Shown here: one piece after another, positions 1 through 4,345 of the stretch
Position numbering within the stretch: the stretch's first letter is position 1
Layout of the letters: every line of letters starts with the position of its first letter
Origin: a virus
Taxonomy: Duplodnaviria > Heunggongvirae > Uroviricota > Caudoviricetes
Direction: 5' to 3' (one strand)
Length of the DNA: 4,345 nucleotides
IMG/VR virus record: IMGVR_UViG_2740892487_000004
Made by a program: the position numbers and the translations under genes
Notes under the pieces: model-generated
What the model was told of the DNA's origin: nothing
Databases searched by the model: none
What the model saw: only the letters and a program-made list of their open reading frames with translations

Positions 1-635
1 GCGCTGATTTTCTTACGCCGCAGTTCATCGTGACAGAGCCGGGTGTCGTAAGCGCCGTCTGCCGATGCTGCCCTGATTTTTCTGTGAGTCTGCCGGATAA
101 GACCCGGGAAGCTTCTGAGTCCGTCACATTGTTCAGCGACAGGTCTGCACAGATGATTTCATGTGTGTTGCTGTCAACTGCCAGATGCAACTTTCGCCAT
201 ATACGACGGCGTTCTTTGCCGTGTTTTTTGGACTTTCCATTCGCCTTCACCAAAGACCTTCAGCCCGGTGGAATCAATCACCAGATGCGCGATTTCACCC
301 CGGGTGGGCGTTTTGAAACTGACATTAACCGACTTTGCCCGCCTGCTGACACAGCTGTAATCCGGGCAGCGTAGCGGAACGTTCATCAGGGCAAAAATGG
401 AATCAATAAAACCCTGCGCAGCCCGCAGGGTCAGCCGGAATACGCGTTTAATCACCAGAACGGTGGTGATGGCGAGATCAGAATAGCGCTGGGGCCTTCC
501 TCGTGAAGAAGGTGTTGCTGACTCATACCAGGCCTGAATAGCTTCATCATCCAGTCAGAAAGTTATGGAGCCACGGTTGATGAGGGCTTTATTGTAGGTG
601 GGCCAGTTGGTGATTTTGAACTTTTGCTTTGCCAC
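1..635 (-). pseudogene. IS903-type transposase, disrupted (one in-frame stop and two frame changes); C-terminal part lies beyond window start
   Basis: Start candidate GTG 635..633. An in-frame TGA at 557..555 falls at the position of a Trp in the recalled IS903 protein, within the otherwise matching motif F-[W]-LDDEAIQAWYE. The frame then stays open to a TGA at 176..174. The conserved transposase sequence continues only after a +1 shift near 222-232 and a -1 shift near 103-115. Confidence 0.75.
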
Positions 636-712
636 GGAACGGTCTGCGTTGTCGGGAAGATGCGTGATCTGATCCTTCAACTCAGCAAAAGTTCGATTTA
701 TTCAACAAAGCC
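500..712. repeat. Left arm of a 213-bp inverted repeat (IS903-like end), partner at 4135-4345
   Basis: The reverse complement of 4135-4345 aligns with 500-712 with 2 substitutions and 2 single-base indels (about 98% identity by hand alignment). The right arm stops at the window end, so the true repeat is probably longer. Confidence 0.9.
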
Positions 713-1143
713 CCGTTGCGCTTAAAGTTCCGCAGTTAGTTCCCATAGCCACAAATGAGGAGATAATTCCGCGCTTACCTTTTGGCGCATATTCCGCCAG
801 CATCGTACCGGCACCGGAAATTTCCGCACCTGCACCCAATCCCTGAATAATACGCAGCGTCACCAGCAAGATGGGGGCAAAAACACCAATCTGTGCATAG
901 GTCGGTAACACACCAATTAAGGTGGTACAGATCCCCATCATGGTGATGGTAATAAAGAGCACTTTTTTACGCCCTATTCTGTCGCCCATTTTGCCGAAAA
1001 TAAATGCTCCGACAATACGCGCCACATGACCTGCACCGTAGGTTCCCATTGCCAGAATTAACGCCATTGCCGTTGATGATTCAGGAAAAAAATATTTCAT
1101 GAAACACTAACGCTGCGCCGAGCGAATATAACTGGAAATCCAT
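713..1143 (-). pseudogene. ydfJ: MFS transporter (metabolite:H+ symporter family) N-terminal remnant, ydfJ-like; frameshifted and truncated by the IS
   Basis: Track ORF 702..1100 (-) reads MKYFFPESSTAMALILAMGTYGAGHVARIVGAFIFGKMGDRIGRKKVLFITITMMGICTTLIGVLPTYAQIGVFAPILLVTLRIIQGLGAGAEISGAGTMLAEYAPKGKRG..., typical of the N-terminal helices of MHS transporters such as ProP, KgtP and ShiA. Its last residues and stop (704..702) lie inside IS sequence. Upstream in another frame, 1143..1084 encodes MDFQLYSLGAALVFHEIFF, which fits the conserved DF-x-x-Y...FFP motif. The two frames join if the 7-base homopolymer at 1086-1092 were 6 bases. A TGA at 1149..1147 precedes it, so about 40 N-terminal codons are missing. 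The gene symbol comes from recalled synteny with ydfK-pinQ-tfaQ-stfQ. Confidence 0.7.
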
Positions 1144-1748
1144 AATTCACAGGTGTTTTTTTTCCATCCTGTGGTTTCCTTGGCGTTTTCTAGGTTTTTT
1201 CAGATAGTTGCATTTTTTAAAAAGCATCCTAAGTTCGATCTCAGTGTCTATCTGGGGCCTATTTCTGTCCCATATATGCCCAAAAAAAAACTCCCCAACA
1301 GATAAGTAGTTTTTTCATGGATTTATGCGTAAAATCAAGAACGGCTGGAAATCATTCAATACTCACACTATCGAAAAATTTACCAGCCAACCGCAGCACG
1401 TTCTTGCATAAGGCGTGTCTGCGGTTTTTCAACTATTCAGATACATCACTCCCATCACATTCATTCCTCCGCATCAAAGGCATATAGGCTATATCACCTT
1501 GATATTTTTATTTTTCAGATAAAAACTGTTATCTATGTATACTTTTAAACCCAATCCGTGTAGAGTCTCTGCATAAGATAGTTTGCAGTTGCCGCTTCAG
1601 CTTGCGCCATAAACCGCCTGATTTTTGCTGCCACCTGTTAGCATTCCTGTATACCTGAAACGACAATGTTTATCTACGAACTTTAAGAACACCCAAGATA
1701 AAAATTGTCAACTATATCATATATAACACATTACTAATTCGAGGCTAT

Positions 1749-1862
1749 ATGAACAGCATACTGATAATCACATCTCTCCTTATCATATTCAGCATTTTTA
1801 GTCATGCCCTAATAAAATTAGGGATTGGCATATCCAATAACCCAGACAAAACCGATGTATAA
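1749..1862 (+). CDS. Candidate small hydrophobic protein (37 aa, probable single transmembrane helix)
   Basis: ATG at 1749 is preceded by GAGG (1741-1744) with a 4-nt spacer. The product [37 protein letters not shown] has a hydrophobic core and a polar tail. It is below the size cutoff of the supplied ORF track. No homology could be checked. Confidence 0.3.
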
Positions 1863-1930
1863 GTCAACATATCCTGAATCAGACATACAATATCGCAATG
1901 AAAATCAATAATATTTTAAGGAATATCTTC

Positions 1931-2164
1931 ATGAAATCAAAAGACACCCTAAAGTGGTTCCCTGCGCAGCTTCCTGAAGTAAGAATTATCCTAGGGGATG
2001 CTGTAGTGGAAGTAGCAAAACAGGGAAGACCTATCAATACCAGAACATTGCTTGATTACATTGAAGGAAACATAAAGAAAAAATCATGGCTGGATAACAA
2101 AGAATTATTACAAACAGCGATATCAGTTCTTAAAGACAACCAAAATTTAAATGGTAAAATGTAA
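1931..2164 (+). CDS. ydfK: YdfK/YnaE-family small prophage protein (77 aa; family recalled as cold-shock inducible)
   Basis: Track ORF 1898..2164. The ATG at 1931 has AAGGA at 1918-1922 with an 8-nt spacer, whereas the ATG at 1898 has no Shine-Dalgarno sequence, so I favour the 77-aa form MKSKDTLKWFPAQLPEVRIILGDAVVEVAKQGRPINTRTLLDYIEGNIKKKSWLDNKELLQTAISVLKDNQNLNGKM. Its position between a ydfJ-like gene and a pin-tfa-stf module matches the recalled Qin arrangement; ynaE is the Rac paralogue. Confidence 0.7.
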   Translation: MKSKDTLKWFPAQLPEVRIILGDAVVEVAKQGRPINTRTLLDYIEGNIKKKSWLDNKELLQTAISVLKDNQNLNGKM

Positions 2165-2329
2165 TATAATAAACTTACTTTTTTATCATTTTTCCACTTT
2201 AACAACATTTTGCTCCACTTTTCCACGACCAAACAACTTGAAATCTGGTTAAAATAACACGCAACACTATTCTTCTTCCTTGAGTCCGCCCGGAACTCGA
2301 AAAACAAACCGAGTTAAAGCCATTTTTCA

Positions 2330-2343
2330 CAAAATCGATTTTG
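2330..2343. promoter_or_regulatory. Perfect 14-bp palindrome CAAAATCGATTTTG inside a roughly 26-bp imperfect dyad, about 140 bp upstream of the recombinase gene; candidate protein-binding site
   Basis: Direct reading of 2323-2350: TTTTTCACAAAATCGATTTTGGGTCTCA. Function is inferred only from position and symmetry. Confidence 0.25.
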
Positions 2344-2480
2344 GGTCTCACCAAAATTACGGGGTTGCATACGCATTCGTTTATTTTCGAACGTGTACAT
2401 AAAAATATGCACAAAAATAATCAAAATTATTTTCTGAGATGCATTATGATATGAACACCAATTTCGTATAGAGTCTCACT

Positions 2481-3071
2481 ATGTCTCGAATTTTTGCTTA
2501 CTGTCGGATATCAACGCTGGATCAGACCACCGAAAATCAACGCCGGGAAATCGAAAGTGCAGGTTTTAAAATCAAACCTCAGCAAATAATCGAAGAACAC
2601 ATTAGCGGCTCAGCAGCAACCAGTGAGCGTCCTGGTTTTAACCGGTTGCTTGCTCGCCTGAAATGTGGTGATCAATTGATTGTGACAAAACTGGATCGCC
2701 TTGGTTGTAATGCAATGGATATCAGGAAAACAGTGGAACAACTGACCGAAACAGGTATCAGAGTGCATTGCTTAGCATTGGGGGGCATTGACCTGACCAG
2801 TCCAACAGGAAAAATGATGATGCAAGTAATTTCAGCAGTCGCTGAATTTGAACGAGACCTTTTACTTGAACGCACTCATTCCGGGATAGTAAGAGCCCGG
2901 GGCGCAGGGAAACGTTTTGGTCGACCACCTGTGTTAAATGAAGAACAGAAACAGGTGGTATTCGAACGAATTAAGTCAGGTGTAAGTATAAGTGCCATTG
3001 CCCGGGAATTCAAAACCTCGCGGCAAACCATTTTAAGAGCCAAAGCAAAACTTCAGACACCTGACATATAA
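2481..3071 (+). CDS. pinQ: Serine recombinase of the resolvase/invertase family, PinQ/PinR-like (196 aa)
   Basis: Full ORF. The N-terminus [20 protein letters not shown] carries the catalytic-serine motif R-I-S-T-x-D-Q. GRPP at residues 147-150 and a C-terminal helix-turn-helix ([18 protein letters not shown]) are typical of the Gin/Hin/resolvase family. Length and context match E. coli PinQ/PinR as recalled. The Shine-Dalgarno sequence is weak (GAG 2471-2473). Confidence 0.9.
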
Positions 3072-3168
3072 AAAATAATCTCGGTGTGAGATGCTTTACG
3101 TCTTCCAAGCCACCTTCCTTGCCGTAAATGGAAAGATACATCTAATTATAGAATTTATATGTTTTACC

Positions 3169-3744
3169 CTACGGCAGTGCTGGCCATTCAATATCCTGTG
3201 CAGTTGACGTATCAACACGGTTCAGCAATACCCGATACTTTTTCCATGCTTCCAGCAACGAGATTTCTTCCTCCGTTGCAATTTCCAGATCTGCAGCATC
3301 CTGAAGCGGCGCAATATGCTCACTGGCTACCTGCATCAGGCTGTTTTTTGTTTCTTCCGCCTCCCGGATCCGGAACAGTTTTTCTGCTTCCGTATCCTTC
3401 ACCCAGGCTGTGCCGTTCCACTTCTGATATTCCCCTCCCGGCGATAACCAGGTAACATTTTCCGGTAACGGACCGAGTTCAGAAATAAATAACGCGTCGC
3501 CGGAAGCCACGTCATAAACCGTTTTACCCCGATGATCTTCAACGAGATGCCACGATGCCTCATCACTGTTGAAAACAGCCACGAAGCCTGCCGGAATATC
3601 TGGCGGTGCAATATCGATACTGTTTGCTGGCAGACCTGTATGAGGCGGAATATATGCGTCACCTTCACCAATAAATTCATTAGTTCCGGCCAGCAGATTA
3701 TAAATTTTTATGGTCCGTGGTTGTTCACTCATTCTGAATGCCAT
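3169..3744 (-). CDS. tfaQ: Phage tail fibre assembly protein (Tfa chaperone, 191 aa)
   Basis: Full [52 protein letters not shown]..., recognised as the TfaQ/TfaR/TfaE family. Its ATG (3744..3742) overlaps the stop of the upstream tail fibre ORF (TAATG), consistent with translational coupling. Confidence 0.9.
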
Positions 3745-4133
3745 TATGCAAGCCTCACAATATAGTTAAATGCGATGTTTTTGACGGTGTTTTCCGCGTT
3801 ACCAGCAGCGTTAACGGTGATGGTATGTCCATGTGAACCAATCGCAACGGAGTGCGTATGAGCACCAATACCGACAGTATGTGCGTGTGCACCTGCGCTT
3901 GCAGCAGTACCCGATACAGAGTGCGTATGAGCGCCTGCAGAAGAAGTGTTAACACTGTATTTAGAATAATCAGGTGATCCACTTCCCGGAGCACCACTGG
4001 AACCACCTGAAACAAATGTCATCGAATGGGTATGTGCACCGGCTGAAGCAGCCGTACCGCTAACACTATGGGTATGCGCACCAGTGTTATTCGTGGATTT
4101 AGTGCCGTAATCAAACGACGATGTGGTTTTCGT
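3744..4133 (-). pseudogene. stfQ: Side tail fibre protein, C-terminal 129-codon remnant; 5' part removed at the IS junction
   Basis: Track ORF 3744..4223 (-). Residues 31-159 ([37 protein letters not shown]...[11 protein letters not shown]) are typical of the lambdoid side tail fibre C-terminus with His-x-His repeats. Residues 1-30 ([30 protein letters not shown]) are encoded by 4223..4134, which is IS903-like terminus sequence, so there is no native start. Confidence 0.8.
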
Positions 4134-4134
4134 C

Positions 4135-4345
4135 GGCTTTGTTGAATAAATCGAACTTTTGCTGAGTTGAAGGATCAGATCACGTATCTTCCCGACAACG
4201 CAGACCGTTCCGTGGCAAAGCAAAAGTTCAAAATCACCAACTGGCCCACCTACAATAAAGCCCTCATCAACCGTGCTCCATAACTTTCTGGCTGGATGAT
4301 GAAGCTATTCAGCCTGGTATGAGTCAGCAACACCTTCTTCACGAG
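4135..4345 (+). mobile_element. IS903-like insertion sequence, partial copy B, inverted relative to copy A; runs off window end
   Basis: 4135-4153 is GGCTTTGTTGAATAAATCG. GTG at 4212 opens [21 protein letters not shown], then the frame breaks at TAA 4279-4281: copy B lacks one base relative to copy A in GGAGC-CACGG and another in CAGG-CCTGG. Confidence 0.85.

Follow-up and report, generated by a model that had tools for sequence, protein, structure and literature searches.

The window analysed here (the whole stretch of 4,345 nucleotides) contains a piece of prophage DNA with the gene order ydfJ'-ynfT-ydfK-pinQ-tfaQ-stf', which is enclosed by two partial insertion sequences (IS) of the IS903 group (Table 1). 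The gene calls made for the enclosed DNA in the original prediction agree with the RefSeq annotation of near-identical loci and with Pfam, and the gene listed there as a small ORF is ynfT. The ydfJ' fragment is truncated by the prophage on one side and by the left IS on the other, and carries an extra A at 1086 relative to its relatives. Phages mEp460_ev081, HannyBb and Tritos match the enclosed DNA (713-4134) from its base 423, which corresponds to window position 1135. A region inside tfaQ (3203-3401) is assigned to Rfam family IS009.

Table 1. Features of the 4,345-nt window (strand given where applicable)
Feature	Position	Strand	Basis or remark
Left IS903-group element, inner 712 of 1057 bp	1..712	-	Cut by window start; transposase leftward, i.e. 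outward
18-bp terminal inverted repeat of left IS, transposase-start end	695..712	-	GGCTTTGTTGAATAAATC on minus strand, exact match
CCGTTGCGC, inner copy of the 9-bp target duplication of left IS	713..721		Comparison with strain 81
ydfJ', internal fragment, MFS transporter pseudogene	713..1142	-	RefSeq, L001 6708-7142; Pfam MFS_1, Sugar_tr
Qin-type lambdoid prophage remnant, left end	1135..4134		Phage homology begins at 1135
ynfT, YnaM/YnfT small protein, 37 aa	1749..1862	+	Pfam YnaM, E 6.5e-28; RefSeq
ydfK, annotated cold-shock protein YdfK, 77 aa	1931..2164	+	RefSeq WP_000836768.1, matching position in L001 and L002
pinQ, serine DNA invertase homologue, 196 aa	2481..3071	+	Pfam Resolvase, E 2.5e-36, and HTH_7; RefSeq pinQ
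tfaQ, tail fibre assembly protein, 191 aa	3169..3744	-	Pfam Caudo_TAP, E 9.8e-43; RefSeq tfaQ
stf', C-terminal 130 codons of side tail fibre gene	3744..4134	-	Pfam Phage_fiber repeat; truncated by right IS
GTTTTCGTC, expected inner copy of a 9-bp duplication if right IS is a simple insertion	4126..4134		Predicted
Right IS903-group element, first 211 nt, 18-bp terminus at 4135-4152	4135..4345	+	Aligned to complete IS903B copies; cut by window end

The assignment of both IS copies to IS903, which the original prediction had proposed, is supported by the 18-bp termini, the transposase domains, the near-identity to the complete element and the RefSeq name at the matching locus ('IS5-like element IS903B family'). 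The terminus GGCTTTGTTGAATAAATC is found exactly, ending at 712 and starting at 4135; the complete copies at loci L001, L003, L004, L015 and L016 carry it at either end. As in simple insertions of IS903/IS903B, and as is typical of the IS903 group in the IS5 family, the element has a length of about 1057 bp in complete relatives, a single DDE transposase and 9-bp target duplications (here for the left IS), where length, transposase and the presence of both ends are read from complete copies in relatives, the window copies being partial and frameshifted. The IS at the same site in Escherichia coli strain 81 (L001, 5657-6712) is 1056 bp long, while other complete copies have 1057 bp, and its 322-aa product contains the Pfam domains DDE_Tnp_1_5 (E 4.4e-40) and DDE_Tnp_1 (E 6.2e-33).

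The two copies are inverted relative to each other, and the identity of about 98% suggested for 500-712 and 4135-4345 is reproduced by global alignment (209 of 213 columns, 98.1%). A repeat search divides them into three segments, 572-712/4135-4275 (141 nt, 99%), 534-571/4275-4312 and 500-533/4312-4345, which are a single repeat broken by two 1-nt gaps. The inner end of the left arm at 712 is correct, while its proposed start at 500 is not the edge of the element: the left copy covers 1-712, but only 211 nt of the right copy lie within the window, so that the repeat can be followed no further than 500. Both transposases read outward, as had been predicted, with an annotated start at window position 680 (minus strand) on the left and, by symmetry, at 4167 (plus strand) on the right, from where the gene of the right IS runs rightward.

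The left copy has three differences in 712 nt from the same-site copy in strain 81. It carries a stop codon at 555 (TGG to TGA) and two 1-nt indels (positions 111 and 230) that are both missing from the 11 closest copies listed from other genomes (all 99.6%), while the right copy has two 1-nt deletions within its 211 nt (alignment columns 141 and 179). The frameshifts in both copies and the stop in the left one are among the differences from ordinary IS903/IS903B insertions, and they may be sequencing errors: the IS indels and all four differences of the interior from its relatives are located at homopolymer boundaries, and taken together these lesions look like assembly noise. For this reason the view that both IS copies are dead relics is set aside as unproven. 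The left copy belongs to a less frequent sequence variant: its central part has about 90% identity to canonical IS903B and is matched at 99% or more by no more than 16 records of the complete-genome set. At position 51 of the element the right copy shares a T with canonical IS903B, where the left copy and two copies of strain 81 have C; this gives a weak hint that the two window copies may differ, or may reflect sequencing noise.

The enclosed DNA (713-4134) aligns with IS-free E. coli chromosomes in a single collinear piece located between ydfI and prophage tail genes, with an identity of 99.6-99.9%; against the IS-free strain 1008S19, only four differences are found in the interior of the window. 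On this alignment, the 3.4-kb interior is identified as the native ydfJ/Qin junction, located where it normally lies in the chromosome. It resembles the defective lambdoid prophages Qin (and Rac) of E. coli K-12 in the order ydfJ'-ynfT-ydfK-pinQ-tfaQ-stf'(-nohA') and in the integration in ydfJ, and differs from them in the two added IS903-group insertions and in the further shortening of stf' to 130 codons. The 92-aa stf' ORF, for which the gene-position index has entries, is the common K-12-type Qin gene and occurs in native contexts only.

In strain 81 the left IS occupies the identical position, to the base, and has CCGTTGCGC on both sides, a perfect 9-bp duplication, while the empty site in 1008S19 contains CCGTTGCGC once, and ydfJ resumes directly beyond the left IS in strain 81. 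The outer flank of the left IS is taken from this strain, as the window begins inside the element. Over window positions 1-4134, strain 81 differs at seven sites only, but the second IS is missing at 4134/4135 and stf' leads on into nohA'; in both strain 81 and 1008S19 the stf gene extends past 4134 with CCCAAATCCGTACTGG. Since strain 81 possesses the left IS and lacks the right one, the left IS is, as judged from these alignments, a simple insertion able to exist alone. The arrangement found here, a matching 9-bp duplication with ydfJ continuing on the far side, is the one that the original prediction had named as speaking against a composite unit. Among complete E. coli genomes the left junction is found in strain 81 only, in its own ydfJ, and no hits are obtained for it in JGI metagenomes or GTDB representatives.

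These data bear directly on the composite-transposon-like unit put forward in the original prediction. Tn903 consists of two inverted IS903 copies flanking aphA1 and is a mobile unit with cargo foreign to its insertion site. The window shares with it the geometry, namely inverted IS903-type copies (1-712 and 4135-4345) with intact inner termini bracketing a few kilobases of unrelated DNA, here 3.4 kb, and it is this layout alone that points to a true composite transposon, in which an IS903 pair would have captured a prophage fragment and transposed here as a 5.5-kb unit. The difference from Tn903 is that the enclosed DNA is native, that one IS has a duplication of its own, and that a close relative carries that IS only. 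A composite element would have a duplication only at the outer ends of the whole unit, where the left IS already has its own in strain 81, and foreign cargo found at more than one location, where the cargo joins its native neighbours without a break (ydfJ spans the left IS in strain 81) and collinear with IS-free chromosomes at 99.9%, and the only junction found elsewhere is the left one in ydfJ of strain 81. The ydfJ'-to-stf' unit bracketed by IS903 is absent from the other chromosomal sites, plasmids and other genomes among the matches listed, and the interior as a moved unit on plasmids or in phages is represented among these matches by prophage or phage homology only. Composite transposons flanked by IS903B are reported in the literature for resistance genes, which speaks for the idea in general terms. 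Nevertheless, such an origin is extremely improbable for the present pair, and the claim does not hold beyond the geometry: there is no sign that the unit formed by capture or ever moved. Of the two readings offered in the original prediction, the composite element is therefore not upheld, while the second, independent insertions or IS-mediated deletions in a resident prophage, is favoured by the data from outside the window.

The right junction is not represented elsewhere in the same way as the left. A search of 5,426 complete E. coli genomes gives no full match to the stf'-IS junction, the 26 loci compared all lack it, and exact-pattern scans yield nothing in GTDB species representatives or JGI metagenomes. 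The sole place covering the whole junction query is in strain FLI21, where the IS lies 27 bp further along in another prophage. The gene-position index contains no record of the stf'-IS fusion (159 aa), the ydfJ' fragment (132 aa) or the frameshifted transposase piece (93 aa), while the 41-aa transposase start is on record there only as genes ending at contig ends. If the assembly had wrongly fused the stf' region with an IS903 repeat, the resulting chimera might present a junction with no counterpart in the databases searched, and the noise of the window, with its four interior differences and IS indels at homopolymer boundaries and two deletions in the 211 nt of the right arm, would fit such an artefact. 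It is nonetheless very unlikely, as the join coincides exactly with the start of the IS terminus (4135), which is expected of transposition and hardly of a random misjoin, and as this locus and homologous tail-fibre genes commonly contain IS903B insertions.

Independent insertions of IS903B at this locus are found in ydfI, between ydfK and pinQ, and at other positions of ydfJ. Of six complete IS903B copies that were compared, four lie in or next to this locus and two at other places; a 9-bp duplication is present in four of the six. The other two (L004 and L016) have no target duplication, mark deletions and abut unrelated DNA: the IS of L004 lies between a terminase region and an integrase fragment, while L016 reads stf'-IS-nifJ side, its IS being only 27 bp further along a homologous tail-fibre gene. 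These two copies give reason to consider that the right IS marks a rearrangement, either a loss of prophage DNA beyond stf', through an IS-mediated adjacent deletion or by recombination with a further IS903 copy, or an inversion of the 3.4 kb, which might be RecA-dependent or result from intramolecular replicative transposition of the left IS (duplicative inversion). Inverted IS pairs are established substrates for inversion, and an inversion would keep both inner junctions exactly as they are seen. However, most of the copies examined are simple insertions, nothing within the window speaks positively for a rearrangement, and duplicative inversion predicts identical copies, where the left copy has C and the right copy T at position 51 (a weak point given the noise). 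A rearrangement is regarded as a rather unlikely alternative. The right IS is most likely a simple insertion, a reading that is extended to its outer flank beyond the end of the window.

The explanation considered probable is that the junction between ydfJ and a defective Qin-type prophage, in its normal place, has been hit twice independently by IS903-group elements. The first IS entered the ydfJ pseudogene by ordinary cut-and-paste transposition, duplicating the 9-bp CCGTTGCGC, both copies of which are seen in strain 81. The second IS would have entered later and in opposite orientation into the already truncated stf' pseudogene 3.4 kb away, most probably by another simple insertion duplicating GTTTTCGTC. 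As both targets are dead genes, the insertions are probably neutral. In principle, the inverted pair could move as one, invert the 3.4 kb by homologous recombination or cause deletions, and no such event is observed. Two independent simple insertions would be expected to show CCCAGATTG followed by CCGTTGCGC before the left IS and GTTTTCGTC followed by CCCAAATCCGTACTGG after the right IS, with predicted flanks of AGAACATAAAGGCCCAGATTGCCGTTGCGC/GGCTTTGTTGAATAAATCAG on the left and CTGATTTATTCAACAAAGCC/GTTTTCGTCCCCAAATCCGTACTGGATACGCTGG on the right; with neither deletion nor inversion, the outer border of the left IS would be CCCAGATTGCCGTTGCGC/IS and that of the right one IS/GTTTTCGTCCCCAAATCCGTACTGG. 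An inversion would instead give CCAGCGTATCCAGTACGGATTTGGGGACGAAAAC/IS on the left with the remaining part of ydfJ inverted on the right, while a deletion would give unrelated DNA after the right IS, without GTTTTCGTC.

The pair may also be viewed as a newly formed functional composite carrying a serine invertase together with a tail-fibre assembly and tip cassette. If this were true, pinQ-tfaQ-stf' might be moved between prophages or onto plasmids, or the segment might be flipped as an IS-driven switch of the prophage end. It would require that the transposase lesions are sequencing errors and that the outer IS ends are intact, and is held to be highly improbable.

The pinQ region was also considered as an invertible switch of the Hin/Gin/Cin/Pin type, in which inverted 26-bp crossover sites flank alternative tail-fibre ends beside the invertase gene. 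This is rejected, as the window contains no core sites and one tfa/stf set only. In a coarse comparison with the site consensus, the hix/gix-type core AAACCNNGGTTT has no match with at most one mismatch in the window, and one chance-level match in L002, which is within ydfJ.

The locus therefore represents an ordinary, already known kind of feature, in which IS903-group elements accumulate in dead genes of a decaying prophage, and it calls for caution, as a composite transposon can be mimicked by two inverted IS copies lying close together. The left insertion, which strain 81 shares, marks a lineage, while the right one is so far unique, and both together may be of use in strain typing.

The window contains a single long inverted repeat, which the repeat finder splits into three abutting pieces, and a global alignment of its arms matches 209 of 213 columns (98.1%, with two substitutions and two single-base gaps), a value that probably understates the true identity if the assembly is error-prone. 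GGCTTTGTTGAATAAATC is the terminus of both arms, at 712 and 4135. The arm coordinates, identity and termini of the original prediction were thus right by the repeat finder, the alignment and the terminus match, except at the left start: the left copy does end at 712, but the element extends from there to base 1, and the repeat seems to begin at 500 because the window stops 211 nt into the right copy. Complete elements in other E. coli genomes are 1057 bp long with perfect 18-bp terminal inverted repeats, and aligned with them the left element has 712 of its 1057 bp inside the window. The RefSeq name of the element is "IS5-like element IS903B family transposase", and E. coli strain 81 has a copy at the site of the left element, whose transposase contains the Pfam domains DDE_Tnp_1_5 and DDE_Tnp_1. 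Both window elements belong to the IS903 group of the IS5 family, a known type with known behaviour, whose insertion into pseudogenes of the decaying Qin prophage is also already known. Their transposase genes read outward, and the transposase-start ends are therefore toward the interior. As compared with canonical IS903B, the left copy is nearly identical in its first 213 nt and last third, while identity falls to about 90% in its centre, which no more than 16 records in the complete-genome set match at 99% or above; it is accordingly classed, by sequence, as a less common IS903B variant. At IS position 51 the right copy shares T with canonical IS903B, while the left copy shares C with two strain-81 copies, a weak hint that the two window copies differ in sequence.

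Where the window departs from its closest relatives, it does so nearly always by a single-base indel or swap at the edge of a homopolymer. This holds for all four differences between the interior and IS-free relatives; the indels of the IS copies are at short G or C runs, and of the copies listed in other genomes, none of the 11 closest has either left-IS indel. An error-prone, unpolished long-read assembly is the most likely source of the window, in which case both transposases may be inactivated in appearance only, their frameshifts and stop being possible artefacts.

Features of the window and their coordinates
Feature	Coordinates	Strand	Basis or detail
Inverted-repeat piece 1	572-712/4135-4275		repeat finder
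Inverted-repeat piece 2	534-571/4275-4312		repeat finder
Inverted-repeat piece 3	500-533/4312-4345		repeat finder
ydfJ' (MFS transporter pseudogene, without N-terminus)	up to about 1142		annotation and Pfam
ynfT	1749-1862		annotation and Pfam
ydfK	1931-2164		annotation and Pfam
pinQ	2481-3071		Resolvase and HTH_7
tfaQ	3169-3744	minus	Caudo_TAP
stf' (side tail fibre gene, last 130 codons)	3744-4134	minus	annotation and Pfam
Interior differences	1086; 1156-1163; 1282		A7/A8; T/C run; C/A run
Transposase stop	555
Transposase frameshifts	111; 230; two in 4135-4345

Strain 81 (NZ_CP088131.1) shows only 7 differences from window 1-4134, a count that supports only limited inference, since many genes of its locus (L001 1-5654) bear a frameshift in the annotation (dcp, ydfG, rspR, ydfI and ydfJ) and this reference assembly is therefore noisy too. 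The IS variant of the left copy is found there at the identical base, with CCGTTGCGC on each side and ydfJ resuming directly past the element, while the IS-free strain 1008S19 has a single CCGTTGCGC at this position. The left copy can thus be regarded as a simple insertion, and, at least for this copy, the result is the one that the original prediction had set out as refuting a composite unit. Among 5,426 complete E. coli genomes, the left junction is present in strain 81 only.

The interior (713-4134) aligns with E. coli chromosomes as a single block at 99.6-99.9%, in every case between ydfI and Qin-type prophage tail genes; its gene content was taken from the RefSeq annotation of the matching records and from Pfam, which agree. 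Homology with the free lambdoid phages mEp460_ev081, HannyBb and Tritos starts at 1135 and runs rightward, which places the host/prophage boundary at about that position. Chromosomal collinearity and this boundary together show that the enclosed DNA is the usual left junction of the Qin prophage and lies at its native site. The boundary and the annotated end of ydfJ (about 1142) fit integration within ydfJ by such phages.

The layout is like that of Tn903, an inverted IS903-type pair, but the resemblance is geometric only. A composite transposon was rejected by the tests separating it from two neighbouring insertions, as the left IS is flanked by a target duplication of its own, the enclosed "cargo" is at its native site, and a close relative holds just one of the two IS copies. 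Among the matches listed, no IS-bracketed unit occurs at a second chromosomal site or on plasmids. In principle, DNA lying between any two IS copies could be mobilised by them, and joint mobility of this pair is a potential and not an observed property. It is highly improbable that the pair forms a recent, functional composite element or drives a flip of the pinQ-tfaQ cassette. The whole ydfJ'-to-stf stretch is also found at 99.0% in NZ_CP141086.1, a 42-kb record of the plasmid collection with no IS annotated under the match, which seems to be part of a prophage or chromosome classified as a plasmid, and not a mobilised copy.

In strain 81, position 4134/4135 is free of any IS: stf' runs on there (CCCAAATCCGTACTGG...) over a further 258 nt, with nohA' next. 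A left-IS-only state thus exists, which indicates that the elements were acquired separately, the right IS in an event of its own. The stf'/IS junction was not found in the 5,426 complete E. coli genomes, GTDB species representatives, JGI metagenomes or the gene-position index (queried with window-specific ORFs), and is absent from all loci compared. Six complete IS903B-type copies provide a rough prior for the right IS: four at or beside the locus (in ydfJ, in ydfI, between ydfK and pinQ, and at the prophage far end beside an integrase fragment), one elsewhere in strain 81, and one in a homologous tail-fibre gene of strain FLI21. Perfect 9-bp duplications flank four of the six, and the right IS is probably a simple insertion too. 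That it marks a deletion or inversion is rather unlikely given these duplications, although the remaining two copies (beside the integrase fragment, and between stf' and the nifJ side) lack a duplication and mark deletions, and an inversion would keep both inner junctions as they are; it would proceed through homologous recombination between the copies or duplicative intramolecular transposition. The ydfI-ydfJ-Qin end has received repeated IS903B or ISKpn26-type insertions at positions varying by strain (MSB1_9D, L003; NT1F34, L004; FLI21, L016; and other chromosomes), some with 9-bp duplications and some marking deletions.

The pinQ gene is intact. The hix/gix-type crossover core AAACCNNGGTTT (at most one mismatch, a coarse test) occurs neither in the window nor, in an IS-free relative (L002), near the complete tail-fibre gene, and there is just one tfa/stf set. 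An invertible tail-fibre switch was therefore rejected, and PinQ seems to be an invertase without a local substrate. A 21-nt direct repeat (family D3, 81% identity) lies at 1549-1569 and 2457-2477, the second copy adjoining the pinQ start codon, and could reflect coincidence or a shared leader/promoter element; in strain MSB1_9D, an IS903B with the duplication CAATTTCGT is inside this second copy (L003 8961-10017).

Within tfaQ, 3203-3401 on the minus strand is a full-length match to Rfam IS009 (RF02111; 221 bits vs a gathering score of 117), which overlaps the coding sequence on the same strand and is, despite its name, an RNA gene family per Rfam and not an insertion sequence. Four roughly 20-nt direct repeats in stf' (family D1, 3847-4082) give the C-terminus of the tail fibre a recurring G-A-H-T-H-S motif (His-x-His); Pfam places a Phage_fiber repeat there.

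Follow-up and report, generated by a model that had tools for sequence, protein, structure and literature searches.

Apparently recent IS903-group insertions in a Qin prophage remnant of Escherichia coli and the probable technical origin of their transposase frameshifts

Introduction

When two insertion sequence (IS) copies in one stretch of DNA both carry broken transposase genes and differ from each other, are the insertions old, or are the lesions recent, or perhaps not real at all? The question is raised by a stretch of 4,345 nucleotides, referred to here at its full length as the window (IMG/VR virus record IMGVR_UViG_2740892487_000004), in which two partial IS903-like copies, A and B, are found. 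An original prediction, made from the letters of the window, held that both copies were inactivated and that their accumulated differences argued for old insertions, or for copies that had diverged from each other by the time they were acquired.

Elements of the IS903 group are already well known, and so are their variants and the pseudogenised copies that turn up occasionally. IS102 of pSC101 and IS903 of Tn903 are ~1057 bp long, with 18-bp inverted repeats, a single DDE transposase open reading frame (ORF) and a 9-bp target duplication, traits also of the intact strain 81 variant described below. By the ISfinder convention, isoforms share ~95% nucleotide identity or more. Members of the IS903 group have been described as >94% identical to one another (PMC12670165), and the same source, citing Mollet et al. 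1985, gives IS903B as the IS903 variant in Tn2680.

Results

The window is the ydfJ-ynfT-ydfK-pinQ-tfaQ-stfQ' end of the defective Qin prophage, from an E. coli very near strain 81. Between positions 713 and 4134 the Qin gene order ydfJ'-ynfT-ydfK-pinQ-tfaQ-stfQ' is present at 99.9% identity, collinear with annotated Qin regions, and a Qin end collinear with these positions is present in many E. coli chromosomes. Strain 81 (NZ_CP088131; L001) is collinear with window 1-4134, and on the stfQ' side strain 1008S19 (L004) is collinear as far as 4134. The two partial IS903-type copies (1-712, minus strand; 4135-4345, plus strand) are inverted with respect to each other and separated by 3,422 bp; the 5' ends of their transposase genes point inwards, and the 18-bp inverted repeat GGCTTTGTTGAATAAATC stands at the inner side of each.

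Between the two copies lies first a fragment of ydfJ (713..1143, minus strand), an MFS transporter pseudogene at the Qin boundary by the annotation of strains 81 and 1008S19, which is truncated by copy A and whose A run at 1086-1092 is one base too long; this added A, at 1086, is a further frameshift in the pseudogene. Four intact genes follow, namely ynfT (1749..1862, plus strand; from its ORF and the annotation of the collinear strain 1008S19), the cold shock protein gene ydfK (1931..2164, plus; ORF and annotation), the serine recombinase/invertase gene pinQ (2481..3071, plus; Pfam Resolvase and HTH_7, and annotation) and the tail fibre assembly gene tfaQ (3169..3744, minus; Pfam Caudo_TAP, and annotation). 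The segment closes with stfQ' (3744..4134, minus), the C-terminal portion of the side tail fibre gene of Qin, recognised by the Pfam Phage_fiber repeat and truncated by copy B.

Some features of the segment were observed in passing. Within 3847-4082 the tail fibre fragment holds four copies of a 20-nt direct repeat encoding the GAHTHS motif, which is the Pfam Phage_fiber repeat. A 21-nt direct repeat, 81% identical between its copies, occurs at 1549-1569 (ACCCAATCCGTGTAGAGTCTC), upstream of ynfT, and at 2457-2477 (ACCAATTTCGTATAGAGTCTC), where it ends 4 nt from the start codon of pinQ; it could be a common regulatory or recombination site. A search of the window with a loose consensus found no Gin/Hin-type crossover site for pinQ, and a promoter and terminator scan gave nothing bearing on the IS lesions.

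Copy A (1..712, minus strand) corresponds to IS positions 1-712 of the ~1056 of the IS903-group variant found in strain 81 and is cut off by the left end of the window. Its 18-bp terminal inverted repeat (IRL), GGCTTTGTTGAATAAATC, was read directly at 695..712 (minus strand) and is identical to the ends of full-length copies; the span 1-635 to which its lesions had originally been assigned therefore takes in only part of the IS, which ends with this repeat at 712. Next to it, at 713..721, lies one of the two repeats of the target-site duplication, the 9-bp ydfJ target CCGTTGCGC, which is GCGCAACGG on the opposite strand. Strain 81 carries, at this 9-bp target and in the same orientation, an IS with an uninterrupted 969-bp ORF (322 aa, WP_077778729.1; L001 6009-7064), and GCGCAACGG flanks it on both sides, a clean 9-bp target-site duplication of the ydfJ insertion.

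The lesions of copy A were called against this intact twin, from which it differs at three of 712 positions, all of them lesions. A TGA replaces TGG at 555..557 (minus strand; C to T at window 555), which is Trp42 in the 322-aa numbering and Trp27 in the classical 307-aa numbering. A +1 frameshift at 230..231 (minus; G to GG, codon 150) adjoins a T6 run, and the shifted frame terminates at a TGA at 176..174. A -1 frameshift at 110..111 (minus; GG to G, codon 190) restores the original frame for window 110..1. The TGA at a Trp position and the +1 and -1 changes that had been proposed from the window were thus all recovered by comparison with strain 81.

Copy B (4135..4345, plus strand) corresponds to IS positions 1-213, and its transposase gene reads rightwards out of the window. 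The 18-bp IRL lies at 4135..4152 (plus) and, at IS position 51 (window 4185, plus), the copy has the T of IS903B (Tyr7), the corresponding base of copy A, at window 662, being C (His7). Called against IS903B in two other genomes (L002, L003), its lesions are two 1-bp deletions only, with 211/213 positions matching. Both are losses of one G from GG on the plus strand, at 4274..4275 in codon 37, leading to a TAA at 4281-4283, and at 4311..4312 in codon 49, adjoining a CCTGG site. The ORF of copy B runs over 4167..4283 and ends at that TAA, two bases to the right of the position first reported for it (4279-4281). The two deletions were correctly foreseen, but they do not both lie within the first 30 codons; counted from the annotated TTG start they fall in codons 37 and 49, and from the classical start in codons 22 and 34, which leaves one of them within that limit. 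The 9-bp target type at the copy B site is putatively GTTTTCGTC. Copy B sits at the edge of a short palindrome (4116-4135; 6-bp stem CGACGA...TCGTCG), the last base of which is the first base of the IS.

Read literally, the claim that an intact transposase is encoded by neither copy inside the window holds, as both ORFs are interrupted there; the catalytic C-terminal third of the protein lies beyond the window. A naturally split or frameshifting transposase gene, which had been named as a reason why the ORFs might only seem broken, was rejected on inspection of the closest relatives, which carry one continuous, uninterrupted 322-aa ORF. That of the intact twin matches Pfam DDE_Tnp_1_5 (E = 4e-40) and DDE_Tnp_1 (E = 6e-33).

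Aligned with each other, the copies differ in exactly four columns of 213, the number originally counted: the C/T pair at 662/4185, the two deletions of copy B and the A/G of the TGA. Three of the four are private lesions, and only the C/T pair is a polymorphism between IS variants. The alignment to IS903B and IS102 that had been recommended was also carried out. Over 712 bp copy A shows 92.6% identity to IS903B and 93.7% to IS102 of pSC101, and its intact twin at full length shows 94.1% and 94.9%, respectively. Across IS positions 1-214 copy A differs from IS903B solely at position 51, where its C is the allele of both the strain 81 variant and IS102, whereas from position 215 to ~680 there are ~50 differences, a ~10% divergent block in which they are mostly spaced by three bases, pointing to third codon positions. 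Because the differences are so unevenly spread, copy A is classed as a mosaic IS903-group variant. In the full-length comparison of the strain 81 variant with IS102, 14 of the 53 mismatches are located within the initial 213 bp, a stretch over which it is IS903B that the window copies match.

The strain 81-type variant (WP_077778729.1), carried by E. coli strain 81, NN5, Combat11I9 and plasmid pEco_M21816_274, is alike to copy A over 712 bases once the three lesions are set aside; copy A departs from it in W42* and the +1/-1 frameshift pair, and the outer 344 bp of copy A lie beyond the window. Assignment of copy A as an IS903B isoform failed on its 92.6% identity over 712 bp and the ~50 differences at IS positions 215-680, and its assignment as IS102 was ruled out by the 93.7-94.9% identity. 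NCBI files the WP_077778729.1 variant as 'IS5-like element IS903B family' despite ~94% identity to IS903B. Copy B is consistent with IS903B (WP_000654812.1) over its visible 213 bp, identical to it apart from the two deletions and including the diagnostic T51 and the same inverted repeat, although only 20% of the element is in view and, with mosaic variants in the group, the remainder could be of either type. Membership of the IS903 group and IS5 family is otherwise ordinary: the 18-bp inverted repeat is found at the inner ends of both copies and at the outer end of the intact twin of copy A, the 9-bp target duplication accompanies the copy A insertion as seen in strain 81, and identities to IS903/IS102/IS602 above 94% are reached by the strain 81 variant (94.9% IS102, 94.1% IS903B) and by copy B (211/213).

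The notion that the copies were diverged when acquired is accordingly borne out in part. Copy A is a distinct mosaic variant, and copy B has the IS903B allele at IS position 51, the only informative site. Besides strain 81, two chromosomes and a 274-kb plasmid each have one locus annotated with intact WP_077778729.1, and identity to copy A reaches 99% or more in 41 records, so that the strain 81 variant is a homogeneous, recently active population.

The ends of the window were also compared with the sites at which the variants differ. The right end, 4345, is IS position 213, two bases short of the first variant-distinguishing site (215), and the left end is IS position 712, 10 bases short of the next one. 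The window may be a contig that halted at an assembly-graph fork, in a genome holding both IS variants.

The flanking DNA bears directly on age. The interior (713-4134) departs from strains 81 and 1008S19 alike at only four positions, with no ordinary substitution in 3.4 kb. All four are confined to the three longest homopolymers that the window contains; the chance of every one lying at a run of 6 or more is ~8e-7. The tracts are an A7 run at 1086..1092 (A6 in every compared reference), a T8CC tract at 1156..1163 (T6CCC in the references, T7CC in one genome) and a CCC-A9 tract at 1282..1290 (CCCC-A8 in the references). Each of these homopolymers is longer than in the nearest genomes, and the tracts vary among other E. 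coli assemblies, so that slippage in nature, instead of error, may account for the interior differences.

A search of 5,426 complete E. coli genomes gave no instance of the copy B insertion site, and a 37-mer spanning the stfQ/copy B junction was absent from GTDB representatives and JGI metagenome contigs. Being unique to the window sequence, the copy B insertion is young, a strain-specific event that postdates the split from strain 81. As the ydfJ insertion of strain 81 is intact, with a clean duplication, the lesions of copy A must have arisen after insertion or not be real. Taken from the sequence comparisons, both insertions thus look recent rather than old. A slow build-up of inactivating mutations and mutual divergence in old insertions, as originally favoured, would explain why both visible copies are broken and why 4/213 positions differ, yet it is scarcely plausible: the same ydfJ insertion is intact in strain 81, the interior has no ordinary substitutions, the copy B insertion occurs solely in the window sequence (0/5,426 genomes), and the differences themselves reduce to three private lesions and one pre-existing polymorphism between IS variants.

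IS903 transposase prefers to act in cis (Derbyshire, Kramer & Grindley 1990, as cited in PMC12903888). A freshly inserted copy is therefore expected to be intact and, going by that citation, the proposal that the two copies could be mobilised by transposase supplied in trans is weaker than when it was first made.

The lesions were also looked for elsewhere. Across the IS903-group copies in the 5,426 complete E. coli genomes, not one of the four IS indels (110/111, 230/231, 4274/4275 and 4311/4312) recurs, and the best E. coli genome matches to both indel test segments were still two differences from identity. Seven lesion- or junction-specific ORFs were looked up as exact proteins among 153 billion gene positions, and none had been called as a gene there; look-up of a 41-aa ORF matched only genes truncated at contig ends, which is uninformative on the TGA. 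The TGA allele itself was found in 5 of 2,258 matching E. coli records, all plasmids of one lineage in which it is annotated as 'internal stop'. Among PLSDB plasmids, at least 5000 in number, a single one has it, and the GTDB species representatives lack it altogether. On E. coli plasmids these W42* IS903B copies adjoin a DUF6404 gene (L011, L012 and L013, each at 1688-2656), and the one in strain 167 follows immediately downstream of blaCTX-M-14 and ISEcp1.

One reading of the TGA is that copy A did not acquire it in place but received it through short-tract gene conversion, the donor being a defective copy of the IS903B type, for example of the plasmid lineage beside blaCTX-M-14. Homology would be provided by the first 214 bp, almost identical in both variants, and the plasmid copies bear exactly the TGA allele. 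However, at IS position 51 and again from 215 on, copy A retains the alleles of its own variant, which confines the tract to less than ~164 bp, and with so rare an allele an independent G to A change or an error is simpler. We regard such a conversion as highly unlikely.

Discussion

We consider it most likely that the window holds two recent, ordinary IS903-group insertions and that the four frameshifts are uncorrected consensus errors. In outline, copy A, the mosaic variant encoding WP_077778729.1, lies in ydfJ at the 9-bp target used in strain 81, and copy B, IS903B-like at its visible 5' end, is a newer insertion in the tail fibre pseudogene. The underlying elements would be intact, ordinary DDE transposons of the cut-and-paste or replicative kind that give 9-bp target duplications. 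The lesions that break their transposase genes are private single-base changes, and the frameshifts, each of which adds or removes a single G at a G/C doublet, would have been left uncorrected in repeats, as is typical of long-read or flow-based assemblies. A sequencing-error caveat accompanied the original prediction, and for the four frameshifts it has become the leading explanation.

The window has nine private differences in all, comprising six 1-bp indels, two run-boundary substitutions, each of which lengthens one run and shortens its neighbour, and a single ordinary substitution, the TGA. Their density is 4.7x higher in the IS parts (5/923 bp) than in the interior (4/3,422 bp), a contrast of modest significance (Fisher p = 0.025), and such an excess in the IS parts is expected where polishing fails in repeats. 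In long-read bacterial assemblies, residual errors are mostly indels and persist in repeats where short-read polishing fails (PMC8812927). The neighbouring public assemblies contain changes that likewise look error-like or hotspot-related. In that of strain 81, the closest one, five genes within 6 kb are 'frameshifted' (L001 7067-12720) and error-like indels are clustered, and in strain 1008S19 the 'internal stop' of ydfI (L004 ~468) is a CCAGG to CTAGG change at a Dcm site. Methylation-motif errors were rejected as a shared cause of the IS lesions, since only 4311/4312 adjoins CCTGG and none lies at GATC.

Some observations speak against a technical origin. The IS indels are in two-base runs, which are not the classic long-homopolymer error sites, and the TGA has no homopolymer association and matches an allele that circulates in plasmid-borne IS903B. 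At least this one lesion may be genuine; the TGA could be either a rare allele that is real or an error, while for the four IS indels a technical origin remains the most likely.

The possibility that all of the lesions are real and recent, with point mutations having inactivated both copies after insertion and left two immobile relics, is the main rival and is judged rather unlikely. Settings such as a mismatch-repair-deficient (mutator) episode or relaxed selection could be imagined for it, and natural mutators do occur in E. coli. The presence of the TGA allele in independent plasmid records annotated as pseudogenes is in its favour, as are the interior changes in long A/T runs, classic slippage sites that are variable in other genomes, and the fact that two of the three substitutions are C to T transitions. 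However, mutation-accumulation studies of both wild-type and mismatch-repair-deficient E. coli give a substitution-dominated spectrum, from which six indels against three substitutions lie far away. Four of the indels affect runs of two bases, in which slippage seldom happens, and none of them has been seen among thousands of other copies. Real mutation would also have spared 3.4 kb of largely non-functional flank from any ordinary substitution, while striking the repeats more densely than the unique DNA.

A joint reading combines real lesions with the gene conversion described above, so that a dead inverted pair of IS copies, its TGA derived from plasmid IS903B, forms a fixed bracket round pinQ-tfaQ-stfQ'. 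The bracketed segment could then be a compound-transposon-like unit, mobile solely through trans transposase from other copies or, alternatively, the product of an intramolecular replicative inversion. Like a Tn903-type compound transposon, the window has two inverted IS903-group copies around a segment, here of 3.4 kb; unlike it, the passenger is in native chromosomal order and the copy A junction is that of a single, ordinary insertion which strain 81 also has. The plasmid, phage and genome records searched contained no such IS-bracketed unit in another context, and we hold this joint reading to be very improbable.

The biological weight of the locus is small, the insertions lying in a Qin remnant with no evident consequence. 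A minor use is that the variant of copy A can be told from the 'IS903B family' under which NCBI places it, being only ~94% identical to IS903B. Lesion counts in IS copies are unsuited as a measure of their age, and frameshifts that are limited to repeats beside otherwise identical flanks should be treated first as consensus errors.

Follow-up and report, generated by a model that had tools for sequence, protein, structure and literature searches.

Organization of the locus

The stretch of DNA analysed here (the window, 4,345 bases) is a piece of the Escherichia coli chromosome that spans the junction of ydfJ with the cryptic lambdoid prophage Qin. Among complete genomes, the closest is that of strain 81 (NZ_CP088131.1), which is 99.8% identical over window positions 1-4134, and the names of the window features were obtained by carrying the RefSeq annotation of the strain 81 DNA to window coordinates. 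The features are collected in Table 1.

Table 1. Features of the ydfJ/Qin window, in window coordinates
Feature	Position	Strand	Basis or comparison
Partial IS903B-family (IS5-like) element; transposase start at 680	1..712	-	99.6% identity to the strain 81 copy
One copy of the 9-bp target-site duplication, CCGTTGCGC	713..721		Strain 81, ATCC 8739
ydfJ remnant, codons 29-171 of 455	713..1143	-	YdfJ match, TIGR00883, RefSeq ydfJ annotation of the same DNA
A7 homopolymer; A6 in virtually all other E. coli	1086..1092		Genome and metagenome comparison
Qin attachment core GAAATCCATAA, ydfJ/Qin junction	1135..1145		Same 11-mer at both Qin ends in MG1655
TGA stop, two codons upstream of the MDFQ Met, prophage-derived	1147..1149	-	L*IMDFQ also read in MG1655
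T8C2, against T6C3 in relatives (extra T plus C-to-T at the boundary), non-coding Qin	1156..1165
C3A9, against C4A8 in relatives (C-to-A at the boundary), non-coding Qin	1279..1290
ynfT	1749-1862	+	Intact ORF, identical to strain 81
ydfK	1931-2164	+	Intact ORF, identical to strain 81
pinQ	2481-3071	+	Intact ORF, identical to strain 81
tfaQ	3169-3744	-	Intact ORF, identical to strain 81
Remaining 3' part of the Qin side tail fibre gene (stfQ-like), interrupted at 4134 by the second IS	3744..4134	-	Tail-fibre gene continues in strain 81
Second IS903B-family end, inverted relative to the first, same terminus inward	4135..4345	+	Two private 1-bp deletions (GG to G)

The ydfJ remnant is read in two frames

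Seven A's occupy window positions 1086-1092 (AAAAAAA; T7 on the coding strand). A sequence-only reading of this DNA had placed a frame change at this run, and inspection of the bases and of the minus-strand frames bears out both the run and the frame change. The ATG of MDFQ lies at 1143..1141 on the minus strand, where the first frame reads L*IMDFQLYSLGAALVFHEIFFS* and the second reads ...MKYFFPESSTAMALILAMG...GTLSATGLC*, running to 702; the MDFQLYSLGAALVFHEIFF piece and the remainder of the ydfJ reading frame are indeed in separate frames, as had been claimed. The extra base lies within codons 46-47 (TTT TTT); beyond them the frame continues with S and then TGA. Removal of one base of the run yields a single frame, MDFQLYSLGAALVFHEIFFPESSTAM...GTLSAT, that corresponds to residues 29-171 of YdfJ and is identical at 142 of 143 positions to the intact 455-aa YdfJ of strain SK1144 (WP_000151247.1). 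The sole mismatch, Y67H, arises from a G at window position 1028 (relative to K-12, ATCC 8739 and SK1144); since it is common to strain 81, it is a lineage SNP and no error.

The corrected fragment matches TIGR00883 (metabolite/H+ symporter) with E = 1.2e-62 over profile positions 7-149. With only part of the protein present, its score of 212 bits falls short of the 443-bit whole-protein cut-off. Together with the YdfJ match, this result supports the earlier identification of the gene as ydfJ, encoding an MHS-family MFS transporter.

A single-frame ydfJ ORF of the complete ~455 codons is not found in the window, which holds codons 29-171 only, distributed across two frames, and ydfJ is here a pseudogene remnant and not a functional family member. 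The earlier pseudogene call, and the claim that the run is one base longer than in the normal allele, therefore both stand (the run is A6 elsewhere). It had also been proposed that an intact single-frame gene, if obtained once the run was corrected, would remove that call. Such a gene is not obtained: the corrected frame has no proper start, and the IS903B-family element cuts it after codon 171, so that correction of the run is unable to restore the gene. The minus-strand ORFs at 702-1100 and 3744-4223 had no record in an exact protein look-up.

Qin integration accounts for the missing N-terminus

The TGA reported at 1149..1147 is present, and prophage DNA extends rightwards from the core at 1135..1145, which is followed by ynfT, ydfK, pinQ and tfaQ in the order expected of a Qin junction. 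In MG1655, the 11-mer GAAATCCATAA occurs at both Qin ends (L005 4278 and 24747), and the feature named "cryptic prophage Qin" in that record begins at the base equivalent to window position 1135. The flanks of the window junction are those of the MG1655 junction except for homopolymer differences.

The missing 5' end of ydfJ was located in MG1655 at the far Qin end, ~20 kb distant, where ynfP holds the 28 codons. ynfP encodes MTIEKHERSTKDLVKAAVSGWLGTALEFMDFKSHAC*, of which the first 31 residues are those of the intact YdfJ N-terminus, and its start, MTIEKHERSTKDLVKAAVSGWLGTALEFMDF..., is the N-terminus of the 455-aa YdfJ of SK1144; the ynfP-like DNA is MTIEKHERSTKDLVKAAVSGWLGTALEF. When attB is rebuilt from the bacterial sides of both MG1655 junctions, it is in frame, ...GTALEFMDFQLYSLG..., and reads ...ALEFMDFQLY. 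Of 5,426 complete E. coli genomes, 2,010 contain this reconstructed attB in one piece, and in most of the rest it is split. In SK1144, full-length ydfJ directly adjoins rspB.

Integration of Qin at the 5' end of ydfJ is known to result in loss of the promoter and of 28 N-terminal codons (PMC6379469), and in W, K-12, B and Crooks ydfJ is the listed site of Qin insertion (PMC3032704). The N-terminal loss in the window is one of 28 codons and the promoter through site-specific Qin integration, and not a local deletion of ~40 codons. The sequence-only reading was correct that the N-terminus is missing, whereas its figure of about 40 codons gives way to the 28 indicated by ynfP, by the SK1144 protein and by the published account (PMC6379469). 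A Kyte-Doolittle scan places the Qin cut inside the first hydrophobic stretch, ~residues 13-47, and half of this first hydrophobic segment has been removed. In the source genome, the 28-codon piece is predicted to lie at the distal Qin boundary, which is beyond the end of the window.

IS903B-family ends border the segment

An IS903B-family element cuts ydfJ at 712/713, after codon 171, a feature absent from the earlier note. The left IS terminus abuts ydfJ at 712, where GGCTTTGTTGAATAAATCG is read on the reverse strand, and the window contains one end of the element. That this is an IS903B-family insertion is seen from comparison with two genomes: in strain 81, CCGTTGCGC is found on both sides of the IS, with the remaining ydfJ beyond, and in ATCC 8739 a single CCGTTGCGC stands in continuous ydfJ. 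The strain 81 copy at the same site is intact and is annotated in RefSeq as an IS5-like element IS903B family transposase of 322 aa, whereas three changes interrupt the transposase frame of the window copy: one base is lost near 110, one is gained at 230, and TGG has become TGA at 555. Alignment of window positions 1-712 to L003 3001-4057 revealed that the left copy, like that of strain 81, is ~92% identical to the IS903B copies of MSB1_9D beyond the first 214 bases, and it is therefore a divergent IS903B-family variant.

At the other side, the stfQ-like gene is cut at 4134/4135. This right junction was found in none of the complete E. coli genomes inspected, and an exact-pattern scan of the GTDB species representatives gave no match to the stfQ/IS junction. 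NT1F34 and MSB1_9D, which also have a pair of IS903B copies close by, were considered as genomes sharing it and were rejected, their IS903B copies being at other sites. Over its first 211 bases, the right copy is of the MSB1_9D type at position 51 (T vs C).

The seven-base run is effectively private

The run is A6 in strain 81, ATCC 8739 and MG1655. An 81-mer of the window spanning the run has no exact match in 5,204 complete E. coli genomes, and 3,461 records contain the A6 80-mer without a mismatch. When the ranking obtained with the A6 80-mer was sampled at even intervals, all of the full-length matches (39 of 39) were found to span exactly 80 bases, and the remaining differences are therefore substitutions and not length changes. 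A7 was found in one other genome of ~5,204, SY3626_hybrid, on a different SNP background, and ydfJ of that genome is flagged as frameshifted by PGAP. Public metagenome contigs contain no A7 38-mer, as against 113 stretches with the A6 37-mer, a control that renders the negative meaningful; the A7 allele was likewise without a match in an exact-pattern scan of the GTDB species representatives. By these comparisons, A7 is an effectively private allele of a tract that has no length polymorphism in the species.

Origin of the extra A

The window and strain 81 differ at nine positions only. Six are single-base indels (near 110, 230, 1086, 1156, ~4275 and ~4312) and three are substitutions (555, the TGA in the transposase; 1163, C-to-T; 1282, C-to-A), and all are confined to the IS copies or lie beside the longest runs. 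The three altered runs, in the 1086, 1156 and 1279 regions, are the three longest runs of the window. T8C2 has no exact match in 3,180 complete genomes carrying this junction, and C3A9 has no exact full-length match among the matches listed, leaving aside three records of at least 99% identity that are possibly partial alignments. The four other indels fall on GG or CC doublets of the two IS copies and are in none of the other IS903B copies examined. Bases 1283-4134 (~2,850) are identical to strain 81.

Where otherwise identical DNA differs only in repeats and in the longest homopolymers, the pattern is that of an incompletely polished long-read or flow-based consensus. The private frameshifts in both IS copies, with a nonsense codon in the left copy as well, suggest consensus errors in the repeats. 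Three options had been offered for the run: real mutation, sequencing error and phase variation. The last is abandoned for the reasons given below, and between the first two the pattern of private differences favours error. A consensus error, introduced in sequencing or in assembly, is thus the likeliest cause of the extra A, and probably the true one. Counting against it, pinQ, tfaQ, ydfK and ynfT are all intact and match the references exactly, so the sequence is not uniformly error-ridden, and A7 is found independently in SY3626_hybrid, so that real slippage at this run is possible. Basecalling errors linked to Dcm or Dam motifs were considered as the cause of the indels, whose contexts have no consistent match to those motifs.

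We rank second, as a tentative alternative, a genuine insertion by replication slippage that became fixed in the isolate, neutral in a gene that Qin and IS903B had already inactivated and arising perhaps in a mismatch-repair-deficient lineage. Homopolymers are hot spots of slippage, and the change from A6 to A7 appears independently in SY3626_hybrid, on another SNP background. Moreover, ydfJ, having lost both its ends, is under no selection, and the substitutions private to the window are mostly transitions. Set against this, unique DNA outside 1086-1282 has no differences from strain 81 in ~3,200 bases, which makes nine real mutations within 1.1 kb improbable. In a real mutator lineage, 2-base runs inside IS copies are not expected targets, and it is in such runs that four of the indels occur. 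Finally, the indels would inactivate both IS copies, one of which is apparently newly inserted.

A far less probable reading takes the extra A and the other private indels as real and the inverted IS903B-family ends as a Tn903-like composite, built around a 3.4-kb Qin module (ynfT, ydfK, the pinQ invertase gene, tfaQ and the 3' end of the tail-fibre gene) together with a decaying ydfJ fragment. The two ends do flank a 3.4-kb ydfJ'-ynfT-ydfK-pinQ-tfaQ-stfQ' segment with both transposase-5' termini facing inward, and the inverted pair resembles a Tn903-like composite transposon. The whole IS-flanked segment has no record in the plasmid collection, where the best matches are chromosome-like records or match the IS only. 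If true, the composite element would offer a route to mobility for a prophage invertase and tail-fibre cassette.

The proposal that the run is a phase-variable contingency tract, a programmed frameshift or a transcriptional-slippage site switching ydfJ on and off draws on the 7-base T run of the mRNA at the frame change and on nothing else, and is very improbable: run length is invariant among strains (A6 exact in 3,461 records, A7 in one of ~5,204 genomes, none against 113 in metagenomes), neither phase is functional here, as the gene has neither its promoter nor its first 28 codons and is interrupted at codon 171, and intact homologues encode the region in one frame. Neither A6 nor A7 gives an intact, expressible gene. 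Programmed frameshifting and transcriptional slippage were rejected in their own right, since orthologues are single-frame, the two-frame arrangement lacks conservation and no product could result. Homopolymer contingency loci are alike in having a frame change at a mononucleotide run, but differ in that the window tract is short, does not vary in length among strains and has no functional ON state. The phase-variable slippage raised by the sequence-only reading is thus not supported.

Proposed history of the locus

The explanation that we favour as a whole, with a probability of roughly 0.6, is that positions 713-1149 hold a dead ydfJ remnant carrying three independent lesions, the third of which is most likely a consensus error. 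In the first, site-specific recombination of Qin at GAAATCCATAA, inside ydfJ codons 27-32, split off the promoter and the first 28 codons, with half of the first hydrophobic segment, and placed a prophage TGA just upstream of Met29. This lesion is seen in the window and has already been published. In the second, an IS903B-family element transposed into codon 171/172 with a 9-bp target duplication, removing the distal 284 codons from this side of the element; this lesion too is seen in the window and is common to strain 81. The third would be the change of the T6 of codons 46-47 to T7, probably in the consensus and not in the DNA. Because the frame is already cut at both ends, the extra A, whatever its origin, is without functional consequence.

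Relation to known loci

The locus combines a known ydfJ'/Qin junction with an IS insertion of a known type and a homopolymer difference that is private and trivial. Its significance is small: that Qin interrupts ydfJ is a textbook fact of K-12 genomics, and remnants of this kind commonly contain IS insertions. The value of the analysis is for annotation, in that the frameshift should not be reported as meaningful biology or as phase variation, and is better taken as a warning of possible consensus errors in the homopolymers and IS copies of the window.

The K-12 arrangement, in which Qin splits the gene into ydfJ (b1543) and ynfP (b4534), has the same junction, the same GAAATCCATAA core and the same L*IMDFQ reading. 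K-12 retains the 427-codon distal part of ydfJ in one frame with A6, whereas the window has A7, codons 29-171 only, the IS903B-family insertion and Y67H. The Qin-free ydfJ of SK1144 is of full length, with its own N-terminus, beside rspB, with neither prophage nor IS; the window gene is truncated.

The ydfJ::IS903B allele of strain 81 has the insertion site and the target-site duplication CCGTTGCGC of the window. It differs in having A6, T6C3, C4A8 and an intact transposase, and its tail-fibre gene continues past position 4135, where the window switches to the second IS. In strain 81 (L001 1-3965), ydfG, rspR, ydfI and the distal part of ydfJ are flagged as frameshifted by PGAP, which indicates that this genome is itself an indel-rich assembly.

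On the prophage side, K-12 Qin contains ynfT, ydfK, pinQ and tfaQ in the same order as the window. The pinQ invertase gene (2481-3071) adjoins tfaQ and the truncated tail-fibre gene (3169-4134), and this pinQ-tfaQ-tail-fibre group is the remnant of an invertible tail-fibre cassette of the Gin/Pin type.

Follow-up and report, generated by a model that had tools for sequence, protein, structure and literature searches.

AcrZ, MgrB, MgtS and SgrT are single-pass regulators in the inner membrane of Escherichia coli. They are of about 50 amino acids or fewer, consist of a single hydrophobic helix joined to a short polar stretch, and bind larger membrane proteins. The membrane protein gp15 of phage HK97 is encoded by a moron, an accessory gene that lies close to the tail genes and is expressed from the prophage. 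The protein considered here, YnfT, is built in the same manner, being small, with a single hydrophobic helix and a short polar tail; we know of no sequence similarity between YnfT and any of these proteins, and of no YnfT target. Unlike regulators of the AcrZ/MgrB type, YnfT is uniquely paired with a cytoplasmic protein that models as YmgB/AriR-like.

Two further groups of short reading frames invite comparison. Type I toxins (Ldr, Ibs, TisB, Hok, PepG1) are of similar size and likewise form a hydrophobic helix, whereas for YnfT Rfam shows no cognate antisense RNA and no family match is above threshold, and the protein is expressed during normal growth. MdtU (YdgV), the translated upstream frame of the mdtJI leader, resembles YnfT in its length, 34 against 37 codons, and in preceding the gene that would be regulated; both lie in leaders that were at first taken for non-coding RNAs ending prematurely. 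YnfT differs from MdtU in its membrane-helix architecture, in purifying selection over its whole length and in its accumulation as a stable protein, and neither a spermidine-type signal nor a Rho site is known for it.

The closest described system is YnfT/YnaM of Escherichia coli K-12, whose 37-amino-acid sequence and position between ydfJ' and ydfK are the same as here. VanOrsdel et al. 2018 (PMC6001520) list this sequence at both the Qin and the Rac loci, the Qin copy under its former name ynfQ, report both loci as positive in a tetracycline ribosome-profiling screen, and count YnfT/YnaM among the small proteins that they saw on immunoblots after SPA tagging in the chromosome. The gene is thus already known: its name, its b-number and its own families in Pfam and NCBIfam date from 2018-2019, and the 2024 survey of the K-12 y-ome still counts it among the uncharacterized Qin genes (PMC11551758). 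What the present analysis contributes are modest additions: conservation of the cassette in divergent members, an invariant tail, a predicted topology, an AriR-like fold of the partner and a caveat on multi-mapping reads.

Identity of the gene and layout of the window

The window, i.e. the whole stretch of 4,345 nucleotides that was analysed, is the att-proximal end of the E. coli cryptic prophage Qin (Table 1). Between -177 and +514 relative to the ynfT ATG its sequence is the same as that of MG1655 Qin, base for base. It differs from MG1655 in that the end module is here bracketed by inverted IS903B-type elements, which MG1655 lacks and which interrupt ydfJ and the tail-fibre gene. Between the ydfJ fragment and ynfT lie about 650 nt that carry no annotated gene.

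Table 1. Coordinates of the features in the window, with the basis of each assignment where given
Feature	Position	Strand	Basis or remark
IS903B-type element end	1 to ~712		
ydfJ fragment (host transporter gene)	702-1100	minus	
Proximal upstream block, conserved; sigma-E-promoter-like in relatives	1678-1712	+	alignment, motif scan
GAGG Shine-Dalgarno core, 4 nt before the ynfT ATG	1741-1744	+	read from sequence
ynfT CDS, 37 codons and stop, YnaM/YnfT family	1749-1862	+	ORF list, RefSeq, Pfam, NCBIfam
ynfT codons 4-28, predicted single membrane-spanning helix	1758-1832	+	hydropathy, AlphaFold
ynfT codons 29-37, polar acidic tail SNNPDKTDV	1833-1859	+	alignment of five versions
ynfT-ydfK spacer, 68 nt, with ydfK ribosome-binding site	1863-1930	+	sequence
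ydfK, 77 aa, conserved downstream partner	1931-2164	+	RefSeq
pinQ	2481-3071	+	
tfaQ	3169-3744	minus	
Tail-fibre gene fragment, then (position given) second IS903B-type end, inverted	from ~4135		

An earlier, sequence-only reading of this DNA had pointed to a hydrophobic 37-codon frame. The frame lies on the plus strand, and its ATG at 1749, the stop ending at 1862 and the peptide are as quoted there. Its placement about 70 bp upstream of ydfK likewise holds, the stop lying 68 nt before the ydfK start. The GAGG ribosome-binding site is present, and only the description of its 4-nt spacing as optimal is slightly generous: such a spacing is usable but somewhat shorter than what is usually best. 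The frame had also been called unlisted and of a kind missed by annotation, which does not apply, since RefSeq carries ynfT at the same coordinates and the protein has its own Pfam and NCBIfam families.

Of 5426 complete E. coli genomes searched by megablast, 2810 contain the region 1400-2200, where the annotation reads 'ynfT: YnaM/YnfT family protein', and the ynfT CDS of the best match maps exactly onto the reading frame at 1749-1862. In MG1655 the Qin gene is b4748 (1632890-1633003), directly upstream of ydfK, and its Rac twin ynaM (b4744) encodes the identical protein directly upstream of ynaE. YnfT scores 96.2 bits against Pfam PF23676 (cut-off 27) over positions 1-37 of 37 and 63.9 bits against NCBIfam NF041477 (cut-off 35), matches PHROG 35882, a family to which that database assigns no function, and shows the design of the YnaM/YnfT family, about 37 amino acids with one hydrophobic helix and a tail of the SNNPDKTD type. 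The identical protein stands upstream of ydfK at 79 of the retrieved loci, and in several phage GenBank records the gene is left unannotated. We therefore identify the frame, with high confidence, as ynfT (b4748) of prophage Qin, a genuine protein-coding gene in a ynfT-ydfK cassette.

Selection on the reading frame and conservation of the cassette

The view that the frame arose by chance in AT-rich leader DNA and has no function of its own draws on its composition, as codons for Ile, Leu, Phe and Ser are AT-rich, and on its length. When the 791-nt non-coding stretch (36% GC) was shuffled by dinucleotides 1000 times, 89.5% of the resulting sequences contained an ATG-initiated frame of at least 37 codons, so that length alone is at chance level. 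A frame of this length with a Shine-Dalgarno 4-mer 4-10 nt upstream occurred in 7.5% of the shuffles, and none of the 1000 combined both with a 19-residue window as hydrophobic as that of YnfT.

The substitution pattern argues against chance. Salmonella phage 118970_sal3 carries a copy of ynfT with about 80% nucleotide identity that keeps the 37 codons, the ATG and the GAGG at 4-nt spacing. Fifteen of the 23 differences fall on third codon positions; 15 are synonymous and 8 nonsynonymous, which corresponds to an omega of 0.078 (Nei-Gojobori; binomial p 1.1e-5), and ydfK has an omega of 0.079 against the Salmonella copy. The two other frames of ynfT are full of stops in both the E. coli and the Salmonella sequences. 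Polymorphism within 73 full-length E. coli-type loci, comprising 23 haplotypes, follows the same direction, with 9 synonymous and 2 nonsynonymous changes in ynfT, both of the latter singletons, and a ratio of likewise 9:2 in ydfK. The substitution patterns show equally strong purifying selection on ynfT and ydfK. Between the five cassette versions described below, pN/pS ranges from 0.15 to 0.66 over all pairs, with synonymous sites saturated in the distant ones, and length and frame are kept even at this divergence. Together with the immunoblot detection of the tagged protein (PMC6001520), the low omega and the preserved frame contradict an origin by chance, whose probability we regard as practically nil; the conservation and synonymous-substitution check that the earlier reading had proposed comes out in favour of a real gene for a small hydrophobic protein.

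Searches starting from YnfT itself reach few relatives. The YnfT family appears very narrow among called proteins, since an exhaustive HMMER search of 1.84 billion representatives gave just four relatives, near-identical or truncated, and in tblastn searches of YnfT against phages the alignment was confined to the tail, which is free of low complexity. Relatives were instead reached via YdfK homologues, and the DNA upstream of the divergent ones was inspected. YdfK homologues at the loci L111/L112, L113 and L114/L115 (72%, 67% and 60% identity) are preceded, at 27, 32 and 76 nt, respectively, by a 39-codon frame of the same design. Overall, the spacing between the small frame of 37-39 codons and the YdfK homologue downstream of it (60-88% identity) is 27-76 nt. 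In L111 and L113 an AGGA or GGAG precedes the small frame, and their proteins are members of Pfam YnaM (61 and 66.5 bits). The small protein of L114, MNFPGWIAIVLMIAFAGAGIVALVKIASQVSNNNDEKEP, is not recognised by the Pfam YnaM model, yet the end of its helix and its tail can be aligned with those of YnfT (BLASTP E 3e-4 in a single comparison); for this reason we regard it as a positional analogue of YnfT and, judging from the alignment, probably a remote homologue. In the five cassette versions the residues M1, L10, I12, F14, A20, S29, N30, N31 and D33 are invariant, and with them the tail motif SNNxD.

The long upstream leader is not conserved among the E. coli, Salmonella and L111/L113 types, and upstream homology begins only about 50-70 nt before the small frame. 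The conserved mobile unit therefore consists of the promoter-proximal block, the small frame, the spacer and ydfK. In free lambdoid phages (HannyBb, 2H10, mEp460_ev081, Tritos and others) the cassette lies between int/attP and the invertase/tail-fibre genes; in the Salmonella phage it adjoins tail genes of the Mu/P2 type, and in L114 acyltransferase and tail-fibre assembly genes. Position and behaviour of the cassette are those typical of a phage accessory ('moron') unit. At the cassette of the free lambdoid phages, dinI is sometimes found beside int/attP.

In two decayed prophage remnants, L013 and L015, which had looked like divergent YdfK homologues (68% and 53% identity), both ynfT and ydfK are frameshifted, decaying copies and were therefore unusable for selection tests. 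No small hydrophobic frame was found upstream of the YdfK homologues with 55-64% identity that adjoin a giant GH94 gene in an Erwinia plasmid, in Enterobacter and in E. coli, nor upstream of the one in Limnobaculum. YdfK is thus not strictly dependent on YnfT.

Expression signals and start-site profiling

The sequence-only reading had held that a missing initiation signal in ribosome-profiling data would speak against the gene. For the Rac twin such a conclusion would mislead: YnaM is without start-codon ribosome density in retapamulin and Onc112 data, although the tagged protein is comparatively abundant (Weaver et al., bioRxiv 10.1101/511675). In MG1655 nothing distinguishes the Rac from the Qin copy between -52 and +22 relative to the ATG; the only differences up to +514 are at -53, +23, +26, +59 and +333, with more of them upstream of -53. 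Footprints of initiating ribosomes are consequently not uniquely mappable to either copy, and a missing initiation signal would not refute ynfT. We infer that the YnaM start peak may be missing through multi-mapping of initiating-ribosome reads. Discarding such reads would hide ynfT in start-site profiling of K-12, a caveat that extends to duplicated prophage genes in general.

Signals for transcription are less clear-cut. In genomic SELEX, the RpoD, RpoS, RpoH and RpoE holoenzymes bind the ydfI/ydfK and ynaE/uspF spacers in vitro, with peaks near window positions 1473-1575 (coordinates converted here), and the paper marks ydfK as being listed under RpoE in RegulonDB; with four sigma factors bound, the signal lacks specificity. 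Cassettes of the Salmonella, L111 and L113 types carry a sigma-E-like GAACTT-N16-TC(A/T)AA at -63/-67 from the start codon, a motif expected by chance at about 1.5-2% per 300 nt (motif scan, shuffles). The corresponding block of the window reads GAACTT-N24-TCAAC, and since its sigma-E-like halves are 24 nt apart, we make no claim to a sigma-E promoter here; as far as the alignment goes, the promoter function of the block in the window is uncertain. By eye, no convincing placement of a sigma-70 promoter directly upstream of ynfT was found. A cluster of predicted Fur sites lies in the ynfT-ydfK spacer, centred near 1906 (PMC2189734; coordinates converted here).

Spacers of 27-76 nt suggest that ynfT and ydfK are co-transcribed, and a terminator scan found no terminator-like site between them. 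In RNA-seq data the transcripts of ydfK and ynaE rise with csp genes (PMC7430671), and those of ynfT with deaD and rhlE (PMC13058169). The two genes probably form a co-transcribed 'moron' unit that is expressed from the silent prophage and whose transcripts rise with cold-shock genes. YdfK is itself annotated as a cold-shock protein.

The arrangement of ynfT directly upstream of ydfK on the same strand would also suit a translated upstream frame that acts mainly in cis and sets the transcription or translation of ydfK, e.g. via Rho-dependent premature termination, with the peptide itself a by-product or a nascent-chain sensor. The 5' leaders of ynaE/ydfK are reported, at second hand, in PMC5089854 and PMC4152368 as prematurely terminated and Hfq-bound, and the mdtJ leader of the same list holds a translated 34-codon upstream frame that controls Rho termination (PMC7815308). 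RNA folding gave no signal, neither for the region of the frame and spacer (z -0.40) nor for the proximal leader (z -0.70), and the terminator scan found no terminator-like site around ynfT; the spacers of L111 and L113, being just 27-32 nt long, leave little room for an attenuator. Against a role confined to the leader we further note that amino-acid constraint extends along the whole of YnfT at a level equal to that of ydfK (omega 0.08), that the transmembrane-type helix and the invariant polar tail are kept in divergent versions, and that the tagged protein accumulates to comparatively high levels (bioRxiv 10.1101/511675). A mainly cis-acting function is accordingly unlikely in our judgement, although cis-regulatory and protein roles of ynfT are not mutually exclusive and could coexist.

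Membrane topology, the YdfK partner and a possible function

Hydropathy analysis places a hydrophobic span of 21-25 residues at about residues 4-28, the best 21-residue Kyte-Doolittle window covering residues 4-24 with a mean of 2.27. The single-sequence AlphaFold model has a helix over residues 2-30 (pLDDT 88.7) and a less confident tail; the modelled helix is weak evidence, as any such hydrophobic peptide would be modelled in this way. In all versions Lys and Arg are confined to the C-terminal helix end and the tail, and none is N-terminal. By the positive-inside rule, positive charges predict the cytoplasmic side, and this one-sided distribution points to an N-out, C-in orientation. From these sequence features YnfT would with reasonable likelihood be a single inner-membrane helix (residues ~4-28), its N-terminus outside and its acidic SNNPD(K/R)TD tail in the cytoplasm.

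A short hydrophobic peptide that forms one helix and is encoded by a prophage calls to mind a toxin or a lysis modulator, both of which the earlier reading had suggested among other roles. YnfT would then be a holin, an antiholin or a membrane-depolarising peptide of the type I toxin kind, restrained by antisense RNA or by weak translation. Two further observations could be taken in favour of this view, a weak NCBIfam similarity to PepG1 (E 0.055, 13.1 bits) and a minus-strand promoter-like hexamer pair (1940-1913) that could drive an antisense transcript. The former is far below the cut-off of 70 bits, and promoter-like matches occur at chance frequency (7 found, 5.3 expected). Rfam searches of ynfT returned no relevant family on either strand (E up to 1), including antitoxin or sRNA families, and neither YnfT nor YdfK matched a defence model in PADLOC-DB 2.0 (E up to 1). 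The gene is paired with a regulator-like protein rather than, as far as Rfam shows, with an RNA, and it lies at the att/tail-fibre end, between int and the tail-fibre/invertase genes and outside the lysis cassette. Tight silencing of the kind known from type I toxins is hard to reconcile with the ready detection of the tagged protein in LB cultures, in the growing as well as the stationary phase (PMC6001520, bioRxiv 10.1101/511675). On the grounds of family scores, gene location and expression in normal growth we reject the toxin and lysis readings, either of which would be very improbable. A C-terminal tag could blunt toxicity of YnfT.

The other role suggested earlier, that of a regulator of a membrane protein, is possible. 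YcgZ, YmgA and AriR, three small connector proteins with an effect on Rcs signalling, are induced by cold and by RpoS. The AlphaFold model of YdfK consists of three helices (pLDDT 80.5), and its best PDB match in Foldseek is 2oxl_A, E. coli YmgB/AriR (probability 1.00, E 0.045, target-normalised TM 0.81, rmsd 2.0 A); to the YcgZ family there is a weak sequence match of 15.9 bits, below the cut-off. YdfK thus models as a YmgB/AriR-like three-helix protein.

In the mechanism that we propose, YnfT, whose gene is the first of the two in this prophage accessory cassette, would be a single-pass inner-membrane protein. As a stable membrane protein it may work with the YmgB/AriR-like YdfK via its cytoplasmic tail, or modulate a host envelope protein. 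That YnfT acts in this manner, and not as a leader only or as a toxin, is a tentative proposal. More speculative still, and rather doubtful at present, is the idea of a two-component module of YnfT and YdfK, induced by cold or envelope stress, in which the SNNxD tail would tether or gate YdfK. Induction might proceed via the sigma-E-type promoter kept in the Salmonella and L111/L113 versions, and the module would alter envelope signalling in the host or stop superinfecting phage at its inner membrane.

If true, such a module would explain why the cassette stays intact under purifying selection in about half of complete E. coli genomes and persists while the surrounding prophage decays. The ynfT/ynaM region is present in about half of the complete genomes of the best-studied bacterium, and the pairing of its small protein with an AriR-like protein, together with the invariant tail motif, provides concrete and testable hypotheses.

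Candidate transcription signals around the cassette

A sigma-E-promoter-like sequence, GAACTT-N16-TC(A/T)AA, lies at -63/-67 from the small membrane-protein ORF ynfT and is conserved in the Salmonella cassette (L002) and in the two divergent cassettes with a 39-codon ynfT-like ORF (L111 and L113). The E. coli-type cassette likewise has two sigma-E-like blocks, but these are separated by 24 nt instead of the N16 of the other three. Published genomic SELEX data show the RpoE holoenzyme binding to the spacer upstream of the small ORF, and ydfK is among the RpoE targets given in RegulonDB.

The ynfT-ydfK spacer also holds a cluster of GAAAATCAATAATATTTT-like Fur sites (17.1 bits), predicted by an information-theory scan (PMC2189734) and identical in the Rac copy. 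Because this predicted cluster overlaps a weak promoter-like site, ydfK might have an additional, Fur-sensitive promoter of its own.

Positions of the features discussed
Feature	Sequence	Position	Strand
IS5-family (IS903B-type) element end	window	1-712	
IS5-family (IS903B-type) element end	window	4135-4345	
Match to phage dinI 3' end and downstream region	window	from ~1305 (1305-1451)	
CssrB match	window	1392-1529	-
Sigma-E-like blocks	window	1678-1712	
Sigma-E-like blocks	L002	~3991-4019	
Sigma-E-like blocks	L111	~624-652	
Sigma-E-like blocks	L113	~1135-1163	
Weak promoter-like site	window	1864-1891	+
Predicted Fur-site cluster	window	1886-1926	
ydfK	window	1931-2164	+
RF02111 'IS009' match	window	3203-3401	-

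The Qin end module and its remnants

Two inverted element ends flank the Qin end module, which runs from a ydfJ fragment to a tail-fibre fragment, both ydfJ and the tail-fibre gene being interrupted by these ends. The arrangement is composite-transposon-like. At least 80% of the window is covered in one place in only 6 of the 5426 complete E. coli genomes.

Within the module, the stretch from about 1305 corresponds to the 3' end of phage dinI genes and the region downstream of it. Phage 2H10 and L113 both have an intact dinI ahead of their cassette. The gene has therefore been lost from this copy of Qin. The Shigella sRNA CssrB gives a weak, sub-threshold Rfam match (24.4 bits vs 76). A catalogued RNA candidate, Rfam RF02111 'IS009', is matched over its full length within the tail-fibre assembly gene tfaQ, at 221 bits (gathering score 117) and E 3.9e-55.

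Database records of the cassette

Sequence 99-100% identical to E. coli ynfT-ydfK also turns up in contigs deposited under the names Caldithrix, Alistipes, Draconibacterium and Chryseobacterium, as genomes or MAGs, most likely through contamination or mis-binning of the assemblies. An intact ynfT ORF has no annotated feature over it in OV696610 (Tritos), LR597641 (mEp460_ev081), NC_049950 (2H10), PV340576 and PV340573; ynfT is still overlooked in phage annotation, though now called by RefSeq bacterial annotation.

Relatives and fold of YdfK

In L099-L105, the more remote YdfK homologues, of 55-64% identity, adjoin a gene for a ~2860-aa GH94 glucan phosphorylase or synthase-like protein. Upstream, the place of the YnfT-like ORF is often taken by a divergently oriented gene for a small protein of the YnfU family (PF23499); YnfU is a further small protein family of Qin. 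In Salmonella (L107-L110, 1643-2265) two more genes lie ahead of the cassette: one of 137 aa without known family, and another, shorter member of the YnaE/YdfK family (70 aa), so that YdfK-like genes are tandemly duplicated there.

Precomputed tables assign YdfK to PF27475 (YnaE). Its structural model (pLDDT 80.5) can be superposed on crystallised E. coli YmgB/AriR (2oxl_A) with a target-normalised TM of 0.81 and an rmsd of 2.0 A, and the YcgZ family is a sub-threshold sequence match. These two matches suggest that YdfK/YnaE belong to the group of small connector proteins linked to cold and RpoS.

Follow-up and report, generated by a model that had tools for sequence, protein, structure and literature searches.

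The perfect palindrome upstream of pinQ in the 4,345-bp window (the whole stretch of Caudoviricetes DNA that was analysed) lies inside a decayed Tn3-family mini-transposon, and our verdict is that it represents a relic or auxiliary recombinase-type dyad of this fossil cassette. That the palindrome belongs to the cassette and is not a crossover site appears very probable, while the full reading, in which the dyad may also be weakly bound by PinQ/PinR or by another Pin-type dimer, is given a probability of about 0.5.

The sequence CAAAATCGATTTTG at positions 2330-2343 is its own reverse complement over all 14 bp, as the original prediction held, and sits 138-151 bp upstream of the pinQ ATG (2481), in line with the earlier estimate of about 140 bp. 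Within the 26-bp frame 2324-2349, which can be written in a 12-2-12 arrangement as TTTTCACAAAAT CG ATTTTGGGTCTC, 8 of 13 positions are paired around the centre 2336|2337; the string that had been quoted for the imperfect 26-bp dyad, 2323-2350, is 28 nt long. In dinucleotide-preserving shuffles, perfect palindromes of 14 bp or more turned up in 27% of cases when the whole 4,345-bp window was shuffled, in 3.1% for the 316-bp ydfK-pinQ spacer, and in 2.4% for the 200 bp of the element that are non-coding. On the scale of the whole window such a best palindrome is unremarkable, and given its location it is mildly unusual. The spacer is AT-rich as described (GC 33.5%), but the description of it as unstructured does not stand, since it contains a transposon inverted repeat and a res-like array. 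A third half-site-like copy, TCACCAAAAT (2348-2357, plus strand), was read from the sequence and forms a second 7-bp inverted repeat with 2338-2344. It aligns with a conserved hairpin (CGCCAGAATGGCG / CACCAGAATGGTG) of two related elements, L112 and L194, that is decayed in the window. A predicted RNA fold pairs this copy with 2338-2344, with a stability no greater than that of shuffled sequences (z = -0.23); with no terminator-like site within 1850-2600 and no Rfam or tRNA match at the palindrome, an intrinsic terminator or structured RNA was ruled out.

An 834-bp Tn3-family element at 2281-3114 carries pinQ, in the order IR, spacer, res, tnpR (pinQ) and IR. Its left terminal inverted repeat (IRL, TGAGTCCGCCCGGAACTCGAAAAACAAACCGAGTTAAAG, 2281-2319, plus strand) is degenerate and is identical at 29 of 38 positions to its counterpart in L112, an intact mini-element (GGGGTCCGCTTGGAATTCGGAAAATAAACCACGTTAAG), an alignment score reached by 0 of 2000 shuffles. 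The right repeat (IRR, 3080-3114, minus strand), likewise degenerate, aligns with the IRR of L112 and of L030, and its score against the former was again reached by none of 2000 shuffles. By this comparison the cassette is bounded by terminal inverted repeats of about 38 bp of the family type, with degenerate tips that read TGAG on the left and GGTG, with 3 bp missing, on the right. Directly abutting both tips are copies of TTCCT (2276-2280 and 3115-3119), a candidate 5-bp target-site duplication, and a divergent copy of the element, L197, keeps TTCCT beside a more canonical ...CCCCCC tip and has a GGGGGG tip at its IRR. A search for the empty insertion site, using the joined flanks and also the tfa-side flank alone, returned none in 5426 E. 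coli genomes and 50,697 phage records; in phages without pin, the common sequence comprises only the coding part of tfa.

Between the inverted repeats there is pinQ only and no transposase gene, while relatives of the element bear tnpA, which is the arrangement of a non-autonomous Tn3-family element. Minus-strand open reading frames upstream of the palindrome were also read as a possible tnpA remnant, a candidate that was dropped when no similarity to a TnpA N-terminus was seen. On the strength of these alignments, the pinQ cassette is identified as a decayed, transposase-less Tn3-type mini-transposon, and the E. coli copy, with its degenerate IR tips, is probably immobile. Non-autonomous Tn3-family elements are described as family-type IRs around a short transposase-less segment, flanked by the 5-bp duplication typical of the family and mobilised in trans, and the cassette resembles them in its repeats and its lack of a transposase gene, with TTCCT as a candidate duplication. 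It differs from such elements in that, like L112 and L114, it has a resolvase gene and a res site, and the E. coli copy differs further in its degenerate IR tips.

The orthologues of PinQ (60-85% amino acid identity) are resolvases of Tn3-family transposons and mini-elements, and have Tn3-family transposase genes as neighbours (Pfam DDE_Tnp_Tn3, DUF4158), with a divergent tnpA in L013, L016, L019, L030 and L118. The intact mini-elements L112 and L114 (852 bp) consist of an IR, a 62-bp spacer, res, tnpR and a second IR, without tnpA. Their alignment with the window element extends over its full length and is significant at both IRs, and the IR-proximal spacer that holds the palindrome (2320-2367, from IRL to res site I) aligns with their 62-bp spacer. 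Matches were present in at least 5000 plasmid records, mostly from Escherichia and Klebsiella (the two records opened were of IncF type), many of which carry IRL, the spacer and the left half of site I. Among plasmids, no relative closer to the E. coli left end was found besides E. coli chromosomal-type copies, and the plasmid table has no transposase entry at the locus that would name the parent transposon.

Symmetry at the place homologous to the palindrome varies among these relatives. L194, an IncF-plasmid relic, is identical to the window at 24 of 34 positions of the palindrome region in an ungapped, position-by-position count and has CCAAATAACGTTTGG at the homologous place; weaker dyads are found in L112 and L114, and none in L195. 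Most haplotypes of a second allele, here called allele B, have the outer pair C..G changed to A..T and have gained one outer pair. All four bases (G, T, A, C) occur at position 2343, and some haplotypes are asymmetric (A..G or A..A). The inner 12 bp are conserved between alleles that are about 12% divergent, an outcome estimated to be expected about 21% of the time. The same palindrome sequence also occurs upstream of pinR in Rac, as a proposed check of conservation between Qin and Rac would have it, but this is uninformative because the two prophages share one module, almost unchanged between them, that runs from about 1385 to pinQ. In K-12 the two copies lie at 1,633,471-1,633,484 (Qin) and 1,433,812-1,433,825 (Rac).

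The region between the palindrome and pinQ is homologous to the three-subsite res array of this resolvase clade; in res sites of Tn3/gamma-delta type, subsites I, II and III lie between tnpA and tnpR. In the multiple alignment, every column of the subsite I homologue, the family crossover site (CATACGCATTCG TT TATTTTCGAACG, 2368-2393), corresponds to orthologue site I, and the pairwise alignment with L112 places it there as well. On a family half-site matrix for which training sites score 6.1-18.1 bits, its right half scores 7.15 bits, inside the training range; its left half is decayed, and that of allele B (CATCCGAAT) is nearer to the consensus. The subsite II homologue (TGCACAAAA-N14-TTTCTGAGA, 2408-2439) aligns with TGTCCGAAA-N14-TTTCGKAYA in the orthologues and keeps the same 14-bp gap to site I, with both halves decayed (3.5 and 1.1 bits). 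The subsite III homologue (ATATGAACA...TTTCGTATA, 2449-2470) overlaps a conserved TATGAT/TATAAT box at 2445-2450, is almost identical to plasmid and metagenome orthologues, and includes the best family half-site of the region (TATACGAAATT at 2460-2470, minus strand, 10.98 bits). In the orthologues the conserved array runs from a 26-bp dyad across a gap of 14 bp to a 32-bp dyad, followed by a TATAAT box and repeated TTCGTACA. The pinQ array shares with Tn3-family res both the order and the gaps (site I, 14 bp, site II, promoter box, site III). It also overlaps the recombinase promoter, as family res sites do: a consensus scan gave a sigma-70 promoter candidate, TGTACA-16-AATAAT (2394-2421, plus strand), sites II and III overlap the promoter region, and PMC3946193 gives these hexamers for the ydfK-pinQ and ynaE-pinR spacers, both bound by RNA polymerase. 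Unlike a working res, the E. coli subsites are largely decayed. The general expectation that resolvase genes are commonly preceded by their own res sites is thus borne out directly upstream of pinQ by orthologue comparison, and 'vestige' is a fair term for the whole array.

The palindrome is none of the three subsites of this array; it lies between the IR and site I, and is a poor match to the family half-site. In both the multiple and the pairwise alignments it falls in the spacer adjacent to the left IR and not in site I, its centre being 44 bp upstream of the site I centre by coordinate count, with the centres of sites I and II 43 bp apart. Its best half, AGACCCAAAAT, scores -1.04 bits on the family matrix, and the other half is outside the top 20 matrix matches, the lowest of which scores -2.3; these negative scores arise mainly because the G of CCGAAA, conserved in 90% of the training half-sites, is missing. 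The palindrome does not contain two inverted TGTMCGAAA half-sites with 9+8+9 = 26 bp spacing. In register, its halves match the family site I halves at only 5 of 12 and 4 of 12 positions, and its 9-bp cores are separated by 6 bp, versus 8 bp in family site I and 14 bp in site II. We also considered whether the palindrome might be a site I with a 4-bp central deletion (CAAAATCG[NNCG]ATTTTG), and rejected this because a better homologue, with cores 8 bp apart and site II 14 bp away as is correct for the family, lies at 2368-2393. A site I split by a 19-bp insertion, as suggested by the L030 pairwise alignment, was rejected in favour of an L112-type left end, because the L112 alignment covers the whole spacer and the IR.

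Traces of past recombination fall at site I. In the closest plasmid matches homology stops exactly at the site I centre, the plasmid homology to L112 ending at element position 112, which is the final base of the site I left half, and the natural recombinant junctions in relatives are at the site I centre and not at the position aligned with the palindrome. None of 34 spacer haplotypes is a variant with a break at 2336/2337, and mosaic boundaries are found near 2454-2480. As an accessory-subsite dyad, the palindrome has a compatible geometry (24-26 bp) and a compatible 44-bp phasing, with a poor half-site match; to our knowledge, a fourth resolvase site between the IR and res is not described for any Tn3-family element. 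The suggestion that the palindrome is a crossover site for the adjacent recombinase consequently gives way on several counts: the orthologous site I is at 2368-2393 and relatives recombine at its centre, the palindrome halves score below zero on the family matrix, and PinQ is without the catalytic arginine. Judged from these comparisons, the palindrome would be no more than an additional or relic binding site for a recombinase, rather than a place where recombination occurs.

The half-site resemblance to invertase sites that had been pointed out does hold when tested against the pix sites of e14. In register, the left half is identical at 9 of 12 positions to the outer pix half-site TTTTCATAAACG and the right half matches at 6 of 12; no other 26-mer of the spacer is as pix-like as the dyad (chance per position 0.001-0.003), and no pix-like half-site above chance was found elsewhere in the window. 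With the crossover sites of Hin, Gin, Cin and Pin (hix, gix, cix, pix) the palindrome shares the 26-bp 12-2-12 dyad, and with e14 pix it shares a TTxTCxxAAA core in the same register to the central dinucleotide. Measured against the full invertase form (TTxTCxxAAACC), it differs from pix in that the innermost CC of each half is AT and the AA centre is CG. Invertase sites come as two inverted copies flanking an invertible segment, whereas the palindrome is single-copy and has no such segment. The second copy that the original prediction proposed to look for was absent from the intact phage mEp460 (45.9 kb), where the next best 26-mer has 9 mismatches in 26. Across 5426 E. coli genomes, the palindrome 42-mer occurs at 3349 places, versus 3371 for the whole spacer, with no occurrence outside the pin-upstream context and a single copy per replicon.

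The product of the adjacent gene, pinQ (2481-3071, plus strand), is, as was expected, a small serine recombinase; it has the Pfam domains Resolvase and HTH_7 and belongs to a TnpR (resolvase) clade. Its best solved-structure match is Gin; in distinction to the enhancer-dependent invertases, its orthologues are transposon resolvases with accessory sites. Cys76 of PinQ aligns with R71 of gamma-delta resolvase and with the matching arginine of Gin, and a cysteine occupies this position in all 164 of the complete copies examined in phages or prophages, among them one whose protein is 15% divergent. R71 mutants of Tn3 resolvase bind DNA and do not recombine it (PMC2794168). The recognition helix is conserved between PinQ and its orthologues, and pinQ polymorphism comprises 17 synonymous and 10 non-synonymous sites. 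With a dN/dS of 0.39 within the phage lineage versus 0.16 in comparison with plasmid tnpR, selection on pinQ within the phage lineage is, by this measure, relaxed. A 2025 paper ascribes to PinQ an invertase activity that works in trans on e14, reports that PinQ overproduction raises inversion at the e14 pix sites and that a pinE mutant is locked, places inversions in e14 only and none in Qin or Rac, and gives a 14-fold increase of pinQ/pinR transcripts on T2 infection (PMC12529663).

In our preferred reading, a non-autonomous Tn3-family element, now fossil, would have inserted between ydfK and tfa in an ancestral lambdoid phage, and a weak A3/T3 dyad already present in its IR-adjacent spacer would have become a perfect palindrome in the E. 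coli lineage. The TTxTCxCAAA core in 12-2-12 geometry could permit weak binding by PinQ/PinR or another Pin-type dimer, as an extra site of accessory type; if the dyad still has a role, this would lie in the architecture or the regulation of the pinQ promoter region. Strand exchange at the palindrome would not be expected because the res half-sites are decayed and PinQ is without the catalytic arginine. This reading draws on the cassette evidence (tnpA-flanked orthologues, L112 and L114, TTCCT, the plasmid breaks at site I), the L194 dyad and the allele B change, and also on the pix half-site match, the spacing of 44 versus 43 bp and Cys76 in all complete copies. Against it stand the family matrix scores below zero, the 6-bp core spacing, a perfect palindrome that is not conserved in relatives, the polymorphism at 2343, the 27% chance for the window, and a fourth-site position without known precedent.

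Several of these counterpoints would equally be accounted for by a chance palindrome in the AT-rich relic spacer of a dead transposon, without binding or function, whose half-site likeness stems from A-tract/T-tract composition. We consider this possible, if somewhat doubtful. The frequency in shuffled windows, the lack of a perfect palindrome at the homologous place in related elements, the polymorphic outermost pair with its asymmetric haplotypes, the negative matrix scores, the decay of the whole res array under relaxed selection on the gene, and the roughly one-in-five expectation for conservation of the inner 12 bp are all consistent with it; the 3% frequency in shuffled spacers is not, nor are halves that independently give the closest in-register match to pix among the spacer 26-mers, a dyad at the homologous place in L194, and a C..G to A..T double change that keeps the symmetry in most allele B haplotypes. 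A functional operator or accessory site, through which catalytically disabled PinQ/PinR would regulate their own promoter by way of the palindrome and the site I-III remnants, is unlikely. It would fit the fixation of Cys76, the conserved recognition helix, the mostly synonymous gene polymorphism, a spacing to site I of about four helical turns that equals the I-II spacing, the binding of the spacer by RNA polymerase in vitro (PMC3946193) and the induction on T2 infection (PMC12529663), by which the promoter is regulated. The palindrome, however, is set apart from the proposed promoter, 51-64 bp upstream of its -35 hexamer, and for this reason it is not a classical operator. The earlier idea of an autoregulatory site meets the same difficulty at the sole experimentally supported promoter, and the poor match to the family binding motif and the relaxed dN/dS within the phage lineage weigh further against such a role.

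An invertase-type (pix/hix-like) crossover site, serving Pin-family inversion or deletion with a partner site, is highly improbable, despite the 12-2-12 geometry, the left-half match to pix and the reported effect of PinQ overproduction on e14. No partner was found in mEp460, in the E. coli genomes or among half-sites of the window, the inversions reported in PMC12529663 are confined to e14, PinQ has no arginine at the R71 equivalent, and with a CG centre in the palindrome versus AA in pix, exchange with pix would therefore leave mismatches. A host-factor site (IHF, Fis or H-NS) beside the IR, inherited from a transposon end where it aided transposase binding or now nucleating H-NS silencing of prophage DNA, is very unlikely. 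IHF sites are reported to be located directly inside the gamma-delta IRs (Wiater and Grindley 1988). By eye, AATCGATTTTGTG on the minus strand shares with WATCAANNNNTTR 7 of its 9 specified positions, or 8 in allele B, and AATCGATT agrees with the H-NS motif TCGATAAATT at 6 of 10 positions; there is also an HNS entry in the row for the ydfK-pinQ spacer in a table of PMC3946193. Judged by eye, however, the CRP, IHF, Fis and H-NS consensus matches are all weak; no IHF-like consensus was seen by eye at the homologous place in L112, L114, L194 or L195, and nothing in the data requires a host factor.

A broader proposal concerns the proteins. PinQ and PinR may be domesticated TnpR resolvases of the fossil Tn3-type cassette that have lost the catalytic arginine (R71-equivalent to Cys) and are not Pin-type invertases; lambdoid phages would have kept them as DNA-binding proteins, with the palindrome and res remnants as an operator array, and they would stimulate inversion of the e14 P segment by binding pix-like sites and modulating PinE rather than by catalysis. 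We regard this combined proposal as speculative and decidedly unlikely. The palindrome resembles the pix-like sites that PinQ/PinR would bind under it.

The palindrome alone matters little, and its context is the more interesting result. The comparative evidence shows pinQ and pinR to be resolvase genes of a dead Tn3-family mini-transposon, with a decayed res array upstream and a cysteine where Tn3 resolvase needs R71 for catalysis; their names and annotation are those of Pin-like invertases, and the cassette context alters how both should be read. Whether PinQ can cut DNA at all, and where it binds, become testable questions, with the res I-III remnants and the palindrome of the pinQ cassette, together with the e14 pix sites, as candidate binding sites. 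More generally, mini-elements that combine a resolvase gene with res (IR-res-tnpR-IR) are documented here as a mobile unit which has made its way into phage genomes.

The window covers the end of the E. coli cryptic prophage Qin nearest ydfJ. It contains ynfT (1749-1862), ydfK (1931-2164), pinQ (2481-3071) and, on the minus strand, tfaQ (3169-3744), besides a ydfJ fragment and a stfQ gene that is truncated. A pair of IS903B copies, inverted relative to each other (1-712 and 4137-4345), brackets the stretch from the ydfJ fragment through stfQ in a composite-transposon-like arrangement; most E. coli genomes have just one of the copies, or neither. The interior of tfaQ, a tail fibre assembly gene (3203-3401, minus strand), gives a full-length match to Rfam IS009, at 221 bits versus a gathering score of 117.

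The perfect 14-bp palindrome claimed upstream of pinQ was borne out: CAAAATCGATTTTG occupies 2330-2343, and the 26-bp frame around it (2324-2349) has 8 paired positions out of 13. At the palindrome we looked for a terminator, a stable RNA fold, an Rfam family and a tRNA, and found none of them. A second inverted repeat, ATTTTGG-N6-CCAAAAT (2338-2357), has its left arm in common with the palindrome, so that a C(A/C)CAAAAT-like motif occurs three times in 2327-2357. The proposed comparison of Qin with Rac did find the sequence in both prophages, but a near-identical module lies upstream of pinR in Rac and the comparison is therefore uninformative.

PinQ has Resolvase and HTH_7 domains. Among solved structures it matches Gin best (E = 3e-29), followed by gamma-delta/Tn3 resolvase (E = 2e-22). 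Relatives with 60-85% amino-acid identity were found in Shewanella, Photorhabdus, Erwinia, Mycoavidus, Oxalobacteraceae, Rhodobacteraceae, many enterobacterial plasmids and metagenomes, several of them with a divergently transcribed Tn3-family transposase gene upstream (Pfam DDE_Tnp_Tn3 and DUF4158). All these loci carry the same array in the interval from transposase gene to resolvase gene: TGTMCGAAA-N8-TTTCGKACA, a dyad of 26 bp, is followed after 14 bp by a 32-bp dyad, TGTMCGAAA-N14-TTTCGKAYA, then by a TATAAT or TATGAT box and two TTCGTACA repeats immediately 5' of the ATG. Such an arrangement is that of a Tn3-type res site and its subsites I-III, with crossover in this family taking place at site I. 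At an Erwinia oleae locus (L017:1268-2652), two pinQ-like resolvase genes are divergently transcribed around a single common site I, with sites II and III mirrored on each side as a symmetric double res.

Alignments with the orthologues placed subsite I of the window at 2368-2393 (CATACGCATTCG TT TATTTTCGAACG; decayed in its left half, 7.15 bits in its right), subsite II at 2408-2439 (TGCACAAAA-N14-TTTCTGAGA; halves 3.5 and 1.1 bits) and subsite III at 2449-2470 (ATATGAACA...TTTCGTATA; right half 10.98 bits). For the half-site matrix, 44 half-sites of the orthologues served as the training set; they themselves score 6.1-18.1 bits. Only the right halves of sites I and III fall within this range, and the res array of the window is therefore homologous but largely decayed.

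The metagenomic loci L112 and L114 each hold a complete mini-element of 852 bp without a transposase, in the order 38-bp terminal inverted repeat (IR; GGGGTCCGCTTGGAATTCGGAAAATAAACCACGTTAAG), 62-bp spacer, res, tnpR and 38-bp IR, and the window can be aligned with both over their whole length. Its left repeat (IRL, 2281-2319; 29 of 38 positions identical) and right repeat (IRR, 3080-3114) are both degenerate, each with a score reached by none of 2000 shuffles. The pentamer TTCCT adjoins both IR tips (2276-2280 and 3115-3119), 5 bp being the length expected for a target duplication in the Tn3 family, and is identical beside a more canonical ...CCCCCC tip in L197, a divergent E. coli copy whose protein is only 85% identical. 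Searches of 5426 E. coli genomes and of the phage collection gave no unoccupied insertion site, and the TTCCT duplication therefore stays a candidate. The same cassette occurs in functional lambdoid phages, among them mEp460, 2H10 and Tritos, where it lies between tfa and the int/att region. The alignments show that the palindrome belongs to a fossil IR-res-tnpR-IR element; pinQ and pinR are resolvase genes from a mini-Tn3 element that is now dead and whose res has decayed. Outside this transposon-derived cassette, the phage DNA that separates IRL from the ydfK stop codon contains direct repeats TTTTCCAC / CCACTTT (2190-2226).

Related remains occur on plasmids, with at least 5000 matching records, mostly from Escherichia and Klebsiella. 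In many of these the relic consists of IRL, the spacer and the left half of site I, and in the closest matches homology stops exactly with the final base of that half, at the crossover dinucleotide; in an IncF example (L194) the relic adjoins pemK. The corresponding coordinates are L112:575-800, L194:2501-2621 and, for a second plasmid relic, L195:2501-2662. The spacer contains a hairpin with compensatory changes (CGCCAGAATGGCG versus CACCAGAATGGTG), of which the window has a decayed version at 2349-2364.

The original prediction had proposed a crossover or autoregulatory site for the recombinase, or a vestige of one. As a res crossover subsite the palindrome was ruled out: it aligns with the IR-adjacent spacer and with none of subsites I-III, its halves score below zero on the family matrix, and in register they match the halves of family site I at only 5 and 4 of 12 positions. 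A sigma-70-like promoter, TGTACA-16-AATAAT, lies at 2394-2421, and these hexamers are also the ones given for the ydfK-pinQ and ynaE-pinR spacers, which RNA polymerase binds (PMC3946193). With its end 51 bp upstream of the -35 hexamer, the palindrome is no classical operator; sites II and III, by contrast, overlap the promoter region.

Among relatives the homologous stretch reads CCAAATAACGTTTGG in L194, a dyad with 5-bp arms, GTCAAATAACTTTCAGG in L112 and GCCAAAGGGCTTTCAGG in L114, and is without a dyad in L195; the CAAA/TTTG arms are therefore ancestral and the perfect palindrome E. coli-lineage-specific. Among 34 spacer haplotypes, a divergent group (allele B) differs by ~12% over 2165-2454, and most of its members have AAAAATCGATTTTT, a symmetric C..G to A..T double change plus one more outer pair. 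Asymmetric A..G and A..A haplotypes exist, and position 2343 is polymorphic. By our own estimate a compensatory pair among four substitutions has a chance of ~0.08, which leaves this change suggestive as a signal but not significant. Comparison of 2165-2480 with loci L127, L134, L148 and L197 also revealed sharp mosaicism at the start of pinQ. In allele B the ~12% spacer difference runs up to 2454 and the pinQ gene is identical, whereas L197 has the opposite pattern, with a 99% identical spacer and ~90% identity in gene and IRR; in each case the boundary lies close to site III and the ATG.

The suggested likeness to hix and gix half-sites was tested on the two e14 pix sites of K-12, TTCTCCCAAACC AA CGTTTATGAAAA and TTCTCCCAAACC AA GGTTTTCGAGAG, at which the P segment inverts. 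In a 12-2-12 frame the left half of the palindrome, TTTTCACAAAAT, is identical to TTTTCATAAACG at 9 of 12 positions, so the likeness holds in register, but less well for the right half, at only 6 of 12. The palindrome resembles invertase sites in geometry, with 9-bp cores 6 bp apart, unlike family site I with its cores 8 bp apart. It is the top-scoring pix-like 26-mer in the spacer (per-position chance 0.001-0.003), and nowhere else in the window does a pix-like half-site exceed chance. We read the palindrome, by inference, as a relic or auxiliary dyad of recombinase type, which may be weakly bound by a dimer of PinQ/PinR (or of Pin) and whose role, if any, would be regulatory or architectural. 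The main rival is a palindrome that arose by chance and is not bound. Dinucleotide-preserving shuffling produced one of such length 27% of the time for the whole window and just 3% of the time for the 316-bp ydfK-pinQ spacer; it is statistically unremarkable for the former and mildly unusual for the latter. A second copy of the dyad, as a partner for recombination, failed to appear in E. coli genomes outside the spacer context (the 42-mer around the palindrome occurs at 3349 places, the whole spacer at 3371) or in the 45.9-kb phage mEp460, where the next best 26-mer has 9 mismatches. These searches show the palindrome to be without a partner copy.

Cys76 of PinQ (codon TGT, 2706-2708) stands at the position of R71 in gamma-delta/Tn3 resolvase and of the matching Arg in Gin, the motif reading KLDRLGC versus KLDRLGR in both. 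The equivalent residue is Arg in 10 of 10 aligned orthologues and Cys in all 164 complete phage or prophage copies, the 15% divergent L197 included. Tn3 resolvase with R71A or R71K no longer recombines and cleaves ~1000-fold less, with binding retained (PMC2794168). PinQ lacks a catalytic arginine. Some constraint still acts on the gene, with 17 synonymous versus 10 non-synonymous polymorphic sites and a dN/dS of 0.39 within the phage lineage and 0.16 versus plasmid tnpR. According to the only functional study (PMC12529663), PinQ overproduction increases e14 P-segment inversion at pix and a pinE mutant is locked; the study places inversions only in e14 and describes no site beside pinQ. Cys76 sits uneasily with the claim, as published there, that PinQ itself inverts e14 DNA. 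The origin of pinQ and pinR in a dead mini-Tn3 element, together with the Arg-to-Cys change, is a by-product of greater interest than the palindrome.

Follow-up and report, generated by a model that had tools for sequence, protein, structure and literature searches.

The window, by which we mean the whole 4,345-nucleotide stretch of DNA analysed here, corresponds to the right end of the Escherichia coli Qin cryptic prophage (99.8% identity across 95% of the window length). The gene order at this end of Qin is ydfJ'-ynfT-ydfK-pinQ-tfaQ-stfQ', with two IS903B copies on the outside, and the ydfJ fragment followed by ynfT and ydfK lies between the first IS903B copy and pinQ. The features of the window are as follows.

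1-712, minus strand: IS903B copy, interrupted by the window edge and sitting inside the host gene ydfJ; an IS5-like IS903B transposase is annotated in the 99.8%-identical strain 81 locus.
2276-2280, no strand: TTCCT, left copy of the target-site duplication; the identical pentamer stands directly outside both terminal repeats, also in a sister lineage (L037).
2281-2318, plus strand: IR_L, degenerate Tn3-family terminal inverted repeat, matching the family repeat GGGGTCCGCTTGGAAAACGGAAAATATCCTACGCTAAG at 23/38 positions in the correct orientation.
2330-2343, no strand: perfect 14-nt palindrome CAAAATCGATTTTG, in the 47-bp spacer at the presumed former place of tnpA.
2368-2393, plus strand: remnant of the site I position (presumed crossover site), with its left half destroyed and the right half TTTCGAACG.
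2408-2439, plus strand: remnant of the site II position, TGCACAAAA-N14-TTTCTGAGA, with two mismatches per half.
2445-2470, plus strand: remnant of the site III position (ATATGAACA ... TTTCGTATA) with a likely -10 box, TATGAT, proximal to pinQ and of putative promoter function.
2481-3071, plus strand: pinQ, small serine recombinase of the Tn3-family resolvase (TnpR) lineage, 196 aa, with the Ser11 codon at 2511-2513.
3080-3114, minus strand: IR_R, degenerate right terminal inverted repeat, 24/38 matches without gaps, supported by a gapped alignment, with a 3-nt deletion.
3115-3119, no strand: TTCCT, right copy of the target-site duplication, the same pentamer as at 2276-2280 and likewise present in L037.
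3169-3744, minus strand: tfaQ, tail-fibre assembly gene (Pfam Caudo_TAP, E 9.8e-43), a neighbour outside the 834-bp element described below.
3744-4134, minus strand: C-terminal part of stfQ (side tail fibre gene), comprising the final 130 codons with a Pfam Phage_fiber repeat and truncated by IS903B.
4135-4345, plus strand: second IS903B copy, end only, inverted relative to the first; one matching record (H4) has two IS903B copies.

The tail-fibre genes are convergent with pinQ and the fibre gene is truncated, both as originally predicted: stf is interrupted at 4135 by the IS903B end, whereas E. coli ATCC 8739 keeps a full stf of 1007 aa. Within the first IS903B copy, the ORF at 177-455 matches Pfam DDE_Tnp_1_5. 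The inverted IS903B copies enclose a 3.4-kb ydfJ'-pinQ-stfQ' segment in a layout that resembles a composite transposon. They are two 1-nt indels apart in 213 bp (arm offsets 533/534 and 571/572), which represent either real frameshifts or assembly errors. In the assembly of strain 81, our best match (L001, 1-5654), the genes dcp, ydfG, rspR, ydfI and ydfJ, all upstream of the region matching the window, carry frameshift annotations, a hint of indel errors in the strain 81 assembly and possibly also in the source of the window. In addition, the motif TTTTCCAC occurs twice at 2191-2236, with a related GCTCCAC copy in between, in the AT-rich spacer 3' of ydfK.

The original prediction described pinQ as a Pin-type serine recombinase retained beside a tail-fibre module that has no invertible segment. 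Gin (Mu/D108), Cin (P1), PinE (e14) and Hin are Fis/enhancer-dependent DNA invertases. The predicted absence was confirmed in the window by several lines of analysis. Long inverted repeats are confined to the IS903B ends (500-712 versus 4135-4345), as had been noticed, and the remaining pairs are imperfect and at most 24 nt long. A scan of the window for gix/hix/pix-type sites (TCNNAAACCNNGGTTTNNGA, up to three mismatches allowed) gave no match, and hence no gix/hix-like pair flanking tfa-stf, which had been named as contrary evidence; the same scan of the intact Qin-like prophage of ATCC 8739 gave one three-mismatch match, which is the chance level. Neither the repeat search nor the pattern scan detected in the window an adjacent segment with 26-bp crossover sites (TTnTCnnAAACC-nn-GGTTTnnGAnAA) in inverted orientation at its ends. 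Eleven phage records, from 10 distinct phages, encode PinQ at 99-100% identity; of these, the gene order was inspected in HannyBb, whose PinQ is 100% identical. A second tfa'/stf' set is absent both from HannyBb and from the intact ATCC 8739 prophage, which has the same stf-tfa-pin order; since these two also lack a second fibre set, the missing invertible segment is a trait of the phage lineage and not the result of decay in the window. The absence of a local segment was itself already known, because PMC12529663 says explicitly that PinQ does not invert the DNA beside itself.

The dyad at 2323-2350, singled out originally as a notable site, holds the single perfect palindrome at 2330-2343. 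Its significance was not borne out, as 13-22% of shuffled sequences contain such a palindrome. The palindrome, together with the dyads overlapping it, was therefore rejected as a recombination site; it also lies outside the stretch homologous to res and has no partner within the window.

The ORF of the recombinase is full length, in agreement with the original prediction. PinQ contains a complete Resolvase N-terminal domain (PF00239, profile positions 1-144 of 145, E 2.5e-36) and a C-terminal HTH_7 domain (PF02796, positions 1-44 of 45, E 3.8e-11), the domain combination shared by the TnpR proteins of Tn3 and gamma-delta/Tn1000; this assignment of domains is unambiguous. Two substitutions, R3Q and V159A, set the window protein apart from K-12 PinQ. 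An NCBIfam search returned weak sub-threshold matches alone (Mpi, XisF and CcrB) and was uninformative. While the invertases PinE, Gin and Cin share 75-82% identity with one another, PinQ is only 35-38% identical to them (38% to PinE) and 33% identical to gamma-delta resolvase. In a neighbour-joining tree, PinQ was placed in a clade apart from the Gin/Cin/PinE invertases, so that identities and tree alike put it outside the tight Gin/Hin/Cin/Pin clade. PDB sequence scores were 105 bits for Gin and 83 bits for gamma-delta resolvase, a difference that is not decisive alone. PinQ and the invertases are alike in being phage-borne small serine recombinases of comparable length, but the region of the recognition helix differs (SRQTILRAK versus STLYKK).

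The closest relatives of PinQ (59-85% identity) are plasmid and Tn3-family transposon proteins distributed across Proteobacteria and hundreds of plasmids. In four loci, Tn3-type transposase sequence was found divergently upstream of such relatives (61-84% identity). Both the DDE_Tnp_Tn3 and the DUF4158 domains are present in Shewanella (L013) and in the E. coli plasmid pRM10386-2 (L030), and truncated ORFs with the N-terminal DUF4158 domain alone in an Oxalobacteraceae locus (L016) and in Parasedimentitalea (L019). The Shewanella glacialipiscicola element is a transposon of ~9.4 kb whose ends are Tn3-type terminal repeats (37-38/38), and the pRM10386-2 element (IncFIB/IncI plasmid, 1824-5637) is a minimal 3.8-kb IR-tnpA-res-tnpR-IR unit in which tnpR stops 9 nt before IR_R; the terminal repeat of these elements probably resembles that of Tn5393/Tn163. 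Half-sites of the form TGTNCGAAA (at most one mismatch) number four to nine in seven relatives (L013-L017, L030 and L031) and three in the more distant L019; their positions relative to the ATG are conserved, at approximately -115/-98, -75/-52 and -34/-21. They form pairs between tnpA and tnpR: a 26-bp pair closest to tnpA, a 32-bp central pair and a third that overlaps a TATAAT/TATGAT box closest to tnpR. These repeated subsites look like a res site, and we use the name res on the basis of this resemblance. The half-site TGTNCGAAA presumably also resembles the gamma-delta site I half GTCCGAAAT. Compared with the pix half-site TTCTCCCAAACC, it matches at 5/12 positions in register and at 8/11 on a 1-nt shift.

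Several loci recovered in this comparison have unusual arrangements of their own. In Erwinia oleae (L017, 1268-2652), two PinQ-family genes stand head to head across a 203-bp spacer with nine TGTNCGAAA half-sites, as though two res/tnpR modules had fused. In Photorhabdus cinerea (L015), a perfect 38/38 Tn3-family terminal repeat at 5253-5290 begins inside a PinQ-family gene, which it cuts short near codon 161; this resolvase gene was hit by the insertion of another transposon of the same family. The lambdoid phage HK225 (L035, 4998-5546) has, immediately next to attP, a gene for a Gin-like invertase (51-55% identity to Gin, Cin and PinE) with no annotated invertible segment; this gene has a better claim than pinQ to being a genuine orphan invertase.

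Further support for a transposon origin came from the DNA surrounding pinQ. The gene lies within an 834-bp element (2281-3114) that has degenerate 38-bp terminal repeats, a TTCCT duplication and decayed res subsites but no transposase gene. The terminal repeats are of the GGGG...ACGCTAAG type shared across the Tn3 family; both are correctly oriented and sit at the homologous offset. IR_R begins 9 nt past the pinQ stop codon, the same offset as that of the 37/38 repeat in the pRM10386-2 element, and its terminal CCCC is kept in K-12 and L037; the similarity of IR_L extends about 10 nt inward, likewise in the Shewanella and pRM10386-2 elements. IR_L on its own is modestly significant, since 3% of shuffles reach 23 matches somewhere in the window, whereas none of the 200 shuffles contained two matches of at least 23. 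A 5-bp duplication is expected for a Tn3-family insertion, and TTCCT is present at both ends. The insertion point lies 48 bp past the tfa stop codon. We searched for an empty site, in which the flanks are joined by a single TTCCT, in 5426 E. coli genomes and ~50,700 phage records; no spanning record was found and all alignments broke at the junction. Because no unoccupied site was found in these genomes and phages, the case for a transposition event rests on the terminal repeats, the target-site duplication and the homology.

The homology to plasmid and transposon DNA begins at 2403-2424, and window positions 2424-3110 form a contiguous blastn alignment with the pRM10386-2 element at 83% DNA identity, from 57 nt 5' of the ATG into IR_R. 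The three subsites of the window are collinear with the res of the relatives but degenerate. The site I remnant aligns with their 26-bp subsite TGACCGAAA-N8-TTTCGTACA, and over the eight specified positions of TGTNCGAAA its left half has four mismatches and its right half one. The site II remnant retains the 9+14+9 spacing of the relatives' TGTCCGAAA-N14-TTTCGTACA, and the site III region is collinear with their TATAAT/TATGAT box and ATTCGTACA-N4-TTTCGTACA pair, with one mismatch to TGTNCGAAA in the right half. A Tn3-type transposase gene (DDE_Tnp_Tn3 plus DUF4158) is absent beside pinQ in the window, where only 47 bp separate IR_L from the res remnant; since tnpA is missing here yet present in the relatives, the element is a deletion derivative. 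The relatives thus share with Tn3-family TnpR/res systems a divergent tnpA, three subsites of res-like half-sites in between and a site III beside tnpR, whereas the window has lost tnpA and has a degenerate res and degenerate terminal repeats. The pRM10386-2 and Shewanella proteins are 84% and 77% identical to PinQ, respectively, with the same subsite spacing as the window, but these elements keep tnpA (stopped prematurely in pRM10386-2), near-perfect terminal repeats and half-sites with at most one mismatch. Gamma-delta resolvase is more distant, and its site I is 28 bp rather than the 26 bp presumed here.

Two further observations concern this region. When 3200-4230 of L037 was compared with 2200-3200 of the window, the 300 bp 5' of the gene were 98-99% identical and the coding region was diverged (synonymous divergence ~0.2), a pattern that indicates mosaic recombination inside the element. 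A 21-nt direct repeat (1549-1569 versus 2457-2477, 81% identity) links the ribosome-binding/site III region of pinQ to a spot near ynfT; it was considered as a second res remnant and rejected, as its flanks carry no more transposon homology and the repeat is probably due to chance.

The original prediction also held that the catalytic motif is intact. This is correct for the serine motif, as Y7, R9 and S11 are present together with R73, and position 39 is Glu in the whole family where Tn3 has D36. It does not extend to the equivalent of Arg71, which is replaced by Cys76 (codon TGT, 2706-2708) in alignments to both Gin and gamma-delta resolvase. PinQ therefore lacks the full essential set defined by Tn3 Y6, R8, S10, D36, R68 and R71. 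In Tn3 resolvase, six residues, R71 among them, are considered crucial, and the R71A and R71K substitutions abolish recombination and slow cleavage ~1000-fold (PMC2794168). Arg occupies this position in the pRM10386-2 and Shewanella elements, in Tn3-family TnpR and in the invertases. It is also found in 112 of the 120 closest homologue clusters, among which Cys is limited to the PinQ/PinR clusters and P0009, a sister prophage lineage with 85% identity that likewise lies beside tfa. The codon is TGT in the prophage gene and CGT in the transposon copies, and K-12 PinQ also has Cys at this position.

Taken together, these data make it probable that pinQ is the tnpR of a transposase-less Tn3-family fossil and that its product today binds DNA rather than inverting an adjacent segment. 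A Tn3-family transposon would have inserted 3' of the tail-fibre assembly gene, in the stretch leading from the tail-fibre genes to attP, in a phage ancestral to the lambdoid Rac/Qin type; the transposase gene would then have been lost, leaving a remnant with the order TTCCT, IR_L, short spacer, decayed res with three subsites, pinQ, IR_R and TTCCT, with site III and the promoter beside the gene. Judging from this anatomy, there would never have been an invertible tail-fibre segment, and the place beside tfa/stf would be incidental. Because the Arg71 position is Cys and the cis site has lost one half of its presumed crossover subsite, PinQ would be poor at strand exchange of its own and most likely cannot perform it efficiently alone. 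The ORF is kept under relaxed but significant purifying selection, and since it is still selected even though catalysis and the cis site are impaired, its present activity is most likely sequence-specific DNA binding. Through such binding PinQ is predicted to regulate its own promoter, by way of what remains of sites II and III there, possibly with other regulatory or modulatory effects. Several points weigh against this explanation. The raw score is slightly nearer to Gin than to gamma-delta resolvase and the presumed site I has an invertase-like length of 26 bp; the reported effects of PinQ overproduction and deletion on inversion (PMC12529663) imply recombinase activity or a role in inversion despite Cys76; the search for an empty site found none; and IR_L by itself is of modest significance. 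In other respects, the element is comparable to TIMEs and mobile insertion cassettes, non-autonomous Tn3-derived units in which Tn3-family terminal repeats surround a short segment without transposase (PMC4133298); it differs from them in having a resolvase gene and a res remnant, in terminal repeats that are probably too degenerate for mobilisation, and in a single insertion site among the loci examined.

To what extent pinQ is still maintained bears on the strongest of the alternatives, namely that the gene is a functionless fossil that persists through a fairly young insertion and hitch-hiking with a widespread prophage module. The pinQ element (at least 80% coverage) occurs in 2731 of 5426 complete E. 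coli genomes, and almost all copies are at least 99% identical, which would have left little time for decay. The dN/dS of pinQ rises from 0.15 against the plasmid copy to 0.39 against the Cys-bearing sister prophage lineage, and the gene is frameshifted in some copies from Shigella flexneri and E. coli (L023, L024); the decayed res, with half of the presumed crossover subsite lost, and the missing arginine are also in keeping with loss of function. On the other hand, the value of 0.39 comes from a comparison of two Cys76 lineages (33 non-synonymous versus 24 synonymous differences) and lies significantly under the neutral value of 1 (p = 0.0014), the ORF is intact in the 11 phage records, and pinQ is annotated as intact in all 11 full-length matches sampled. 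As judged from these substitution ratios, constraint on pinQ is relaxed yet still present. Deletion phenotypes have also been reported, both in PMC12529663 and in a preprint (bioRxiv 10.1101/2022.03.29.486199) in which PinR is proposed to act as a repressor. We regard a complete lack of function as rather unlikely. The original suggestion that pinQ is under selection for another role is possible in view of the dN/dS of 0.39 and of the trans role published in PMC12529663.

This trans role forms the basis of a second alternative, according to which PinQ, of whatever origin, has recombinase activity and acts in trans on the 1797-bp P segment of e14, whose inversion yields StfE2 and thereby blocks T2 adsorption. 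PMC12529663 (NAR 2025) reports that PinQ protects against T2 through in-trans inversion of the e14 P segment. Inversion reached 88% under PinQ overproduction versus 26-30% in controls and was lowered by pinQ deletion, T2 survivors on PinQ-producing lawns had an inverted P segment, and protection was lost on deletion of stfP, stfE or e14; pinQ/pinR were induced 14-fold by T2 infection. Action of invertases on foreign sites has precedents, for which that paper cites Fin with the Hin segment and PinE with the G segment. However, the same source reports that the P segment is locked in pinE and pinE pinQ mutants, although pinR, 99% identical to pinQ, remains in both and pinQ itself in the single mutant. 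From the locked state of these mutants it follows that PinE is required and that native PinQ/PinR are insufficient, and this, combined with Cys76, makes direct catalysis by PinQ doubtful. Since the K-12 protein likewise has Cys in place of Arg71, a ~1000-fold cut in catalysis would be expected. Furthermore, the skew to 88% (PMC12529663) contrasts with the ~50:50 equilibrium that a simple invertase would be expected to reach, and selection for one orientation may have contributed to it. The PinQ-family half-site also differs from the pix half-site at the level given above. An e14-type P segment with pinE at no less than 95% identity was found in ~340 records, far fewer than carry the pinQ element, which is present in ~50% of complete E. 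coli genomes; because of this rarity, a role at the P segment cannot explain the retention of pinQ generally. Active recombination in trans by PinQ is accordingly a doubtful explanation, a little behind the loss of all function.

The remaining alternative, that pinQ is a Gin/Cin/Pin-type tail-fibre invertase that has lost its segment and is either recently orphaned or retained for another role, draws on its position next to tfa and stf, on the annotation 'DNA invertase' or 'PinR' in several phage records and on the 38% identity to PinE (given also in PMC12529663), but is highly improbable, since PinQ and gamma-delta resolvase are equally distant from the invertases, the proteins most similar to PinQ are resolvases of transposons and plasmids accompanied by tnpA, a res-like site and terminal repeats, pinQ is itself flanked by degenerate Tn3-family repeats and a target-site duplication, its 5' end points away from the fibre genes, unlike that of D108 gin, gix/pix-like sites are absent from the window and at chance level in ATCC 8739, and neither the ATCC 8739 prophage nor HannyBb has a second fibre set. 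We found no link to a tail-fibre switch, the proximity being attributable to the transposon insertion past the tfa stop codon. The label 'Pin-type' is thus supported neither by sequence distance nor by genomic context, whereas the accompanying remark that the protein is closer to resolvases than to Gin/Hin fits the four loci with Tn3-type transposase sequence and the repeats and 5-bp duplication around pinQ.

The derivation of pinQ from a Tn3-family resolvase changes what is to be expected of this gene. The pinQ gene itself is known, but our literature search for pinQ or pinR tied to Tn3-family transposons found no such paper, and neither the transposon origin nor the missing arginine was found in the literature searched. 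In about half of complete E. coli genomes, pinQ/pinR are annotated as 'DNA invertase' or 'Pin', and 'Pin-type invertase' is a misleading name; a new class of phage defence has been founded on PinQ as an invertase (PMC12529663). A protein that looks like a decayed Tn3-family resolvase, with its own recombination site decayed and its cleavage arginine missing, shifts these expectations, and as the apparent leftover resolvase of a broken transposon it is not expected to have a local invertible segment. The locus clearly illustrates how lambdoid phages can carry a transposon fossil in the non-essential stretch that separates their tail-fibre genes from attP. A more far-reaching proposal, which we put forward only tentatively and hold to be unlikely as it stands, is that PinQ and PinR are catalytically crippled resolvases, captured from a transposon, that through exaptation now serve Rac/Qin-type phages and their hosts as DNA-binding proteins, and that the anti-T2 defence is independent of PinQ catalysis. 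If so, PinQ would bias or stimulate PinE-catalysed inversion or change gene expression, and a dead recombinase would regulate the DNA switch of another prophage.

Follow-up and report, generated by a model that had tools for sequence, protein, structure and literature searches.

The window analysed here is a stretch of 4,345 nucleotides from a virus record of the Caudoviricetes, and close to its end a tail fibre remnant is encoded whose short translation carries six His-x-His (HxH) motifs. In the needle of the T4 long tail fibre protein gp37 seven irons are coordinated by HxH motifs (PMC6957217), and each gp37 chain has been described as carrying HXH motifs which bind Fe2+ once the trimer forms (PMC8174754). 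This raises the question of where the remnant comes from, whether its motifs are those of gp37, and whether they would do anything in the genome in which they now lie.

The motifs lie in a remnant of stfQ truncated by IS903B

We compared the window with E. coli chromosomes and found a 99.8% match to the Qin region ydfJ-ynfT-ydfK-pinQ-tfaQ-stf, which places the locus at the end of the cryptic prophage Qin. In the window the genes stand in the order ydfJ', ynfT, ydfK, pinQ (2481-3071; Resolvase and HTH_7 domains by Pfam), tfaQ (3169-3744, minus strand) and stf'. Tfa proteins are the usual partners of fibre tips of the gp37/Stf type, and the gene directly downstream of the fibre tip is such a chaperone gene, tfaQ (PF02413). 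The ATG of tfaQ (3742-3744) shares one base with the TAA of stf, and the minus strand reads ATAATGG at this point.

An intact allele of the gene is found in E. coli ATCC 8739, where it encodes a Stf of 1007 residues and lies after gpJ and an Ail/Lom gene and before tfaQ, in the lambdoid tail order J-lom-stf-tfa. The last 129 residues of this protein, encoded at the Qin locus, are identical to the window fragment, so a sequence-only reading of the window had been right to call it a tail fibre remnant. In the intact allele PF08400 (residues 1-134), PF03406 and the collar domain PF07484 (residues 798-845) score above the Pfam cut-offs, and PF03335 (Phage_fiber) reaches 19.2 bits, slightly under its cut-off of 20. 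The fragment exceeds this curated gathering threshold with 38.3 bits, in two matched stretches that start at the first HxH unit. The intact protein has seven HxH motifs, the additional one being KSHTHSA at residue 866.

Everything upstream of stf' in the window has been replaced by the insertion sequence. The stretch 4135-4345 is an inverted copy of 500-712 (97-100% identity), and in genomes without IS903B at this site the match to the window ends at 4134 and the gene goes on. The upper boundary first given for the remnant, 4133, was accurate, as the terminal repeat of IS903B begins at 4135 and base 4134 is one extra base that belongs to the codon cut by IS903B. The insertion has cost the gene its first ~878 codons, and with them the collar domain and the seventh HxH motif. 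PF07484 is absent from the fragment and present in the homologue P0001; its loss is explained by the truncation and not by a different ancestry, and the position of the cut likewise accounts for the presence of six of the original seven motifs. The fragment does not have the combination of PF08400 and a full frame with a start codon that marks a functional Stf, and it is the remnant of a lambdoid Stf member and not a functional member. We estimate at about 90% the probability that this segment represents the 3' end of the Qin gene stfQ, cut by IS903B, and encodes the distal needle and head module of the gp37/Stf type.

Six HxH motifs hold all histidines of the fragment

The minus strand of 3747-4133 translates to 129 residues, and this translation gives exactly the six motifs that had been noticed at first (AHTHS four times, AHAHT and SHGHT). 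The fragment has 12 histidines, and every one of them belongs to a motif. When the 129 residues were shuffled 200,000 times the mean was 1.0 HxH, and six were reached in 13 shuffles. The pattern is not due to chance.

The motifs follow one another with start-to-start spacings of 14, 35, 14, 9 and 9 residues. A unit of about 20 residues had also been said to occur twice, and we found it as 19 residues, at residues 18-36 (unit A) and 67-85 (unit B), with 18 of the 19 identical. The description of the repeats as tandem holds for motifs 4, 5 and 6 only, which lie 9 residues apart, but not for motifs 1 and 2 or 3 and 4, which lie 14 apart, nor for the two units, which are parted by an unrelated segment of 30 residues. 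The coordinates of all features are collected in Table 1.

Table 1. Positions of the features of the stf' fragment and its surroundings in the window.
Feature	Position	Strand	Remarks
tfaQ, tail fibre assembly chaperone gene	3169..3744	-	PF02413 Caudo_TAP, E = 9.8e-43; RefSeq annotation tfaQ
TAA stop codon of stf	3744..3746	-	read directly from the sequence
stfQ remnant, final 129 codons of a side tail fibre gene of lambdoid type	3747..4133	-	translation, PF03335, gp37 match
C-terminal tail, residues 104-129	3747..3824	-	mostly invariant in 32 homologues
HxH motif 6, GSHGHTI, H101-G-H103	3825..3833	-	gp37 H998/H1000; His kept in 39/39 homologues
first copy of the 20-nt direct repeat; codes for motif 5	3847..3866		one end of the 69-nt deletion
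HxH motif 5, GAHTHSV, H92-T-H94	3852..3860	-	gp37 H989/H991; His kept in 39/39
HxH motif 4, GAHAHTV, H83-A-H85	3879..3887	-	gp37 H980/H982; His kept in 38/39
19-residue unit B, residues 67-85	3879..3935	-	needle strand that comes back from the head
second copy of the 20-nt direct repeat; codes for motif 3	3916..3935		69 nt from copy 1; other end of the deletion
HxH motif 3, GAHTHSV, H69-T-H71	3921..3929	-	gp37 H966/H968; His kept in 36/39 and 31/39
Variable segment, residues 37-66	3936..4025	-	equated with the gp37 head/tip domain; presumed receptor-binding part
HxH motif 2, GAHTHSM, H34-T-H36	4026..4034	-	gp37 H929/H931; last before the head; His kept in 27/39
19-residue unit A, residues 18-36	4026..4082	-	strand leading to the head
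HxH motif 1, GAHTHSV, H20-T-H22	4068..4076	-	gp37 H915/H917; His kept in 38/39
IS903B end	4135..4345	+	terminal repeat GGCTTTGTTGAATAAATCG at 4135-4153; inverted repeat with 500-712

The fragment is homologous to the tip of T4 gp37

We searched all PDB sequences with the fragment by phmmer and obtained one strong match, T4 gp37 in entry 2XGF (E = 6.3e-36). [quoted passage not shown] The entry covers gp37 residues 785-1026, and the match runs from query residue 1 to 129 against residues 112-242 of the chain, which are the last 131 residues of gp37. The pairwise alignment gave 81 identities in 124 positions (65%), and the last 16 residues of the fragment are identical to those of T4. We checked the gp37 numbering against the residues H929, H931, I933, N937 and G938 named in PMC6957217 and found that it agrees.

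All 12 histidines of the fragment align on histidines of gp37, namely 915/917, 929/931, 966/968, 980/982, 989/991 and 998/1000. The first gp37 motif (883/885) corresponds to the KSHTHSA of the intact allele and is gone from the window. The spacing of 14 residues before the head, and those of 14, 9 and 9 after it, are common to the fragment and T4, and the needle strands align to 2XGF without a gap. The glycines G921 and G964, which are packing residues in gp37, are kept as G26 and G67, and F970 is replaced by V73.

Identity is unevenly distributed. It amounts to 25/36 in the first strand, 8/25 in the middle and 48/63 in the returning strand and C-terminus, and the flanks are 69-76% identical to T4 gp37 as protein. 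The low identity in the middle, together with the variation in length of this part among homologues, led us to equate residues 37-66 with the head, or tip, domain of gp37. The regional identities and the register of the histidines indicate that the link to T4 is one of homology and not of analogy, and on this sequence evidence the fragment is homologous to the gp37 tip over its whole length.

Some differences from T4 are also apparent. The head is ~32% identical, and the fragment is 2 residues shorter overall. This divergence of the head suggests that the receptor specificity is probably different, and the receptor itself cannot be inferred. Owing to the insertion sequence the fragment has lost the collar and the seventh motif, the first in order. 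The element that carries the fragment is a lambdoid prophage, whereas gp37 belongs to a T-even phage, and the chaperone beside the fragment is, unlike that of T4, a Tfa (PF02413). What the two share is the order of the HxH motifs, the 14/14/9/9 spacing, the C-terminal end and the presence of a chaperone gene downstream.

HxH histidines are conserved and HxH number varies among homologues

The module is widespread. By tblastn we found it in 539 phage records, from T4-like, lambda, P1-like, P2-like and FelixO1-like phages, and a protein search returned 322 matches that were mostly fragments in E. coli prophages. We aligned 39 distinct homologues and scored the conservation of each histidine. The histidines of motifs 1, 4, 5 and 6 are kept in 38-39 of the 39 homologues (97-100%), and those of motifs 2 and 3, which adjoin the head, in 27-36 of the 39 (69-92%). 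Loss of the histidines in homologues had been named beforehand as an outcome that would speak against a metal site, and this is not what the alignment showed. About one in four of the aligned homologues lacks motifs 2 and 3, which indicates that not every HxH level is obligatory.

The number of HxH motifs across the C-terminal regions of the homologues ranges from 5 to 9. Salmonella phage SI7 has five, P1-like and P2-like phages have six, T4, SPF_0923 and the intact Stf allele have seven, lambda and KAW3E185 have eight, and Shigella phage Sf17 has nine. In the alignment conserved His-box flanks surround a head that is hypervariable and variable in length. In addition, single 9-residue units of the form GAHxHxVxI have been gained in the homologues P0026, P0035/lambda-like, P0089 and P0057.

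Repeat-period changes occur at the HxH motifs

The sequence-only reading had described direct DNA repeats of about 60 bp in this region. This could not be upheld for the DNA. The two 57-nt units are identical at 38 positions (67%), Tandem Repeats Finder returned no arrays over the whole window at a minimum score of 30, and a direct-repeat search yielded 20-nt cores only. The two copies of the core, which encode parts of the fragment 69 nt from each other, are 90% identical over 20 nt and share an exact run of 14 nt. Motifs 3 and 5 aside, pairs of HxH motifs have an exact run of at most 9 nt.

Changes by whole repeat periods do nevertheless occur at the HxH motifs. Two alleles, P0009 and P0011, have 23 residues fewer than the window fragment. 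We aligned the contig DNA of P0011 to the window and found a clean in-frame deletion of 69 nt, which equals the spacing of the repeats at 3847-3866 and 3916-3935 and ends at those repeats. The deletion shortens the returning strand only.

Duplication of a "His box" in T-even phages was reportedly described by Tetart in 1996; our literature search for the phrase itself found no paper using it. The view of the Krisch laboratory, as summarised in PMC3157838, is that exchanges take place within or near conserved adhesin motifs, and the natural repeat-period changes found here agree with it. The repeats had also been proposed as a route to variation in receptor binding. The range of 5 to 9 motifs, the steps of 9 residues and the 69-nt deletion speak for this part of the proposal, but the 57-nt units are too diverged as DNA to make good substrates.

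These observations bear on a broader explanation, in which the HxH DNA repeats would be mainly sites of recombination and slippage where heads are swapped and units of 9, 14 or 23 residues are added or removed. We regard this as possible rather than probable, and we give the same tentative standing to its corollary, in which selection would favour repetitive sequence for evolvability in addition to metal binding. It is consistent with the loss of exactly one period between 20-nt repeats in P0011 (and also in P0009), with the extra 9-residue units and the varying motif number of the homologues, and with the conserved flanks around a hypervariable head. However, the units that flank the head would be poor substrates, being 67% identical and part of no array, and their randomised synonymous sites suggest the opposite of selection for repetitive DNA. 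The 69-nt deletion, moreover, cuts the returning strand only and may be plain decay of a prophage. Recombination at these repeats complements the structural explanation, in which the motifs are needle levels of a gp37-type tip, and does not replace it.

The two needle strands agree as protein and differ in their codons

The two strands that flank the head are alike at 18 of 19 residues in this prophage clade, as against 10/19 in T4 and 13/19 in lambda. At the level of codons this likeness disappears. Third codon positions are identical in 7 of 19 codons, codons for the same amino acid are identical in 6 of 18, and each of the three serines has an AGY codon in one unit and a TCN codon in the other. 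With synonymous sites randomised in this way, we rejected the idea that the 19-residue units arose by a recent duplication or by gene conversion. Salmonella phage SPF_0923 has the same pattern of near-identical strands with scrambled codons.

Most simply, purifying selection would hold both strands at the repeat consensus of the family. Another reading is selection on the DNA, which would remove repeat identity since a recombinogenic direct repeat would delete the receptor-binding head; constraint on the protein, or convergence, would at the same time hold both strands at the PF03335 consensus. We consider this reading quite improbable.

The fragment is a pseudogene in a cryptic prophage

The stf' frame runs into IS903B without meeting an ATG. 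The only upstream in-frame start is a TTG at 4223 within the insertion sequence, and it is a mechanical start of the open reading frame. A search of the minus strand upstream of the fragment found no promoter of the sigma-70 type. Since ~878 codons are gone and no match to such a promoter was found, we take the fragment to be probably silent; transcription reading through from the insertion sequence is possible. The attachment and shaft domains are gone, and the fragment probably has no function in the genome of the window. With the stf' of the window being a pseudogene truncated by an insertion sequence within a cryptic prophage, its HxH motifs would do nothing there.

A role of another kind could be imagined for such a fragment, namely that it is kept as a template with which infecting lambdoid or T-even phages recombine, obtaining a new tip together with its chaperone from stf'-tfaQ as from a reservoir of host range. 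The locus has some properties that would suit this, as tfaQ is intact and its start still overlaps the stop of stf, the flanks are common to several phage families and 69-76% identical to the T4 protein, and the same or a longer fragment persists in many E. coli genomes. However, the fragment occurs in versions truncated in many different ways, which is what neutral decay would produce, and the upstream homology required for a double crossover has been lost to the insertion sequence. We judge a reservoir function unlikely.

Two further readings of the locus concerned mobility and were rejected. An invertible segment of the Gin/Cin/Pin type was dismissed because no AAACCNNGGTTT-type core was found within 2 mismatches near stf, tfa or pinQ; the sole AAACCNNGGTTT-type match, at 1849, is at or below chance expectation, and there is no second copy of tfa or stf in the window. 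A composite transposon of IS903B carrying pinQ-tfaQ-stf' was likewise discarded, as a search of plasmids gave no copy bracketed by IS903B and only Qin-like or prophage matches. Strain 81 has the left insertion sequence only, and strain MSB1_9D has IS903B at other positions.

The intact tip is predicted to bind iron as a trimer

The sequence-only reading had tentatively extended the iron sites of gp37 to this lambdoid fibre. In support of this, 12 of 12 histidines fall on iron ligands of gp37, and metal binding by the Stf tip is thus predicted from sequence. T4 no longer formed plaques when either H929 or H931 of gp37 was replaced by alanine (PMC6957217), and HxH motifs have been reported as conserved in lambda (PMC11705849). 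A review of the T4 tail does not mention iron (PMC3004832). From the homology to 2XGF and the genetics of T4 we infer that the Stf tip would be a trimer and would bind iron and a receptor.

We modelled the 129 residues as a monomer with AlphaFold2 and an alignment of 32 sequences. The model was poor, with a mean pLDDT of 54.7, a pTM of 0.18 and almost no secondary structure, as is to be expected if a fibre tip of this type folds only with its three chains intertwined. Homology, with 65% identity to 2XGF and needle strands that align without gaps, is stronger evidence than the structure prediction.

In the intact Stf of 1007 residues three chains would intertwine. Each chain would run down the needle through HxH motifs 0, 1 and 2, form a small, variable head that would contact the receptor, and return up the needle through motifs 3 to 6. 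The two near-identical 19-residue units are the outward and the returning needle strands that flank the head, and the spacings of 14 and 9 residues represent the period of the "phage tail fibre repeat" of PF03335. At each HxH level the three chains would contribute two histidines apiece, so that a single Fe2+ on the three-fold axis would be surrounded octahedrally by six imidazoles. The intact protein would hold seven irons in this way, and six of the motifs are left in the window. TfaQ is the folding chaperone.

That the motifs are instead a by-product of a low-complexity beta-repeat of Gly, Ala, Ser, Thr and His, which in lambdoid fibres would bind no metal or a metal other than iron, we consider most improbable, for although metal binding has been demonstrated for T4 gp37 only, the composition of the fragment is simple and some homologues do without motifs 2 and 3, every histidine lies on an iron ligand of 2XGF at 65% identity and along gap-free needle strands, all 12 sit in HxH pairs, and they are invariant in motifs 5 and 6 (39/39) and nearly so in motifs 1 and 4 (38/39) while the neighbouring Ser, Thr and Ala vary.

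Relation to known fibre tips

The HxH motifs, their role in metal binding, the homology of gp37 and Stf and the plasticity of fibre tips are already established. The relationship between gp37 and Stf is classical, with George and colleagues in 1983 (listed among the references of PMC3157838) and Hendrix and Duda in 1992 (cited in PMC11705849). Counting of HxH motifs is routinely used for recognising gp37-like tips (PMC11705849, PMC8174754). The observation of the motifs in this window was correct but ordinary, and already known.

Among known systems the side tail fibre of lambda is close to the fragment in its arrangement. It has the same pair of stf and tfa in the same order, with a stop/start overlap as in stf-tfaQ, the N-terminal family PF08400 is common to lambda Stf and the intact Qin allele, and the C-terminal modules are ~60% identical. 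Lambda differs in having eight HxH motifs, with an extra GIGAHQHPV unit, a duplicated TKTT(S/G)SFDYG segment and a different head sequence. The PF03335 model describes a repeat of 14 residues, and the fragment shows no substantial difference from it; the spacing of 9 between motifs 4 to 6 is shorter than the model.

Motifs of the HxH type on a trimer axis have been read as iron sites in other phage proteins as well, such as the tail needles P2 gpV and Mu gp45, Burkholderia phage E094 gp23 and Alteromonas phage R22Y gp12 (PMC11821841, PMC8174754, PMC11705849). For E094 gp23 structural similarity to the gp37 tip was reported by HHpred (PMC8174754). P2 gpV, Mu gp45 and R22Y gp12 resemble the fragment in the motif and not in the domain, whereas gp37 is related to it by sequence homology.

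For annotation, the fragment can with confidence be given the label [quoted passage not shown]. The natural allele with the 69-nt deletion provides a small, clean case of a repeat-period deletion at His boxes.

Protein and DNA of the repeated units

We compared the two 19-residue units of the stfQ remnant, which lie on the outward and returning needle strands of this side tail fibre fragment. As protein they are identical at 18 of 19 residues, whereas as DNA they share only 38 of 57 nucleotides. Third codon positions agree in 7 of 19 cases, and serine codons are swapped between AGY and TCN. The Salmonella phage sequence SPF_0923 resembles the window in having units alike as protein and unlike as DNA. 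In contrast, T4 and lambda do not have this pattern. The only account we offer of the pattern is constraint towards the repeat consensus.

A natural allele, the fragment homologue P0011, was found in an ENA metagenome contig (locus L011, 1700-2109) and carries a 69-nt in-frame deletion, as does the homologue P0009 from NCBI. The deletion corresponds to exactly one period between two 20-nt repeats, and through it two His-x-His motifs are lost, from the returning needle strand only.

Coordinates of the features discussed, in window positions
Feature	Position	Strand	Remark
IS903B ends	1-712 and 4135-4345		inverted orientation
Left IS903B transposase frame	174-680	-	split into separate ORFs 555-680 and 174-455
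ydfJ (MFS transporter gene)	713-1142	-	internal piece only; partial PF07690/PF00083 matches
pinQ (serine invertase)	2481-3168		intact; the gene itself is 2481-3071, the rest reaches to tfaQ
RF02111 match	3203-3401	-	full length
19-residue units	4026-4082 and 3879-3935
20-nt repeats	3847-3866 and 3916-3935

Genes adjoining the tail fibre remnant

Near stf/tfa/pinQ we looked for a crossover core of the Gin/Cin/Pin type and found none, nor does the window hold an alternative tfa/stf C-terminus; pinQ is thus left with no recognisable invertible stretch on which it could act. The match to the Rfam family RF02111 ('IS009') scores 221 bits (gathering score 117). It falls wholly within the coding region of tfaQ, on the same strand as that gene, and the family was apparently derived from coding stretches of tfa genes.

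IS903B ends and the segment between them

The two IS903B ends enclose a 3.4-kb segment (ydfJ'-ynfT-ydfK-pinQ-tfaQ-stf') and form an inverted repeat of 97-100% identity, in three aligned blocks with 1-nt offsets between them. The arrangement as a whole resembles a composite transposon. A plasmid search found no copy of the segment with IS903B on both sides, and in related strains either a single one of these insertions is present or IS903B lies elsewhere. The ydfJ piece is bounded by IS903B on one side and by the Qin prophage boundary on the other, where the N-terminus of ydfJ is missing in RefSeq genomes too. At the same site in strain 81, a related E. coli genome, the transposase gene is whole (969 nt), whereas the frame of the left IS903B copy in the window is broken. 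This could reflect either frameshift decay or homopolymer sequencing errors.
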